Shown piece by piece: positions 1-64,000 of a stretch of 64,000 bases of DNA (its first letter is position 1; every line of letters starts with the position of its first letter). The stretch is from positions 64,001 through 128,000 of the forward strand of contig JANRKO010000092.1 of assembly GCA_033763455.1 (NCBI GenBank), in the 5' to 3' direction. The notes under the pieces are model-generated. The model was not told the origin of the DNA. It did not search any database and saw only the letters and a list, made by a program, of their open reading frames with translations. This DNA comes from Polyangiaceae bacterium (GTDB lineage: Bacteria; Myxococcota_A; Polyangia; Polyangiales; Polyangiaceae). The translations under genes and the position numbers were made by a program.

Positions 1-1085
1 TGCCAGGAAAACGCGCGGCGCATTCGGACGCTCTCTTCAGGAGTGATCGGTGGGTCCAGCGGTGCACTGCAAGCGTTTGCCCCAAGGTGCAGCTCGACTG
101 CGGTGCGGCCCTGCTTTTCATCGCCGCCCTTGAGCTCCAATGAAAATGAGCGCGAAACGGCGTTGTCTCCTGCTTCATATCCTCGGGTGCAAGAGGCGAA
201 GTTGTAGTAGCGCCCCTTCGCGAGCTCGAGCTCATCATCCAGGCGACAAGCCCGTGCTCCGCCTCGATAGGTGCAGCGGACCCGATCTCCTTCTTCGTCT
301 TTGAACGTGAGCACCGCGATCTGATTGCCAGCGTTGCCTTGCTGCACGCGCAGTTTCGACGGGATCTCAAATTCTATGGCCTGCGTGAGCTCTACCTTGC
401 CGACCTCTGAGCGAATGGGGCTGTAGCCGCGACTTGCCTCAAGCAAGACGGGTGCGTCAGCCCAGCTCACGTCAACGCTGTCCGGGACTGGCGGCGTGCA
501 CTTGGTACTTTGTGGCCCGGCAGTGATGGATTTTCCGGCTAGCGTCCATGTGACACTTCCGGCAAAGGGGACGCGGAACACGTTGTCGTGAACCCCCGGC
601 ACGAACTCTTTCGGCTGACCACGATCCACAGGCGACGGAGAGAACCTGTTGCGCGATCCAACCGCAATGGTCAACGATCGATCGCAAGAGTCCGCGTTCT
701 CCGTTTCATCGTCGTCACCTTCATCGTCGTCACCTTCATCGTCGCCACCTTCATCGTCGTTCCTTCTTCTATCGCTATGGGCGCCCACATCCTCTTGTGA
801 CCTGGCGCTCTTGCGAACATCCTCAGAGCTGCGCGAATCGTTCTCGTGTGGGCCGGGAAGCGTGTATTCGTAGCCAAAATGCGCGACGAGTTGACCGCTC
901 TCTTCCGAAACGCAAGACAACCGCGGAGTTGGAGCTCCGCAACGCTCAGCGCTTGCCTGAAGTGCGGATCGCTGTGTTCCGATCACCTCTCCCGGACGTT
1001 CACCTGCACTGCACCCGAGGACCAGGGCTGCCATGCACCCTGAAACACCAACGAACCACCCTGCCCCGCACATCTTCTTTATCAT
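1..1085 (-). CDS. Secreted lipoprotein, hypothetical; partial, runs off the window start and is absent from the ORF track
   Basis: Manual translation from ATG 1085 is open to position 1: MIKKMCGAGWFVGVSGCMAALVLG-C (lipobox), then PRLSCV..AHFGY..[acidic insert]..TIAVGSRNRFSPSPVDRGQPKEFVPG..VTWTLAG. Confidence 0.8.
   Translation of the reverse strand, partial: MIKKMCGAGWFVGVSGCMAALVLGCSAGERPGEVIGTQRSALQASAERCGAPTPRLSCVSEESGQLVAHFGYEYTLPGPHENDSRSSEDVRKSARSQEDVGAHSDRRRNDDEGGDDEGDDDEGDDDETENADSCDRSLTIAVGSRNRFSPSPVDRGQPKEFVPGVHDNVFRVPFAGSVTWTLAGKSITAGPQSTKCTPPVPDSVDVSWADAPVLLEASRGYSPIRSEVGKVELTQAIEFEIPSKLRVQQGNAGNQIAVLTFKDEEGDRVRCTYRGGARACRLDDELELAKGRYYNFASCTRGYEAGDNAVSRSFSLELKGGDEKQGRTAVELHLGANACSAPLDPPITPEESVRMRRAFSW
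705..760. repeat. 15-bp in-frame tandem repeat (TTCATCGTCGTCACC, ~3.7 copies) encoding EGDDD units on the minus strand
   Basis: Units at 705-719, 720-734, 735-749 and a partial unit at 750-760. Confidence 0.9.
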
Positions 1086-1522
1086 CGCACGCCGCCCTTA
1101 GTGTCGCCTAGGACTGAATGTCCTAGGTACAAGGTTGTCTGTACGCTCCCCCCCCCACCCTATGTCAAGAACAATCGCTGAGGCACTCAAGATGACACTC
1201 GATTGTTGCGCAAGAGACAAAAAAGAAAGTCATGCGCCACGACAAGCTCACGTCACGCGGCGGGCGGGAAAGTCGAATTGGACGATACACTAGATCTCAC
1301 GCCAAGATTTCAGCCGATAATCTGAATGTGCGAAGCGCCCAATATGTGCGGGGCGTATCGGCACCGGACCTCGCCACAACGCCGCGTCGCTGGGTCGCGG
1401 CGTCGCCGTATCACTGTAGAAGGATAGTGAGGCTGCATTCGAATTGCAGTCGGACCTAGCCTCTGGGCTTTCCCGCTTTTGACTAATCTCTCAGATCTGG
1501 TACAACTCTGTTCCATCCCCCA

Positions 1523-3041
1523 TTGCTTTGCCTCTCTTTCAGGCGAAGAACGAGGAACAGATCTATCAGAAATTACCTGTTTTGTGCGCCGCTGCTCCTG
1601 GTTACTGGGCTCTTGGGCTGTGCGGGAAAAAGTTCGAGCGACTCGGGTGTTTTCGCCGGGAACACGCAGGGAATGGGTAATTCGGGCTCCGGGGTTGCAA
1701 CGGGTGGGAACGGATCTGGAACGGGCCCCATGCTGCGCCTCGACGACGGCTTGATCGGTGGCGGTGGCGTTGGCTCCACGGTGGGCGGAGGGGCGTGCCA
1801 GGGGCTCGCGTGTCAGCAAAAGGCGTGCGCTGGTTTCACCACCACGAGTGTCTCCGGCAGGGTTTTCGATCCATCCGGCCAACTACCGCTCTACAACGTG
1901 ATGGTTTACGTGCCCAACGCACCGCTTGCGCCGCTCACGCCGGGAGCCACGTGCACGTGTGAAGTGAGCGGGGAGCCGATTGCTTCTGCACTTACCGATA
2001 CCGATGGGCGCTTTACGATGTCGAACGTGCCCGTAGGTACGGACATTCCTTTGGTGGTTCAAATCGGCAAATGGCGTCGCAAGTTCACGCTGCCTTCGGT
2101 GGCAGAGTGCACGAACACGGCCATTCCTGAGTCCATGCTGCGCTTGCCCGCGCGCCAATCCGAAGGAGATATGCCCAAGATTGCGCTTACCACGGGGGGA
2201 GCGGATGCGCTTGAGTGCTTGATCCCGAAGCTTGGAATAGATCCGGCCGAATTTACCAATCCCGACGGCACGGGGCGCATCAATTACTTCACGGGTCATG
2301 GTGGCACCGATCAGTACGCCCAGAATCGGAACGCCGGCGCGAGCTTTCCGCCGGCCTCCCAGCTATGGAACAGCGTTGATACTTTGCGGAAGTACGACGT
2401 TGCTTTGTTGTCCTGTGAGGGTGGCACGCATGCGGACGAAAAGGGGCCGGCGGCTTTCCAAGCCATGCACGATTACGCCAATCTTGGGGGGCGAGTATTT
2501 GCCTCGCACTGGCACGAGGTGTGGTTCACTGACGGGCCCGCGCCTTTCCCGAACGTTGCGACATTCGTGAGGGAGAAAGACATTGGCAACCTCACCGCAG
2601 ACGTTACTACGTCGTTCCCCAAAGGGCAGGCACTTGCCGACTGGCTTGTGAACGTGAATGCCTCCACCACGGCCGGCCGGATCGACATCACGGCCGCCCA
2701 ACATACCGTGGTGACAGAGAATCCAATGTACGCGCAGCGCTGGATTTTCCAGCACTAATCCCCGGTCTGTTCAGTACCTTTCTGCCAACACGCCCTTGGG
2801 CGCGGCCCCAACAGCGCAGTGCGGGCGCGTGGTGCTGAGTGATATTCACGTTTCGGGCAGCACGGACACCGCCAATCCCAACGTGGACAATTCGGGAGAA
2901 AACATCCAGTTTCCTGAGGGCTGTGTCACCACGGGGCTAAGCCCTCAGGAGAAGGTGCTGGCATTCATGCTGTTCGATATCACGGCGTGCGTGATTCCAG
3001 ACACCGCCAAACCCGTGCCGCCTACGGTCATTATTCGCTGA
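1523..3041 (+). pseudogene. Myxobacterial lipoprotein with carboxypeptidase-regulatory-like domain, split by a +1 frameshift at ~2747 (pseudogene or sequencing error)
   Basis: Lipobox LLG-C, Gly-rich linker, VSGRVFDPSG..LYNVMVYVP..TDTDGRF. Frame stops at 2758, but the +1 frame from 2748 reads SSTNPRSVQYLSANTPLGAAPTAQCGRVVLSDIHV..LSPQEKVLAFMLFD to 3041. Confidence 0.75.
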
Positions 3042-4596
3042 ACGGGCGGGATATCACGCAAGCGTTGATCCCACCGACGCCCATTGAGAGTTTGCCCACG
3101 GCACTGTGCACGACAGGGCAAGGTTCGTTGAAGACGAACTCTTGACCGAGTGCACGAATGGATTGGTGCACTTCGCTCGCCGTGAGCGTTGTGGGAAAGA
3201 GCTTGCCGCGAGCACAGCCAAGGTACTGCGCCGTGAGCTCCCAGCCGCCGCCCACGCCCATGCCGTGGCCAAAGGTGCCTTTGCGGGCTGTAACGAGCAC
3301 ATTGCGCGGCAATACCGTCTGTAGATTCTCCACTTCCATGAAGTCGCCCGGGGTTGCCGTGGCGTGAAGATCCCAGGTAGCAATTTGGTCGGCTGTCACG
3401 TGAGCACGGGAAAGTGCGTCACGCATGGCCACCTGCGGGCCTTCTTTGCTCGGCGTAATCAGGTGGTCGGCGTCCGCCGAAATGCCCACGCTGAGGGGCT
3501 CCAAGCCGAGGGGTTTCCAGCCCATCTTGAGGCCATATTCGAGGTCACCCACGATCCAAAGGGCGGCTCCTCCTGCTACGTGTGTGCCGCGCATCCCCGA
3601 GAGCGGCTTCGACACGGTGCCGTCTGCCGCCAGCACGCGCGCGTTGTAGAAAGCGCCCACAACGAGTGGGGTAGGTGGAGCATCACAGGTACCCACCACT
3701 ACCAGCTTGGCCTCCTCGCGCTGTATGGCATCCACAGCGAGCTTCAGCCCTACGCCAAACGTAGAACAGGAAGCCATCGGTCCGAAGGTGAGCCCTTTGA
3801 TCCCGCCCATCATTGAAATCTGCGAGGCCGGGGTGTTGGAGATATTCCAAAGTACATTGGGCGAAACATCGCCCCAGGGTGGCGGAGGGGTGCCCCACTT
3901 TTGCTCCAGCTGGCTGATGCGCCGGCGTTTTTCACGTATAGCGGTGAGCTTGCCGCTCTCCACATCACCTTCCAAAATGACCGACTCTGCCTCCCGCAAC
4001 TCCGCCAAATAAGCTTTTAAGCCGTCAGAGCGCTGCACCCAATATGCAAACCACGCGTCTTCGAGCTCCTCTCGCTGATCAATGGATGTGGCTTCGGCAG
4101 GGTTCGTAAGACCAGCTGGCGGCTCGGAGCCACCTTTGGCGTACGTTGCAAAAGCTGTGTTTCGAGCAGGGTCGGACCAGAACCGATTCCAGCGGCGTTG
4201 CGATCGGTAATAGGTGATGGAGGTGCTGTAAAACGTCGGGAAGGCGCCGATAGCTGTGGCTGCGTAGACGTGCGCAGCCGTGCCCAGATCTTTTAGGGCC
4301 TGCTCGATGCCGGGGTTCTGGCCGAGTGCTTGAATGAACGCTCCCACGCCGTAAAGCGTGGTAATGTCCATTTTGTCCGTTAGCTGCTTGAAGCGACTCG
4401 GCGGGAAGCGTTGCTCGATCCAGGGCTGATAGCGGGCAAAATCGAACTTCGGCTGCCCTACCAGAAAATTGTCAGGCCCGAAACCGTTGAAAGGCGAGAG
4501 AAAGCTCTCGGCTCGGTCGAGATTGGTCGCAAATTCGTCGACGGTTTCGCACTCGGGGGCCACTATCCCCCAACCAAAAACTGCTACTCGGCGCAT
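3031..4596 (-). CDS. Beta-ketoacyl synthase (FabF/FabB-like) with a large internal insertion
   Basis: RRVAVFGWGIVAP N-terminus; catalytic Cys (ASCSTF), His (DLHATAT), His (KGTFGH); C-terminal SMGVGGINA. Confidence 0.85.
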   Translation of the reverse strand: MRRVAVFGWGIVAPECETVDEFATNLDRAESFLSPFNGFGPDNFLVGQPKFDFARYQPWIEQRFPPSRFKQLTDKMDITTLYGVGAFIQALGQNPGIEQALKDLGTAAHVYAATAIGAFPTFYSTSITYYRSQRRWNRFWSDPARNTAFATYAKGGSEPPAGLTNPAEATSIDQREELEDAWFAYWVQRSDGLKAYLAELREAESVILEGDVESGKLTAIREKRRRISQLEQKWGTPPPPWGDVSPNVLWNISNTPASQISMMGGIKGLTFGPMASCSTFGVGLKLAVDAIQREEAKLVVVGTCDAPPTPLVVGAFYNARVLAADGTVSKPLSGMRGTHVAGGAALWIVGDLEYGLKMGWKPLGLEPLSVGISADADHLITPSKEGPQVAMRDALSRAHVTADQIATWDLHATATPGDFMEVENLQTVLPRNVLVTARKGTFGHGMGVGGGWELTAQYLGCARGKLFPTTLTASEVHQSIRALGQEFVFNEPCPVVHSAVGKLSMGVGGINACVISRPFSE

Positions 4597-4805
4597 AGTT
4601 CGCGCGAACTCTCCTTTTGGCTTAAGCGGAAGTCAACCGCTAGTGGCGCCGAGCTTTGACGCGGCCCGAGAGGGCACACCTTCGGGCCAAATATGAGCGT
4701 TTTCTGCTGCCCGCATCGCAAAACTTCTCGAAAGCTCCACAGAAGGCTGGATTTGTTTTCGACTAGACCCTAGCTCCTCAGCAACGAGCTAGAGGATTTG
4801 AGTCA

Positions 4806-6281
4806 ATGGTCATGAAAGAACAACATCCTGGAATCAGTGCTATCAGCGTCTATGTCCCGCGCTTCCGCGTGGATCTAGCCGAATGGTGCGGTTGGACGGG
4901 GAACGCTTGGGATAAGATCCAAAATGTAGTGGGGCGCAGCTTCCGTGTGTGCGGCACGCACGAAAATGTTTACACCATGGCGGCCAACGCCGTGCTCAGG
5001 TTGATTCTGAACAACGACATTGATCCCAGGAGCATTGGCTTTCTGGGGCTTGGCACCGAATCAAGTACAGATAATGCGGCAGGCGCCGTGATCGTACGCG
5101 GAATGGTCGATCGCGCGCTCGATCGACTTGGGTTGCCGCGCCTCTGCCGCCAGCTTGAGGTTCCCGAGTTCAAACACGCGTGCCTGGGCGGAATTTATGC
5201 ACTCAAGAATGCAGTGCGTTATGTGGCGTTCGATGCTGAGGACAAGAAAGCCATCGTCGTGTGCAGCGATGTGGCGGAGTACGAACGCGGAAGTTCTGGC
5301 GAGCAGACCCAGGGAGCTGGTGCTGTAGCGTTGCTTGTGGAAAAGCACCCCAAGCTTCTCGAAATCGATTTGCAGCACGCCGGGAGTGCCTCCGACTATC
5401 GAGGTCCGGATTTCCGCAAACCCTTCGCCCGGCACTTTACCGAAGGCTATGCAGAACGCACCAAGCGCATCAGTGACTTTCCGGTTTTTAGTGGGAAATA
5501 TTCCACATTTTCTTACCTCGACGAAACGGTGCATGCTGTCGAACACATGCTGGAACGGCTCAATGTTTCGGCGGGCCAATATTACCGTTCGGTCCGGGCC
5601 CTCTTCTTTCATCGCCCCTACAATCACATGCCGATTCAGGCGATGTCTTTCCTGTATGTTCGCGGGTTAGCCCGAGGCGATCATCACCAAGACGAGCTCA
5701 GGGAGCTGTGTGCTGAGGCGAAGGTTAGCTTCGAGCAAGTGATGGAGGAAACTCGCTCGCTTCCGGATTTATTTGCGCGGGTGTTGGATGGACAAAGCGC
5801 TGAAGATCCGTATGCGGCGACGAGTGCGGTGAGTGCCGTGGTGCGCAAGCGTGCGTCTTTTCGCGAACTCCTGCAGCAGAAAATGGGCCTGGGTGCCGAG
5901 CGCGTGAAAGATCTCGGTAATCTTTACAGCGCAGCCCTCTTGGCCTGGGTTGCGGCGGGTTTCGAAGATGCAGCTGAACAGAAGCTTGACCTGGCCCTCA
6001 TGCCGATGGTCATGGTGGGCTACGGCAGCGGAGACGCGGCCGAATCGATTCCGATGCGCCCCGTAGAAGGCTGGGAACACGTTGCCTCACGTATCGGTTT
6101 TGCGGCGGCCCTTCTGGGTGCTCAAGATCTGAATAAAGCTCAATATGAGGCCCTTCACGACGGCCACGAGGCAGGCCTCATGTACGAACCCAAAGGTGAG
6201 TTTCGGATCACACGTGTCGGCAACACCTACGAACCCGCCTTTCAAGATCTAGGAGTCGAGTACTACGAGTACGTTCTCTAG
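4806..6281 (+). CDS. Hydroxymethylglutaryl-CoA synthase family protein (MvaS-like)
   Basis: GTESSTD (Glu), EFKHACLGG (Cys), EQTQGAGAVA, FHRPY (His), GNLYSA, YGSG. Confidence 0.85.
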   Translation: MVMKEQHPGISAISVYVPRFRVDLAEWCGWTGNAWDKIQNVVGRSFRVCGTHENVYTMAANAVLRLILNNDIDPRSIGFLGLGTESSTDNAAGAVIVRGMVDRALDRLGLPRLCRQLEVPEFKHACLGGIYALKNAVRYVAFDAEDKKAIVVCSDVAEYERGSSGEQTQGAGAVALLVEKHPKLLEIDLQHAGSASDYRGPDFRKPFARHFTEGYAERTKRISDFPVFSGKYSTFSYLDETVHAVEHMLERLNVSAGQYYRSVRALFFHRPYNHMPIQAMSFLYVRGLARGDHHQDELRELCAEAKVSFEQVMEETRSLPDLFARVLDGQSAEDPYAATSAVSAVVRKRASFRELLQQKMGLGAERVKDLGNLYSAALLAWVAAGFEDAAEQKLDLALMPMVMVGYGSGDAAESIPMRPVEGWEHVASRIGFAAALLGAQDLNKAQYEALHDGHEAGLMYEPKGEFRITRVGNTYEPAFQDLGVEYYEYVL

Positions 6282-6465
6282 GCGGCGTAAATGTGCACAC
6301 GCTACGCACGACTGAGGTGACGGCCACGACAAGGCGCACCGTGCCCTCGCGCGAGCAGGCGGGAGGGGTATTACCGAGCGGTGGAGATACTTGTTATGCT
6401 AAGAATTCAGGTGGCCGGTGAATGGAGACGGTCGTGCAGAAGTGTAGTGCGCTTGCGCCGCGCGT

Positions 6466-6493
6466 TGTGCGCTGTGCGCTGTGCGCTGTGCGC
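6466..6493. repeat. Heptamer tandem repeat (TGTGCGC)x4
   Basis: Directly visible in the HMGS-yebC intergenic region. Confidence 0.9.
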
Positions 6494-6548
6494 TGCTCGA
6501 TTGGCGTTGGTTGGGAGGGCCCGGGGCGGTGGTATTGTCATGCTAAGA

Positions 6549-6604
6549 ATAGAGGTCGTCGGATAGAGGTCGTCGGATAGAGGTTGTCGGGTGGAGGTTG
6601 TCGG
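6549..6604. repeat. 14-bp tandem repeat, four diverging copies (ATAGAGGTCGTCGG)
   Basis: ATAGAGGTCGTCGG, ATAGAGGTCGTCGG, ATAGAGGTTGTCGG, GTGGAGGTTGTCGG. Confidence 0.85.
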
Positions 6605-6801
6605 GTGGAAGGGCCGTGGCCGCGCCCAGCGGCTGGAGTACTGTTGGCTGGGCGGTTTTGGTTCGAGCCGCTTCGGGTAGTTTTTGGCTGGGGCGATGTG
6701 GGTTTTTCGGTTGGCGGCCGGCGCTCTGGTCAGGTTGGGGGGTTTTTGGTAGACCCCGCCCCTCGGCAACCAGGCGCCGGGCTTACGATTCAAGAGGTTG
6801 C

Positions 6802-7557
6802 ATGAGCGGTCATTCCAAGTGGGCCACAATCAAGCGTAAAAAAGGTGCGGCCGACGCAGCGCGGGGTAAGATTTTCACGAAGCTTGCGCGCGAGATCACG
6901 ACCGCGGCTCGGATTGGGGGTGCTGACGCTACCGGCAACGCACGGCTTAGGAAGGCTATTTCGGACGCCAAGGCTCAGCAGATGCCCGCCGAGAACATCA
7001 AACGCGCCATGCAACGTGGTACCGGGGAAATCGAAGGCGTTACGTACGACGAGGTGTTGTACGAAGGTACTGGGCCGCAAGGTACGCTCATTCTCGTGGA
7101 GGGAATGACGGACAACCGCAATCGCTCTGCGGCGGAGTTGCGCAAGATTTTTGAGCGTCACAATGGGTCTATGGGGGGCTCAGGCACGGCGCAGTGGGCG
7201 TTCGATCGGCTGGGGACGATTGTGCTCGATCGCTCCTCCGTTACTGAAGATCAGTTGATGGAAGCGGCAGTGAGCGCTGGGGCGGAAGATTACCGAGATG
7301 AAGGCGACGTTTGGGTCGTGTACACCCCGATGGATCAGCTCGATACGGTGACGGCGGCCATTGAGGCCGGAAAGCTTGCAGTACAGCAAAGCAAGCTCGC
7401 TTACGTCCCGAAGACGAAGAAGCAGGTGACTGGCCGCGATGCTGAGGTGTGCCTGAATCTTGTCGATGCGCTGGACGACCACGACGACGTTCAGAACGTC
7501 TACGTGGATTTTGACGTATCGGAAGAAGAATTAGCGCGCCTAGCAGAAGGCGTCTGA
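6802..7557 (+). CDS. yebC: YebC/PmpR family protein (canonical type)
   Basis: MSGHSKWATIKRKKG..RGKIFTKL, YEGTGPQG, TDNRNR, DHDDVQNVY; ATG 6802 after AGAGG. Confidence 0.95.
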   Translation: MSGHSKWATIKRKKGAADAARGKIFTKLAREITTAARIGGADATGNARLRKAISDAKAQQMPAENIKRAMQRGTGEIEGVTYDEVLYEGTGPQGTLILVEGMTDNRNRSAAELRKIFERHNGSMGGSGTAQWAFDRLGTIVLDRSSVTEDQLMEAAVSAGAEDYRDEGDVWVVYTPMDQLDTVTAAIEAGKLAVQQSKLAYVPKTKKQVTGRDAEVCLNLVDALDDHDDVQNVYVDFDVSEEELARLAEGV

Positions 7558-8226
7558 TCACATCCCCGGCAGTCGAAACTGCACTGCGGAAAAGTACGTA
7601 AACGCCATATGCGATACGATGATAGGCGTGAGGCGCCCGAGCTGGTTCGCGCCAAAGCTCCACACCAGCCCCGCTCCGAGTGCGGCGAATAGTACGAGCG
7701 GATTCGGTCCGGCTATGTTGTCACGCAGCAAGTAGACGGTCGGCAGATGGCACAGGCCATAAAGGAGCGCCGCTAAGGGCCATGCTCGCCGCCGCCCCAG
7801 CTTCTTAACCAGCTCATCCAATACAAGCCCGCGCCACACCAGTTCCTCTAGAAGCGGCAACAGCAGAAGGAGAGCAGTGAGTGACACCGATCGCTGGAGC
7901 GCATCTGGGCTACCCACCTGAAGGTAAAGCCGGAGCAACCACGCAGCTTGGGGTGCGCCCATGGGAGCTAGGTGGGAGCGCCCAAACCACGTCCCCAGCA
8001 AGAGTAGGCCCCCAATTAACGCTCCTAGTGCCAAATCTCCCCCCCTCGGCACTAACTTTTTGGCAAGCGTACCCGCCCGAAGCATGTGCCGGATCGCAAG
8101 CGCAGAAAGGACAGCGTACGCCCCGAGTAGTGGCGCCCAAAAAAGCCAGGAGCCCGCAAAGCTAGGCTGAAAAGCGACTGCTACGGCGAGAGTTACGGTG
8201 GCACAGGTGAGTAGGACGTACTTCAT
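7558..8226 (-). CDS. CPBP (CAAX/Abi) family intramembrane metalloprotease
   Basis: Multi-TM; EELVWRG, YGLCH and IIVSH motifs. Confidence 0.85.
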   Translation of the reverse strand: MKYVLLTCATVTLAVAVAFQPSFAGSWLFWAPLLGAYAVLSALAIRHMLRAGTLAKKLVPRGGDLALGALIGGLLLLGTWFGRSHLAPMGAPQAAWLLRLYLQVGSPDALQRSVSLTALLLLLPLLEELVWRGLVLDELVKKLGRRRAWPLAALLYGLCHLPTVYLLRDNIAGPNPLVLFAALGAGLVWSFGANQLGRLTPIIVSHMAFTYFSAVQFRLPGM

Positions 8227-8286
8227 ACGCTGCTGGTGCTTTCCTCTGCGAGTGCTTGCGCCTCTTGGTGAGAGCTGGTGCTTTCT

Positions 8287-9531
8287 CTAGCGAATGCTGA
8301 TGTTTTCTTTGGCGAATGCTTGTGCCACCCGATCCAGAATGCGATGAGCTAACTCACTTTTGGAAAGTGTCGGCAGGGCTTGCTCACCGTTTGCGGTAAC
8401 GAGAAAGGCGCGGTTGGTTTCAGTTCCAAGCGCTTCCTGGGCTACGTTGGCTACCACCAGATCGACGCCCTTGGTGGTTAATTTGTGGCGTGCCTGTTCG
8501 AGCAGCCGCTCATCGGAGCCCGTTTCAAGTGCGAAGGCCACGAGTATTGGCCATGAGCCTTGGCGTTGCTTGGCAATGGTGGCGATCAGATCGGGATTGG
8601 CTTTTAGTTTGAGCTCAAGCGTGGAGCTCTTCTTCAGCTTCTCCGTGGATTGTATTTCTGGGCGAAAATCCGCAACGGCGGCCGCCATGATGAGCGCATC
8701 GGCGTTCGCCAGGGCTGGGCCCATGTGTTGCTCTAGGGCCTCTTGCATCTGTAGCGCCGTTTCCACCTGGGTGATCTGAACGCCTGCCGGGCTCTCCAAA
8801 TGCACGGGCCCACTGATGAGAGTCACAGTTGCTCCGCGCTCGCGCGCAGCTTGTGCTAACGCGTAGCCCATTTTTCCGGTTGATCGGTTGCCGAGATAAC
8901 GCACCGGGTCGAGCGGCTCTTCGGTGGGGCCTGCTGTGACAACGAAGCGCTTGCCCAATAGATCTTGAGGTTGAAAAGCTCTAGCAAGAGCTCCCACGAT
9001 CGCCTCGGGCTCAGCCATTCTACCAAGGCCCACATCGCCCGAGGCCACCGCTCCGTGAACTGGCCCAACGAAACGCACGCCATGCAGCTCGCTCAACCGA
9101 CGGACATTTTCTAGAGTTGCGGGGTGAGCCCACATATCTGGGTGCATCGCGGGTGCCACCCACACCTGACAGCGAGCAGAAAGCACCGTCGCTGAAAGTA
9201 AATCAGATGCGCGGCCACCAGCTAACTTCGCGAGGGTGTCGGCTGTGGCAGGCGCTACCAGCAAAAGCTCCGAGCGCTGGGCTAGGGTTACGTGGAGCTC
9301 GCCCGGCGACCCGGCGTCGAACAAGGCTTGATGAATCGGCTTGCCCAGGAGGCCCGAGAAGGTGGAAGCTCCCACAAACTCGGTGGCGTGCTCGCTGAGG
9401 ATAACCTCCAGCGAAGCGCCCGCTTGCTGAAGCAAGCGCAGGAGCTGAACCGCTTTGTAGGCCGCCACGCTTCCCGTAACACACAGCGTTATACGGCGCC
9501 CGGCCAATAGCCTATGTTCGAGGGAAACCAT
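8287..9531 (-). CDS. coaBC: Bifunctional phosphopantothenoylcysteine decarboxylase/synthetase (alternative start 9594)
   Basis: TGSVAAYK, APATAD, APAMH, TAGPTEEPLDPVRYLGNRSTGKMG, AAAVADF, FALET. Confidence 0.95.
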   Translation of the reverse strand: MVSLEHRLLAGRRITLCVTGSVAAYKAVQLLRLLQQAGASLEVILSEHATEFVGASTFSGLLGKPIHQALFDAGSPGELHVTLAQRSELLLVAPATADTLAKLAGGRASDLLSATVLSARCQVWVAPAMHPDMWAHPATLENVRRLSELHGVRFVGPVHGAVASGDVGLGRMAEPEAIVGALARAFQPQDLLGKRFVVTAGPTEEPLDPVRYLGNRSTGKMGYALAQAARERGATVTLISGPVHLESPAGVQITQVETALQMQEALEQHMGPALANADALIMAAAVADFRPEIQSTEKLKKSSTLELKLKANPDLIATIAKQRQGSWPILVAFALETGSDERLLEQARHKLTTKGVDLVVANVAQEALGTETNRAFLVTANGEQALPTLSKSELAHRILDRVAQAFAKENISIR

Positions 9532-9616
9532 GCCAACACTTCTAGCATGGAGGCCAAAGCTCGCGACAGTTTCGAGCGGGGGACCGGCGAGCATTAGTGG
9601 CTGGGGTGCCTGATTC

Positions 9617-11860
9617 TTAGCCTAGGCCTAACCAAAGGCCTCCTTGGTAGACCAAGAAGCTTGCCGCATAAGCAAGCGCAGTCATGTAAGCTAGCATGAA
9701 GGCGGGCCAACGCCAGCTGCGTGTTTCTCGGTGCACCACGGCCAGGGTGCTCATGCACTGGCAAGCGAGCGCAAAAAACACCAGCAAAGAAAGCCCCATT
9801 AGCGGCGTGTAGCTGGGCTTCCCGAGCGGCGTCTTCTCGTTGCGAATACGCTCCCGAAGCGAAAGCGCGTCGCCATCTGTGTCCCCGATGCCATAGACTA
9901 ACCCGAGTGTTGAAACGAACACCTCGCGCGCGGCGAATGCGCCGATTAGCCCCACGCCGATCTTCCAATCGAATCCTAGCGGTGTAAGCGCGGGCTCAAT
10001 GAACTTGCCAAGCCTGCCTCCGTAGCTCTGTTGGAGCTGACGTTGAGCATGTTCGGCTTCAATATCCGCTGGCACTAAGTGAGGCGTGCTGTCCGCTGCT
10101 TTTGCTGCCGCCATGCTCGTAGCAGGTGTAGGGGCCTCGTGGGGTCCTACCTTCGGAAACGAGAGGAGCCCCCAAAGCACCACGGTGCACACCAGGATCA
10201 CTCCGCCTGCTTCGCGCAGGAAGGAGAGCGAGCGTTGCCACACCATCCGGAGCACAATCGCGGCTTGCGGGAGCCGATATGGAGGCAACTCCAAAATGAG
10301 GGGAATTCGGCGTCCCCGCACTACCGTGCGCCCGAGCACCCAGGCGCAAAAGAGCGTCATTACCAGCGCGAACACGTACATGCTCACCATGAGCGAAGCT
10401 TGCACCGGCACCCAACCGAAAGCCTTGGGGAAAAGTGCCCCAACAATCAGGGTGTAAACCGGTAGCCGCGCCGAACACGTCATGAGCGGAACCACAAGCA
10501 TGGTGAGCAAGCGATCGCGCCGCCGCTCCATGGTGCGTGTTGCCAAAATAGCCGGTACCGCGCAGGCAAAGCCGGAAAGCATCGGGACGAACGCACGCCC
10601 GTGAAGGCCTAGTGATTTCATGACGCGGTCCATGAGGAACGCGACGCGAGCCATGTAGCCCGAGTCTTCCAGGATCCCGATGAACATGAACAACAGGGCG
10701 ATCTGCGGCAAAAATACGATCACGTTGCCCACCCCGCCGAGCACGCCCTCTGTCAGTAGATCACGGAGGGTGCCATCGGGCAGCCACTTGGCGGCGAACT
10801 CTTGAGCCAGCACTACAGCCTGTTCAATCAATCCAATCGCGGGATCGGACCAGCTGAACAGCGCCTGGAACACTAAGAGCATCACCAGCAGGAACACTGC
10901 AAAGCCAGCCACGGGATGGAGCAGAAATCTGTCCACACGTTCCGAAGCGAGCGCTCCTCGGGTGCTTGCTTCCGGATTTTGGTAGAGGCTCCGCGCGTGT
11001 TGATCGAGAAACCCGTAGCGAGCCACGATGATTTCCTGATCCAGATCGCGCGCCACGGCCTCCTTTCGAACGTCCAAGCAGCGTTCTCTGAGCTCCGAGC
11101 CAATGTCAGAAAGCTCATCGTCTTCGTCGACGCTTGAAAGGGCCCAGAGCGCCAGCGCTCGGTCACGTTCGACGTTGCTTTTCCAAACTGCCGGTAGTGC
11201 GTCGGCTACACGGTCCCGATCACGCTTCAGCGGGGCAGGGTAAGCAACCTCCACTCGGCCTTCTGGCGGCTTTGCGAGGGCCTCTAATATGGCAGCTTTT
11301 AGCGCATCGGCGCCCAGGCCCGTGCGCCCATTGGTTGGAATGCAGGGCACACGGAATAACGCCCCAATGGCAGCTGCATTCGGTGGATCGTGCGTCACCT
11401 CATCCACCATGTTGAGGGCGATCACCAGCGGGACCTTCAGCTCCACCAATTGCAGGGCCAGGTAGAGGTTCCGGATCAGCTGCCCGGCATCCACTACGAA
11501 CACCACAAGATCTGGCTTCGGGTGGCCGAAGAGGCCGATGACAGAACCTATGGCGATTTGCTCCTCGGGAGAACGCGCCGCAAGAGAATAGGTGCCGGGT
11601 ACGTCCACCACCTCGGGCGCACTCGATGGATCACCGAAATCCAAACGACCTGTTAGGCGCTCAACCGTAACACCCGGATAGTTGCCGACGCGCGCACTTT
11701 GCCCAGTAAGGCGATTAAACAGGCTAGTTTTCCCGACGTTCGGGTTCCCAACCACCACTACCACCGGGCGCCTTGCAGGCCCGGCTACAGGCTTCGGCTC
11801 ATGCGAAGGGCTCTTGGGGACTTGAGAAGCGGATTCCGCTGGTTGGTTCCACGTGGACAT
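9617..11860 (-). CDS. feoB: Ferrous iron transport protein B
   Basis: GNPNVGKT, VGNYPGVTVE, DVPGTYS, NMVD G-domain; EDSGYMAR, GFACAVP, CSARLP, AREVFVSTL. Confidence 0.97.
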   Translation of the reverse strand: MSTWNQPAESASQVPKSPSHEPKPVAGPARRPVVVVVGNPNVGKTSLFNRLTGQSARVGNYPGVTVERLTGRLDFGDPSSAPEVVDVPGTYSLAARSPEEQIAIGSVIGLFGHPKPDLVVFVVDAGQLIRNLYLALQLVELKVPLVIALNMVDEVTHDPPNAAAIGALFRVPCIPTNGRTGLGADALKAAILEALAKPPEGRVEVAYPAPLKRDRDRVADALPAVWKSNVERDRALALWALSSVDEDDELSDIGSELRERCLDVRKEAVARDLDQEIIVARYGFLDQHARSLYQNPEASTRGALASERVDRFLLHPVAGFAVFLLVMLLVFQALFSWSDPAIGLIEQAVVLAQEFAAKWLPDGTLRDLLTEGVLGGVGNVIVFLPQIALLFMFIGILEDSGYMARVAFLMDRVMKSLGLHGRAFVPMLSGFACAVPAILATRTMERRRDRLLTMLVVPLMTCSARLPVYTLIVGALFPKAFGWVPVQASLMVSMYVFALVMTLFCAWVLGRTVVRGRRIPLILELPPYRLPQAAIVLRMVWQRSLSFLREAGGVILVCTVVLWGLLSFPKVGPHEAPTPATSMAAAKAADSTPHLVPADIEAEHAQRQLQQSYGGRLGKFIEPALTPLGFDWKIGVGLIGAFAAREVFVSTLGLVYGIGDTDGDALSLRERIRNEKTPLGKPSYTPLMGLSLLVFFALACQCMSTLAVVHRETRSWRWPAFMLAYMTALAYAASFLVYQGGLWLGLG

Positions 11861-11878
11861 TAGGTGTGGTGGCGAGCG

Positions 11879-12184
11879 TCAAACGCTGAGCCCAACCTCA
11901 AGTCGCGTGCTGCCGGGAGATGTGTTAATCTGAGGCCGAGTTTCCACGCCGTTCACGTTCGACGAGGCGTTCACGTCGATAAAGGTGGCTTCGGCGCGCC
12001 GAATGGAGAGCGTGCAGCCGCGCACTCTGAGCTTGAGAGGATCACCCAATGGCGCCACTGCTAAGAGCTCCACCGCCGTACCAGGAACCAATCCGAGCTC
12101 CATCAAGCGCCTACGGAAGCCACGTTGGCCCCCGACAGTCTCGATGGTCACGGTCTGCCCAATTCGCACGTCGCCGAGGTTCAT
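11879..12184 (-). CDS. feoA: Ferrous iron transport protein A
   Basis: RRLMELGLVPG..APLGDP..LSIRRAEA; directly upstream of feoB. Confidence 0.95.
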   Translation of the reverse strand: MNLGDVRIGQTVTIETVGGQRGFRRRLMELGLVPGTAVELLAVAPLGDPLKLRVRGCTLSIRRAEATFIDVNASSNVNGVETRPQINTSPGSTRLEVGLSV

Positions 12185-12206
12185 AGCTCAGAGAAGCGTA
12201 GCTCAA

Positions 12207-12223
12207 TTGAAAACGACTTTCAA
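12207..12223. promoter_or_regulatory. Fur-box-like palindrome upstream of feoA
   Basis: TTGAAAACGACTTTCAA matches 15/17 positions of the deltaproteobacterial Fur consensus WTGAAAATNATTTTCAW (recalled); 22 bp upstream of the feoA ATG. Confidence 0.75.
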
Positions 12224-12304
12224 ATTCGATTCCTGAGCCGCGTGAAGCGGGCGCGAAGTTCTTGAAATTCCTTTAAATTCCAAATGGTTACGGTGGTAGC
12301 GAGG

Positions 12305-12817
12305 CTAGTTGCCGCCGGCCGCGCCACCGTTACCAGCCGCCCCTGCCACTCCGCCCGAGCCGCTGCTGCCACCCGTTGAAGCGCCGCCGGCTGTTGAGCC
12401 ACCCGTTGAAGCGCCACCCGTTGAAGCACCTCCCGTTGAAGCACCGCCGCTTGAGGAACCACCCGTTTCAGCTCCTCCGGTAGCCCCACCACCGGTGCCA
12501 CCTGTGTTGATAGCGCCCCCCATCCCCATACCCGCTGCCCCCGCCATTGCCCCACCTGCGCCGTTCATCCCCGCTAAACCACCTGCTCCGCCGCCCCCTG
12601 GGCCGCTCCCCGCCATCCCGCCCATGGCTGCCGGTGCGCCCCCGCTCATTGCGTTCATTCCGCCAGAATTAGCCATGCTTTTCCCCCCGGTGCCGCCAGC
12701 ACCCATCATCAGCTCGCCGATTTTATCCCGATCCACGTCCGTGATGAGCGTGCAACCAACGGCCAGAGCGAGTGCCGACATCCCCGCAACCCAATAAGCT
12801 TTTGTTCGGTTTTGCAT
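12305..12817 (-). CDS. Small Gly/Ala/Met-rich lipoprotein
   Basis: MQNRTKAYWVAGMSALALAVG-C lipobox, then low-complexity GGAST repeats; the longer ORF to 13054 overlaps the tRNA. Confidence 0.7.
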   Translation of the reverse strand: MQNRTKAYWVAGMSALALAVGCTLITDVDRDKIGELMMGAGGTGGKSMANSGGMNAMSGGAPAAMGGMAGSGPGGGGAGGLAGMNGAGGAMAGAAGMGMGGAINTGGTGGGATGGAETGGSSSGGASTGGASTGGASTGGSTAGGASTGGSSGSGGVAGAAGNGGAAGGN

Positions 12818-12970
12818 GGTTCGTATTCTTCCGGCCGCAAGCTGAGCACAGTTTTCGGGCCCATGGAACCCAGCTGGGGAGCGCTGGGCGGCCGCCCCGT
12901 CGCCGTCGCAGTCCCGTCGCTCGAATGCCCAGAGACAGTCGCCGCAACTTGCGGTAAGGGAGCCCCCAAC

Positions 12971-13056
12971 GGCCCCTTGGCGGAACGGCAGACGCGGGGG
13001 ATTTAAAATCCCTTGTTCGCAAGAACGTGCCAGTTCAAGTCTGGCAGGGGCCACCA
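12971..13056 (+). tRNA. tRNA-Leu (anticodon TAA), CCA encoded, no intron
   Basis: Acceptor GGCCCCT/AGGGGCC+A+CCA; D arm GCG..CGC; anticodon stem GGGGA/TCCCT with loop TTTAAAA; long variable arm; T arm GCCAG-TTCAAGT-CTGGC. Confidence 0.95.
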
Positions 13057-13152
13057 GGTTTTCCAGCTGCCCTAAAGGGCCAGCTGAAGGTTCGGCCGGC
13101 GCAAAAAGTCTGCTAGAGTCCCGCGTTGGCTTACTTGGGCCCGAGCTGAATT

Positions 13153-16100
13153 ATGGCTTCTTCAACGCAATCCTGGTGGTCGGTCCTTCGGTTACTGTTG
13201 CTTGCGGGCATCGCCGCTGCGGGAGTCGGGGTGGCGTGCTCCGACAAAGCGAAGGTGCAGTCGGCGGAGCTGGGGGGGCTTGAGGGTAAGGCCGTGGCGG
13301 GGACGTCGCCGTGTGTCGACGGTATGCGCCGAGCCTGCAGTGTGACGCTCGGGGAGCAAAACGGCGTGCTGAGCTGCCTTAAGGGGAGTCAGGAATGCCG
13401 AGCGGGTCAGTACGGGTCGTGTGTTGGGACGGAGCAGTACGAGGCCGTCGCGCCCGGCGGTTCGACGACGCAGCCTCTGCACACGCTTACTCTTACGACG
13501 GGAGCGTGCGGCATGGCCAATCCGTGTGATCCCACCTGCCAGTTCTTGAGGGAAACACCAGCCTCGCCGATCGAACCGACACAAACGATGGTTAACGTTG
13601 TCCCCAAAATGGGGTCTATCCTCGACTATCCCGCTGCGACCCCAGGTGTGCCCCAGCCATGCAGAGCCCCTACGGATTGCCAGCTCGGCATGACCTGTGA
13701 TGCGCGGTTTGAAGTGTGCGTTCCCAAGCTTGATGGCGCGGTTGACGCGGGGTGCGCCACCTATGATCTTGTGGTCGCGCCCACGTGTAGCGATGCTGGC
13801 GTATCGGTTATCTCCGTCTGCAACCGAGGCTCAGCCACCTCACCGGTTGGAATCAAGCTGGTGCATGTTGCCCCAGGGCAGATCGGTGCTTCCATGCCGA
13901 GCTTCGTGGGGGCAACGCCGTGCGCCACAGTGCCTGCGATTGCTGCAGGCAAGTGTGTTGAAGTCAACGGGTGTCCGGGGCTCGCTGCTGGCCGAGAAAT
14001 CGTGGTGAATCCGCAGGACGGAACGCAGAACGCAACTGAGTGCAATGTGGGGAATAACTGGTCCGTATACAACGCCGGCGCGTGCAACGTACCGCTTTGC
14101 ACGGCGGGTTACGCGACGGGTCAGCGCAACGGGACTTGCGTGCTTCCGCTCTCCCGGACCCAAACACCAACCGAGCTTCTTGGTCTTTGGCACTTCGATG
14201 AAAACGCCGGCGCGCTGACGAAGGATTCCAGCGGCAACGGGAACGGGGGCGTTCTATGGCGGGCACCGCCTGGCCCTTCTGGCTGGGCTGCGCCTGGCAA
14301 GCTCGGCGCAGCCGCGCTCAACGCGTATCCGTATGGGCTGGATCCGATAACGGACACGAATTACGAGGCGAATTACGCGGATATGGGGTTCGTGGACTTC
14401 GGGGCCCTGGACGCCGTGAGCGTAGCGCTTTGGATGCGCTACACAAATACCGCTGCCAACAGCACCGGTGGCATCGCCTCTCACATGGAGAAGGTCCTGG
14501 CCAGTCCTTACCCGTTCAAGGGTTGGCAAATCCTTCGCAATGATCAGGGGATGATACAGGTTGAGCTCGCCGGTCCAGCTCGTACGCTCACGACGGCCTA
14601 CGTAACTGCGCCCCCGGCCTCTACGACCCAGTGGTCTCACGTGGCCTTCACGTGGAGCTCAGCCACCGCCCAGTTGCGTGTCTATATTGACGGTGTACTG
14701 CTCGCTACGGTCGCCCACGCTGCTTCTGACTTGGGATCTGGAAGCGTTCCGCTCACCATTGGTCGGAGTGCTAACGCTGCGCACGAAGCGTTCTTGGGGC
14801 AGATCGATGAAGTGAGCGTCCATCGGGGCGTGCTCAGCGATGCCCAGGTCCTGCAAATGGCGCAAAAACCGCCATCGCCCGCGTTGGTAGCGGGGACGCC
14901 TACCTCTGCACGCGTGAAGTACACGCCAAGGGCTCAGCTGCTGCAGAAGTGCAACAGTCCCGGTACGGAGCCGTCCGGTCAATCCAGCTTAGAGGCAGCT
15001 TGGGGCAACAAGTGTTACCGGTCCTCAGAGGATGAGGGCAATTGGGCTAACTGTGAATCGACGTTTTGTGCTCGATCGAACGAACATTTGATCTCGCTCA
15101 ATCGGCCTGAAGAACAGGCGTTCCAGACCCAGTGGTTGGCCGCTCAAAACACGCCGAATCTCCGGACGTGGATCGGCTACGATGGCCGCTTACCTGCGGC
15201 ACCCTTAGATGGGACCTACCGTTGGACAGATAACAGCTGCAACGTGTGGACCAACTGGGCGTCCGGCCCGCCGCAGCAACCCGATGACGCGTCCAGCGCT
15301 GTTGTTCACCAGGAGGATTGTGGTGTGATCAGGCCGGAGTTCGATCCCGTCGGCTGGCGCGACCTATCTTGCAATACAGGGCTTACCCCCGCCCCTGTTT
15401 GCGTGTGCGAGCGGGCGCCGGACCTTCAAGGGCCCTGTGCGGCCGGGCAGCAGTCGGGTCCGAATGGATCTTGTTATCAGCTGGTACCGACGGCGGCGAC
15501 CTACACAGCTGCAAAGGCTGCTTGCGCAGTCAAAGGCAAAGGATGGTCGCTTGCCACCATCACCTCAGAACAAGAAAACAACTTCGTCGCTGGCATGTTG
15601 GATTGTACCCAAGCATGGATAGGCAAACCGCTTGGCTACACCGCGGCGTTTCTCGCGGGCGAGCCCAACCCGGCCGCGGTCGCGGGCGTGAGCGACTGCC
15701 CGCGCACCAACAATCTGGGCCGCTGGCTGGTTGATTCCTGCGCTGCTGCGCGTGCCTACGTGTGCGAGGGGCCGCCCGCTGCGGGCGCTCCCGAGGACCT
15801 AACCCTGGTTGCAGGCCCGGCCAACTGCACCGGGAATAACCAGTATTACCTCGACAATCCTACCGCACCCACCTTGATGTTTCTTTGCCCCGCCATGTGC
15901 GCTCGCATCCAGGGCACTCCGGGGGACGTGACCTACGAGTTCGGTTGTGCCATCCCGCCACCGGTGGTCCAGACATTCCCGAAGTCTTTCACCGAGACGT
16001 ACACTTCTGACTGCCCCGCTGGAACGCAAGTCCAGTGGTCCTTCTTGCGTTATCAAACGTCAACGCCAGGCAACTCGAATGTGGTCTTCGAGGCGCGAGC

Positions 16101-16356
16101 GGCGGCAGATGCAGCTAGCCTTGGGAGCGAAACTTTCGTTCCACTGGTTACGGCGGCACTCATGCCGACTGACACCCAGGTTTGTGGCTTTGGCGCGCAG
16201 GCGGCCTGCACGGTGGATCTTTTTGACAAGCTTAAGGTGGACTTCAATCGCGACGCGGTGCTTGAGCTCAAGGGTACCGTTAATCCGGGAAGCAGTAACG
16301 AGCTCTCGTCGCTTCAGAAGTGGGAAGTGACGTATTCTTGCCCGGCCGCCCAATAG
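13153..16356 (+). CDS. Large Cys-rich surface lipoprotein with a LamG-like domain and two C-type lectin-like domains
   Basis: Lipobox GVA-C; LWHFDE..DSSGNG..WSHVAFTW..YIDG..GQIDEV (LamG); KCY..NW..C..HLISL..EEQ..WIG..WTNW..QPD..C..WRD..C..CE and CY..A..AC..LATI.SEQEN..WIG..EPN (CTLD-like). Confidence 0.85.
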   Translation: MASSTQSWWSVLRLLLLAGIAAAGVGVACSDKAKVQSAELGGLEGKAVAGTSPCVDGMRRACSVTLGEQNGVLSCLKGSQECRAGQYGSCVGTEQYEAVAPGGSTTQPLHTLTLTTGACGMANPCDPTCQFLRETPASPIEPTQTMVNVVPKMGSILDYPAATPGVPQPCRAPTDCQLGMTCDARFEVCVPKLDGAVDAGCATYDLVVAPTCSDAGVSVISVCNRGSATSPVGIKLVHVAPGQIGASMPSFVGATPCATVPAIAAGKCVEVNGCPGLAAGREIVVNPQDGTQNATECNVGNNWSVYNAGACNVPLCTAGYATGQRNGTCVLPLSRTQTPTELLGLWHFDENAGALTKDSSGNGNGGVLWRAPPGPSGWAAPGKLGAAALNAYPYGLDPITDTNYEANYADMGFVDFGALDAVSVALWMRYTNTAANSTGGIASHMEKVLASPYPFKGWQILRNDQGMIQVELAGPARTLTTAYVTAPPASTTQWSHVAFTWSSATAQLRVYIDGVLLATVAHAASDLGSGSVPLTIGRSANAAHEAFLGQIDEVSVHRGVLSDAQVLQMAQKPPSPALVAGTPTSARVKYTPRAQLLQKCNSPGTEPSGQSSLEAAWGNKCYRSSEDEGNWANCESTFCARSNEHLISLNRPEEQAFQTQWLAAQNTPNLRTWIGYDGRLPAAPLDGTYRWTDNSCNVWTNWASGPPQQPDDASSAVVHQEDCGVIRPEFDPVGWRDLSCNTGLTPAPVCVCERAPDLQGPCAAGQQSGPNGSCYQLVPTAATYTAAKAACAVKGKGWSLATITSEQENNFVAGMLDCTQAWIGKPLGYTAAFLAGEPNPAAVAGVSDCPRTNNLGRWLVDSCAAARAYVCEGPPAAGAPEDLTLVAGPANCTGNNQYYLDNPTAPTLMFLCPAMCARIQGTPGDVTYEFGCAIPPPVVQTFPKSFTETYTSDCPAGTQVQWSFLRYQTSTPGNSNVVFEARAAADAASLGSETFVPLVTAALMPTDTQVCGFGAQAACTVDLFDKLKVDFNRDAVLELKGTVNPGSSNELSSLQKWEVTYSCPAAQ

Positions 16357-16368
16357 CAGGAGCCACCG

Positions 16369-17214
16369 TTACTTTACCTGGCAGGCCGTAAACGCATCCC
16401 ACTCTGCGGTGCACGTCGTGGGTGCAGGCTGACCGTTCTGTGCGCACGCTAACGTGAGGGGGGTGCCCGCACACTGCATGAAGGCGGAAAACTCGTTCGC
16501 ACACTTCGCGACGAGCATGTTCTCACAGCTGCACAGACAATCGGGTAAGGCTTCCGGGCTGGAAGGGCAGCGCGCAACCAGAGAGGCTTCGCAGAAGGTA
16601 CGGCACGCGGGCAGATTCGCGGCGCAGCCGAGCCCAATCGCGGCACCACGACACACGTCAAGATCGAAGGTTTGCGGTTGGCATCCCGTGAACACCCGGA
16701 ACGGTTGACACTCAACTTGAGGTTGGTTGCCCGCGCAGGTGAGCAGCGCTGTGAGTACAGGCGAACACGTCTTAGCGATGTTTTCTTCGCAGTCACACAC
16801 GCAGCGATCGTAGGAGTAGCCACAAGTGAGGCTCGCCGCCGAAGCCGTGCAGTAGGCAGCACAATTCGGTGATGCGGTGCACTTGCTAGGCGGCTCTACG
16901 CCTGTGGCTCCCCCCGCGGTTTCCCCTCCCGCACCTCCACTCTGAGCGACCGGCGGAGCACCACCACCACTGATTCCGCCAGTGCTAGCGGCGCCTCCGG
17001 CCGAGTTACCCGCACCTCCCGGCGTGTTGCCCGCTCCGGCCTGCGAGCGCCCACCACTGCCGCTCGGGTTCGGTCCACGAGAGGACCCACCAGCGCCCGA
17101 TGGGAGCCCGTCTCCTGTGTATGCGCGTGGCGTGGAGCTGTTGCCGTTCGAACAGCCAAAGAAAGCCCAAAGGCTTAGGCCGCAGATGGTTTGCTGTACG
17201 CGAGCGTTGATCAT
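16369..17214 (-). CDS. Cys-rich lipoprotein with two tandem Cys-repeat modules
   Basis: MINARVQQTICGLSLWAFFG-C, Gly linker, two copies of CxxxC..C..CxCxCE..C..CAG..C. Confidence 0.7.
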   Translation of the reverse strand: MINARVQQTICGLSLWAFFGCSNGNSSTPRAYTGDGLPSGAGGSSRGPNPSGSGGRSQAGAGNTPGGAGNSAGGAASTGGISGGGAPPVAQSGGAGGETAGGATGVEPPSKCTASPNCAAYCTASAASLTCGYSYDRCVCDCEENIAKTCSPVLTALLTCAGNQPQVECQPFRVFTGCQPQTFDLDVCRGAAIGLGCAANLPACRTFCEASLVARCPSSPEALPDCLCSCENMLVAKCANEFSAFMQCAGTPLTLACAQNGQPAPTTCTAEWDAFTACQVK

Positions 17215-17319
17215 GAACGTAAGCCTGGCGAACGCGGAAGGGAGACGAGTGCCCAAATGGACGCCTTCAAATAGCACGTTTTGCTCGGCTGCGCGCTCGT
17301 AGACCGCCATCGTTGCAAG

Positions 17320-17386
17320 GCTGCCCCCCTCCCGCGGCCGTCCCCGCCGCGGCTCCCCCCAAGCCCGCTCGCGGCCGGGGGGAGTT
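17320..17386 (+). repeat. REP-like palindromic element, copy 1
   Basis: GCTGCCCCCCTCCCG-hairpin-CTCCCCCC..GGGGGGAG; related to 44392-44471 and 48961-49036. Confidence 0.55.
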
Positions 17387-17448
17387 TCAGCCTCACAGAA
17401 CCCGCAATGCTGCACCCGGAGTCGCACGCGATGCAGCACCAGCGGCTG

Positions 17449-18420
17449 CTACCCCACGCGAAGCACAAGTTTCCCCAAATTCTCGTTCCGCTCCAGCCGC
17501 TCATGAGCCTGAGCCGCTTCAGCCAACGGAAAAACACTGTCCACCAAGGGCCGCAGCTGACCGCCCGCAAATAGCGGTAAACGTTCACGTACAAAGCGCT
17601 CGGTGAGCGCGATCTTCTCACCCACCGTGCGCGTTCGCATCACCAACCCCAAAATTTCCAAGCGTTTGCTCAGCACCCATTTGAGCTCCAACTCGGCCTG
17701 GCTTCCGCTCAAGAACCCCAAGACCACCCAGCGCCCGCGCGACCTGAGCCCCTTCGCGTGCAGCGCGGCACAGCTCTTTCCTACGAAATCCAAAGCAACA
17801 TCAAAGCCGCCTAGCGCCAGAACTTCCTGTTGCCAGTTTTCGCCGGTGCGCACCACCACGTCATCCGCCCCCAAGCTTCTAACAAAAGCAGCTTTCGCTT
17901 CACTGCCCACCACAGCTAACGTGCGCGCGCCCGAGGCTTTGGCCAACTGCACGGCGGCTGAGCCCACGCCACCCGCTGCGGCGTGAATCAACACCGTTTC
18001 ACCAGCTTCCAGGCGCCCGAGCGTGAACAGCGCTTCGTTGGCTGTAAGGAATGCCTCTGGAATGCCGGCAGCTTCTTCGAATGAAAGGTGCGCCGGTATC
18101 GGCAACAAAGTGCGCGGGTGCGTCGCGGCAAGCTCTGCGTAGCCGCCGCCAGGAAGCAGGCCCATCACTTGGTCCCCGATGGCAACGCCCTCTGCGCGTG
18201 CGCCCAATCTCTCAACCACCCCAGAGAATTCAAGACCCAAGATGTTCGTTACTCCCGGGGGAGGGGGATAGAGCCCTCGCCTCTGCAACAAATCTGCTCG
18301 ATTGAGCGCCGTGGCTCTCACGCGCACAAGTACTTCATCTTCCCCGAGTTCGGGGTCCGGCGCCTCCGCAAGCTTCAGAACTTCAGGGCCACCCACGCCC
18401 GCTGGCACGATGGCTTTCAC
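17449..18420 (-). CDS. NAD(P)H-quinone oxidoreductase, PIG3/zeta-crystallin family
   Basis: ALNRADLLQRRGLYPPPPG, GLEFSG, GGGYAE, HAAAGGVG, GKLVL. Confidence 0.93.
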   Translation of the reverse strand: MKAIVPAGVGGPEVLKLAEAPDPELGEDEVLVRVRATALNRADLLQRRGLYPPPPGVTNILGLEFSGVVERLGARAEGVAIGDQVMGLLPGGGYAELAATHPRTLLPIPAHLSFEEAAGIPEAFLTANEALFTLGRLEAGETVLIHAAAGGVGSAAVQLAKASGARTLAVVGSEAKAAFVRSLGADDVVVRTGENWQQEVLALGGFDVALDFVGKSCAALHAKGLRSRGRWVVLGFLSGSQAELELKWVLSKRLEILGLVMRTRTVGEKIALTERFVRERLPLFAGGQLRPLVDSVFPLAEAAQAHERLERNENLGKLVLRVG

Positions 18421-18423
18421 GAG

Positions 18424-19302
18424 TCAGAGCGTCGTCAAGTAAGCTGCGCCGATCACGCCGGCGCGTTCACCCAGTTGACTTACCAGCAGCGGAACTTGAG
18501 CGAGTGGTGGGGCAAAAATATTTTGCGAGAGGTGCTTTCGCACAATCGGCTCCAGCAAATCGAAGGATTGCGAAATGCCCCCGCTGAAGACGACGGCATT
18601 CAAATCCAGCACGTTTTGAATGTTCGCCAGGCCGCGCCCCAAGGCTGCACCCATCATCTCAAAACATTCGACGCCTGCGCGCTCACCGCGCCGCGCGCTA
18701 TCGGCGATGGGCAACACTTCATCAGCCACTCCACCCAGCTCGCGAAACCTGCGAAGAAGGCCCTTCGTGCCGGCGTACGCTTCCATGCAACCTTTGAGGC
18801 CGCAGCCGCACACCCAAGCGTCTGGAGTGCGCATCACGTTCACGTGCCCGATTTCACCTGCGAAGCCGTGAGTACCAGAATAAAGCTGACCACCGAGCAC
18901 TAGGCCTCCGCCGATACCGGTTCCTAGCGTTACCATGAGGAAGCTCGGATGCTTCTGCCCATGACCGTAAAGGCGTTCACCCAGGGCGGCCGTCGTTGCG
19001 TCGTTTTCGACGGCCACAGGGCAACGCACGCGCTTGCCAAGCTCTTGCGCCAAGTTTACCTGTTCAAAGCCAGGCACATTCGGGAGCCGCCAGCAGCGAC
19101 CGTTGGAATCCACTTCCCCCGGGATTGCCAAGCCCACGGCTTTGGGCGTGGGGGTGAGCTCGAATACTGCCTGGGCAATGACATCTAGAATCTCGTCAGC
19201 CGAAAGCCCCGCCCGCGTCGTCACCGCCGTAGATTTCAGTACTTGGCCGTTTTCAACCTGGCCTGCCTTGATGCGTGAACCGCCGAAATCAACGCCAATC
19301 AT
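18424..19302 (-). CDS. ROK family sugar kinase (glucokinase-like); start approximate
   Basis: IGVDFGGS, VENDA, TLGTGIGGG, AGEIGH, CGCGLKGCME. Confidence 0.92.
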   Translation of the reverse strand: MIGVDFGGSRIKAGQVENGQVLKSTAVTTRAGLSADEILDVIAQAVFELTPTPKAVGLAIPGEVDSNGRCWRLPNVPGFEQVNLAQELGKRVRCPVAVENDATTAALGERLYGHGQKHPSFLMVTLGTGIGGGLVLGGQLYSGTHGFAGEIGHVNVMRTPDAWVCGCGLKGCMEAYAGTKGLLRRFRELGGVADEVLPIADSARRGERAGVECFEMMGAALGRGLANIQNVLDLNAVVFSGGISQSFDLLEPIVRKHLSQNIFAPPLAQVPLLVSQLGERAGVIGAAYLTTL

Positions 19303-19407
19303 CGTTGACGGCGAGAGTGGGGCCTTGGGCCACGGCCTGTCAAGGAAGTCGCCCGGTTTGGGGGTTCGGGCTTTCCCACAGGCCCCTGCGCGTTCAAACT
19401 CCTCCCC

Positions 19408-20244
19408 ATGAAGACCCTCTCCTTGGCCACCTTGAACGTTTGGAACAAGAGTGGCCCGTATGCCGAGCGGCTGCCGTTGATTCGGCGGGAATTGGCCAGG
19501 CTTTCCCCGGATATTTTCGCGGCACAGGAGGTTCTCCGCTTCGACTCGGCTCCCGGCCTGCCCAAAGCGGGCGATCAAGCTGCCGAGATTGCCCACGGCC
19601 TGCAATATTACGTCAGCTATTCCGGCGGATCAGATCTTGGAGGTGGCTTGCGAGTGGGCAACGCGTTGTTCAGCCGCCACCCCATCGAGGAAACGGAGGC
19701 CTTGGTATTGCCAGGCGAGGAAACGGGAGAGAAGCGCACGTTGCTCTACAGCCTCATCCGGACCCCGGTTGGCCTGCTTCCGACGTTTGTTACGCACTTG
19801 AACTGGAAGCATCACGAGGGCAGCGTGCGCCTCCGCCAAGTACTGGCGATTGTCGATGCGGTCCAGGCGCGCACTCGGTCAGCGGAGGATTGGCTTCCCC
19901 CAGTACTCCTCGGTGATTTTAATGCCGAGCCCGCCGCCGACGAAATCCGGTACCTTTCGGGCCTACATGTGGTCGAGGGCAAGAGCGTATTTTTCAACGA
20001 TGTGTGGCGTTGTCGAGGAGAGGGGCCTGGGTTTACCTTTGATCGGCAGAACCCATTCGCGGCTCTAGCGCGCGAGCCACCTCGCCGCATCGACTACATT
20101 TTTGTTGGGGCGCCCGATCGCTGGTGGCGCGGGGAGCCTCAGCGGGCCGAGCTCGCGTTCAACCAGGCTGAGGCCGGCATATTCCCCTCCGATCACTTCG
20201 GGTTAAGCTGCGAAATTAGCGTGGAAAAGCGCGGCCATGGCTGA
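19408..20244 (+). CDS. Endonuclease/exonuclease/phosphatase (EEP) family protein
   Basis: TLNVWN, AQEV, THL, LGDFNA, IDYIF, SDH. Confidence 0.9.
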   Translation: MKTLSLATLNVWNKSGPYAERLPLIRRELARLSPDIFAAQEVLRFDSAPGLPKAGDQAAEIAHGLQYYVSYSGGSDLGGGLRVGNALFSRHPIEETEALVLPGEETGEKRTLLYSLIRTPVGLLPTFVTHLNWKHHEGSVRLRQVLAIVDAVQARTRSAEDWLPPVLLGDFNAEPAADEIRYLSGLHVVEGKSVFFNDVWRCRGEGPGFTFDRQNPFAALAREPPRRIDYIFVGAPDRWWRGEPQRAELAFNQAEAGIFPSDHFGLSCEISVEKRGHG

Positions 20245-20293
20245 GCCCTTTGCGTTTTTCGGGCGCGAAGGCTAAGCGTCCCCCGAGGAACCC

Positions 20294-20605
20294 ATGAAAC
20301 ACGCTGTTTCCCACGATCTCGGTCTTGCACGGGCCAAACAGGTGGCCCAAGCCGCCTTTGATGCCTACACGGCCAAGTTTAGCCAATACAACCCCAAAGC
20401 TGTCTGGCGGGACGAGCGTCGGGCAGACATAGGCTTCAATGTGAAGGGGATGTCGCTTTCCGGCACGATGGAAGTGAACGACACCAGCATCACGATGGAT
20501 CTCGAGGTTCCGTTTCTCCTTCGCCCGTTTAAGGGTACGGCGCTTGGCGTGATTGAAAAAGAAATCCAAGAGTGGATCCAAAAGGCCAAATTAGGCCAGC
20601 TCTAG
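20294..20605 (+). CDS. Putative polyhydroxyalkanoic acid system family small protein
   Basis: SHDLG..A; W..F..G..G..V..LPFLL.PFKG..IEKEI pattern; 103 aa. Confidence 0.7.
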   Translation: MKHAVSHDLGLARAKQVAQAAFDAYTAKFSQYNPKAVWRDERRADIGFNVKGMSLSGTMEVNDTSITMDLEVPFLLRPFKGTALGVIEKEIQEWIQKAKLGQL

Positions 20606-20660
20606 TCCATGTAGCCCAAAAGGCGCGGCAAAATGCGGAGTGGTCAACGCGGCCTAACGA

Positions 20661-23147
20661 ATGTTAGAAGGCGCGGTTGTGAATCAGAAGATCCTCGAAA
20701 AGTTGCACGATGAGCTCCCCCTAGATTGGGAGAGTGTCCAGAAGAGTTTCCTACAGCATATCCAACACACCCAAGGTAAGCATCCCAACGCAGCGACTCC
20801 GCTGGACCACTATGTATCAGCGGTGCGCGTGGCTCGAGATCGCTGCTTCGACCGTTGGACGCGCACGTGGCGCGAACGCAAGGAGACTCAGCCTAAGCAG
20901 GTCTACTACCTATCGATGGAGTTCTTGCTGGGCCGCTTGTTGGAAGATGGGCTTCTGAATCTCGGCATCCGTGATGCGCTCGCAAAGGCGCTGGCAGATG
21001 TGGGCATCGACCTCTCTAAGGTGTTGGAAGAGGAGCAAGATGCGGGTCTCGGCAACGGTGGGTTGGGGCGCCTGGCGGCGTGCTTTATGGACTCGATGGC
21101 GAGCCTGGGGGTTGTAGCGATGGGCTACGGGCTTCGCTACGAATACGGGATTTTTCGACAAGAGATTGTTGGCGGCAGCCAACAAGAAAAGCCTGATCAC
21201 TGGTTGGAGCATGGTAACCCGTGGGAAATCGAGCGTCCTGAGCGCAGGTTCAAGGTGCAATTCGGCGGTCGCGTGATCCACTACACCAACGCGGAAGGCC
21301 GAAGGATCCACGAATGGATCGATACCTACGATGTCTACGCCATGGCGTACGACACGCCTGTGGTCGGCTACCGCAACAACGTGATCAACACGTTGCGCCT
21401 TTGGGCTGCCAAAGCCAGCCAAGATTTCGACATCTCCTACTTCAACCGTGGCGACTACATCAAAGCCGTCGAGGAAAAGAGCGCAACTGAGAACATCACG
21501 CGCGTTCTTTACCCGAATGACAACGAGATTGCCGGCAAGGAGTTACGGCTGAAGCAGGAGTACTTCTTGGTTTCCGCTACCCTTCAAGATGCTTTGCGGC
21601 GACATTTGGAGGCGCACCCGACCCCTGAAAATCTGCCTGATCTCGCGATTTTTCAGCTGAATGATACGCACCCGGCGCTCGCGATTGTGGAGCTGATGCG
21701 GCTGCTCGTGGATCAATACGGCATCGAACGGGAGCGGGCCTGGGAAATCACGCGGCGCTCAATGGCTTACACCAACCACACGGTGTTGCCCGAGGCGCTT
21801 GAGAAGTGGCCGGTGTGGTTAATGGAGCGGCTTTTGCCCCGGCACATGCAGATTATCTACGACATCAACCACAATTTCTTGGGCGAGATGCGTAAGAAAT
21901 ACCCCGCAGATGCCGAGAAGCTCGGGCGTGTTTCGCTCGTGGAAGAAGGCTCGGAGCGGCGCGTACGTATGGCGAATTTGGCCGTGGTGGGTTCCAGCCG
22001 GGTGAACGGCGTTTCGGCGCTTCACAGCCGGTTGATTCGCGAAGAGCTATTTGCTGATTTCGACGAACACGAGCCAGGCAAATTCATCAACGTTACCAAC
22101 GGCGTCACTCCGCGGCGTTGGCTGTTGAAATGCAATCCAGGGCTCGCCGCGCTCATCACGGGTTCCATCGGTGACGGTTGGGTTCGGGATTTGAGTCAGC
22201 TGGAGCGCTTGGAGCCTTACGCGGAAGATTCAGCATTTCAGGCCGCATTTCGCGCGGTTAAGGCCAAGAATAAGGAGCGCCTAGCCTCGTTTTTGTGGGA
22301 AGAGCACCGTGTCGAGTTGCCGCTTGGTTCAATCGTAGATAGCCACGTTAAGCGCATTCACGAGTATAAGCGCCAGCTGCTTAATATCTTGCACGTGATT
22401 TCGCTTTATCTGCGCTATCAGAAGAGTGAGCCAGTGGGCAGGCCTCCGCGCACGTTTGTGTTCGCGGGCAAGGCTGCTCCGGGGTACGAAATGGCCAAGC
22501 GTATCATTCACTTGATAACTTCGGTGGCTAACGTCGTGAACCACGATCCTATCATCCGCCAATACTTGCGCGTGATCTTTGTGCCGGACTACAAAGTGAG
22601 TGTGGCCGAACTGATTATCCCGGCTACAGATGTTTCCGAGCAGATCTCCACGGCAGGCATGGAGGCTTCCGGCACGGGCAACATGAAGTTCGCGTTGAAC
22701 GGAGCCCTCACCATCGGCACTCTCGATGGCGCCAATGTGGAAATGCGCGAAGCCGTCCATGGCGAGAACATGTTCATCTTTGGGCTTGAAACCGAAGAGG
22801 TCGCCGCCGCGCGGCGCGCGGGTCAGGATCCCTGGCAACTCTATTATTCTGAGCCGGAATTGCGGGCGGTCTTGGATGCTGTGTCGAGCGGGATGTTCTC
22901 CCCCGACAGCCCTTCGCGCTTTCGACCCACCGTAGATGCTCTGCTTTCCGGCGGGGACTACTACATGGTGTTGGCGGATTTCCTGAGCTACAGCGCTTGC
23001 CAGCGTGCTGTTGAAGATGCCTATGGCAACCCACAGCTCTGGACCCGGAAAGCCATTCTGAACGTCGCCCGCATGGGCTCGTTCTCAAGCGACAACAGCA
23101 TTCGTCGCTATGCACGTGAGGTTTGGAACGTGCCGTGCTCGGGCTAG
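20661..23147 (+). CDS. glgP: Glycogen/starch/alpha-glucan phosphorylase
   Basis: YYLSMEFL, GLGNGGLGRLAAC, LYPND, QLNDTHP, NGVTPRRW, KRIHEYKRQ, EASGTGNMK. Confidence 0.97.
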   Translation: MLEGAVVNQKILEKLHDELPLDWESVQKSFLQHIQHTQGKHPNAATPLDHYVSAVRVARDRCFDRWTRTWRERKETQPKQVYYLSMEFLLGRLLEDGLLNLGIRDALAKALADVGIDLSKVLEEEQDAGLGNGGLGRLAACFMDSMASLGVVAMGYGLRYEYGIFRQEIVGGSQQEKPDHWLEHGNPWEIERPERRFKVQFGGRVIHYTNAEGRRIHEWIDTYDVYAMAYDTPVVGYRNNVINTLRLWAAKASQDFDISYFNRGDYIKAVEEKSATENITRVLYPNDNEIAGKELRLKQEYFLVSATLQDALRRHLEAHPTPENLPDLAIFQLNDTHPALAIVELMRLLVDQYGIERERAWEITRRSMAYTNHTVLPEALEKWPVWLMERLLPRHMQIIYDINHNFLGEMRKKYPADAEKLGRVSLVEEGSERRVRMANLAVVGSSRVNGVSALHSRLIREELFADFDEHEPGKFINVTNGVTPRRWLLKCNPGLAALITGSIGDGWVRDLSQLERLEPYAEDSAFQAAFRAVKAKNKERLASFLWEEHRVELPLGSIVDSHVKRIHEYKRQLLNILHVISLYLRYQKSEPVGRPPRTFVFAGKAAPGYEMAKRIIHLITSVANVVNHDPIIRQYLRVIFVPDYKVSVAELIIPATDVSEQISTAGMEASGTGNMKFALNGALTIGTLDGANVEMREAVHGENMFIFGLETEEVAAARRAGQDPWQLYYSEPELRAVLDAVSSGMFSPDSPSRFRPTVDALLSGGDYYMVLADFLSYSACQRAVEDAYGNPQLWTRKAILNVARMGSFSSDNSIRRYAREVWNVPCSG

Positions 23148-23276
23148 CAGGCCGGCGGTAGGTTCGCCAAAGCCACGTTGTGGACTACCCGTACTGCACT
23201 CCCATTGGCTTCCTCGCTTACCCGATGGATGCTTGGGGGGCTGTTGGATTTTGCTAGGCGGCACCAGGATAGTGGC

Positions 23277-23795
23277 ATGTTAGTTCGTGGATGGTATTTA
23301 ACTTTGGCTCTTGGGTTACCTGCTTGTGGAGGCGCGCAACCTCCGGCGGTCGAGCCTGCTTCAGTTCGAACGGCTGCAGTCGCGCCGGCCTCGGCCGATG
23401 AGGCGCCCGAAGCGACCAGTAGTGCTTGGCAGAAGATGGGTTTTGATGAGCGGCGTAAGTTCATGGCCACCGTGGTTTATCCACAAATGGCGCAGCTATT
23501 CGCTGACTTTGCGCCGGCCGAATATGCGGGTGAAAACGAAGACGGCGAGCCGAAGTTTCAGTGTGAAACCTGCCACGGTGAGAACATGAAGGCGGTGAAG
23601 TTCAAGATGCCCAACACGCTCCGTCCGCTTTCCACGCCCAACCCCATCCCCGGCGCCATGGAGTATGACGCTCACATGACGGAATTCATGCTGAAAACGG
23701 TGACCCCGAAGATGGCAGGGCTTCTGGGGAGGCCGGCAGCGAGCGCCGAGCGCCCCGACGGTTTCGGCTGTTTTGGTTGCCATCAGAAAGAGTAG
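23277..23795 (+). CDS. Diheme c-type cytochrome lipoprotein
   Basis: Lipobox LPA-C; two CxxCH motifs (CETCH, CFGCH), each preceded by an FM..V.P.MA helix. Confidence 0.75.
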   Translation: MLVRGWYLTLALGLPACGGAQPPAVEPASVRTAAVAPASADEAPEATSSAWQKMGFDERRKFMATVVYPQMAQLFADFAPAEYAGENEDGEPKFQCETCHGENMKAVKFKMPNTLRPLSTPNPIPGAMEYDAHMTEFMLKTVTPKMAGLLGRPAASAERPDGFGCFGCHQKE

Positions 23796-23845
23796 GGGCC
23801 AATTTGCCCCGCTTGGCCGGGGACTTCGGGTAAAGTCCCTGCCGG

Positions 23846-25351
23846 ATGGTAGACGACCGCGAGTACCTACGCCTGGAGAAGGAGCGAGACCTCTACCTTG
23901 GCCTCTTGCGCCTTAATGCTGAGTCCAACCCAGAGCCCTTCTTAGAGACGGCTCTGGCGTTGATCGTCGAGACGTCTGGAGCTCAGCAAGGTTATCTGGA
24001 GGTCTTCAACCAGGACGGAGGGGAGGCAAGGTGGTGGCGCGCGGCGGGCTGTTCTGAAGAGGATGTGGAACACATTCGGCGTTTGGTATCGCGGGGGATA
24101 ATTGCCGAAGCGGTCGCGTCGGGGGAAGTGGTGATGACACCCTCGGCTCTTTTGGATCCGCGCTTTAAAGAGCGAGCCAGTGTGCAACGGTCAAAGATCG
24201 ACGCCGTATTGTGCGCTCCCATCGGTGCGGACACGCCACTTGGGGTCCTCTATTTACTACGCCAGGATCGCCCGGGTGTGTTTGATAGCGACGAGCTGGC
24301 GCGCGCGAAGCTCTTCACGCGACATTTGGCGCCGCTCGTGGAAAAACTGTTCACCGAGTTGGGGCGCTCGGAGGACGACCCTACGCGCCCCTTTCGTGCT
24401 CAAATCAGCGCAAATTCAGTCGTGGGAAAGAGCCGCGCGGTGGCCGCCTTGCTGGAAGAGGTTGCGGCCTTGGCCAAGCTCGACGTCGGCGTCTTGATCA
24501 TGGGGGAGACTGGCACCGGCAAAACGCAGATTGGGAGGGTGATCCATGAAAACAGTTCGCGTTCGGCGTACCCGCTGGTGGAGGTGAACTGCGCCGCCAT
24601 CCCCGAGCAGCTCCTCGAAAGCGAACTATTTGGTGCAATGCCAGGTTCTCACGCCACGGCGGTGAAGCGCCGCGAGGGCAAGGTTGCTGCAGCCCAAGGT
24701 GGCACGCTCGTGCTCGATGAGATTGGTGAGCTGGCGCTGGGCTCGCAAGCGAAGCTTCTACAGTTGCTTCAAGACAAAGAGTACTTTCCACTTGGGGCAG
24801 CGCGTTCGGTTTCCGCCAACGTGCGCGTGATAGCCACCACGAACGTCGACCTGAAACAAGCGGTGGCGGACGGCACTTTCCGCAAAGATCTGTACTATCG
24901 CCTGCAAATCGTGAGCTTTCGTGTGCCATCCATTCGGGAACGCCCTGAAGATCTACCGCTTTTGGCCGCACACTTTTGCGAGCGAGCTCAGCAGAACCAC
25001 GGCTTTTCGGGGCTCACGCTTTCTCCTGGCGCCGTGCGAGCGCTCACCTCCGCGGAATGGCCCGGCAATATCCGGGAGCTTTCGCACACCATTGAGGCTG
25101 CTGCCATCCGCGCTGCCAGCCGAGGCCTACACCAGATCGACGCCGAACACTTGTTCCCTGAGACGGCGCACGGTGCTCCCGAAGCACAGTCACTCACCTT
25201 CCAGGAAGAGACCCGGCGCTTTCAAGCCGAGCTCGTGCGTCGCGCACTTGATGCTACAGAATGGAACGTGAGTGCCACGGCCCGCCAACTCGACCTCACC
25301 CGTGCGCATCTCTACAATCTGATCAAGACGTTTGGCATCAGCCGCCGCTAG
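23846..25351 (+). CDS. GAF-domain sigma54-type (NtrC/Fis family) transcriptional regulator with degenerate GAFTGA
   Basis: GAF-like N-terminus; GETGTGKT, VNCAAIP, ESELFG-AMP-GSHATA, LDEIGEL, FRKDLYYRL, WPGNIREL; C-terminal HTH. Confidence 0.9.
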   Translation: MVDDREYLRLEKERDLYLGLLRLNAESNPEPFLETALALIVETSGAQQGYLEVFNQDGGEARWWRAAGCSEEDVEHIRRLVSRGIIAEAVASGEVVMTPSALLDPRFKERASVQRSKIDAVLCAPIGADTPLGVLYLLRQDRPGVFDSDELARAKLFTRHLAPLVEKLFTELGRSEDDPTRPFRAQISANSVVGKSRAVAALLEEVAALAKLDVGVLIMGETGTGKTQIGRVIHENSSRSAYPLVEVNCAAIPEQLLESELFGAMPGSHATAVKRREGKVAAAQGGTLVLDEIGELALGSQAKLLQLLQDKEYFPLGAARSVSANVRVIATTNVDLKQAVADGTFRKDLYYRLQIVSFRVPSIRERPEDLPLLAAHFCERAQQNHGFSGLTLSPGAVRALTSAEWPGNIRELSHTIEAAAIRAASRGLHQIDAEHLFPETAHGAPEAQSLTFQEETRRFQAELVRRALDATEWNVSATARQLDLTRAHLYNLIKTFGISRR

Positions 25352-25457
25352 GGGTGAGCTGTAGTTCGGTAGCGTGTCTTGTTAATTCGATGTTGATAGG
25401 CGTTTCAGGTTCTCATCGCATACGCTGCTTTTGGATTGTTGGGTGGGCCCATGCATC

Positions 25458-26606
25458 TCAGCCCAGCACCGTATCGAGCTCGCCCACCGGCACGACTTCA
25501 ACATTCTTCTGCAGCGCGTAGCGCTTTGGGCCCGGGTATACGACGAACAGGCAGCGCAGCCCGAGGTCGGCCAGGGCCACGTGCATGGACTTGGTCATGC
25601 CGGGCGCGTCGCTCCATTTGACCTCGATCCCGATCGGCGCGCGGCCCCTTTGCACGAGGATGTCGAGCTCTGCCCCCGCGTGCGTCGCCCAGAAGTAAAC
25701 GTTGCGATCCCCGGTGCGACGGATCACTTCCTCCAAAACAAATCCTTCCCACGATGCCCCCAGCTTCGGGTGGCCCGTGAGCTCGCGGGTGCTGTGAATG
25801 CCCAAGAGCGCGTGCAACAAGCCTGAGTCGCGAATGAAGATCTTGGGAGCTTTTATCAGCCTCTTCTCCATGTTTGGCAGCCACGGCTGAAGCTGGCGAA
25901 CGATCAGCGCGCCACTGAGAATATCAAGATGGCGCTTCACCGTGGGATAGGTCTCGCCGAGCGCGGCGCTGAGCTCGGCGCCGTTCCAGAGTTGCGCGTG
26001 GCGGTGGGCGAGCATGGTCCACAGGCGCCGCAGCTGGACAGGCGATTTCACTCCAACCCCCAATTGGTTGATGTCTCGCTCCAGGAAGGTGCGGATGAAA
26101 TCCTCACGCCAGCCGAAGCTCTCGGCGTCGCCGCGCGCCAAATAGGAACGGGGAAACCCGCCGCGTGTCCACAGCTTTCGCTGATGCTCGGCGCCGACCT
26201 CCGCGAGCGAGAAGCCGCCGAGCTCGACGAAGCGAATACGCCCCGCGAGCGTCTCGGAGCCTTGCCGAAGCAGCTCCGGTGAGGCGCTGCCCAGTACCAA
26301 GAAGCGTGCGGGGCAGGGGCGACGATCAGCTAACACACGCAAAATGGGGAACAGCTCCGGCTGCCTTTGCACCTCATCTATGACCACGAGCCCGCGCAGG
26401 CCTTCGAGAGCGGTCATCGGCTCTGATAAGCGTTGTGCGTCCCGAGGGTCCTCGAGATCGAAGCGTTCGCCGCGCTGAGTCTTCAGGATCTGGGCGGCCA
26501 GGGTCGTCTTACCGGACTGCCGGGGCCCCAAGAGCGCCACCACCGGATTTCCGCGCAAGAGCGTCGAGACTTGGGCCAGCAGGTTAGGCCGAGCTAGCAC
26601 CTTCAT
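25458..26606 (-). CDS. ATP-binding protein, AAA_14 + DUF4143 type
   Basis: GPRQSGKT, IDEVQ, LGSAS, GGFP, KAPK..DSGL, WEGFV, ELD..IEVK. Confidence 0.9.
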   Translation of the reverse strand: MKVLARPNLLAQVSTLLRGNPVVALLGPRQSGKTTLAAQILKTQRGERFDLEDPRDAQRLSEPMTALEGLRGLVVIDEVQRQPELFPILRVLADRRPCPARFLVLGSASPELLRQGSETLAGRIRFVELGGFSLAEVGAEHQRKLWTRGGFPRSYLARGDAESFGWREDFIRTFLERDINQLGVGVKSPVQLRRLWTMLAHRHAQLWNGAELSAALGETYPTVKRHLDILSGALIVRQLQPWLPNMEKRLIKAPKIFIRDSGLLHALLGIHSTRELTGHPKLGASWEGFVLEEVIRRTGDRNVYFWATHAGAELDILVQRGRAPIGIEVKWSDAPGMTKSMHVALADLGLRCLFVVYPGPKRYALQKNVEVVPVGELDTVLG

Positions 26607-26644
26607 CCTTGAAAATCTATCTATTAACCATCAGTTTTTCAAGG
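26607..26644. promoter_or_regulatory. Operator-like inverted repeat abutting the AAA_14 start codon
   Basis: CCTTGAAAA (26607-26615) - 20 nt - TTTTCAAGG (26636-26644) in an AT-rich patch. Confidence 0.6.
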
Positions 26645-26878
26645 TAAAAATTTACAGGATCCTTGCGTCAGCACGGGCACCGCAGCTGCTCGAAAGGCCT
26701 ACGGTGTGCGCGCTGGAAGTGCGTTGACCGGTTCCGTAGCTCGTCGTGCGTTTCGGACCCACCAACATTCGCCCCCGCCGTGGCGAGGTGTCCAATTGCC
26801 TTGACACCCAGTGTCCAATCCAATTGTCAGATCGCAGCTATGAGGCCTAAAAAAGCCTGTGAAACGCACGGGCCTGGA

Positions 26879-26893
26879 TGGAACGAGCCTTGC
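26879..26893 (+). promoter_or_regulatory. Sigma54 -24/-12 promoter, with tandem enhancer-like sites at 26788-26830
   Basis: TGGAACGAGCCTTGC has one mismatch to TGGCACG-N4-TTGC and lies 14 nt before ATG 26907; upstream TGTCCAATTGCCTTGACA and TGTCCAATCCAATTGTCA are 23 bp apart. Confidence 0.6.
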
Positions 26894-26906
26894 GTAAGGG
26901 GCTGGC

Positions 26907-27680
26907 ATGGCAAGCTCAGCGCTCCCCCTTTGGTCCTCGTCTTTTCATGTCCCGAGCGAGCCTCGGCTGGTCTCCAGGGACATCGTGCTTTGGCTGGACT
27001 CGGGTGCGTCGAGTCCGCGTGCGGCCGAGGCCACTTGGAGCGCGCTCATGTCGGGAGAGCGGCGCGTGGTCGACGCGTTCTGCGACAATGCGCGGGCCTA
27101 CCTGGTGCTTGAACGTCGTACCGTACGAGTACCGCAAGCCGAGGCACTGCTCCCTCGCTACGTGGAGATGCTCAAGCGCTTGCTCTCAGGCCAAAGCCAG
27201 AAGGCCATTTCGATTGACCTTGGGGTAACGCCTTCGACGGTGGCGCTCAGCCTGAGTCGTTGCATGGCGCGTTTGGGTCTCGCTTGCCGTGCGCAGAATC
27301 TTCCCCTTGCGCTGGCGTTGCTAGGTCAGGCAGCGAACTTTGGTCTACCCACAGCTGACGTACGCGTTAGCTGCTACGAGGCAGGTCAACTGCGCTATGA
27401 GATCGTCAGTGTTGCTCGCCCTGACCTGGGGCTGCCTTCTATTCTCTCTACGGCCGAGCAAGCGGTGGCTCGCCAGGTGTTGGAAGGTACCACACACACC
27501 GAAGCGGCAGAGCTGCGCGGCACTTCGCGCCGCACGATTGCGAACCAGTTGAGCGCAATCTTCCGCAAACTCGGTGTGTCAGGCCGATTTGAGCTAATGC
27601 GGCGGCTTCAGACGGCGAGCTTTTCCCAGGCGCGCCCTGTTCCCGCACCGCCGCTTGCCTCGACGGCTGCTGCTAGCTGA
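26907..27680 (+). CDS. Transcriptional regulator with two LuxR-type HTH domains
   Basis: LLSGQSQKAISIDLGVTPSTV and LSTAEQAVA..GTTHTEAAELRGTSRRTIANQLSAIFRKLGV. Confidence 0.8.
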   Translation: MASSALPLWSSSFHVPSEPRLVSRDIVLWLDSGASSPRAAEATWSALMSGERRVVDAFCDNARAYLVLERRTVRVPQAEALLPRYVEMLKRLLSGQSQKAISIDLGVTPSTVALSLSRCMARLGLACRAQNLPLALALLGQAANFGLPTADVRVSCYEAGQLRYEIVSVARPDLGLPSILSTAEQAVARQVLEGTTHTEAAELRGTSRRTIANQLSAIFRKLGVSGRFELMRRLQTASFSQARPVPAPPLASTAAAS

Positions 27681-27722
27681 CGTTTTTATTGTGGTGAATA
27701 GGGCCCACTCAGGGAACGTCCG

Positions 27723-28211
27723 TTACCCTGAAGTGCCGGCGTTGCCCGCTGATGCTCCAGCTAACCCGCCAGTAGCTCCACTAGCTCCCGCTGAGCCTCC
27801 CCCGCCTGAAGTCCCGCCGGAAGCTGAAGGGGCGCCGCCTGAGGAAGCTCCACCGTACGGTATCGACGCGCCGCCCGTTCCTGCGCTATTCCCAAACCCG
27901 CCAGCTCCGAAAGCGCCGCCCACGTTTCCAGATGCGCCGGCGGCTCCCCCGCGCGGAAGAATACTGCGGCTATCCATGAACGCGCCACTGCCGTGATTGG
28001 GACTCTCAGGCAACGCACTGAACCCGGCCACATCCGCGGCGCTGCCAGGGGGTACCTTGGAATTCACCCCGCGCCCAGCCGCAGCGACTGTGTCCACGTA
28101 GCCGCCTTTGTCTCCATCTGCACAGCCGGGCGTTCCCGCGAGCAAGCACGTCGTCAGGGCGGCGACGCCGAGACTGCATGGCAGCCTGATGTGACGGTGT
28201 CGGTGAAGCAT
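27723..28211 (-). CDS. Small Gly-rich secreted protein/lipoprotein, last gene of the vWA-FHA/ABC operon
   Basis: Hydrophobic signal ending TPG-C, Gly/Ala/Ser tail; starts 12 bp after the ABC gene stop. Confidence 0.6.
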   Translation of the reverse strand: MLHRHRHIRLPCSLGVAALTTCLLAGTPGCADGDKGGYVDTVAAAGRGVNSKVPPGSAADVAGFSALPESPNHGSGAFMDSRSILPRGGAAGASGNVGGAFGAGGFGNSAGTGGASIPYGGASSGGAPSASGGTSGGGGSAGASGATGGLAGASAGNAGTSG

Positions 28212-28223
28212 GGCGACGTAATT

Positions 28224-31166
28224 CTAGATGGAATCCCGCCGTTTGAGCAGTAGCAAGATGAAGATCATCGTGATGAACAAGATCGCCGCAAGCACGGTGA
28301 GCGGGAGCCATGCGGATAGGTAACCCGTGAAGCCCCAGGCGCCGTTGAAGTCTGTGCTGGCGATCTGCGCTTGTGCACAATGGAATTTACCGGCGAAGAC
28401 GAAATTCTCGGGGCTCGTGACGTCAGGCTTCTTCAGATCGATCACCCACGCCGGATCATTGGCGATGGCAATTCGCTCTTGGGCCACAACACCTTGAAAA
28501 CCCCAACGAGCAGGCATGAGGAACATCGGCCACTTCAGCATCGGATTGGTGGTCATGGGTACCATCAGGCCGCCGAGCACGACTTGCGGAATGAGTGCGA
28601 TCGGGGTGAGCGCCATGGCCGCTTCACTGCTTTCCACAATCGCGCTCAAGAGCAGACCCACTGCCACTGAATTGATCGATACCGCTACGAGAGTTGCGAG
28701 CTCTAGGCCAAAGGCGACAATTCCACCGTTGAAGCTGAGCGCGAAAAACACAATCGCAAGCAATGTGGCGCACTGCACCACGCAGATCGCCCCGAGCAAC
28801 ACGAACTTCGAGAAGACGTAGTTGAAAAGCTTCAGGTTCACCATGCGCTCGCGCCGATAGATCGCGCGTTCGCTCACGATTTCGCGCGCGGCATTGCTCG
28901 TTCCAAACCACACGGCGGCCACCACGAGGAAGAAGATGGCTCCCGCGTGGTCAGGCGTGGCCTGCATGCTGTTCAACATGCCCTCGGCTTTATTGAGCCC
29001 ACCCGAGCGTTGGCCGAGCTCCTGCAGAGCGCCTAAGCACCAAAACGGAATCGCGTCTTTTTGGCCACCAAATACCAAGGCCAAGAGAACGCCGATGATG
29101 GGCGCTTGCAGCAGCATGATCGCGGTGCCCATTCCATCGCGGAATTTCACCTTGAAGTAGCGGCTGAGCAGAAGGCCAAATTGACCGCGCGTGGCGGGAC
29201 GTTTACGTGAAACAGCGGGCTGTGTGGAGCCGGCGCCCACGGCTCTTCTTCCCGAATACATTTCCTCAAAGATGGGATTCTGCGGGCTAAAAAACTCGCG
29301 ATTCCATTCTTCTGCAGCTTGCCGGCGAGCCAGGACGCGGGGCGCGTTGGGATCTTGAGCGCGCATAGCGTCAAAGATGGGCCGCTCGCGGCGATTTAAC
29401 ATGTCGAACATGTCACGCGGATTATCAACCGTATTTTTCTGACCCAATTTTTCGAGGAACGAACCAAAAAAGCGGTAACCGCCCGTGCTCGGTCCGTAAT
29501 AGATGGGCAAGCCGCCTTGGCCCAAGATCAACGCTAGGTTAAACTTCTCATACTCTTCGCGGGCAGGCTGGTGGATGGTGGTGATGATCGTTTTGCCAGT
29601 ATTTTTAGCCAGATCCGACAAGAGCGTGACGAGTGCTGTGGTGTCGTCCGCGGCCAAACCACTTGTGGGCTCATCCAGGAACATGATGACGGGGTCCGTC
29701 ACCAGCTCCATAGCAATGTTGACGCGTTTTCTTTGCCCGCCACTCAATACTTTCTTCTCTGGGCGTCCGATCTGCAGGTGTGCCACGGCTTCGAGCCCGA
29801 GTTGCTGCAGCGTAGTCTCCACGCGGCGATCGATTTCTTCGTCCGAGTAATCTGGAGGAAGGCGGAATTTAGCGCTGTAGCGCACCGCTTCCCAAACGGT
29901 TAACTCGGGGTGAACGATGTCGTCTTGAGGCACATAGCCAATGGAGCCCCGGAGGGCATCGTAGATGGTGTAGAGATCTTCGCCGTTGATACGAACTTGG
30001 CCGTAGGTTGGTGGCAAGTAGCCGTTGAGCGTTAGCAGGAGCGTCGTTTTCCCGGCACCGCTTGGCCCCATGAGAGCAATGAGATCGCCCGGAAGTGCTT
30101 TGAAATTAACGTGATCCAGCAGAGTTTTGAGGGCACTCGGGTTGTCGCGGTCGGGTACCTGGAGCACCAAATCCCAAGCTTCGATCTCGTAAAGAGCGCG
30201 GCCCGCCCATTGGGCGGAGTCTTCCACCACCACCGAGACGTCTTGCCCCGCCACTTGCAACAGCAAGGGCATCGGACCGATGAAGACTTTTTCTCCGTGG
30301 CTCACGGCTACGCGTTGGCCGGGCGGGATGCGCTGGCCGCGCACATACGTGCCGTTGGCACTTCCCAGATCTTCCAGGAAGAGCTTGCCGCCAACGCTGT
30401 GGAGCAACGCGTGTTTGCTCGATACCTGCGGGCTCGCAAGCACGATCTTGTTATCCGGCGTGCGACCGATGGTCTGGGTGCTCGCGGGCGCGGAGCCACC
30501 CATCATGATCTGACCGACTACGGTCTTGTGTCGGGGCCGTGTAGCTGGGTCCAGCGGGGCGGCGGCGGGCGCAGGTGCGTGGGCCGGTGGATGGGCCGGC
30601 GAATGAGTGGGGCCCAGCGTTTGTGCTAGCTGCCGCACCAACTCCACCGGAAGGGGCACAGGGCCAAGGGCTAAGAGCGCATGTGGATCCAAAGCGTGAA
30701 CCTGCTCGGGCGCCAGGCGCTGCCCGGCTAGCCAGGTTCCGCTCTTCGAACTGTGATCCGTAACACTGAGTGGCGAAACGGTGAAGGTTGCGTGGAGGCC
30801 CGAAACGTTGGAGTTGGCAACCACGATATTGGCGCGTGCCGGATCTCGCCCGAAGCTAAGCGTTCCGGGCACTACCGGAGCTTGCCCCGGGGTGAGCAGC
30901 ATGAGGCTGAGCGCTGGGTGGGCATTCGGAAGTGGCGTGTTGCCCAATACAAACTGCGAGCGAAAATCAAACGGAACCTGTGAACCAGGGGCCACCGGTG
31001 CGCCGTTCACTCCCGAGGGCGCTACTCCGAGGTCTTGAAACATGAGCCCCGCATCTGTGAATACAATGCGAGCATGTTCTGGTGCAACATCGGGTGTGCC
31101 CAGGCGAATGTCGCAGTGAGCCGCACTACCGAGTATTATCGAACGTTTGCCGAAGCCAGGGATCAT
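28224..31166 (-). CDS. Triple-FHA + ABC ATPase + ABC-2 permease fusion (ABCG/Rv1747-like)
   Basis: FHA-like motifs (LGS..EHA; FGR..SGLHA..SKSGT; IGR..SSKHA..SANGT), GPSGAGKT, LSGGQRKR, FLDEPTSG, TIHQP, C-terminal TM helices. Confidence 0.92.
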   Translation of the reverse strand: MIPGFGKRSIILGSAAHCDIRLGTPDVAPEHARIVFTDAGLMFQDLGVAPSGVNGAPVAPGSQVPFDFRSQFVLGNTPLPNAHPALSLMLLTPGQAPVVPGTLSFGRDPARANIVVANSNVSGLHATFTVSPLSVTDHSSKSGTWLAGQRLAPEQVHALDPHALLALGPVPLPVELVRQLAQTLGPTHSPAHPPAHAPAPAAAPLDPATRPRHKTVVGQIMMGGSAPASTQTIGRTPDNKIVLASPQVSSKHALLHSVGGKLFLEDLGSANGTYVRGQRIPPGQRVAVSHGEKVFIGPMPLLLQVAGQDVSVVVEDSAQWAGRALYEIEAWDLVLQVPDRDNPSALKTLLDHVNFKALPGDLIALMGPSGAGKTTLLLTLNGYLPPTYGQVRINGEDLYTIYDALRGSIGYVPQDDIVHPELTVWEAVRYSAKFRLPPDYSDEEIDRRVETTLQQLGLEAVAHLQIGRPEKKVLSGGQRKRVNIAMELVTDPVIMFLDEPTSGLAADDTTALVTLLSDLAKNTGKTIITTIHQPAREEYEKFNLALILGQGGLPIYYGPSTGGYRFFGSFLEKLGQKNTVDNPRDMFDMLNRRERPIFDAMRAQDPNAPRVLARRQAAEEWNREFFSPQNPIFEEMYSGRRAVGAGSTQPAVSRKRPATRGQFGLLLSRYFKVKFRDGMGTAIMLLQAPIIGVLLALVFGGQKDAIPFWCLGALQELGQRSGGLNKAEGMLNSMQATPDHAGAIFFLVVAAVWFGTSNAAREIVSERAIYRRERMVNLKLFNYVFSKFVLLGAICVVQCATLLAIVFFALSFNGGIVAFGLELATLVAVSINSVAVGLLLSAIVESSEAAMALTPIALIPQVVLGGLMVPMTTNPMLKWPMFLMPARWGFQGVVAQERIAIANDPAWVIDLKKPDVTSPENFVFAGKFHCAQAQIASTDFNGAWGFTGYLSAWLPLTVLAAILFITMIFILLLLKRRDSI

Positions 31167-31217
31167 AGATGGGATGCCTTGGGAGAGGGGAACACGGAGG
31201 TTAACTTGCAGGCGCTT

Positions 31218-33386
31218 TTAGTGCAGGTGCACAGCGAATTCGGCGCGACCGATTCGCAACAGTGATTCATCCACCACGGGCAGCCACGCTCCGAGCGGTG
31301 CCTTGGTGCCGTTCACGTGTGTGCCGAGCTCAGCTTGCTCAGTGCGTACGAAAAGCCGCCCATCCTCCAGCTTAAGTGAGGCGTGGACGGGTGCGGCTTG
31401 GGTGGCATCAAGCACGATGCTGCAGTGCTGAAGATCGCTCCCAGCTCTGATTTCTGCGCCCGGCACGATGGTGAACACGCCCGGGGCTCCCTCTAGAATC
31501 GCACGCCTTCCCTGCGCGAGATCTTCGGCGGTGAGTGCCCGGGGCGGCTCTTGGCGTGCCTCCGCCCTATAGCCAGGCCCAGGCCCAGGCGGCGGCTGTT
31601 GCCCGCCGTAGCCCGGAGGAGGGCCGTAACCGCCTCCGGGAGGAGGGCCATAACCGCCGGGCCCTGTTGGACCGGAAGGACGCCGCTTCTTACCACTTTG
31701 CGCGATCACAATAATCAGTAAAAGCACTACGACAACGCCAAAGGCTCCTGCAAGTACGTAGAGGAGCGGAAACGGCGGCTCCGTCCCCGGCAGTTCCACA
31801 ATCGTATCGGCAGTGACACCACTGGCTCGGTGAGCTTTGTTGTCGTAAACCACCAAACGCACAATGGCTTGGGATCCCGAGCCTTGCAGCAGCTTGTCTT
31901 TATCGGGTGCTTGAAATTCGACCACCGTGTCATTGGCGCTTACCGTGGTCCCCTTCATTCCCATAGCGATGAGCTGCTGTTGCGCATTTTTGGCAGCTGC
32001 GATGTCTTTGCCGGTCAGCTCCTTGGGTACGGCTTGCCCTGCCGGGAGGAAATAGACCTCTGCTCGGGATGCGTCGCCACCCCAACAAAAATCACCGTAA
32101 ACTTTGAAGTTCCCGCCCGCGTAAACGCCGTTTTGGCGCTTGGCTGCATCCTTGGTGAGCTGGATGTTCACGTCGAGCGGCCAAGCCGTTGGGTCGACCC
32201 CGATTGGAACATCTTTAAATGTGTTGTCTCCACCGATCTGGGGCTTCACGTCGCTGAACACCAAGTTGAAAGTTTGGGTCACCGTGGGCGCCAAACAAGA
32301 AACTTTCCACTTGACGATGTGCATCTTGGCAAAGCGTGAGCGCACAGCGTTCACCACAGCGGAAGCGCGCGCGCCTTGGCCCTCCTGCACCACGGTGAAG
32401 AATCCGCCGATCTGGGGGTTGGCCAGGTTCTGCATGAACTCGAGCGAGTTCTGTCGAAATTCGTCGATGCTGCGGTAGGGAAAGAGGACGCTGATAACCG
32501 GCACCGGCACCTTGGGGGCAGCAGTATTGTTTTCGGGGAAGCGCCCTTGGGTCATGTATTGTTGAAGCTGCATCGCTCCGGGGCCGCTTGTTGCTGCATC
32601 CGCACCGCCGTAGCCATTCGAGAGCACCACCATCGCTTGGTGGAGCGGCACCGTGACAGTCTCGCCCACGTTTCCGAGCGCCCCGAAACCATCAGTGGCG
32701 GCCTGTTTGATGATGCTAAGCAAGCTGCGGGTGCGGCCTTGGCTCGGATAGGTACCGGTTACGCTATCGACGAACCCGGTTACTTTGTCTTTGGCGGCGG
32801 CGCTGTTCCACTGCGAGTCCTGCACGACTTGGCGGTCGTTGAAGAACATCACGTTAACAATGTCGTTGGGCCCCATGCTGGCAACGAAGCGGCGGGCAAC
32901 CTGCCGCGCATCGTCGAGGCTCTTGCCCATGCGCTTGTCTGCGTCGATGAGGATGAGCCAAGCGGTTCCTACTCCGGGCTCGGCCTGGCTATCGCCCCAC
33001 TTGGTGTGGCTCACATGCGTTGCGGGGCGTTCGGACCCCTCTACGAGCACGGTAAACAGGGCCTGTTTTTCTGGAAACGGAAATGGTGTGTAGAGCGCGT
33101 ACGGCTTTTCTAGTGCATCGCTCATGCACGAAAACTGAGCGCTACCGGTCAACGTCGCGCACGGCGCGATCACTGAACTTACGCGGGTGCTCTGGACGAT
33201 CTCCACCAAAGTGGTGAGCACTGGATTGCCTCCCCCTTGCGAAGCCCTGGGATCGACCCGAAGAATGTGTGCCTCGGGGGCAGCGTGGGCTCCAAATGGG
33301 AGGAGCCAGATGGCGCACAGGATAATGAGTGCCTGCCACGGCAGGGAGCGACGTGGAGCAAGAGCGGGGGAGCCTTTGGTAAACAT
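31218..33386 (-). CDS. Membrane-anchored vWA-like protein with cytoplasmic Pro/Gly-rich linker and FHA-like domain
   Basis: Signal peptide ..GAHA; WLILID..M, MFFND, VVLSNG (vWA-like, degenerate MIDAS); TM helix; GYGPPP repeats; AG..HA..GTHVNG..LRIG. Confidence 0.75.
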   Translation of the reverse strand: MFTKGSPALAPRRSLPWQALIILCAIWLLPFGAHAAPEAHILRVDPRASQGGGNPVLTTLVEIVQSTRVSSVIAPCATLTGSAQFSCMSDALEKPYALYTPFPFPEKQALFTVLVEGSERPATHVSHTKWGDSQAEPGVGTAWLILIDADKRMGKSLDDARQVARRFVASMGPNDIVNVMFFNDRQVVQDSQWNSAAAKDKVTGFVDSVTGTYPSQGRTRSLLSIIKQAATDGFGALGNVGETVTVPLHQAMVVLSNGYGGADAATSGPGAMQLQQYMTQGRFPENNTAAPKVPVPVISVLFPYRSIDEFRQNSLEFMQNLANPQIGGFFTVVQEGQGARASAVVNAVRSRFAKMHIVKWKVSCLAPTVTQTFNLVFSDVKPQIGGDNTFKDVPIGVDPTAWPLDVNIQLTKDAAKRQNGVYAGGNFKVYGDFCWGGDASRAEVYFLPAGQAVPKELTGKDIAAAKNAQQQLIAMGMKGTTVSANDTVVEFQAPDKDKLLQGSGSQAIVRLVVYDNKAHRASGVTADTIVELPGTEPPFPLLYVLAGAFGVVVVLLLIIVIAQSGKKRRPSGPTGPGGYGPPPGGGYGPPPGYGGQQPPPGPGPGYRAEARQEPPRALTAEDLAQGRRAILEGAPGVFTIVPGAEIRAGSDLQHCSIVLDATQAAPVHASLKLEDGRLFVRTEQAELGTHVNGTKAPLGAWLPVVDESLLRIGRAEFAVHLH

Positions 33387-33456
33387 ACGGGCCAAGACTC
33401 TAGAGGATTTTGCGCGCACCCGTGAGTCAGGGAGGGCGCCCGGGAGACCTAGACGC

Positions 33457-33487
33457 AAAAAAGCCCGCAAAGACATGCGGGCTTTTT
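33457..33487 (-). terminator. Intrinsic (likely bidirectional) terminator downstream of rplS
   Basis: AAAAAAGCCCGCA-AAGACA-TGCGGGCTTTTT. Confidence 0.85.
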
Positions 33488-33528
33488 CTGGTTTCCGCCG
33501 TTTGGGCGGCTGACCGAAGGCTACTTCT

Positions 33529-33888
33529 TCAACGATCTTTTTCGTCTCTTACGCGAGCAGCCTTACCTACGAGGTCACGCAAATAGAATAGGCGGCCGCG
33601 ACGAACGACGCCGCGAGAGAGCACCTCAATCTTATCGATGCGGGGTGAGTGGGAGGCGAAAGCACGCTCCACGCCAACGCCAAAGCTCACTTTGCGGACC
33701 GTGAAGGTCGAACGGCTCCCGGCACGATGGCGCTTGAGCACCACGCCCTTGAAGACCTGAACGCGCAACTTGTCGCCTTCGACGATTTTGTAGTGAACCG
33801 CTACGGTGTCCCCGACCTTAAAATCAGGCAAATCCGTGCGGATGAATTGGGCCTCGATGGGCGCGATGAGTGAGGCTGTGAGGGGCAT
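33529..33888 (-). CDS. rplS: 50S ribosomal protein L19
   Basis: [56 protein letters not shown]. Confidence 0.97.
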
Positions 33889-34065
33889 GACTTTCAAAAA
33901 ACTCCCTGGCCGAGTTAGAGGGCCCGGGTATCTAGGCGGTTGTTTCAGCGTCGTCAACCGAAACAGCCTTGTTTTTTGTTTGGCCGCAGCTCAAGTCGGC
34001 TTGACGTCGGAGGCACGGAGGGCTATCCCCCCGGCCCGTTTTCAGAATTGCAGGAATTTAAAGCC

Positions 34066-34722
34066 ATGAATCAGTTTCCGGGTGTCTTTGGTCGCAAAGT
34101 TGGCATGACACAGATTTTCACCGAGGACGGCACCGTCGTTCCCTGCACCGTGGTCGAGAGCAAGCCCGTCGTGGTGGGCAAGCGCACGAAGGAGAAAAAC
34201 GGCTACGACGCCCTCCTGCTCGGTCTGGGCCAGCGCAAGCCGAAGCACGTTAACAAGCCTCTTGCCGGGTTCTATAAGGGCATGAGCCACGCGCCTGCGG
34301 CTATCCTCCGTGAGCTCCGTTGCGCGGCAGAGTTCGCGTCCAAGTACGAGGTCGGACAGGAAGTGAAGCTCGACGAAGTTTTCCAAGAAGGCCAGTCCGT
34401 GGACGTCCAGGGTGTTACGCGCGGTCGCGGCTTCACCGGCGTCATGCGCCGCCACAACTTCAAAGGCGCTAAGCGCAGCCACGGTGCTCACGAGTATCAG
34501 CGCCACGGCGGTGCCATCGGTACCAACATGACGCCAGGTCGCGTCATGGCCGGCAAGCGCATGCCGGGACAGTACGGCAATGAGCAGGTCACCGTGCACA
34601 ATCAGCCCGTGGTCAAAGTCATGGCCGATCAAGGCCTCTTGTTGATCCGCGGCGCGATCCCGGGTGCCAAGAATGGCCTCGTTGTGGTGCGCGGCGCTGT
34701 TAAAGTTCGCAACATTAAGTAA
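34066..34722 (+). CDS. rplC: 50S ribosomal protein L3
   Basis: GRKVGMTQIF, GYDA, VDVQG.TRGRGFTGVMRRHNF, SHG, TPGRV..GKRMPG, LIRGAIPG. Confidence 0.97.
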   Translation: MNQFPGVFGRKVGMTQIFTEDGTVVPCTVVESKPVVVGKRTKEKNGYDALLLGLGQRKPKHVNKPLAGFYKGMSHAPAAILRELRCAAEFASKYEVGQEVKLDEVFQEGQSVDVQGVTRGRGFTGVMRRHNFKGAKRSHGAHEYQRHGGAIGTNMTPGRVMAGKRMPGQYGNEQVTVHNQPVVKVMADQGLLLIRGAIPGAKNGLVVVRGAVKVRNIK

Positions 34723-34813
34723 CAGGGATCCACGCCCGACAGATGCCGTTCGCACTTTGGCGATCGGCGCATTCCGCCAGGGCGAAACGGCTACCAGTGG
34801 CGCGATGCGCACA

Positions 34814-36229
34814 CTATGCCATGAGGAGTTCCCGTCCCCGGACTATGTGAACGCCGCCCAGGACGCGCGGCGCGCCTCTAGAAACCTCCGGGACTAACAG
34901 CGCTCGAACTACTGACTCCGCCTTGAAGCGCAAGGCGGGCGCGGGCAGCAGCTTACGTGCTGTCTCGTGAGCAAGCCGCTCAAGCTCGCGAACATCAAAG
35001 GGGCGCGCTGACCACTTCACCTCAGCGGTAAGGAGCCGTTTACCATCGTCCGACGCGCTAACGAGATCCCACTCGGGGGCGTTCCCTCGCCACCAGCGCG
35101 CGGGGGTGCGCCATGGTCCGAGCCGTCCGAGAGCTGAGCGGTGGTCGATATCAGTGACAAATGTTCGACACAATTCCTCCCAAGCCAAGGCAGCGAGAAT
35201 GGGCCAGTGCGTGCGCAAGAGGGCAATTCGCTCGTTAGCCTTACTCGAAGCCAAGCGTCCGCGATTGGGAGCTACCACTCGAAACCAGAGGCGCGCGAAC
35301 GGATCATTGAGCTTGTACAGGCTGCGTTTGCTGAGGTGTTCCGGCTCGCCGTAAGGAACTTCGCGGGAAATCAGACCTAGCTCCTGTAGGCGTTGGAGAG
35401 GCCGCGACAGTGAAGTAGCTTTCCATCCGATGCGACCTGCAATCTCCGAGGCCCGGTGCACCCCTTGCCCGACAGTATCAAGGATCGGACGCAGCTCAAC
35501 TGCTGAAGGGACTTCCTCCAGAAGCAGCCGATCGGGCTCCGTGTGCAGTGGCCCAAGCGGGTTCAAAACAAGGGCATCAATCTGAGATTCCACGCCGTTG
35601 CCAGCTTCGACGGCGAGCTCCCAGTAGCGCGGCACGCCACCCCAGGCCGCATACAACTGGACCAGCTCGATGATCGAACGCTTGCCGAAGGCGCTGGGCA
35701 GGTACCGCGGCGACAAAGGCTTGACCTCGAATAGCGCTTCGGCCCGACCATAAAGTGGCGCAGATGCGGCCAGCACCAAACCTTGCATCATGCGCTGGCT
35801 GGACCCAGCGAGTGCAAGCGTTAGCCGAGCGGCTTTGGCCTCGTGGTCGATGAAGCGCTGCAGCACACTCGCGATCTCCGGCGCTGCGAACGCCAGATAA
35901 GGGAGCTCGTCTATCACCAACGGGCCATGCCACTTTCGAGCTCGTGCATCGCGCGCAAGGCGCGAAAATAAACTCGCCCAATCCGGGTACTCAACGTCCG
36001 CGAACCCCGGCAACACCTGAGCAACAGTGCTGGCGAAGTAGCGTCGTTGCACCTCGGGCGCGGATTGATCGGCGACGGTATAGAGCCCCCCGTTTCGCTC
36101 TGCCCATTCAAGAAGCAGGCGAGTCTTCCCGATTCGCCGCCGCCCATAGACAACAGCTAACCGCCCCCCGGTACCGGAAAGCAGGCGCACCAGTACTTCC
36201 ATCTCCTCATTTCGGTTGATGAAGCGCAT
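34814..36229 (-). CDS. Archaeal-type AAA ATPase with wHTH and C-terminal PD-(D/E)xK (DUF234-like) domain
   Basis: FINR..E, YGRRRIGKT, IDELPY, AGSS, PLYGR, GGVPRY, YKLNDPF, WEELC, RWW..EWDLV..AEVKW. Confidence 0.88.
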   Translation of the reverse strand: MRFINRNEEMEVLVRLLSGTGGRLAVVYGRRRIGKTRLLLEWAERNGGLYTVADQSAPEVQRRYFASTVAQVLPGFADVEYPDWASLFSRLARDARARKWHGPLVIDELPYLAFAAPEIASVLQRFIDHEAKAARLTLALAGSSQRMMQGLVLAASAPLYGRAEALFEVKPLSPRYLPSAFGKRSIIELVQLYAAWGGVPRYWELAVEAGNGVESQIDALVLNPLGPLHTEPDRLLLEEVPSAVELRPILDTVGQGVHRASEIAGRIGWKATSLSRPLQRLQELGLISREVPYGEPEHLSKRSLYKLNDPFARLWFRVVAPNRGRLASSKANERIALLRTHWPILAALAWEELCRTFVTDIDHRSALGRLGPWRTPARWWRGNAPEWDLVSASDDGKRLLTAEVKWSARPFDVRELERLAHETARKLLPAPALRFKAESVVRALLVPEVSRGAPRVLGGVHIVRGRELLMA

Positions 36230-36413
36230 TATGCTGGGAAACATAATGCAATACCGCATAATATGTCAAATGGCGTGCGCGTCCGCGGCGGAAAACGCCC
36301 GTACCATGAAAATCCTCAGCCGAGATGAGCGCTTTGACAAGAAGAGCGGTGGGGCTCGCGAACGAACATGGCGCCCATCGCAACAAGCTGAGCTTGAGCG
36401 TTGATCCCTTTGA

Positions 36414-36560
36414 TCAGGGGCAGCCGATGTCTACGTCTAAAGTGAGCACGGGTGCCCCTTGTAGGGCTGCCGCGACACCACCCACGACCATAAACTCCAC
36501 ACGGTGCTCGCACAGCACTCGGAGCATTTTTCCCCAATCGACTACCGCCATTGGTGCCAT
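36414..36560 (-). pseudogene. Truncated nucleotidyltransferase (MNT/DUF6036-like), 48-aa remnant
   Basis: Manual translation MAPMAVVDWGKMLRVLCEHRVEFMVVGGVAAALQGAPVLTLDVDIGCP*: GG and DxD motifs present, then a premature stop. Confidence 0.7.
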
Positions 36561-36578
36561 GCGCAGAAGCGGAATCCG

Positions 36579-36689
36579 CTACTCCACGGCGGGAATACGA
36601 CGGACTGAAGCCAGCGAGTTCAGGAAATTTTCCACGGCCTTGAGGCGTTCGGTAGGCGTTAAACCAAGATATCCCGATTCGTCGGTCAC
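36579..36689 (-). CDS. Tiny partner protein (36 aa) upstream of the nucleotidyltransferase remnant
   Basis: GTG overlaps the GGDEF stop (GTGA); LGLTPTERLKAVENFL resembles the L.LTP.ERL peptides that often precede such NTases. Confidence 0.45.
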   Translation of the reverse strand: MTDESGYLGLTPTERLKAVENFLNSLASVRRIPAVE

Positions 36690-37414
36690 AAAGGACGCTC
36701 TATGCGTGCGCCACAGTTGGGGCAGAATAGCTCGCCCTGATGAGGGCTCCCGAGCGGAACTTCCAAAGTGAACGACGAATTGCACTCGCGACAGTCATCG
36801 CGAATGCTGCGGCGCTGCGCCTTCTCGACGTCAGGAGAGTAGCGGATAACGCAGTTTCGGCCTTGGATTTTGGCCGTTCCCACGGTTGCCTCGAGCATGC
36901 GCATTGCAACCCGATGTGTGAGAATCTCATCGCCCGTATCGTCAGAAGTCATCCACCCAATGCTGACAGTGCAGCTCATCGTGCCATGCTCGGTTGAAAC
37001 CGCAATGCCTTCGATTTCTGCGCGCAAGCGCTGAAGCGCGTCGTGAATTGAGCCTTCGACGACATTGGGGCCTTTAGGCCCAAGCAGATAGAACTCATCT
37101 CCGTGTGCACGAATGGGCATGGTACTAGCGATGTAGTCCTCAAACGCTGCCAGCCGCTTCCCAATCTTCTGAAGTAGGCCGTCCGCTAGTTCGTACCCAA
37201 ATTTGTCGTTGACGCGCTTGAAGTAATCGACCTCGATGAATGCAAACCAGAAAGGCTCACCGCGTTCCAGTGCGTTCCTCAGGCTTTCTGCGAGCGCCTG
37301 ATCATTGCCGAGCCCGGTGAGCCGATCACGGAGCTGCTCCTCGCGGACAAGCGCTTCAATCTGCCGTTGCAGCTCCCCAAGCGCGGCTTCCAACTTCTGA
37401 GTCTGCTGTGTCAA
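36686..37414 (-). CDS. Non-canonical GGDEF-domain protein (HGDEF) with N-terminal coiled coil and C-terminal Zn ribbon
   Basis: RDRLTGLGN, IEVDYFKRVNDKFGYELAD, RAHGDEF, TVSIG, AKIQGRN; CRECNSSF..CPNCG; TTG start overlaps the upstream stop (TTGA). Confidence 0.85.
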   Translation of the reverse strand: MTQQTQKLEAALGELQRQIEALVREEQLRDRLTGLGNDQALAESLRNALERGEPFWFAFIEVDYFKRVNDKFGYELADGLLQKIGKRLAAFEDYIASTMPIRAHGDEFYLLGPKGPNVVEGSIHDALQRLRAEIEGIAVSTEHGTMSCTVSIGWMTSDDTGDEILTHRVAMRMLEATVGTAKIQGRNCVIRYSPDVEKAQRRSIRDDCRECNSSFTLEVPLGSPHQGELFCPNCGARIERPL

Positions 37415-37719
37415 CTCAAGGCACCGGAAATCTCGAGCGCGAGTCGGCGGGGGTTTTCGTAAGGCTGCCCCTCCACTGGGACATCAACACTCACCATCCG
37501 CCCGTCGGGAAGCTCGCTCGTGACGACCCAAACGGGTGCTCCGTGCCGCCTTCCCAATTCTGCAGAGACAAGGCGAAACCCACGTTCTCGGAGCTCATCT
37601 CTCAGCGCGTTGTCAAACGACCTGCGCGCCGGCTCTCTCGATGAGCCAGCAAGGGCCAGCAAGCCGAGGGCGGCAAGACCACCTGCCACCCACATTGCCG
37701 AGCTATCCTGCTTCGCCAC
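37411..37719 (-). CDS. Small hypothetical protein, single N-terminal TM helix plus alpha/beta domain
   Basis: WVAGGLAALGLLALAG hydrophobic helix; 4-bp overlap with the GGDEF gene. Confidence 0.7.
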   Translation of the reverse strand: MAKQDSSAMWVAGGLAALGLLALAGSSREPARRSFDNALRDELRERGFRLVSAELGRRHGAPVWVVTSELPDGRMVSVDVPVEGQPYENPRRLALEISGALS

Positions 37720-37854
37720 ACATCTATCCTAGGCTGTGGTGCACGAACCGGCAAGCACGAGCGGGGGAGACTCTGACTTCGAGAAAAGGCGGATATCATT
37801 CGGTTTATTTATAGTTCATTGAATATGTGCGCGATGATGTATACGGTGGGTATA

Positions 37855-40800
37855 GTGAAAAATTCATTCGATCTGAAGTCATCTCGCACCCGCCTTTCAT
37901 TAACCCAGGCGGCGCTCGCCGACCGTCTAGGGCGTGCAACAAACACGATCGCTCGCTGGGAGCGGGGGGAACTTGCGGTGCCGGAAGACGTTCGGCGCGT
38001 CGTCGAAGCGTTAATTTCAGGACCGGCTGCAAGGCTTCCCGTCCCCGACGTTGTCACGCTCGACACGTTTCATTCAGATATTGTTGCTGCTCTGCATGAG
38101 CACGTTGACCCCGCTGTGTTCGAGGAGTGCGCAGCTAACCTACTGAGAGAGCAATGGCCTAAACTTGTCCCCGTTCCGGGCGGAAGCGATGACGGGTTCG
38201 ACGGAGCTGTCGCCGGGGATGAAGGCACGAGGCCATGGCCCTTAATTGTCACGACGGATCGAAAGCCGGAGCGCAATCTGAGCCGTAGCCTCAAGCAGGC
38301 GATTACCAAGGGGCACAACCCTAAGGTCGCAATTTTTGCAACATCGCGAGCGCTGACGCCTGGCCAGCGGCGCAAACTTAACGACGCTGCTACGGCGTGT
38401 GGGGTAGTGCTTCAGCAGATCTATGACCGTTCCTGGTTCGCGGCCGCTCTGTACCGACATCCAGAGTGGTGCAATAAGCTGCTCGGCCTTACAGGAACCC
38501 CAGATCCTCTGTCTAGATTGCCGCTCTTGCTTAGGCTGGGGGGCACACATGAGATGCTCGGGCGATCATCCGAGCTCGCTAAAGCGCGCGAAACCGAGTC
38601 CGACGTGATCCTCTTAGGCGGTCCGGGGTCAGGGAAGACCATGCTGCTCCTACGGCTTGCTGATGACGGCTACTTTTTGTCGGACGGTGACCGAAATGCG
38701 GTGACGAATTCGATTCGTCGCCACTCGCCGAGGGTCGTGATTGTGGACGACGCGCACGATAACTTCACGCAGTTCGGTTTGTTGGTGAAGCTACGCAGGC
38801 AGCTAGGTGCTAAGTTTCGGATTGTCGTAAGCGCGTGGCCGCCCTACCTCGAAGATCTCCGTGAACATCTACCTAATGCCGAGGTTGTGAGTCTAGGCGA
38901 GCTCGACGCTGACGTAGTCGCAGATATCGTTCGTTCCATAGTGCCGAATCTTCCAAACCAAGCCATCAAAGTAATCGTGCGGCAAGCTGATGGTCGCCCT
39001 GGCCTCGCAGCTACTCTGGCACATATGTGCATTGATGGACGCTACCGAGATGTAATGACTGGCGATGCTGTTTATGAGCGCTTGGGCAGCTACGTGGCGA
39101 AGGACCGAGAGTTGTTGGGTTGCTTTGCGGTGGCAGGTGACGCTGGCCTCCAGCTGGAGGATGCCGCAACGTTCCTTGGCCGACCGAAGGATGACGTGCA
39201 ACGGGCGTTGACGCGCCTAGCTGCTGGTGGCGTCATTCGCGTCAGCGGCAGCAGACACTTTTCAGTCTGGCCGGAGCAATTGCGGTACGTCCTCGTTCGG
39301 GAAGTCTTTTTTCACGAGCGCAATGGGCTCGACTATGAACAGTTGGTTGCAAAGGTTTTCAATCGAAGTGCATGGCTTCGTGTGCTCATTGGGGCAACCC
39401 GTTCAGGAGCGCAGGTGCCGCGTCTCCAGGATAGGTTGGAGGAAGTGAACCAAGTGCAGCTCTGGTGCGAATACGCTTCCCTAGATCCGCAAGCCGCGAG
39501 CTACGTTCTCGACAAGCATCCAGAAATGCTCGTGGAAGCGGCGCCAGAGCTCTTGTGGCACGTGCCGGATCGCGCACTTTCGAAGCTGCTCGACGCGGCC
39601 GCTCGGGGAGGGGCGCCTAGTGGTCGTGACGCTCCTGCGCTGACGGCGTTGCGAACGTGGCTGAGAGATTCCTCAATGGACGAGAGAGTTGTCATTGCGA
39701 GGAGTCAGGAGGCCGCAAAGCAGGTTCTGAAGTGGATCAAGCGAAATGAGAACCATGCCGGAGCAATCGTCTTCTGTATCGCGATGAGTCCGATTTTGCA
39801 GGTGACAGAGAGTGATCCGGGCCGAGGTATGACGTTGACCTATCGCCGTGGTGCTGTGGGTGATTGGGGTATTGGGCAACTCACAGCGCTTTGGGATGCA
39901 GCACTACCGGACCTAATGCGCGCTCGTTCGCTGCCATGGGGTCACCTCTTGGACCTAGTAAATGAGTGGGCTCGCCCTGACGGCGGGATCCCCATAACTG
40001 CCGAGGCGAGGCGCATGATGCGCGACCTTGCCTGCAAAATGGTGCGTGACGTCGTCCCGCTCGCGAAGGCTCATCCAGGTGCGCAGCGAAGGCTGGCGGA
40101 AGTCGCTCGGACATTGGAGATCTCGGGGGAGGTGGACTTCCCCGACGTGGGGGCCGACGTGGGCGCGCTTTTTCCGCGCTTGGACAGGCACTCGGTCGAC
40201 GACTTAGAGGCCGTCATGAAGAGTCATGTAAAGAGGGTTCGGGAATGGGCGCGGGTCCGCATCGATGTAAAAGACGTTGGCGAGCTGGTCCGATCCGTGC
40301 TTTCGCTCCAACAGCAACTGAACGAAGCGAAAGCTCGATCCGACAACTACGTGTGGGCGGCCTTCGACGAGTTTGCCCGGGGTACGTCAACGCCTACGGA
40401 GTGGGTCGATGCTTTAGTTGCAGAGCGTGCGGACCCCGCTCTGGTATGGCCCTTCGTACGACGGATCATAGACGAGGGCAGCGAGCTTGCGACGCTATTG
40501 GGGCTTCTGAAGGAGGACCGCTATACGGGATTACTTGCCGAAGGCGCCGTCATGTCAAAGAGTGCCCACGCCGAGGTCGTCGAATGGGTTGATTGCAAGG
40601 CCGCTGACTACGTTGAACAAATCTCCTGTCAAATCCGGGTGGGCAATGTTGGCGATGATCGAGTGCTCGCATTTCTCCATCACCGCGACCCACGCGTTCG
40701 CGCTGCAATTGCGGTGGCATATTATGTCCGGGAGAAGAATCCTTCCGACGAGCTCGGGAGTGCTTGGCGCAATGCGATAATCGACACGGCTCGGGTCCCC

Positions 40801-41412
40801 GAACTACCGAGTCAGTACGAGTACTGGTTAAAACAGATTCTGACGCAGAACGTTGAGCTCGGTTCAGAATGGCTAAAGGCTCTCCTTGAGATCGAGAACG
40901 ATGATCTTTCCTTTCACGATATCGGTCTCGAAGTCGCTGACAGGCTCGCGTTCGCGGCAAAGGCGGATATTCTTCACTCGGCAAAGTTTGGCGTGCATCA
41001 GGCTGAGTTTCTCACGCATCTGGTGGGCGGAGATCCGAAGCTCTATGAAATGCTCCTGGAGCGTCGAGATCTCGCGGAGTATCACCTTGAGCCGCTCGCT
41101 TGCCGCTCGCGACTCGTGGACTCATTCTCCGGACCGATGAACCCGCGGAGGGGGTGGGCGGAGTTGTCAGCAATGGCGTTGGAACGAGGCTTCTCCGAGG
41201 ATGAAGTGTTTAGAGCGATCCTGCCACGGTCGTGGGGCTTCACGGGCAGCGAAGTCCCTCTATGGCAGGGCTGGCGCGATGATTTTGAAAAATTTGAATC
41301 CCATTCCGAGCCAGCGGTGCGCCGAGTCGCCTCCCGTGGGAAGAGCGAGATGGATCGACGTCTTGCCGCAGCTCGGGAGCGTGAACGGATGGACGCCGTC
41401 CGCGGGGTCTGA
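37855..41412 (+). CDS. XRE-HTH + Mrr-like nuclease fold + P-loop NTPase (STAND-like) + long helical domain; putative defence protein (start uncertain, 37819-37855)
   Basis: LTQAALADRLG..NTIARWERGE; FEECAANLL..VPGGSDDGFDG; GGPGSGKT; VVIVDDAHD; ADGRPGLA; ~700-aa helical C-terminus. Confidence 0.8.
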   Translation: MKNSFDLKSSRTRLSLTQAALADRLGRATNTIARWERGELAVPEDVRRVVEALISGPAARLPVPDVVTLDTFHSDIVAALHEHVDPAVFEECAANLLREQWPKLVPVPGGSDDGFDGAVAGDEGTRPWPLIVTTDRKPERNLSRSLKQAITKGHNPKVAIFATSRALTPGQRRKLNDAATACGVVLQQIYDRSWFAAALYRHPEWCNKLLGLTGTPDPLSRLPLLLRLGGTHEMLGRSSELAKARETESDVILLGGPGSGKTMLLLRLADDGYFLSDGDRNAVTNSIRRHSPRVVIVDDAHDNFTQFGLLVKLRRQLGAKFRIVVSAWPPYLEDLREHLPNAEVVSLGELDADVVADIVRSIVPNLPNQAIKVIVRQADGRPGLAATLAHMCIDGRYRDVMTGDAVYERLGSYVAKDRELLGCFAVAGDAGLQLEDAATFLGRPKDDVQRALTRLAAGGVIRVSGSRHFSVWPEQLRYVLVREVFFHERNGLDYEQLVAKVFNRSAWLRVLIGATRSGAQVPRLQDRLEEVNQVQLWCEYASLDPQAASYVLDKHPEMLVEAAPELLWHVPDRALSKLLDAAARGGAPSGRDAPALTALRTWLRDSSMDERVVIARSQEAAKQVLKWIKRNENHAGAIVFCIAMSPILQVTESDPGRGMTLTYRRGAVGDWGIGQLTALWDAALPDLMRARSLPWGHLLDLVNEWARPDGGIPITAEARRMMRDLACKMVRDVVPLAKAHPGAQRRLAEVARTLEISGEVDFPDVGADVGALFPRLDRHSVDDLEAVMKSHVKRVREWARVRIDVKDVGELVRSVLSLQQQLNEAKARSDNYVWAAFDEFARGTSTPTEWVDALVAERADPALVWPFVRRIIDEGSELATLLGLLKEDRYTGLLAEGAVMSKSAHAEVVEWVDCKAADYVEQISCQIRVGNVGDDRVLAFLHHRDPRVRAAIAVAYYVREKNPSDELGSAWRNAIIDTARVPELPSQYEYWLKQILTQNVELGSEWLKALLEIENDDLSFHDIGLEVADRLAFAAKADILHSAKFGVHQAEFLTHLVGGDPKLYEMLLERRDLAEYHLEPLACRSRLVDSFSGPMNPRRGWAELSAMALERGFSEDEVFRAILPRSWGFTGSEVPLWQGWRDDFEKFESHSEPAVRRVASRGKSEMDRRLAAARERERMDAVRGV

Positions 41413-41620
41413 GGGAACGCGGCCGCTCAAGAGAAGGCGCCGCCAACTGCCACTTAATCCCCCAGGGATCGCGTCCCAAAGGAGGCCCGTTTTGGAAGGC
41501 GCAAAAAACCCTGAAGCCGTTGATTCGCCTCGGACCCTCCACAGGCACAGAGCTAGAAAAGCACCCCGTGTCCGTAATCCTCCTAGCTTTTCCGTGCCGC
41601 CTCCGGCAAGGAACCCCATC

Positions 41621-43231
41621 GTGGCAGAGTTGCTGAACACAGGGTGGCCTGAACGTCGCGTGCTCAGCGACGAAAACGGCTTGCTAGTGGTGGATAAGCC
41701 CGCCGGAATTCCCGTGCATGGCGGCGACGAAGGCTTGAAAGACGACGTGGTTTCGCGCTTGGCGGGGTGGTTCCGCGCGCACGGTGAATCAGAATATTTG
41801 GGCGTGCATCAGCGGCTTGATAAAGAGACCTCGGGGGTCCTCGTTTTTACGCGCAGCGAGCACAGAAATCGCGATGTGGCCGAGGCGTTCGAGTCTCATA
41901 CGGTGCAGAAGAAGTACGTCGCGCTCGCGTCGTTGGCCGGCGTGAAAGCTGGGCAACTCAAGCGTTTGGAGGGCACCTGGGAGGATAGATTGAGCAAACC
42001 GGAGAAGGGGCGAGTGAGCGTGGCGCGAACGGGAGGGCTTGAAGCCGTTACCCGGTGCCGAGTGCTCGAACAGTGTGGCCAGCGCGTCCTCATGGAGCTC
42101 TCTCCCGTCACCGGCCGCACCCATCAGTTGCGTGTGCAAGCGAGCGCACGAGGCATTCCCATTGTGGGGGATAGCATTTACGGAGGGGAGCCCGCCTTGC
42201 GTTTGATGCTGCACGCTCACGAGCTCAAGCTGCCGAAGCAAAAGGCTTGGGTGGCGCCTATTCCGGGGGTGTTCCGCGATTGGTTGTACCAGCGGCCTTT
42301 TGATTTTGAAACCGAGGAGCTGAAGGGGCGCCTTCTGGATTCGTTTTTTCAGCGCGAGCCGCTTTCCGCCGAGAGCAACACGTATCGGCTAGTGAATGAT
42401 CTGGGCGATCAATTGCCAGGCGTATGTATCGATAAATTTGGGGATTCCGCCGTGGTTTCCCTGTTTGATGAGCGCGCCTCGGCAGCCGGTGAAAAGCTGA
42501 GTGGGCTCTTGTTGGACATGGGATTTTCGCGCGTGCGTGTGGAGCATCGGGAGCGCGCCGTCACCAAAGTTCTCTCTGCACCAGCAGTGTTCACGGTGCA
42601 GGAGCATGGCGCCAACTTTGAGGTGCGGTTTGACGACGACTCATCCGTTGGGCTGTTTCTCGATCAACGCGAAAATCGCCAACGCCTGCGGGCATTGTCG
42701 AAGGGGCTCCGGGTGCTCAACTTGTTTTGCTACACGGGGTCCTTCAGCGTTGCGGCGGCGCTCGGTGGAGCGCGCCAAGTGGTGAGCGTCGATCTGTCGG
42801 GTAGGTACCTTGAATGGGCGAAGCGCAACTTCGAGCTCAATGGTCTTACGGTTGATAGGCACGAGTTCATTCAAGCGGATGCTACGGTGTGGCTTGAACA
42901 GGCAGCTCGGCAGAAGAGGGTCTTCGATTTCATCGTGCTGGATCCTCCGAGCTTCTCAAGTGTGGGCAAACGGAAGACCTTCAGTGTTGCTCGGGATTAC
43001 GCCGAGACGGCCTCCCAATGCCTCCGCCTATTGGCCCCAGGAGGCCAGCTTTTGGCCGTCACTAATCACCGAAAAACACCGCTACCTAAGCTCAGATCCG
43101 AGCTTCGAAAGGCCGCGGCGAGCGCGGGGCGCACCGTGCTTCAGCTTAAGGATATCCGCTCGGGTCGCGATTGCCCCGACTTGCTGAACGAGCCTCATCC
43201 GAGCAAAAGTGTGCTCGTGCGCGTAAAGTGA
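41621..43231 (+). CDS. RluA-family pseudouridine synthase fused to an RlmK/RlmI-like SAM-dependent methyltransferase
   Basis: VVDKPAG, HQRLDKETSG, TGRTHQLRV, PIVGD.IYG, LHA; then GLFLDQRENR, VLNLFCYTGSFS, SVDLS, LDPPSF. Confidence 0.9.
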   Translation: MAELLNTGWPERRVLSDENGLLVVDKPAGIPVHGGDEGLKDDVVSRLAGWFRAHGESEYLGVHQRLDKETSGVLVFTRSEHRNRDVAEAFESHTVQKKYVALASLAGVKAGQLKRLEGTWEDRLSKPEKGRVSVARTGGLEAVTRCRVLEQCGQRVLMELSPVTGRTHQLRVQASARGIPIVGDSIYGGEPALRLMLHAHELKLPKQKAWVAPIPGVFRDWLYQRPFDFETEELKGRLLDSFFQREPLSAESNTYRLVNDLGDQLPGVCIDKFGDSAVVSLFDERASAAGEKLSGLLLDMGFSRVRVEHRERAVTKVLSAPAVFTVQEHGANFEVRFDDDSSVGLFLDQRENRQRLRALSKGLRVLNLFCYTGSFSVAAALGGARQVVSVDLSGRYLEWAKRNFELNGLTVDRHEFIQADATVWLEQAARQKRVFDFIVLDPPSFSSVGKRKTFSVARDYAETASQCLRLLAPGGQLLAVTNHRKTPLPKLRSELRKAAASAGRTVLQLKDIRSGRDCPDLLNEPHPSKSVLVRVK

Positions 43232-43258
43232 GCGTGAAGCCAGCTTGAAGCAAAAGCG

Positions 43259-43849
43259 ATGACCAAGAATCCCTACAACCGCGTCGACCCCCGCACGCTC
43301 GCCGCGCGTGCTCAAGGTTACCCGGCGCGCAGCATCTTCAAGCTCGAAGAAATTGATCGTCGCGTGAAGCTCTTCAAGGGTGGCCAACGTGTGTTGGATC
43401 TCGGGGCAGCCCCCGGTTCGTGGACGCTGTATGCAGCGAAGAGGGTGGGGTCGAGCGGCCGCGTAGTTGCGATTGATCTCAAGCCCATCGAGGAAGCCAT
43501 GCCGCCGTGGGTTACCAGCAGCGTGGGCGATATTTTTCAGGTGCCGTCCGAGTCTGTGGCTGGCGCGGGGCCTTACGATGTTGTGATGAGCGATATGGCG
43601 CCCAACACGAGTGGCTCCAAAGTTCACGATCAAACGGTGAGCTTTGAACTCGTGATGCGGGCTCTTGAATTCGCTGCTCACGTGGGTAAGTCCGGCTCGC
43701 ACTTTGTAGCGAAGCTCTTCATGAGCAATCAGTTCACCGAGGCTAAGTCCGCGATACAGAAGCAGTATTCGGACATGACCACGATTCGCCCTCAGGGAAC
43801 CAGGAAGCCTAGCTCGGAAGTATTCTTGGTGGGGTTAAGGAAGCGGTAG
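43259..43849 (+). CDS. rlmE: 23S rRNA Um2552 2'-O-methyltransferase
   Basis: YPARSIFKLEE, LDLGAAPGSW, SDMAPN, AKLF, SSEVF (K-D-K-E tetrad). Confidence 0.93.
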   Translation: MTKNPYNRVDPRTLAARAQGYPARSIFKLEEIDRRVKLFKGGQRVLDLGAAPGSWTLYAAKRVGSSGRVVAIDLKPIEEAMPPWVTSSVGDIFQVPSESVAGAGPYDVVMSDMAPNTSGSKVHDQTVSFELVMRALEFAAHVGKSGSHFVAKLFMSNQFTEAKSAIQKQYSDMTTIRPQGTRKPSSEVFLVGLRKR

Positions 43850-43915
43850 GGCTTGCCACCACACGCCCTGGCAACTATCCCAAAGCCTCCACCTACCAAC
43901 GAGGATCACACCACT

Positions 43916-44338
43916 ATGGCTATCTCAAAAGCACATGCAACTTGGAACGGAACACTCAAAGAGGGCAACGGCACCATGAAGGGGGATAACGGCTTTTTCG
44001 ATGCCCCGTTCACGTTCGCTTCACGCTTCGAGGGCGCGAAGAAAGGTACCACGCCTGAGGAGCTGATCGGCGCGGCTCAAGCCGGTTGCTTTTCGATGTT
44101 TTTGGCAGCGCAGCTCACCAATGCCGGCAAGCCTCCAACGAGCATTCAAACCACCGCTACCGTACATCTGGGAGATGGCCCCACCGTCACCAAGATCGAA
44201 CTTGAAACGGTAGCCGTTGTTCCGGGTGCTGACCAGGCATTGTTTGATGAGAAGGTTGCGTTCTCAAAGGCGAATTGCCCGATCTCGAAGGCGCTCGCCG
44301 CAGTGCAAACGCTGACCGTCAACGCAAAGCTCGGTTGA
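43916..44338 (+). CDS. osmC: OsmC family peroxiredoxin
   Basis: A.WNG.LKEG.G, F.SRFEG, PEELIGAA.AGCFSM, NCPISKAL. Confidence 0.93.
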   Translation: MAISKAHATWNGTLKEGNGTMKGDNGFFDAPFTFASRFEGAKKGTTPEELIGAAQAGCFSMFLAAQLTNAGKPPTSIQTTATVHLGDGPTVTKIELETVAVVPGADQALFDEKVAFSKANCPISKALAAVQTLTVNAKLG

Positions 44339-44391
44339 TATCCCCGGAGCGCGGCCCGCTCATTCTAAGATGAACGGTCTAGATTTGGGTG

Positions 44392-44471
44392 AGCCCCCTC
44401 TCGTCCGGGCTACGCCGCGGCCGATCTCCCCCTGATGCGTGCGCGCTTTGCGCGCGCCGCATGGGGGAGTT
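44392..44471 (+). repeat. REP-like palindromic element, copy 2 (between convergent osmC and asd)
   Basis: AGCCCCCTCTCG..CTCCCCC-[hairpin]-GGGGGAG. Confidence 0.55.
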
Positions 44472-44517
44472 AACTTGAAACCCGGGTTTGCACGCCAAGG
44501 CGTAGCCGGGCTGGATT

Positions 44518-45525
44518 TTAAAGCAGCTCGGCGATTTGCACAGCGTTGAGCGCCGCACCTTTCAGCAGCTGATCGCCCGCGACGAGCAGCATGAAGGATT
44601 TCCCGCTCGGGTCGCTGGTGTCCAGACGCAGCCGGCCAACTAGGATATCGTCCTTGCCGCTCGCGTCTTTGGGCATCGGGAAATAGTTCTTTTGGCGGTC
44701 GTCAACCACGCGTACGCCGGGTGCCTTTTCAAGCAGAGCTCTGAGCTCTGAGAGCACCACAGGGCGTTCGCACTGTACGGTCAGCGCTTCCGTGTGCGCG
44801 CGCAATACGGGCACTCGTACGCAGGTGGCCGCGATGTGGATGTTCGGATCACCGAAAATCTTGTGAGTTTCGTTGACCATCTTGAGCTCTTCCTCGTTGT
44901 AGCCGGATCCCTGATCGAGCGAGGAGTTATGGCTGAAGAGGTTGAAGGCGTACGGGTGCGGCAACACTTTGAGCTCGTAGCTGCGGCCTTCAAGGTGTGC
45001 GCGTGTGGATTCCTCAAGCTCCTCCATGGCAGCAGCGCCGGCTCCCGAGGCGGCCTGGTACGTGGAAGCCTGCAAGCGCTTGATGGGATTCACCTTGTGG
45101 ATGGGCCAAAGCGGCGTGATGCCGATGATGGTGGAGCAGTTAGGGTTGGCGATGATCCCTTTGTGCCGCTTCACAGCTTCCGGATTGATCTCCGGAACCA
45201 CGAGCGGTACCTCCGGGTCCATCCGAAAAGCCGATGAATTATCGACCACGATGGCGCCCGCTTGAACGGCCGCTTTGGCGAACTTCTTGGAAATGCTGCC
45301 GCCAGCGGCGAAGAGAGCAATGTCCACGCCGGCAAAGCTATCAAGCGTGAGCTCTTCCACGGTTACATCTTGACCGAACGCTTTGACCACCTTGCCCTTG
45401 GAGCGAGCAGAAGCTAGCAACACCAGCTTCTTAACTGGAAACTTGCGGCGCTCTAGGCACCCAATAAGCTCGACTCCAACGGCGCCGGTGGCGCCCACAA
45501 TTGCGACTGTTTTCGGCTGGTTCAT
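44518..45525 (-). CDS. asd: Aspartate-semialdehyde dehydrogenase
   Basis: VGATGAVG, DNSSAFR, ANPNCST, YQAASGAG, CVRVPV..H, KGAALNAVQIAE. Confidence 0.97.
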   Translation of the reverse strand: MNQPKTVAIVGATGAVGVELIGCLERRKFPVKKLVLLASARSKGKVVKAFGQDVTVEELTLDSFAGVDIALFAAGGSISKKFAKAAVQAGAIVVDNSSAFRMDPEVPLVVPEINPEAVKRHKGIIANPNCSTIIGITPLWPIHKVNPIKRLQASTYQAASGAGAAAMEELEESTRAHLEGRSYELKVLPHPYAFNLFSHNSSLDQGSGYNEEELKMVNETHKIFGDPNIHIAATCVRVPVLRAHTEALTVQCERPVVLSELRALLEKAPGVRVVDDRQKNYFPMPKDASGKDDILVGRLRLDTSDPSGKSFMLLVAGDQLLKGAALNAVQIAELL

Positions 45526-45890
45526 GAGGGGCGGGACCCTAGCCGAACGTTCGCGCCATTTCCACGGGGTCCCCGAGCTCGGGCCTCGTTAAGTTCGGGT
45601 CAGTGTTTTGGCGGCAATGCTGCAACTTGCTCAAGCCGGACTCGCAGCAGTTCCGTGTCAACGAGGATACTTGTCATGCTAAGTACCACTCGCTCCAAGA
45701 AACAGGGCGCAGCTTTGGCCCATGGGATCCGTGCTTCCAGGTCCGAGGCCGCTAAAAGTCTCGGCGTGTCGGGTCCCGCCCATGGCGGCCGCTTCGGGCG
45801 ACATCGGGGCGGGGCAAGCTGCTACGAGCGCATTCTACGGCCGCGCGCGTTTCCTAAATTGCAGCTTGGAACCGACCGAGGGGCGCGAGC

Positions 45891-46697
45891 TTAGGGGGGG
45901 AAACTACGGGCATTACGTCTCGTTCGTGAGCTCCAGTTATCGCTACTTTTACGCTCCCGAATATCACGGTGAACGGATCGGCGTGCGCCGTGCTCGGAGT
46001 GCGCGTTAACGAGCGGTGGTGGGTGGGGAGCCATTGTTCCGAACAAGAGATCGCCCAACGGGATTGTCACGTTGAAGTTGTACTTTTGCATACATCTGGG
46101 ATCGTGGTGGCGTGCGTGGTGTTCCCTCAGGGTGTGGAGCACCCGGCTGCGGTACGGCGCGGAGTGCTCCGGGAAATGATAAAGCAAGTGACTGAGCTCG
46201 TAGCCGACCACATACACAGCTGTCGTCATGAGCAACAGCCAGCCAACATTGGGCACCAACAGCCAGCCCGCTAATAGCGCCGCGGGCACCGAGAGGGTGA
46301 CGATCCCCAACACCCCAGCTGCCGGAATGAGCACTAGCCGCAGCTCCAAGGCACTGCGGATCGCCATCGAATCGGCTCGAAATACGCGGTGATGCTCTGG
46401 GGTGTGTCGATCATACAGGACTGCCAGCACGCGCCGGCGGCGATGCATGATGTTCTTGTGGATGAACCACTCCGCAAGATTCAAGATGACAAAAACGATG
46501 GGGACCGTCAAAAGCTCCAGGGGAGCGAGCCTTCGTAAGCCCCAGATGCCCAAAAATAGATAGACGACACCCACGCCGACACTTCCTGCAAGGTGTCCCC
46601 ACGGCGAATACCACTTCGGAACTGCCGCCAACATAACGTCGCGAAATTCTTTTCTCACGGGGTGCGGCACTTGGGACGAAGACGGCTCTTGAGCCAT
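45891..46697 (-). CDS. Fatty acid hydroxylase / sterol desaturase family protein
   Basis: His boxes HKNIMH, HTPEHH, HLLYH, HHARHH; NFNV..D.LFGT; TM helices. Confidence 0.85.
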   Translation of the reverse strand: MAQEPSSSQVPHPVRKEFRDVMLAAVPKWYSPWGHLAGSVGVGVVYLFLGIWGLRRLAPLELLTVPIVFVILNLAEWFIHKNIMHRRRRVLAVLYDRHTPEHHRVFRADSMAIRSALELRLVLIPAAGVLGIVTLSVPAALLAGWLLVPNVGWLLLMTTAVYVVGYELSHLLYHFPEHSAPYRSRVLHTLREHHARHHDPRCMQKYNFNVTIPLGDLLFGTMAPHPPPLVNAHSEHGARRSVHRDIRERKSSDNWSSRTRRNARSFPP

Positions 46698-47113
46698 GCC
46701 TAATTCTGACACATCGGTTTTGTGTCGGCACGCAACGCGGCGATCTGGAGGGTGTTGGCGGTGTGTAAGTGCGTGACGCAAGTGTCAGTGACAATGACGT
46801 CAGTGGCTGTGAGGTGGGCTTCATGCGAGGTGATGCAGTAGCAGGCTAACGTCACATCGTCGCAAATTGCTAGGCGCTTGCTATGGGCAGCCGGGTGAGT
46901 TGGAGCTAGAAGCTCATGGGAGGGGCTTGGTGTGTGAAAGGTATGTGTGCATTCGTGGGCTAACATCGAAGGTCGGCGTGGCTTCCTGATGACGCCCAAT
47001 TCTGCTAAGCGAGCACTTTTAGGCCACTTGTCGCTGCTTCTTGGCCAAATACTGCGAGCATTAGTCGGGGTGGTGGCCAGATAGTGCTCGGGGCAGCTGG
47101 TATGGTTTGCTGC

Positions 47114-48100
47114 ATGCTCAGATGCATCAGCCTGGTTGCTCTTCTTGCGTTTGTTGGATGTGGGCCCAATCAAGGGGACAACCGCTTGTTGTCAGTGGGC
47201 GGCGGAGCGAACTCCAGTGGCTCTGCTAGCGCGGGGGGAGCCTCGAACATGGGGGGACGGCCAGGAGTGGGAGGCGCCGCTCAGTCGAGCGGTGGAGCTA
47301 CTCACGCTGGCGGAGCGCCGAGCGCAGGCGGAACTACCAGCGCCGGCGGGCAGGCGATCACAGGTGGCACAACGAACGGCTCCGGCGGAACGCCCGCAGG
47401 TGGAACCTCTAGCGCCGGTGGCACTCCGAATGGCTCCGCCGCTATCGGGGGCAATTCCAATCCATCTTCCCCTTTTGATCCGTGCCCTCCCGCGCCAACC
47501 CCCTGCGCGATCATGGCGCTCGGTGACTCCATCACGGATGGGTATTCCGCGTCGGATGGTGGAGGCTACCGCGTGCCGTTGTTTCGTTCGGCGTTAGCCG
47601 ACAACAAGCACATCACCTTCGTAGGTTCCGGCAGTGGCGGTCCAGCCACCGTTGAGGGGGTGGCTTTTCCAGATGCGCATGAGGGTCACTCTGGAGCCGC
47701 CATCGACGACCTCGTGCAATATGCGCCCAATGCCTCTGGCGCCCAGATTGTCCTCGTAATGGCTGGAACTAATGGCTGCGAGAGCGGGGAGCTGATCGAT
47801 TGTTATGCCAAGTTGTTGGAGGCACTCTTCGCCGCGGCGCCCAACGCACTGATCGTTGCGGGAACCGTGATCCCCACCAACCCCGACGGCTTCGCGACTT
47901 TCAACGCGCAGATCCCGCAATTGGTGACCAGCCTGGCCGCATCCGGCAAACACGTTGTAATGGCGGATCTTTACACGCCGTTCCTCGCCAAGGCTGATTA
48001 CGGCACCGCATACCTAGTGGATTACGCGCACCCGAATGACGCCGGTTACCGTGTAATGGCCGACGTTTGGTACGGGGCCATCAAGGGCGTTTTGCACTGA
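47114..48100 (+). CDS. SGNH/GDSL hydrolase lipoprotein
   Basis: Lipobox FVG-C, Gly linker, ALGDSITDG, HEGHSG, MAGTN, DYAHPN. Confidence 0.88.
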   Translation: MLRCISLVALLAFVGCGPNQGDNRLLSVGGGANSSGSASAGGASNMGGRPGVGGAAQSSGGATHAGGAPSAGGTTSAGGQAITGGTTNGSGGTPAGGTSSAGGTPNGSAAIGGNSNPSSPFDPCPPAPTPCAIMALGDSITDGYSASDGGGYRVPLFRSALADNKHITFVGSGSGGPATVEGVAFPDAHEGHSGAAIDDLVQYAPNASGAQIVLVMAGTNGCESGELIDCYAKLLEALFAAAPNALIVAGTVIPTNPDGFATFNAQIPQLVTSLAASGKHVVMADLYTPFLAKADYGTAYLVDYAHPNDAGYRVMADVWYGAIKGVLH

Positions 48101-48184
48101 ACGTTGAACGTCAGCGGGCAATTCGGGCCCGCCCACCCCACCTTCCAGTTGCCTTCGAGCGGGGACCTCCGTAAGGAGAGCGCC

Positions 48185-48886
48185 ATGGGCGCGCAGTGGA
48201 AACAAAAGGGCCGTGAGCAAGCAGCTGACTCAAAAGGTCGGCTTTTTACCAAACTCTCGAAGGAAATCATGGTGGCCGCGAAGGCGGGCGGCCCGGATCC
48301 GAATGCGAACTCTCGGTTACGCATTGCTATCGACCTCGCCAAGAAGAACTCGATGCCGAAGGACACCCTGGAGAGAGCGATCAAGAAGGGCGCGGGTCTC
48401 TTGGATGACGGTAGCCACTTTGAAACGGTGTTCTATGAAGGTTTCGCGCCGCATCAGGTTCCTGTCATCGTTGAGTGTTTGACGGACAATAAGAATCGAA
48501 CAGCACCGAACATGCGGCTCCTGTTTCGCAAAGGGCAGCTGGGCGCTACAGGCTCGGTGAGCTGGGATTTTAAGCGAGTGGGTGCGGTGGAGGCGTCTCC
48601 CCCAGCCAAGGGAGAAGATCCCGAAGAGGCCGCCATCGAATGTGGGGCTCAGGAGGTTGCGCCCGCAGATGACGGCCAATTTCAGTTCATTACCGAGCCT
48701 CAAGATCTGGACGCTGTGAGCAAAGGCCTGTCGGCGCGCAGCTGGACAGTTACAGCCGCTAACTTGGTGTGGCTACCCAATAATCCCGTCAGCCTACAAG
48801 GGGTCGAAAGAGACGAGGTGGAGGCTTTTTTGGCGGCACTCGATAACGACGACGACGTGCAGCGGCTTTACGTAGGGCTCAGCTAG
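48185..48886 (+). CDS. Second YebC/PmpR family paralogue (MGAQWK type)
   Basis: MGAQWKQKGR..KGRLFTKL.KEI, YEGFAP, TDNKNRT, DDDVQRLY; GGAG RBS before ATG 48185. Confidence 0.92.
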   Translation: MGAQWKQKGREQAADSKGRLFTKLSKEIMVAAKAGGPDPNANSRLRIAIDLAKKNSMPKDTLERAIKKGAGLLDDGSHFETVFYEGFAPHQVPVIVECLTDNKNRTAPNMRLLFRKGQLGATGSVSWDFKRVGAVEASPPAKGEDPEEAAIECGAQEVAPADDGQFQFITEPQDLDAVSKGLSARSWTVTAANLVWLPNNPVSLQGVERDEVEAFLAALDNDDDVQRLYVGLS

Positions 48887-48960
48887 GCAGGGGTGCATTG
48901 GGCCAGGCCTTGAGCCAGCGCGGGTGCCCGTCGCGTGCGAGCAACGCCAAGAGTGTTCAG

Positions 48961-49036
48961 GTGTCTCCCCCGCCAGAGCGAAAGCGATTGGCCGGGGGGA
49001 GACACGCCGAGGCTCGGCGAGGCGAGAGGGGGCAGC
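48961..49036 (-). repeat. REP-like palindromic element, copy 3 (reverse orientation)
   Basis: Reverse complement reads GCTGCCCCCTCTCG-hairpin-GTGTCTCCCCCC..GGGGGAGACAC. Confidence 0.55.
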
Positions 49037-49132
49037 TCAAGTAGGGAGTGTTTGAGGCGCTAGGGGGTGTGTTCGTTGACAACGATGCGTGTCTGCTTAG
49101 GCTCTTGGGTTGCGCACCACGGAGCCCCGACA

Positions 49133-50017
49133 ATGATCATCACGTGTCCAGGTTGCAACTCCCGCTACGATGTCACGGGGCGAAAGGCTGGCACGCGCGC
49201 TCGTTGCCGCTGCGGCACAGTGCTGGCGATTCCGAAGGTCAGCGAATCGGCCGCAATGCTGAAATGCCCAGCCTGTGGGGCTCCTGCTTCTCCCGACAGC
49301 GTAAGCTGTACTTATTGCCACACGGCGCTCGCCGTGGTGGCCTGCCCGAGCTGTTTTGGTCGGGTATTTGTCGGCTCTAATAACTGCCAACACTGCGGTG
49401 CACAGATGCAGCTGGGAGCGCAAGCGCATCCAGAGGAAGCTTCCCAGCGCGAATGCCCGCGTTGTGCGGCGGGTCCCCCAGGCGCTGCACATTCATTGAA
49501 TGGTGTCAGCTTATCGGCGCACTTGGTGGGTGAGACGTTGCTTGAGGGGTGCTCGGCATGCGGGGGAGTTTGGCTTGAGGCCACCGCTTTCGAAAACCTC
49601 ATCAAGAGTCGCGACGAGCAAGGTGCTGTACTCTCAAGTAAACGGCCGTACCTTGAGCTCAAAGCGTTCGAGCGAAACGGCAATGGGCTGGATGCCCCAC
49701 GTTATGTGCCGTGCCCGGAGTGCCGGCAGCTCATGAATCGCAAGAACTTCGGTGAGATTTCCGGTGTTATTGTCGACGTGTGCAAACCCCATGGGATCTG
49801 GTTTGATCGCGACGAACTTGGACGCATCATTCAGTTCGTGATGAAGGGTGGCCTCGATGAGTCGCGCCGCCGTGAGCTGGAGCGGATGGCGCACAAGCTC
49901 AGTGAGAAGCGGGCAGGGCTTCTGGCTATGAGCTCGCCGATGATGTCAGAGCCCAATCAGTACGATGTAGAATGGTTGGCCGACGTTGTCCGCCTATTTC
50001 GGCGCTATTTTCGCTGA
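49133..50017 (+). CDS. Multi zinc-ribbon protein (double zinc ribbon plus two zf-TFIIB-like domains)
   Basis: CPGC, CRC, CPAC, CTYC, CPSC, CQHC, CPRC, CSAC-GGVWL, CPEC, CKPH-GIWFDRDEL. Confidence 0.85.
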   Translation: MIITCPGCNSRYDVTGRKAGTRARCRCGTVLAIPKVSESAAMLKCPACGAPASPDSVSCTYCHTALAVVACPSCFGRVFVGSNNCQHCGAQMQLGAQAHPEEASQRECPRCAAGPPGAAHSLNGVSLSAHLVGETLLEGCSACGGVWLEATAFENLIKSRDEQGAVLSSKRPYLELKAFERNGNGLDAPRYVPCPECRQLMNRKNFGEISGVIVDVCKPHGIWFDRDELGRIIQFVMKGGLDESRRRELERMAHKLSEKRAGLLAMSSPMMSEPNQYDVEWLADVVRLFRRYFR

Positions 50018-50123
50018 CTTGAGGAGAGGTATGGCCCGCCCTTTTTTAAGGGCACACCGTGACCACTTGGGCAGGTTGAACGCACCCTCCGTGGGGGTGG
50101 TGTAGGGCTTTGATGGCGTGATT

Positions 50124-51539
50124 TTAGGCGAAAAGCTCGGGGATTTTACCCGTGAGCTCGCCGTGCGTGTCGGATTGGAGGCCAACCGCCTGCATGGCGC
50201 TGATGAGCATATTGCAGGGGTGTTTGCCGTTGGCGATGATGTGCTTGCCGGGTTTCAATCCGCCCGCGCGGCCAGCGATCAGAGCAAACATGTTCTGACC
50301 CGAGTGCGGATCCCCGCCGTTTACCGGATCTTCGTTACCACCTTCGAACAACATGACCATGGCGGTGTTGTCGAGCACTGTGCCGTTGCCTTCTGGGGTG
50401 TTCTTGAGCAGCCCCACGAGCTCAGCGAAGTGTTTTACGTGCCAAGCAGTGCAATCTGCGGTTTCTTCATCAGTGCCACCGCCGTGCCCGAGCTCATGCA
50501 GATCCGTCCTGTGGATGCCCATGAGCGCCTGGGTATCAATGAATGATTGGGCAAAGGTGTACGCCATGCTAATCGTGCGTGTTTGGTCACAAGCGAACGC
50601 CATGTGCATGAGGTTCGTCATGATGGGGGCGCGTTCGTTTTCACCGGAATAGCCGACTACGCGCGCCATATCGAACATATCGTACGTGGCAGTGTTGGTG
50701 GCAGGATCTGCGCCTGGGTCCGCCAATTGGGCGCAGGCAACGCCCGAGGCCTGCGCGCTGTTAGCGATCTGCATCTCGAGCGTACGAATTTCTTCAAAAT
50801 GGCGCTGCAAGCGTTGCTTATCCGGCATGCTTAGCCGCCCGATGAGCGTTTCGGCTTGCTGCTTCACCAAATCCAATACGCTGCGATCTCGCAGTAACTT
50901 TTGCTGGGCCACCGGATCGACCATGGTGCCGCCGCCTGGTGGCGTGAAACCTGTGAACAAGGCGTCGTAGGCAATGCGCGGGCTGGACTGCGGTTCGTTC
51001 GGCTGGAGCGTGTTGCCGTTTTGATTGTAGGAGATGATGCCCCAGGTGCCGTTGTGCTCGCGATATACCTGTGGCTGCACGCGGTATTCCAGCGAGCGGA
51101 ACTTCGCGTTGCCTTTTAGTAGATCGGCCACTCGCTGATCGGCCGTGGGACCCTTGGGCCTCGGGCTGCCGTTGTCTGGCGTGGAGACGCCGCTGAGGAG
51201 CGGGCCGATGCTGCTAGCGTGCCAGATGCTTCCGCCGCCCCAGCTACCAGCCCCACTCGGAGGGATGGCGAGGCCGGTCACGACGGTGACGTCGTCTTTG
51301 ACGTTCGCCAACGGCATGAGGGCTCGCTTGAGATCGTAGCCCGCACCGACGGTGGTGGGGGTGAAGGTGCTGGGGCCACCGCAGGTGACGCCCCCGAAGC
51401 CGACCATGAAGCGAAGGGGCGCCGTGGCAGCCTGCGCTGCAGCACCTTTGCCCGCCATGGCTTCAAGCCAAGGCAGAGCCACTACGGCACCGGCGCTGCC
51501 GGTGAGCAAGGTACGACGAGATAATAGGGATGATTTCAC
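50124..51539 (-). CDS. DUF1552 domain protein (Tat-exported)
   Basis: SRRTLL..LPWLEAM, TADQ, SVLD, D..RL..H...IR.LE, AFACDQTR, HELGH, VLDNT, AGG. Confidence 0.9.
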   Translation of the reverse strand: MKSSLLSRRTLLTGSAGAVVALPWLEAMAGKGAAAQAATAPLRFMVGFGGVTCGGPSTFTPTTVGAGYDLKRALMPLANVKDDVTVVTGLAIPPSGAGSWGGGSIWHASSIGPLLSGVSTPDNGSPRPKGPTADQRVADLLKGNAKFRSLEYRVQPQVYREHNGTWGIISYNQNGNTLQPNEPQSSPRIAYDALFTGFTPPGGGTMVDPVAQQKLLRDRSVLDLVKQQAETLIGRLSMPDKQRLQRHFEEIRTLEMQIANSAQASGVACAQLADPGADPATNTATYDMFDMARVVGYSGENERAPIMTNLMHMAFACDQTRTISMAYTFAQSFIDTQALMGIHRTDLHELGHGGGTDEETADCTAWHVKHFAELVGLLKNTPEGNGTVLDNTAMVMLFEGGNEDPVNGGDPHSGQNMFALIAGRAGGLKPGKHIIANGKHPCNMLISAMQAVGLQSDTHGELTGKIPELFA

Positions 51540-53320
51540 GGGACCACCTGTGCTTTGAAGGGCTCAATTCTGCGATATCTGAAGGTTCCACTGCCTAGCC
51601 AATCCAGCAGCGCGTCGCGCAGGGAGAACTGGGTTCCATTGAAGTGTTCGCGCAGCGTCTTGAGCGCCGCGTCGTCGGTGGTGGCCTGGAGCGGTCGCTG
51701 CACCGTAAATTCATACAGACGTTGTGCCAGGCATTGACCGAGCCGGTCGTCAGCGACGAGCAGCTTGCTGAGCTCGCCGGGGCCGTTGAACGTTGTGCCG
51801 GTGGGCAACTGGCCCGCGCCAGTGATGGTACACTCAGGCCGGCCTTCGTCGGTTTCCCGGCGTTTGCCGCTTAGATCGTAGTTCTCAAGACCAAAGCCAA
51901 TTGGGTCCATCTGGCCGTGACACCCGGCACAGGTACCTGTGCTGTGAGCCGCGTACCGATCCTTTTTGCAGTTGGCACCTGCAACCGGGGGCGGTGGCTG
52001 ATCCGTATTGGCGACGCCGGGTGGTGGCGGGGGAACGGGTGAACATAACATGCGTTCAAGGATGTACTTACCTCGGCGAGTTGGGCTCGTATCGTTACCC
52101 TTGGCACCGTTCGAGAGAATGCTTCCTTGCGATAGCAGGCCGGTACGTGTGGCATCCGGGTAGGGCGTCCATGCGTAACCGCTTGCCGGTGCGGCCATGC
52201 CGTAAAGCGTGGCAAGCTCTTGATTGATATACGTATCGGTGGACTGGAAAAGATTAAACCAAGGCGACGGGGTATCGAACACCACTCGCTTCACCAATGC
52301 ATCGGTTTCCGTGCGGAAAGCGAGGCTAAGGCTGGCCGAGTGAGGCAGCTGCTCGTAGCCGAACGACATAGCGTGAAAGCGCTGGATGCGGCTCACACCG
52401 CGCGGATCAGAAAGCAGCCTGAGCGCTTCCGTGCGGAAGCCCGCGGGTGTCCCGAGGGTGCCCTTCGCAACGCTATCGAGTAGGGCTGCGTCCGGGGTTT
52501 CGCCCCACACGAGGTAGGAAAGGCGCGCTCCGAGCTCCCAATCGGTGAGCGAGACGAGATCTGTTTCCCCGGTCACGGGGCTGCCGATCTCTGTTCGGTA
52601 GACGAACTCCATATTTTGAAGCACCGCCTGCACCACCATCTTTGCAGCGATGTAGAAGTCGTTACCCTGCTGAGCAAACGGCAAGAAAGCCACGAATGCC
52701 CCCACCTCCGCGTCAGAGAGTGGCCTGTGCAAAGCCTTTAGGCTAAAGCTTGCCACGAATTGCCGAAAACACGCCTCATCGTTGGCAGCGGCCGGCGTGC
52801 AACCTACAAGAGCCGCTTTTTGCTCCGGTGTCTGCATCGCTTTATCGGATGCAATCTCAGCGACCGCTCGGAGGCCCTGGATGAGCGTGGACGAAGGTGA
52901 TTGGTAATCAGCTGCGTTGTCAAAAGGCGTAAAAGAATCCGGGGGCAGCACGCTCACATCGCCGCTCACGTCGATGTTCAAGAGGCTCTTGATGCTAGCG
53001 ACGTATTCGGTACGCGTTATTCTGGGGATAGCCGTTGGCCCCAGTGTGGAGAGGCCAGCTGGCACCGGGGGAACCGGTGTGGTGTTGGAAGTTGTTGGTA
53101 CGGTGCCGGGAGAGGCCCCTGTTCCAGTTCCTGGCCCGCCAAGGCCAGCGTTGCCCCCCGTACTTCCGGGAGTGCCGGGCGGGGTTGGGGTGGAAGAAGC
53201 CGCGGGCTTGCCTCCGGCACTGCGCCCCGCCTCGCCAGCGCAAGCGCAAACCGCCAAAATAGCCCAAATGGGAGCAGAGCGCGCAGAGCGCACCGTTCTT
53301 AGTAAACCGTTCATAGGCAC
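51536..53320 (-). CDS. DUF1592/1587/1595/1588/1585 domain lipoprotein
   Basis: RITRTEY, FDN, FVYRTE, LGARLSYLVW..PD, GLLSQG, SPTRRG, CAGCH..MDPIGFGLENYD. Confidence 0.9.
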   Translation of the reverse strand: MPMNGLLRTVRSARSAPIWAILAVCACAGEAGRSAGGKPAASSTPTPPGTPGSTGGNAGLGGPGTGTGASPGTVPTTSNTTPVPPVPAGLSTLGPTAIPRITRTEYVASIKSLLNIDVSGDVSVLPPDSFTPFDNAADYQSPSSTLIQGLRAVAEIASDKAMQTPEQKAALVGCTPAAANDEACFRQFVASFSLKALHRPLSDAEVGAFVAFLPFAQQGNDFYIAAKMVVQAVLQNMEFVYRTEIGSPVTGETDLVSLTDWELGARLSYLVWGETPDAALLDSVAKGTLGTPAGFRTEALRLLSDPRGVSRIQRFHAMSFGYEQLPHSASLSLAFRTETDALVKRVVFDTPSPWFNLFQSTDTYINQELATLYGMAAPASGYAWTPYPDATRTGLLSQGSILSNGAKGNDTSPTRRGKYILERMLCSPVPPPPPGVANTDQPPPPVAGANCKKDRYAAHSTGTCAGCHGQMDPIGFGLENYDLSGKRRETDEGRPECTITGAGQLPTGTTFNGPGELSKLLVADDRLGQCLAQRLYEFTVQRPLQATTDDAALKTLREHFNGTQFSLRDALLDWLGSGTFRYRRIEPFKAQVVP

Positions 53321-53461
53321 CGCCGTTCAGCGTTCCAAGCTGACTTATGACCCGTTCCGAGTGTGAATCTCACTCGGCCCAGGGGAATTCCCAACTAACG
53401 ACTACAGTGTAACAGAGGCCGTTAGCACGATAGTCTCGATTTGGGGGGATTTCGGGGCCCT

Positions 53462-54463
53462 TCAGGCTCTGGGATTAGCACTCTTCGCCCAGAGTGTGCG
53501 CCGCTCCACAGTGGGCATCGAGCCACCGGGATCGCCGTGGTGCCCTGTGGTTTTGAGGGCTTTACGGTGCCGAGCGCGAAAAAGACTCGGTTCAAAACCC
53601 GTGTTCTTGCGGAACATGCGGGCAAAGTAGTTTGCGTCGTCGATACCAACGCGCGCGGCGACTTCCCGGATTTGCGCGTCAGTATCACACAACAGAAATT
53701 CCGCTTTTCGCAGCCGAAGCTCCGTGACGTAGCCCATCGGCGAGAGCTCAAAACAATCCTGAAAGCAGCGGCCAAGAGCGCTGCGTGACATGTGCGCGCG
53801 CGCCACCAGCGTTTCAATTGTAATGGTCTCGGCGAAGTGTCGATCCAACCACTCAAGGAGGGCCGACAACCGCACGAGGCTTTGTGGCAGCTTTGAGGCC
53901 ATGTCTTCGTAGCAGCGCGCTGTGCCAACCAATACTTCAACCAAAAGAGCCGTGCTGGCCGCTTGAAAGCCACTTCTCCTATTCAATACCTCTGCTTCTA
54001 GGCGGGCAAGGGTGGCACAGAAGTTCGTTAACGTTGCGTCGTCCACGTGCAAGCGCCCGCGGAACCCCTGGCGCGCACGTGCGTAGGGCTCAACCTCAAA
54101 GAGCGCGCGATATCCAGGCATTTGCCGCAGCATCTGGTCGGGAAGCGGAAGGCGTGCGGGATCAAACATAACGTTGATGAGCCCGAGATCTTCGCACTCG
54201 GCATAGCCGTGAATTGTTTTTACGGGCACCATGAAGATATCCCCTCGCCGAATGGGGAAAGATTGGCGTTCCAACAGGTGCTCCCCGCGCCCCCCCGTAA
54301 CCAGCACGAGTTCGGCGTAATCCCCATGGCGGTGCAGGGAAATTGCTGGGTGATTCTCTACTGGAAACGCCGTTAAAGGAAAACTCCTTAGGCCCACCAT
54401 GTAGCGGTTCGTAAGCTCAGTGTCTTGGTGGGGAACAGGCCCGGATTTTTCTGCCAGTGGCAT
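53462..54463 (-). CDS. AraC family regulator (RhaR/RhaS-like, cupin + HTH)
   Basis: LHRH..ELVLV..G.G.H..GD..HGY; SP..Y..LRLRKA..L..VA..VG.DDANYFARMF. Confidence 0.9.
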   Translation of the reverse strand: MPLAEKSGPVPHQDTELTNRYMVGLRSFPLTAFPVENHPAISLHRHGDYAELVLVTGGRGEHLLERQSFPIRRGDIFMVPVKTIHGYAECEDLGLINVMFDPARLPLPDQMLRQMPGYRALFEVEPYARARQGFRGRLHVDDATLTNFCATLARLEAEVLNRRSGFQAASTALLVEVLVGTARCYEDMASKLPQSLVRLSALLEWLDRHFAETITIETLVARAHMSRSALGRCFQDCFELSPMGYVTELRLRKAEFLLCDTDAQIREVAARVGIDDANYFARMFRKNTGFEPSLFRARHRKALKTTGHHGDPGGSMPTVERRTLWAKSANPRA

Positions 54464-54514
54464 ACGCAGCGGGGGAGTCTAGCAGAACCTAGGCGGTTGC
54501 GCTTTGGCCCGTGC

Positions 54515-54883
54515 TCACGTGTAGGCGTGGATGAGCTTGGCCACCAACTCATTTCGACGGGCAACACCAGCTTTCTTGAGGAGCCCAGTGACATGCGCTT
54601 CGATCGTTTTGGTTGCGCAGCCTAACTCTTCGGCCATTTGGCGATTGCTGAATCCTTGGATGGCGAGCGCTAACACCTCACGCTGGCGGCGGCTTAGGTG
54701 CCACATTTCGGCGGCTTGGGCGACGCAAGCGCTCAGACGGAGCGCGGGCAGCTCAGGCGGGCTGGTGCGGGTGCGTTTCTCACTCTCGGGAGCATCACTG
54801 GGCAGGAGGCGCAGCGCCTCCATGGGGCTTGGAAGAGAGGCTGTTAGATCTGCATGGTCAACAAGGTTTTTGGCGGTGAGCAT
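54515..54883 (-). CDS. Stand-alone LuxR C-terminal HTH regulator
   Basis: LSRRQREVL..GFSNRQMAEELG...TIEAHV..LLKKAG. Confidence 0.85.
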   Translation of the reverse strand: MLTAKNLVDHADLTASLPSPMEALRLLPSDAPESEKRTRTSPPELPALRLSACVAQAAEMWHLSRRQREVLALAIQGFSNRQMAEELGCATKTIEAHVTGLLKKAGVARRNELVAKLIHAYT

Positions 54884-54972
54884 TTGGCGGGTCCTTTTTT
54901 CTAGTGAAGTGGTTCAGACCACCTCCCTTCGGACACCCCTCCGCCGGGTTGCGTAAAATGCGCCTTAGCGAG

Positions 54973-56148
54973 CTAAAATGCGTTCAAGCCGGTCAATTCC
55001 TTGCCTAGAACCAACGTGTGGATCTCGTGCGTTCCTTCGTAGGTGTACACACTCTCAAGGTTCAGCATGTGACGAATGGCTGGGTACTCGAGCAAGATGC
55101 CGTTAGCCCCCATGATCCCTCGGCACGTCCGGGCGATGTCTAAAGCCTTGCCAACATTGTTGCGCTTACACAGCGATACCTGCGCTGGCAAAAGCTTGCC
55201 GTTTTTTTCTTTGAGGCGGCCAAAGTGCAAGGCCAAAAGCTCTCCTTTGACAATTTCGGAGGCGCAATCAGCAATCTGTGCCTGGATAAGTTGCTTCTGC
55301 GCTATGGGTACGTCGAATTGTACGCGTGTCTTGGCGTATTCCACCGCAGAATCTAGACAAGCTTTGGCCGCGCCGATGGCACCCCAGGCGATGCCGAAAC
55401 GCGCTTGATTCAGGCAGTAAAGTGGTGCACCCAAGCCTTGGCGCACTGGCAACCGTTGGCCATCGCTTACGCGGCAATCGGTGAGCACGATCTCGCCTGT
55501 TTCGCTCGCACGGAGGCTCATCTTACCTTTGATTTTGGGTGTCTCGAAGCCAGGTGTGTTGCGTTCGACAATGAAACCTGTGACCGATTCTGAGCCTCCG
55601 TCGTCGGTTTTTGCCCAGACCACCGCAAGGTGTGCCAATGGAGAATTTGTAATCCACATCTTCGTGCCATTGAGCACCCAATCGTTACCATCGCGGCGCG
55701 CCCGCGTTTGCATCGACCCAGGATCGGAGCCGCTATCGGGTTCGGTTAGCCCAAAACACCCAATACACTTGCCCTGGGCCATATCTGGCAAGTAGCGGAG
55801 CTTTTGTGCCTCGGTGCCGAATGAATAAATAGCCTGCATCGCCAGAGAGCCCTGAACGCTCACGAAGCTGCGTAGGCCGCTGTCCCCATATTCCAGTTCT
55901 TGGAGAAGGAGGCCGTATTGCACGGGGCTCATGCCCGCACAGCCGTAGCCTGTGAGTGAAGCTCCCAGGAGGCCAAGCTCGGCCATCTCGGGGATCAAAT
56001 CCACCGGGAAGAGCTCGTTTTCGTAGAGGTCCGCTGCGCGTGGCAAATACCGTTCGGCAACGAAGCGCCGTACGGTGTCGCGCACTAGGCGCTCCTCGTC
56101 TGTGAATTCAGAGTCCAGTGCGCCTAAGGGATCTGTAACCGAAGCCAT
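54973..56148 (-). CDS. Acyl-CoA dehydrogenase, glutaryl-CoA dehydrogenase-like
   Basis: DSGLRSFVSVQGSL, CFGLTEPDSGSDP, KMWITN, KMSLRAS, LNQARFGIAWG, YEGTHEIH. Confidence 0.9.
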   Translation of the reverse strand: MASVTDPLGALDSEFTDEERLVRDTVRRFVAERYLPRAADLYENELFPVDLIPEMAELGLLGASLTGYGCAGMSPVQYGLLLQELEYGDSGLRSFVSVQGSLAMQAIYSFGTEAQKLRYLPDMAQGKCIGCFGLTEPDSGSDPGSMQTRARRDGNDWVLNGTKMWITNSPLAHLAVVWAKTDDGGSESVTGFIVERNTPGFETPKIKGKMSLRASETGEIVLTDCRVSDGQRLPVRQGLGAPLYCLNQARFGIAWGAIGAAKACLDSAVEYAKTRVQFDVPIAQKQLIQAQIADCASEIVKGELLALHFGRLKEKNGKLLPAQVSLCKRNNVGKALDIARTCRGIMGANGILLEYPAIRHMLNLESVYTYEGTHEIHTLVLGKELTGLNAF

Positions 56149-56245
56149 CTTGTTCAAGGTAACACCCTCTACCGCCCGCCCAAGTGCGGCTGAGCTAAGT
56201 GCCTGAAACTGGGCCAAAGTGGCTGAGGCAGGCTAGCCCCTTGGT

Positions 56246-57844
56246 ATGGCTCGAATGCGCTGGGTCGCTCTACTCGTTGTTCTTCCGCTGGGCGCGGCGA
56301 CGCTCCAGGCGCTCCGGTCGACGCTGGAAGGCCTGCCATGGTCCGCGATCCGGGGCGAAACGGAGCACTTGCGGCACGAGCTGGCCCTGGCCGTGGCGGT
56401 AAGGAGTGCCCAGGCTGCCGTGCTTGAACGTTCGCCCGACGTGGCCAAGGAAATTGTTCAAGAGCCGAGCACGACCCCCATCGCATCCAGCCCGAGCGTC
56501 GCCAAACGCGATGAGGTGCCAGACGCCAACCCGCCCACGGCCGACCTCACCGTGCCACTTCTGGCACTGGCGCGAGAGACGCCCATCTACGCTGCTCCGA
56601 CCAGGCAAGCCCGCAAAGTTGGTTACGCGCGCACGGGTTCGGTATTGGTAGCAAGCGTAGAGAAAGTCGAAGGCAGGGGCTGCTCAGGAGGTTGGCAGCG
56701 TGTGCGACCGTTCGGTTTCGTTTGCGGCGACGAGCGAGTTTCCTCGCAAACCGATCACCCTGTCCGTGAACTGGCGACCCGCCCCGCCGATCGTCTCGCC
56801 AGCCTGCCGTACGTGTATGTTCGTGTGAAGCAAGCTCGCGTGCCCCTGTACACACGAATTCCGAGTCCCCCGGAACGCGCCGCTCTCGAAGGTTCAGCAC
56901 GCGGCGCTCTTGATCGTGCGTGGCGCGACGCTTTTGTGGAGCCGCTGCCGCAAAGCCTGGCCCTCGGGCGTCCAACCCCTACGTCGCACGGCTACGCTCG
57001 CTCAGCCACCTCACTGGCTTTGGAGCGTACGCGACCCAATGGGAGCTTCGCGTTAAGCAGGTTGTTTGAGGTGGGCGGACAACGCTTTGGAATGACACCG
57101 GACTTATTGCTGTTGCCGCTTGATCGCGTGACAGAGGTGCCGGTTTCCACCTTTAGTGGGGTCAAGATCCGGGCCGGTCAGAGTTTGCCTGTAGCGTTTG
57201 CCACATCGCATTCTGCTTACCTATACGACATTGATGTCGAACGTGGCGCGATCAAACTCGCACGAAAAATGAACTACCGAGAAGGAGCCGTGGCCTCCGA
57301 CCAACGGCGCTTCTTCGGCGGCAAAGAATATGTGCGGTTTGCGGAGGGCTTGTGGGCTCGCGCCGATCAACTACGTTTCGTTCGATCATCGCCAGCAGTC
57401 GGGTCGCGGCTAAAACGCGAACACACGTTCATTGACGTCTCGCTTGCCGATCAATCACTGGTGGCCTACGAAGACGGAAGGCCGGTCTTCGCAACGCTAA
57501 TTTCGAGCGGAGTGCCCGAAGAAAGGCCCGGCTCCCCTTCGCACGAAACCGTGTCGGGACAGTTTCGCATTCATACCAAACACGTGACTGCGCAGATGAC
57601 CGGAGACGAAGCGGGAGATGAATATTCGCTTCCAGACGTACCCTACGTGCAATATTTTCAGGGTAGCTTCGCGTTTCACGCTGCCTATTGGCACGATGCT
57701 TTTGGAACACCGAAGAGCCACGGCTGCATCAACCTCTCGCCTGAAGACGCGCGCTTCTTGTTCGGCTGGACGGAGCCCAAGGTTCCGCCAGGTTGGCATG
57801 GCGCGATGGCCTCGTTGGGCACGTTGGTTTCCATCCATGAGTGA
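56246..57844 (+). CDS. L,D-transpeptidase (YkuD domain)
   Basis: IDVSL..Q.L.AYE..TLISSG..T..G.FRI..K, HAAYWH, SHGCINL. Confidence 0.9.
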   Translation: MARMRWVALLVVLPLGAATLQALRSTLEGLPWSAIRGETEHLRHELALAVAVRSAQAAVLERSPDVAKEIVQEPSTTPIASSPSVAKRDEVPDANPPTADLTVPLLALARETPIYAAPTRQARKVGYARTGSVLVASVEKVEGRGCSGGWQRVRPFGFVCGDERVSSQTDHPVRELATRPADRLASLPYVYVRVKQARVPLYTRIPSPPERAALEGSARGALDRAWRDAFVEPLPQSLALGRPTPTSHGYARSATSLALERTRPNGSFALSRLFEVGGQRFGMTPDLLLLPLDRVTEVPVSTFSGVKIRAGQSLPVAFATSHSAYLYDIDVERGAIKLARKMNYREGAVASDQRRFFGGKEYVRFAEGLWARADQLRFVRSSPAVGSRLKREHTFIDVSLADQSLVAYEDGRPVFATLISSGVPEERPGSPSHETVSGQFRIHTKHVTAQMTGDEAGDEYSLPDVPYVQYFQGSFAFHAAYWHDAFGTPKSHGCINLSPEDARFLFGWTEPKVPPGWHGAMASLGTLVSIHE

Positions 57845-58039
57845 GAATTTTGGTATGGCTGGCTGTCCCGATTTGGGCTGATTGTCTCAATTGGGTGACA
57901 AGGGGTCGTGTGCGCGAAGCGTTGGCTCCACCGTTTTCTCGGATAAAACTCCACGTGCGTGTTCGGTGGGGTGACAATCGTGGGAAGTTGTTCGGAATGG
58001 CTAATGGTTCGCTCCAAACGGTCGCTTCCATGAACCACG

Positions 58040-58234
58040 ATGCACTCTAAAGCAGAAGTTCCCACCGATGTCGGAACGCGCCCCACCCAGTGCGAGGAGT
58101 GGGTTGAAGATACCGATATCGTCGATGTTTCCCTCGTGGATCGCGTACATATCGTGGAGCGCGTCGCAGAGCTGCATGCGCGTCGGGTGCAGGCTGGGCT
58201 GCTTTCTTTGCCCGTTTTTGCGCTCAATCGCTAA
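58040..58234 (+). CDS. Small hypothetical protein upstream of the glycosyltransferase
   Basis: 64-aa ORF filling the gap, on the same strand as its neighbours, preceded by a sigma54-like site. Confidence 0.4.
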   Translation: MHSKAEVPTDVGTRPTQCEEWVEDTDIVDVSLVDRVHIVERVAELHARRVQAGLLSLPVFALNR

Positions 58235-58327
58235 GTTTTTAGGCGGGTGGTAGTAAGGGATACACAGAGCGGGCGGGATCAGCGCGAACCTGTGCTATGA
58301 GTCGACCGGCGTCCGGAAGCGCTGTCG

Positions 58328-59695
58328 ATGCAGTTTCACATCCTCTCGTTCGAAGGGCCTGACCCATATAGCCGCGCCGGCGGCATTTCCAGTCGGATAA
58401 CCGGCTTGACGGCTTCGCTTGCGAAGCTTGGCTACCAGACGCACCTCTGGTTTGTGGGTGATCCATTTCTGCCCGGGCACGAACAGCAGGGGGCTTTGCA
58501 CCTACATCGTTGGTGCCAGTGGATAAGCCGTCACCACCCGCGTGGTGTCTACGATGGAGAGTGCGGCAAGGTGAACGACTATGCGGCTTCGGTGCCTCCG
58601 CATCTGCTTGGGCACCATTTGCTGCCGCACCTTCGTGCGGGTGGCCGAGCCACGGTTCTAGCTGAGGAATGGCACACGGTGCACGCGGTGCGCCATCTGG
58701 ATTGGTTGTTAAAGCGTGAGGGCCTGCGCCATCAAGTAGATTTGCTTTGGAACGCCAACAACACGTTCGGCTTCGAAGGTATTGATTGGGCCGCGCTGAC
58801 CGGGGCGGCACAGCTTACGACGGTGAGTCGTTACATGAAGCACAAGATGTGGTCGCTCGGTGTTGACCCATTGGTGGTGCCGAACGGCATCGATGAAGAA
58901 TCGCTCAAGCCGCCTGAATTTGCGGCCGTGCAGCATCTCAGGCAGCAACTTTCGGGGAGGCCGTTTCTTACGAAAGTGGCCCGCTGGGATCCTGACAAGC
59001 GCTGGCTTCTAGCTGTGGACACGGTTGCGCTGCTCAAGGCGCGCGGCCAGCGTCCTCTCTTGGTTGCACGCGGCGGGCTTGAGAGCCACGCCCGAGAAGT
59101 TATTCGGCGGGCCCAAGCACAAGGGCTGAGTGTCGTCGAAAGAAGCACCAGAAAGGCCGGCGCCGAAGGCGTCCTGCGTGCTTTGGAAGGAGTGGCTGAA
59201 GCGGATATCGTGTTGTTGCAGTCGCACCTCGACCCAGCCGGTCGGCGGTTGCTCTTTAGGGCAGCCGATGCGGTGTTAGCTAATAGCGGTCATGAGCCAT
59301 TTGGCCTAGTGGGCCTAGAAACGATGGCGGCAGGTGGCATAGCTTGCACCGGATCTTCCGGGGAAGATTATGCGATTCCGGGCCAGAACGCGCTGGTGCT
59401 TGAAACGAATGACCCCTCCGAATTTGTGCGAATGTTCGAGCAACTTGAGCGCGAGCCAGGGCGTGCTCGCATGTTGCGGCGTGCGGCTCGAAGTACGGCT
59501 CTCGGCTACACCTGGAGCAAAGTGATCGATCGCGTGCTTTTGCCACGCTTGGCAGCCGAGGAGCCACCGAGCCGTCCTAGTGGAATTCGAGGGATCTTAG
59601 ATTGGGCCCGAGCCCTTGGCACAGAGAGCCTTTTGCAGCTCGCGCTCACCCAGCCTTACCTGGGCAAGCTCACCTCCCGTCGAACTCAAGCTTGA
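58328..59695 (+). CDS. Glycosyltransferase family 4 protein
   Basis: SFEG..AGG, TVS, VPNGI, VARWDPDK, EPFGLVGLETMAAG. Confidence 0.88.
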   Translation: MQFHILSFEGPDPYSRAGGISSRITGLTASLAKLGYQTHLWFVGDPFLPGHEQQGALHLHRWCQWISRHHPRGVYDGECGKVNDYAASVPPHLLGHHLLPHLRAGGRATVLAEEWHTVHAVRHLDWLLKREGLRHQVDLLWNANNTFGFEGIDWAALTGAAQLTTVSRYMKHKMWSLGVDPLVVPNGIDEESLKPPEFAAVQHLRQQLSGRPFLTKVARWDPDKRWLLAVDTVALLKARGQRPLLVARGGLESHAREVIRRAQAQGLSVVERSTRKAGAEGVLRALEGVAEADIVLLQSHLDPAGRRLLFRAADAVLANSGHEPFGLVGLETMAAGGIACTGSSGEDYAIPGQNALVLETNDPSEFVRMFEQLEREPGRARMLRRAARSTALGYTWSKVIDRVLLPRLAAEEPPSRPSGIRGILDWARALGTESLLQLALTQPYLGKLTSRRTQA

Positions 59696-61487
59696 CGCTG
59701 CGTTGTTCCAGCAACTTGCCGGTAGCCATCTGGAGATCGGCGCGAGCCTTCTCGTGTCTAATCAGCGCAGAAAGTTCGGCAAGCTCAGCTTGTGCGAGCT
59801 CTTCTTGGCGCTGAGCAACGAAGAAGTTGTTGCTCATTCCGTTTTGAAACTTTCGCTCTTCGGCACGCAGGCTCTGCTCCGAGAGCGAGCGCGAGTTCGC
59901 CGCGGCATAGAGCTGTTTTTCAGCGGTTTCGACCGCTCGGGCCGCTTGGCGTACCTCAACGTCAATATTCAGAAGCAGCTGGTTTTTGGTGAGCGTGGCG
60001 CGGCGCCGTGCCACACCCGCCCGCGCCGCTTCGGCTTCTCGTTGTTCATTCAATGGAGTCCAGTTAAGCCGGACAAACGTGGACCAGTAGCGACCTCGAG
60101 CGTCCGTGAGCTCACCCAGCGCACCGCCGTAGGTGGTATCTTGGCCGATGAGGCCGTAGCTTGCGCTTGCGGAAAGATCAGGGAGCTTGCCATTGTCAGC
60201 CACTCGGGCGTCGAGCGCGGCCTGGTTTAGATCGATTTGGGTTTGTTGTAACTCGGGTCGGTGCGTTTGCGCGTCGAGAAGGAGCCGTTCGAGATTGGGG
60301 CGGAGCTCCACAAAGTTGGGAGCATCGACAGTGAGCAGGGGCTTTTTCCAGTCCGCTTCAGGTAGGTTCATCAGCTGCCTCAGTCTATCGGCTGTGCGCT
60401 CGATGTTGCTTTCGGCCTCCACGAGTGAAAGGCCGCGGCGAGCGAGAGTTCCCTCCGCGTTGATGCGATCGGAAGGCGGAAGCACGCCCGCTTGGATTTG
60501 CCTTTCGGTAAGCTTGAGCTGCTGTTGAGCGAGCTCCCACGAGCGAACGCGCACTTGGTAGCTTTTGAGCGCCTCGGTCAGGTCCCAGTAGGCGTTTTCG
60601 GCCGAAAGCACGGTCGCAGCCGCCTGTAGCCGGGCAGCTTCGAGCGCTTTTTTCGAGCTGAAGCGGGCTCGGAGGATAGCTGCCGTTTGGATGTCTCCAT
60701 CCATAGAAAACCCTCTAAGCAGGGGTTGGGTCACGGTGAGGTCCGCACTTGTTCTGAAGACATCCGGACTGATGGCGTTGCCTTGGGAGCTTCGGGACCA
60801 ATCGTTGTTGAACGAAACATCAGCGCGCGTCGCCGTATGGAACTGCTTGCTTCCGGAAATGTTCCAACTGTTGTCGATGTTGTTGATGATCTGGCCTGCT
60901 GTGCCTTCTTGCGTGTTCGAAGGCGGGGAATCTGAATCCCGGTGCCGATAGCTGGCGCTGATGCTCGGTTCAAAAGTGCCGCTTGCCGCTTGTTCCGAGT
61001 AGGTGCCGCTGCGTACGCTTTCGCGTTCAAGCTGGATGCCCAGATTATTTCGGAGTGTGGCTTGGATGACGTCGCTCTTCCTCAACCTCCAGGCGGAGGC
61101 GGGAGCTGCCACGGAGGGTAGCTCGGTGGGTTCGCTGATGAACGCGGGAGGTGTGTAGCGACCTGCACTGAGGTAGCTCGGCGTGGTGGTGCCCGACGTA
61201 GCTTCGTTAGGCGGGGTGACACTCGTAGCAATCTCGCTAGGCGGGGTGGCGCTCGTAGCAATCTCCGTGGGCAGCGTGGCATTCTGCGCAGCTTCTCTGG
61301 GCGCGATGGGTGCGCTGCCGCGCTCGGTGGACGGGGCAGAGGGTGAGCCGCTATTGGGAGCGGAGGGCGCGGCAGTGGGGCTTAGCGGTTCGGAAGAGTT
61401 CGAGGGTGCGAGTGTTTCCGCGGAGGCTAGCTGGTAGGCGAACAACACTGAGGAACAAGAGAACACGACGAAGCGATGGCGGAGCAT
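59670..61487 (-). CDS. TolC family outer membrane efflux protein
   Basis: Signal peptide, P/S/T-rich linker, L.NN, TQPLLRG, AYWDL, HRPEL, LP.L, ERKFQNG, L.MATG. Confidence 0.9.
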   Translation of the reverse strand: MLRHRFVVFSCSSVLFAYQLASAETLAPSNSSEPLSPTAAPSAPNSGSPSAPSTERGSAPIAPREAAQNATLPTEIATSATPPSEIATSVTPPNEATSGTTTPSYLSAGRYTPPAFISEPTELPSVAAPASAWRLRKSDVIQATLRNNLGIQLERESVRSGTYSEQAASGTFEPSISASYRHRDSDSPPSNTQEGTAGQIINNIDNSWNISGSKQFHTATRADVSFNNDWSRSSQGNAISPDVFRTSADLTVTQPLLRGFSMDGDIQTAAILRARFSSKKALEAARLQAAATVLSAENAYWDLTEALKSYQVRVRSWELAQQQLKLTERQIQAGVLPPSDRINAEGTLARRGLSLVEAESNIERTADRLRQLMNLPEADWKKPLLTVDAPNFVELRPNLERLLLDAQTHRPELQQTQIDLNQAALDARVADNGKLPDLSASASYGLIGQDTTYGGALGELTDARGRYWSTFVRLNWTPLNEQREAEAARAGVARRRATLTKNQLLLNIDVEVRQAARAVETAEKQLYAAANSRSLSEQSLRAEERKFQNGMSNNFFVAQRQEELAQAELAELSALIRHEKARADLQMATGKLLEQRSVKLEFDGR

Positions 61488-61500
61488 GGGGACCTCGTTA

Positions 61501-62736
61501 TCACTGGTGGTGGAGGGCTTCGATAGGATCGAGTTGGCTTGCACGAATAGCCGGGTAAATTCCAGAAATCAGCCCCACCGCGGAGGAAACCCCGGTGGCG
61601 ATGACGACGGATATCATCGTTACCACGGTGGGCCAGTGAGCGTAGTTGGCTACGGCTTTTGCGATTCCTACGCCCGCAACTATACCGGCGATACCGCCGA
61701 GCAGAGAAATGGCGAGCGCCTCCACCAGGAACTGAAATCTGATGTCCTTTCGCAAGGCACCGACGGCACGCCGTACCCCAATTTCTCGAGTTTGCTCCAG
61801 TACGGAGGCCAGCATGATGTTCATGATGCCAATGCCGCCTACCAGCAATGAAATGCCCGCAATACAGCCCATGACTACGTTGAAGATGCGCTGTGTTTCC
61901 TGGTTCTGCTCTAAAAGGCGCTCGGGAACCACCAATTCGTAGTCTTTTGAGCCCCCGTGCAAGCGATCTAATAGGGAGTCGAGGATGAGCGCGCTTTGGC
62001 GCGGGTCCGCATTCTCTTCAAGTTGCACGATGATTTGTTCGAAAGGAGAGCTTATCGGGTCTCTTTCAAACTTCGCGAGGCCTGTGGTGGCGGGTAGGTA
62101 GATCTCACTTGCGCTCGTTCCCACGCTGATGCCCTCAAGTGCCACCCCAGAGGACGATTCAGGCGCCAAAACCCCGACAACCGTGAGCCATACGTCCGCC
62201 ACACGCAGTGGCTTGCCTATTGCTGGTTGGGCGCCAAACAGCACCTGGCGGATCTTAGAGCCTATCACGCACACTTGCCCGTGCTCCTCTTCGTCGAGGG
62301 CATCAAAGAAGCGCCCTTCTTGTAACACAAGATTGGCCGCTTGCCTGTGACTGCGAGAAACACCAAAAATCTTTGCGGGAACCTTCCGGGCTCCAGAGAT
62401 TGCTTCTTGCGCCTTCAACTTGAGACGGGGCACCACGCGCGCAATGCCGATGTCCGCTTCTTCAATGGCGGCAACGTCCCTGGGGGAAAGCCCAAGCGAC
62501 TTCTTGCGGACCTTCTGAAGCTCTTCACCGTCGGGGCTCTTATCCCGAATCACGATGTTGTGGATCCCGAGATGAGCTATCAACTCTAGCGCCTGGCGTT
62601 CCGCACCGGCTCCGATGGCGAGCATCGCAATCACCGCTCCCACGCCGAACATCATACCCAACATAGTGAGCGCAGAGCGCAGCTTGTGGGCCCGAAGGTT
62701 CTCCAAAGCTCCGAGGACAGCGTCTTCAGTTCGCAT
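61501..62736 (-). CDS. MacB-like ABC transporter permease
   Basis: KLRSALTMLG..GV.AVI, ISLLVGGIGIMNIML.SV.E.TREIGVRRAVGA, YPA.RA..LDPIEAL. Confidence 0.93.
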   Translation of the reverse strand: MRTEDAVLGALENLRAHKLRSALTMLGMMFGVGAVIAMLAIGAGAERQALELIAHLGIHNIVIRDKSPDGEELQKVRKKSLGLSPRDVAAIEEADIGIARVVPRLKLKAQEAISGARKVPAKIFGVSRSHRQAANLVLQEGRFFDALDEEEHGQVCVIGSKIRQVLFGAQPAIGKPLRVADVWLTVVGVLAPESSSGVALEGISVGTSASEIYLPATTGLAKFERDPISSPFEQIIVQLEENADPRQSALILDSLLDRLHGGSKDYELVVPERLLEQNQETQRIFNVVMGCIAGISLLVGGIGIMNIMLASVLEQTREIGVRRAVGALRKDIRFQFLVEALAISLLGGIAGIVAGVGIAKAVANYAHWPTVVTMISVVIATGVSSAVGLISGIYPAIRASQLDPIEALHHQ

Positions 62737-64000
62737 TTCGCCTCTTTTTTCCCTGCGGCGCTGCGGAACGGGATGGCTCGTTCGGGGAGATCGGCTTTTC
62801 CTCTGCCTGTGCAAACGGATCCCGAAGCGCGACTCTATCTCCCGGCTTGAGTCCGCGGCGGATCAGTACGCGACCCGCCGTGGTGGGCCCAAGCTCGACC
62901 TTAGTACGTTCGAACCCGTCATCCTTTTGGGCCACAAATACAAAGAAGTCCTGATCTTTTTCGAAGACTGTTTGCCTCGGCAACACGAGCCCCTGAACGC
63001 TGCCGAGATTGAGCTTTGCCGTCACCCGCTTACCAGGCTTCATCACACTCGGGTCCGTTTCTGACAGAGACAGCGTTACCGCGAAGTATTGTGTGGGGAC
63101 GCCCTGGTAGCGCCGCTTGGCGATGTTCTCCACGCGCCGAACTTTGCCAGAGAAGGACCGGTTCGGTGCTGCGTCCAACGTGAGGGACGCAGGGCGCCCT
63201 GGTTCCAGGCCTTCAGCATCGGCTTCGAGTACGAATACCTCGGCTTCCATGGCATTAAGGAGGGGGATCTGGGCAATCGTTTGGCTGGAACGTACGACAT
63301 CACCGATGCGGAAGGCTTCGCCCATCCAGTTGCGCTCCAACACGAATACTCCGTCGTGAGGAGCTTTTAATTCCAATTTGCCGAGGGCTTTGGATGCTTG
63401 ACGCATCTGGAGGTTCGCCTTGGCTTGATCCACTGCCAAAAGGTCGACCTTCGTCTGCGCTATACGAGTGTCTATCTGTTGTGCCTGTTTGGCGTAGAGC
63501 AACCTAGATGCTTGAAGCCCTTGATCGATTTCTGACTCGATGATCTGGTGTCGAGAGAATATCTCCTCGTCTTTTCTCTGGAAGCGTGCGCCCAGCTCCT
63601 GCTCTCTTTCGGCAATTGCCGCGGCTCGTTCTCGATTTGCAAGTGTGCTGCCTGCAAGCGTGCGTTCCTTTTCTAGCTTGGCGGCCGAGTCCCTGCCGCT
63701 GTATTCCTCTCGCTCGTAGGTACGCCGAAAGTCACCGTCGTCGAAACGCACCAGAACGTCCCCTTTTTTGACCACCGCGCCGTCTTCGGCAAGAAAGACG
63801 ATTTTGAGAGGATCGGGGACGTCGCTCGGGGGTGTGATGCGGGTAGCCTTGATTGGGCGCAGCGCTCCTTCGGCCTCTACCTCTCGCACGAAGGTGCTCG
63901 GCCTTACTTCTAGTGTTCCCACATCGCTGTCGCTTGTTCCGGAAAGTGCGGCACAGCCAACGCTTCCCCAAAGCACGCACAACCAGAACGGCCCGCGCAA
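62726..64000 (-). CDS. Efflux periplasmic adaptor subunit (MacA-like); 5' end may lie beyond the window
   Basis: G..VKKGD.L..FD, coiled coil, LKAPHDG, MKPG, GLKPGDRV. Confidence 0.88.
   Translation of the reverse strand: MRGPFWLCVLWGSVGCAALSGTSDSDVGTLEVRPSTFVREVEAEGALRPIKATRITPPSDVPDPLKIVFLAEDGAVVKKGDVLVRFDDGDFRRTYEREEYSGRDSAAKLEKERTLAGSTLANRERAAAIAEREQELGARFQRKDEEIFSRHQIIESEIDQGLQASRLLYAKQAQQIDTRIAQTKVDLLAVDQAKANLQMRQASKALGKLELKAPHDGVFVLERNWMGEAFRIGDVVRSSQTIAQIPLLNAMEAEVFVLEADAEGLEPGRPASLTLDAAPNRSFSGKVRRVENIAKRRYQGVPTQYFAVTLSLSETDPSVMKPGKRVTAKLNLGSVQGLVLPRQTVFEKDQDFFVFVAQKDDGFERTKVELGPTTAGRVLIRRGLKPGDRVALRDPFAQAEEKPISPNEPSRSAAPQGKKRRNAN

Follow-up and report, generated by a model that had tools for sequence, protein, structure and literature searches.

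Does a compact group of genes in a Polyangiaceae genome encode a nucleotide-signalling defence system, and which of the genes would belong to it? The question is raised by a 64,000-nucleotide stretch of DNA (the window), for which a sequence-only reading had proposed that a small membrane protein, a GGDEF-type cyclase with a Zn ribbon and a tiny third ORF form a chain that may be linked to a divergent STAND-like gene. The features of the window that bear on this question are the following.

34814..41412, no strand: strain-specific insertion of about 6.6 kb that carries the pair, between a conserved 256-aa gene and an RluD/methyltransferase gene
34814-36259: ATPase_2+DUF234 gene, matching PADLOC PDC-S27 at 2.9e-35
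36414-36560: putative nucleotidyltransferase remnant, 48 aa, read by eye
36579-36689: tiny downstream ORF, 36 aa from GTG, with a GTGA overlap with gene 2
36686..37414, minus strand: gene 2, minimal GGDEF-family cyclase P0002, 242 aa, TTG start
37411..37414, minus strand: TTGA junction, shared by the TGA stop of gene 1 and the TTG start of gene 2
37411..37719, minus strand: gene 1, small partner protein P0001, 102 aa, GTG start, as ORF and translation
37720..37818, no strand: intergenic region upstream of gene 1, common to gene 1 and the divergent 1,197-aa gene
37819-41412: divergent HTH/NTPase gene, 1,197 aa, HTH_31 at 27.9 against a cut-off of 27

Genes 1 and 2 had been read as a 102-aa protein with a single hydrophobic segment, coupled through TTGA to a GGDEF protein without a sensor, and the ORFs, the junction and the Pfam score of the enzyme (67.7 bits, cut-off 23.8) bear this out. 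The overlap suggests that the two genes may be translationally coupled. Neither is a chance frame, since each has many homologues. A small gene is located directly upstream of the cyclase on the same strand at 21 of 22 genome loci and at 43 of the 45 testable metagenome loci (64/67), related loci having been sought with the cyclase alignment as query. The gap between the gene-1 stop and the cyclase N-terminus ranges from -17 to +44 nt in 55 of 55 family loci, and does not exceed 20 nt in 33 of these. The pairwise distances of the partner proteins follow those of the cyclases with a Mantel r of 0.949 across 48 distinct pairs, a value reached in 0 of 2000 permutations. A search for fused partner-cyclase proteins returned only one unrelated 841-aa protein, which is weak evidence that such fusions are absent. 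These results uphold the claim that the membrane protein and the HGDEF-Zn cyclase form a module, and show that the two genes are a conserved, self-contained operon whose members are passed on, acquired and lost together. Their promoter is presumably located in 37720..37818; no sigma-70-like site was seen there in a consensus scan of 36200-38000, the promoter and terminator scan being uninformative, and Rfam gave no match over 33000-42000.

The remaining genes of the insertion do not share this conservation. The tiny ORF does overlap gene 2 by GTGA, as had been noted, but it has no Pfam match, and a tblastn search of 72 family loci recovered neither this ORF nor the 1,197-aa protein. The typing of the 1,197-aa protein as XRE-HTH, Mrr-like nuclease and NTPase is weak: the HTH domain is above cut-off, the P-loop matches are below it (NACHT, 24.2 against 26.7 bits; nSTAND_NTPase5, 17.3 against 34), PADLOC gives a weak match to a restriction-endonuclease-like domain (2.3e-05, residues 98-192), and there is no match among PDB sequences. 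Similarly, of the described block of AAA-nuclease and nucleotidyltransferase genes, the ATPase_2+DUF234 gene is real, but the rest comes down to the putative 48-aa remnant, which has no match in NCBIfam. A system of three or four components, in which the tiny ORF and the divergent HTH/nuclease/NTPase gene act together with the pair, would agree with the adjacency of the genes, with the roughly 100-bp divergent region that they have in common, and with their placement within one 6.6-kb insertion. However, because neither recurs at any of the 72 family loci, we do not regard them as parts of the module; an insertion of 1.2 kb in a relative (G001) contains the two genes only, and the pair keeps different company at different loci. 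The comparative data thus contradict a wider system, which we consider highly improbable, and the proposed three-gene chain with its link to the STAND-like gene is not retained.

In the protein encoded by gene 2, a stalk helix at the N-terminus (residues 3-27) is followed by a GGDEF domain and, at the C-terminus, by a Zn ribbon; there is no sensor domain. The GGDEF domain is matched by Pfam PF00990 over residues 29-164 and by TIGR00254 at 60.2 (cut-off 37.4). The AF2 model has a pLDDT of 92, and a Foldseek search of this model against the PDB gave 175 matches at E<=1e-3, headed by SiaD, DgcB, PleD and WspR. The active-site motif is HGDEF, and thus differs from GG[D/E]EF with both glycines; 82 of 84 family proteins and all 48 distinct locus copies have this form. 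The RxxD I-site is absent. The altered motifs remarked on in the sequence-only reading are thus present, but they do not point to new chemistry, as the guanine-reading residues are kept. In a phmmer alignment, E61, D63, K66, N69 and D78 are placed at D327, D329, K332, N335 and D344 of PleD, and R102, D106, K182 and R186 at R366, E370, K442 and R446, which we take to be the residues that make the metal, phosphate and guanine contacts in PleD. The equivalent positions are invariant or nearly so in an alignment of 42 cyclase sequences. The guanine-reading positions in the PleD alignment are N69 and D78, both of which are conserved; at the Asp position, 70 of the 84 family cyclases have D and 10 have N.

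A V. cholerae cyclase engineered to carry HGDEF is reported to have raised c-di-GMP (PMC3974145), so the motif does not exclude activity; full-text literature searches found no natural HGDEF family. Taken together, alignment and predicted fold identify the product of gene 2 as a true GGDEF-fold cyclase with a full set of catalytic residues and without a sensory domain. With these residues intact and with Asn and Asp in place at the two guanine-reading positions, the enzyme is likely to make c-di-GMP or a G-containing dinucleotide. The C-terminus contains the pattern CxxC-x19-CxxC where a Zn ribbon had been described, but the Zn-ribbon models that match it are all below cut-off, and the only PADLOC match to the protein, PDC-M14A at E 0.008, falls over the ribbon. 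A Pfam search for SMODS in both proteins of the pair gave no match, and the operon is thus without the CD-NTase cyclase that characterizes CBASS. Elsewhere in this genome, SMODS genes are located on contigs C48 and C39. The genome has 13 GGDEF matches in total.

The protein encoded by gene 1 begins with a short acidic N-tail, followed by a Gly/Ala-rich hydrophobic stretch (about residues 9-25), a basic stretch that serves as linker, and a domain of about 75 amino acids arranged as helix, three strands and helix. Judging from the distribution of charges, this domain would be cytoplasmic. The protein is matched by the profile of the partner family at 1.5e-28, and the family includes 290 representatives at E<=1e-3. 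Its most conserved residues, in 151 sequences, are W64 (99%), F35 (93%), R57 (91%) and R32 (87%). About a fifth of the partner family lacks the hydrophobic segment. Among the 150 top-ranking representatives, 37 show no hydrophobic N-terminus; some of these are truncated gene calls, and about 20 look truly soluble. Soluble forms are still located beside the cyclase at three loci (L127, L130 and L160), and since they remain paired with it, membrane damage cannot be the universal output. The partner has also changed faster than the enzyme (mean distance 0.68 versus 0.56).

No match to the gene 1 protein was found in Pfam, PADLOC or NCBIfam, and Pfam scans of longer partner variants and of the N-terminal extension of the partner at L150 were empty. 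The AF2 model has a pLDDT above 90 over residues 30-102. Foldseek gave nothing at E<=1e-3 against the PDB, where the weak top rows are dsRBD-type domains, or against BFVD, and the ESM Atlas gave no usable match. The wide VIA-align search reached a best Z of 5.7 (a hibernation factor, the PmbA N-terminus and T7 Gp1.2), which is in the uninformative range of that tool, and in none of these fold searches was a known nucleotide receptor or effector matched. Structure prediction, which had been suggested as a check on both proteins, thus places the cyclase in the GGDEF fold (SiaD, DgcB, PleD, WspR) but leaves the partner fold without a match at E<=1e-3. These results show that the partner contains a new domain of about 75 amino acids, which in most cases is attached to the membrane through a single Gly-rich helix.

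The partner gene was identified in only 5 of 401 genomes sampled from the phylum. Among 40 relatives, the pair is intact only in G001, while G002 contains a copy broken by stop codons, in which the cyclase is disrupted and the partner ORF is still open; both copies are at a different site from the copy in the genome studied here (G000). Comparison of the sister genome G001 with G003 reveals a clean indel of 1,202 bp, located 30 bp from a tRNA-Phe gene and containing the two genes only. In three genomes of the same genus, the genes that flank the 6.6-kb insertion of G000 are directly adjacent and the insertion is absent; in G000 the pair shares it with the ATPase_2+DUF234 gene, the putative nucleotidyltransferase remnant and the HTH/NTPase gene. 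The IMG/VR viral contigs yielded no family member, and the phage and plasmid collections contained only generic GGDEF matches of about 36% identity or less. The data support the view that the pair is a rare, patchy and horizontally mobile module.

The genes around the pair vary from locus to locus. Defence-specific genes, counted as restriction, Hachiman, Shosta, AbiE or PADLOC-candidate genes, are present within 4-6 kb of the pair in 9 of 29 independent contexts versus 1 of 20 random windows, under a rule that was set after the matches had been seen. A two-sided Fisher test gives p = 0.034, for a small sample, a control drawn from one genome and a post hoc rule. The flanks were 6 kb for the genome loci and controls and 4 kb for the metagenome loci, the controls were random windows of 12.7 kb from G000, and PADLOC was run on 131 of the 247 ORFs at the family loci. 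The pair is located within a type I R-M operon at L031, and adjoins HsdR, SoFic and HEC-01A at L016, GmrSD and PDC-S06 at L024, McrBC at L120, HamB and ShosA at L150, and AbiEi at L033, where a zeta toxin is also nearby. The other 20 contexts contain no defence gene, and at three loci (L018, L021 and L030) the pair is near capsule or polysaccharide genes. The enrichment in defence islands that had been suggested as a check is thus hinted at by the defence-specific genes, but not when any PADLOC match at E<=1e-20 is counted, which gives 10 of 22 family loci and 7 of 20 control windows. The latter count does not discriminate because kinase, sigma-54 activator, ABC and AAA+ domains match defence models everywhere.

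What, then, does the pair do? Our preferred reading, which we regard as evenly balanced between right and wrong, is that it represents a new GGDEF-based signalling module, most likely one for conflict with phages or mobile elements. A narrower version is put forward tentatively, with somewhat more doubt than belief: the pair would be the first anti-phage signalling system based on a true GGDEF cyclase, in which a G-containing cyclic dinucleotide is read locally by the new receptor domain of about 75 amino acids, usually membrane-anchored, and it may act as a Panoptes-style guard. In the preferred reading, the cyclase would dimerise via its N-terminal stalk helix and produce a cyclic dinucleotide, which is probably c-di-GMP or else some other G-containing molecule. 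Either this nucleotide or the cyclase itself would be bound by the partner through its cytoplasmic domain, with Arg32, Arg57 and Trp64 as candidate contact residues, and the output could be growth arrest or, through the Gly-rich helix, membrane damage. The Zn ribbon would be the only candidate site of input. The signal might be made upon infection, as in CBASS or Pycsar, or it might be produced at all times, with its disappearance as the trigger, as in Panoptes or Panoptoo; in this guard variant, the system would fire once the nucleotide is sequestered or degraded by phage proteins. Cross-talk with housekeeping signalling would be expected of a diffusible c-di-GMP alarm, because the guanine-reading residues are kept and the genome has its 13 GGDEF matches. 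Since the host has a c-di-GMP network of its own, the signal would have either to act locally, inside a complex of cyclase and partner, or to be something other than c-di-GMP.

The same features could also be explained by an accessory regulatory pair, in which the membrane-tethered partner acts as an on/off switch for an ordinary diguanylate cyclase by binding its stalk or GGDEF domain, and the cyclase feeds the normal network (surface polysaccharide, motility, development) with no role in immunity. The retention of guanine-reading and catalytic residues and the many GGDEF matches of the host are what this explanation would predict, HGDEF is compatible with c-di-GMP synthesis (PMC3974145), and the best structural and NCBIfam matches are to SiaD (7e6g at 4e-15; NF038266 at 8.5e-22). 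Tight start/stop coupling would suit a stoichiometric complex, and the soluble partner variants and the loci near capsule or polysaccharide genes point in the same direction. It is more difficult to reconcile with a distribution that is so rare and patchy, with a clean two-gene indel by a tRNA gene and a decayed copy in a genus mate, and with recurrence in or beside R-M, McrBC, GmrSD, Hachiman-like and Shosta-like genes. Moreover, the enzyme has no sensory domain as input, and neither SiaC nor any Pfam family shows detectable similarity to the partner. On this evidence, we consider a purely regulatory role rather unlikely.

Less probable again, and in our view improbable, is an addiction module of the toxin-antitoxin kind that stabilises its carrier islands, with the Gly-rich membrane partner as toxin and the cyclase neutralising it by binding or through its product, or with the roles reversed. 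A small two-gene operon with a start/stop overlap, a mobile and patchy distribution, neighbours such as the zeta toxin and AbiEi at L033 and Fic at L016, and a partner that evolves faster than the enzyme would all fit. However, full conservation of the catalytic residues is more than simple neutralisation would require, soluble partners that lack the hydrophobic segment persist, and Pfam, PADLOC and NCBIfam revealed no homology to known families of toxins or antitoxins. The G002 copy, with an open partner ORF next to a disrupted cyclase, is hard to square with a partner that acts as an unneutralised toxin.

To our knowledge, all other major families of nucleotide-signal synthases have been tied to anti-phage immunity, namely CD-NTase, Cas10/mCpol, class III cyclase, TIR and, since 2026, DAC. 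If the narrower version is true, the housekeeping c-di-GMP enzyme family would also have been recruited to immunity, and an immune system based on a G-containing dinucleotide could coexist with a native c-di-GMP network. Defence and housekeeping based on c-di-GMP are described as thought to be mutually exclusive (PMC13725321, citing Morehouse 2020), and the module raises the question of how such an immune signal is insulated in a host with its own network. The module would also supply a new small domain, acting as nucleotide receptor or as cyclase regulator, and even a regulatory pair only would represent a new, partner-controlled cyclase architecture. It is compact (two genes, about 1.1 kb) and therefore a directly testable candidate.

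Nucleotide-centric conflict systems have reportedly been surveyed by Burroughs et al. 2015. The pair had been described as unlike any known system, and this holds in that no defence-system model of PADLOC-DB v2.0.0 matched it and full-text literature searches found no defence system composed of a GGDEF enzyme and a small membrane protein, although the supplementary tables of the Panoptes and Panoptoo studies and the language-model immunity predictions that they cite may list the family. CBASS type I and Pycsar resemble the module in combining an enzyme that makes a nucleotide messenger with a small membrane protein in defence islands. However, CBASS uses a CD-NTase/SMODS enzyme and Pycsar an adenylate-cyclase-like enzyme, while the present cyclase belongs to the GGDEF family, and Pfam, PADLOC and fold searches of the partner revealed no domain of the SAVED, STING, Cap15 or cNMP-binding kind.

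The closest solved structure and NCBIfam model are those of SiaD of Pseudomonas aeruginosa, a stalk-helix diguanylate cyclase that is activated by the small partner SiaC and is part of the SiaABCD operon. Both enzymes consist of a stalk helix and a GGDEF domain without a sensor, and the activity of SiaD is likewise controlled by a separate small protein. They differ in that the present enzyme scores 77.7 against a SiaD cut-off of 290, and in that SiaD lacks a Zn ribbon and has GGDEF, whereas the present enzyme has the ribbon and HGDEF. The present partner is membrane-anchored and shows no sequence kinship to any Pfam family, and the pair is a mobile two-gene islet rather than part of a SiaABCD operon. 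The canonical and Hypr enzymes PleD, WspR, DgcB and GacA share with the present family the domain, the catalytic residues and the guanine-contact Asn and Asp. The family differs from them in the replacement of the first Gly by His in 82 of its 84 members, in the absence of an I-site and a sensory domain, and in the presence of a Zn ribbon and an obligate small partner gene. Hypr enzymes carry Ser at the guanine-reading Asp position, at which 10 of the 84 family members have Asn.

The arrangement is most similar to Panoptes, which consists of the mCpol cyclase OptS and the two-TM beta effector OptE, and to Panoptoo, which consists of the minimal DAC cyclase PanS and an S2TM-beta effector. Both are described as two-gene operons of a minimal, sensor-less cyclase and a small membrane protein, and as rare, widely scattered and found in defence contexts (PMC12657218, PMC11974786, 10.64898/2026.08.10.743927). 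The pair studied here is likewise a rare, scattered two-gene operon, with defence genes near some of its copies. The cyclase folds are also related, as mCpol, Cas10 and GGDEF enzymes are all described as RRM-palm enzymes (PMC12657218, PMC11974786, 10.64898/2026.08.10.743927). The present enzyme is nevertheless neither an mCpol nor a DAC, but a GGDEF member with HGDEF, a stalk helix and a Zn ribbon; the mCpol of Panoptes is nearly without the GGDEF motif, while the present cyclase is a full member of the GGDEF family. The effectors of Panoptes and Panoptoo have two TM helices and a beta-rich Cap15-like domain, whereas the present partner combines a single hydrophobic segment with a helix/three-strand/helix domain, to which Foldseek and VIA-align gave no Cap15-like match, a result that does not exclude such a relationship. 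In the present module, the partner gene also comes first, and some partners are soluble. The authors of Panoptoo themselves suggest that GGDEFs may yet prove to have been exapted for anti-phage use (PMC13640721).

The sequence-only reading proposed a candidate nucleotide-signalling defence module at this site, and its description of the two core genes holds: the stop codon of a 102-amino-acid protein with a hydrophobic segment (the partner) overlaps, in a TTGA, the TTG start of a sensor-less HGDEF enzyme with a Zn ribbon (the cyclase). The genes at the site are as follows.

34814-36259, minus strand: ATPase_2 and DUF234 gene, matching the PADLOC candidate PDC-S27 near full length (2.9e-35)
36414-36560, minus strand: 48-amino-acid ORF, read by eye as a nucleotidyltransferase N-terminus
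36579-36689, minus strand: tiny ORF of 36 amino acids, in GTGA overlap with the cyclase stop
36686-37414, minus strand: cyclase gene, TTG start, 242 amino acids
37411-37719, minus strand: partner gene, GTG start, 102 amino acids
37819-41412, plus strand: HTH/NTPase gene, 1,197 amino acids, divergent from the pair

The typing of the neighbours proved looser than claimed. The 1,197-amino-acid protein contains an XRE-type HTH (HTH_31) barely above the Pfam cut-off, but its P-loop NTPase scores under the NACHT/nSTAND cut-offs, residues 98-192 give a weak restriction-endonuclease-like match in PADLOC, and neither a family model nor a PDB sequence matches the long C-terminal region. The protein may itself be a STAND-type sensor that has not been described before. 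A family search with the 36-residue ORF was empty and the 48-residue ORF has no NCBIfam match; the former sits directly upstream of the latter, and the two, with the ATPase gene on one side and the GGDEF pair on the other, look like a decayed remnant of another small two-gene element. A paralogue of the PDC-S27-type protein, 31% identical, is encoded elsewhere in this genome (G000), on contig C45.

Residues 29-164 of the cyclase match Pfam GGDEF with 67.7 bits, against a cut-off of 23.8, and no other Pfam domain scores above its cut-off. The signature motif is HGDEF, and the protein ends in CxxC-x19-CxxC, to which Zn-ribbon models give sub-cut-off matches only. The AlphaFold2 model (pLDDT 92, from a 42-sequence alignment) has a helix of 25 residues at its N-terminus, then a GGDEF fold and, at the C-terminus, a ribbon of two hairpins. 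In a phmmer alignment to PleD, E61/D63 correspond to D327/D329, K66 to K332, N69 to N335, D78 to D344, R102 to R366, H104 to G368, D106/E107 to E370/E371 and K182/R186 to K442/R446, while the RxxD five residues ahead of the motif is absent. In PleD, D327, D329, K332, R366, E370, K442 and R446 serve in metal and phosphate binding, and N335 and D344 contact guanine. The cyclase family comprises 84 proteins of 175-299 amino acids at E ≤ 4e-22 in a word-indexed search, its own sequence included; the list then continues only at 1.5e-8, with ordinary GGDEF proteins of several domains. HGDEF is present in 82/84 members and CxxC...CxxC in 77/84; the 42 aligned sequences show no variation in HGDEF, in the EVDxFK metal site or in the second pair of Cys residues, and the equivalent of PleD D344 is Asp in 70/84 and Asn in 10/84. 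Outside the family, a metagenomic protein of 841 amino acids (P0264) joins Pfam PF22335 to a GGDEF domain that shares 33% identity with the cyclase. Judged by these residues, the cyclase carries a complete catalytic apparatus without a sensor, and the most economical reading is that it is active and uses GTP. An engineered HGDEF form of the naturally AGDEF V. cholerae protein VCA0965 still raised cellular c-di-GMP (PMC3974145).

The structural comparison suggested in the sequence-only reading placed the cyclase among GGDEF folds, with 175 PDB chains at E ≤ 1e-3 in Foldseek, the best being SiaD (complexed with its activator SiaC), the coiled-coil DgcB, PleD and WspR, but the fold searches gave no convincing relative of the partner. 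The partner also has no matching model in Pfam, PADLOC or NCBIfam. When 1.84 billion representatives were searched with its profile, 290 proteins passed E ≤ 1e-3, of which 151 also passed E ≤ 1e-10; nearly all are 80-140 amino acids long. In the AlphaFold2 model, pLDDT exceeds 90 over residues 30-102, with a helix (26-45), three strands (49-58, 61-69, 75-81) and a second helix (90-101), whereas the hydrophobic N-terminus is poorly modelled. The most conserved residues among the 151 sequences are W64 (99%), F35 (93%), R57 (91%) and R32 (87%); with R57 and W64 on either side of the first hairpin of the model, the two are plausible contacts for a ligand or a protein.

The N-terminus consists of a short acidic tail, a Gly/Ala-rich hydrophobic stretch and then an Arg run. 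With acidic residues before the hydrophobic segment and basic ones after it, the positive-inside rule favours an anchor in N-out, C-in orientation, which would place the domain on the cytoplasmic side. Among the best 150 of the 290 partners, the N-terminal 17-mer is strongly hydrophobic in 88, weakly so in 12 and not at all in 37; the remaining 13 were unparsed, most of them visibly with a hydrophobic segment. Several of the 37 are gene calls starting within the segment, and about 20 look truly soluble. The 86-residue partners of L127, L130 and L160 have a stop codon just 5' of the start and still adjoin the cyclase. A few partners have alternative N-terminal extensions, in which a Pfam scan found nothing, or tandem domain duplications: in L150 an extension of about 165 residues without a Pfam match replaces the hydrophobic segment, P0253 has the domain in tandem behind a coiled coil, P0220 and P0259 carry unrelated soluble N-terminal domains, and the N-terminal region of P0190 has more than one hydrophobic segment. 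The partner is a new domain that is usually membrane-tethered.

The conservation of the gene neighbourhood, which the sequence-only reading proposed to score, is strong for these two genes. With each species represented by one genome, scanning yielded 22 loci of the family (L013-L034), mostly from Polyangiales and other Myxococcota, with one from Solibacteraceae and one from "Oligoflexia". A partner homologue lies immediately upstream on the same strand in 21/22 of them (exception L029), and in 43 of the 45 metagenome loci with sufficient upstream sequence (exceptions L141 and L156). Measured in 55 loci, the distance between the partner stop and the cyclase N-terminus never falls outside -17 to +44 nt, and in 33 of them it does not exceed 20 nt. 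Distances among partners correlate with those among cyclases (r = 0.949; 48 distinct pairs; 0/2000 permutations as high), and the genes are therefore co-inherited without partner swapping. Searches with tblastn found neither the 36-residue ORF nor the 1,197-residue protein among the 72 family loci; neither belongs to the conserved operon, and the supposed link between the STAND-like gene and the pair gains no support from these loci.

GGDEF genes occur in all 40 relatives searched, but an intact orthologue is found only in G001 (45% identity). The cyclase copy in the genus mate G002 (L003/L034) is a pseudogene with two in-frame stops and HVDEF for HGDEF, while the upstream partner ORF remains open. 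The G001 and G002 copies share a site (bioB, tRNA-Phe, pair, ferredoxin) that differs from that in G000. Compared with the pair-less G003, G001 has a clean 1,202-bp indel that starts 30 bp past tRNA-Phe and holds the two genes only; no clear target-site duplication was found in the G001/G003 alignment. In three genus mates, the 256-amino-acid gene beside rplS directly abuts the RluD/methyltransferase gene, which identifies 34814-41412 as a strain-specific insertion of about 6.6 kb. The latter gene (41420-43231, plus strand) has PseudoU_synth_2 and SAM methyltransferase domains in a single ORF and is 67-68% identical in these genus mates. In a sample of 401 genomes from the whole phylum, the partner profile has matches in at least 5, counting G000; this is a floor, because 11 first-look candidates were scored per genome. 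No family member was found in IMG/VR contigs, GenBank phages or PLSDB plasmids. Pfam identified serine recombinase, DDE or IS1595 transposase and tyrosine integrase genes in L013, L021, L030 and L154, among the family loci. The pair is an operon unit that is rare, patchy and mobile. SMODS (CBASS-type cyclase) is present in 2/5 pair-carrying genomes, G000 having two matches above the Pfam cut-off (C48:9469-9945 and C39:216454-216819).

The gene contexts of the pair differ widely among loci. For 21 genome loci, neighbouring ORFs up to 6 kb away were called crudely, by greedily taking the longest ORFs of high GC3 (n = 247); all were compared with Pfam and 131 with PADLOC, omitting those with clear housekeeping Pfam matches. 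Ten metagenome contexts with 4-kb flanks added 50 ORFs.

Defence-related genes near the pair
L016: type I HsdR, SoFic and HEC-01A, each near full length
L021: PDC-M24B and two integrases
L024: GmrSD-type Orf5 (1.4e-168), PDC-S06 (1.5e-153) and DUF5131/PDC-M41B
L025: type I methylase
L031, 1629-13832: pair embedded in a type I R-M locus; one flank holds HsdS, HsdM plus a YhcG/PDC-S02 nuclease, the other flank three unknown genes and, beyond them, a 1,303-amino-acid HsdR
L033: AbiEi and zeta toxin (Pfam)
Window: PDC-S27 (PADLOC, 2.9e-35)
L120: McrB/McrC immediately upstream of the pair
L144: PDC-S15/FRG
L150, 10-8120: pair flanked by a Hachiman HamB-like helicase truncated at the locus edge (6e-130) and, on the other side, by a DprA protein resembling Shosta ShosA (5e-66)

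The control was a set of 20 G000 windows of 12.7 kb placed at random, with 159 ORFs of at least 150 amino acids. Of these windows, 8 had no match and 7 had matches at E ≤ 1e-20; one PDC-S01 aside, the strong matches were to protein kinases, sigma-54 activators, ABC ATPases and an AAA+ protein. The PDC-S01 candidate (25458-26606, minus strand, 382 amino acids, 2.2e-83), met through such a window, lies about 8 kb from the insertion. After merging L024 with L025, and L020 with L026 and L119, a defence-specific gene was present in 9/29 contexts versus 1/20 control windows (Fisher two-sided p = 0.034), under a rule setting aside generic-domain matches that was made post hoc, with the hits already seen. 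The raw count of any PADLOC hit, 10/22 family loci versus 7/20 control windows, does not discriminate. Because of the post hoc rule, the raw count, the single-genome control and the unequal flanks of the compared sets, the enrichment is suggestive, not settled. In one lineage (L020 7163-7468, L026 6561-6866, L119 2685-3335), the gene divergent from the pair encodes a cREC_REC domain, a "cyclic-phosphate processing receiver" (Pfam E ~1e-27), which could be a lineage-specific add-on or mere shared synteny; in L020 and L026 a SAM methyltransferase is directly downstream of the pair.

We consider the chances that the pair serves in defence or conflict to be about even, because its distribution and neighbourhoods resemble those of defence genes and its architecture parallels Panoptes/Panoptoo. 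The cyclase, dimerised through its stalk, would make a cyclic dinucleotide coupled to the partner, either as ligand to receptor or through a direct complex with the cyclase, and the output would harm the invader or the infected cell. Our estimate is held down by the soluble partner variants, by the soft enrichment statistic and by the fact that the cyclase keeps its specificity for guanine within a host that has 13 GGDEF matches. The main rival, a regulatory pair like SiaD/SiaC that feeds the normal c-di-GMP network, is somewhat unlikely. A toxin-antitoxin-like module would also be a compact two-gene unit, but this reading is weakened by the open partner ORF beside the broken cyclase in G002, and we regard it as improbable. 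A larger system that also takes in the STAND-like gene, which diverges from the pair here but was not found in the 72 family loci searched, is very improbable.

The pair appears to be undescribed: no PADLOC model matches it, and full-text literature searches found neither a defence system of a GGDEF protein plus a small membrane protein nor a natural HGDEF family. A 2026 preprint on the DAC-based Panoptoo suggests that GGDEFs may yet prove to be exapted against phage (PMC13640721). Two-gene nucleotide-signalling modules are already known, Panoptes and Panoptoo being parallel to the partner-cyclase pair in architecture; what is new is the enzyme clade and the partner domain, with a putative function.
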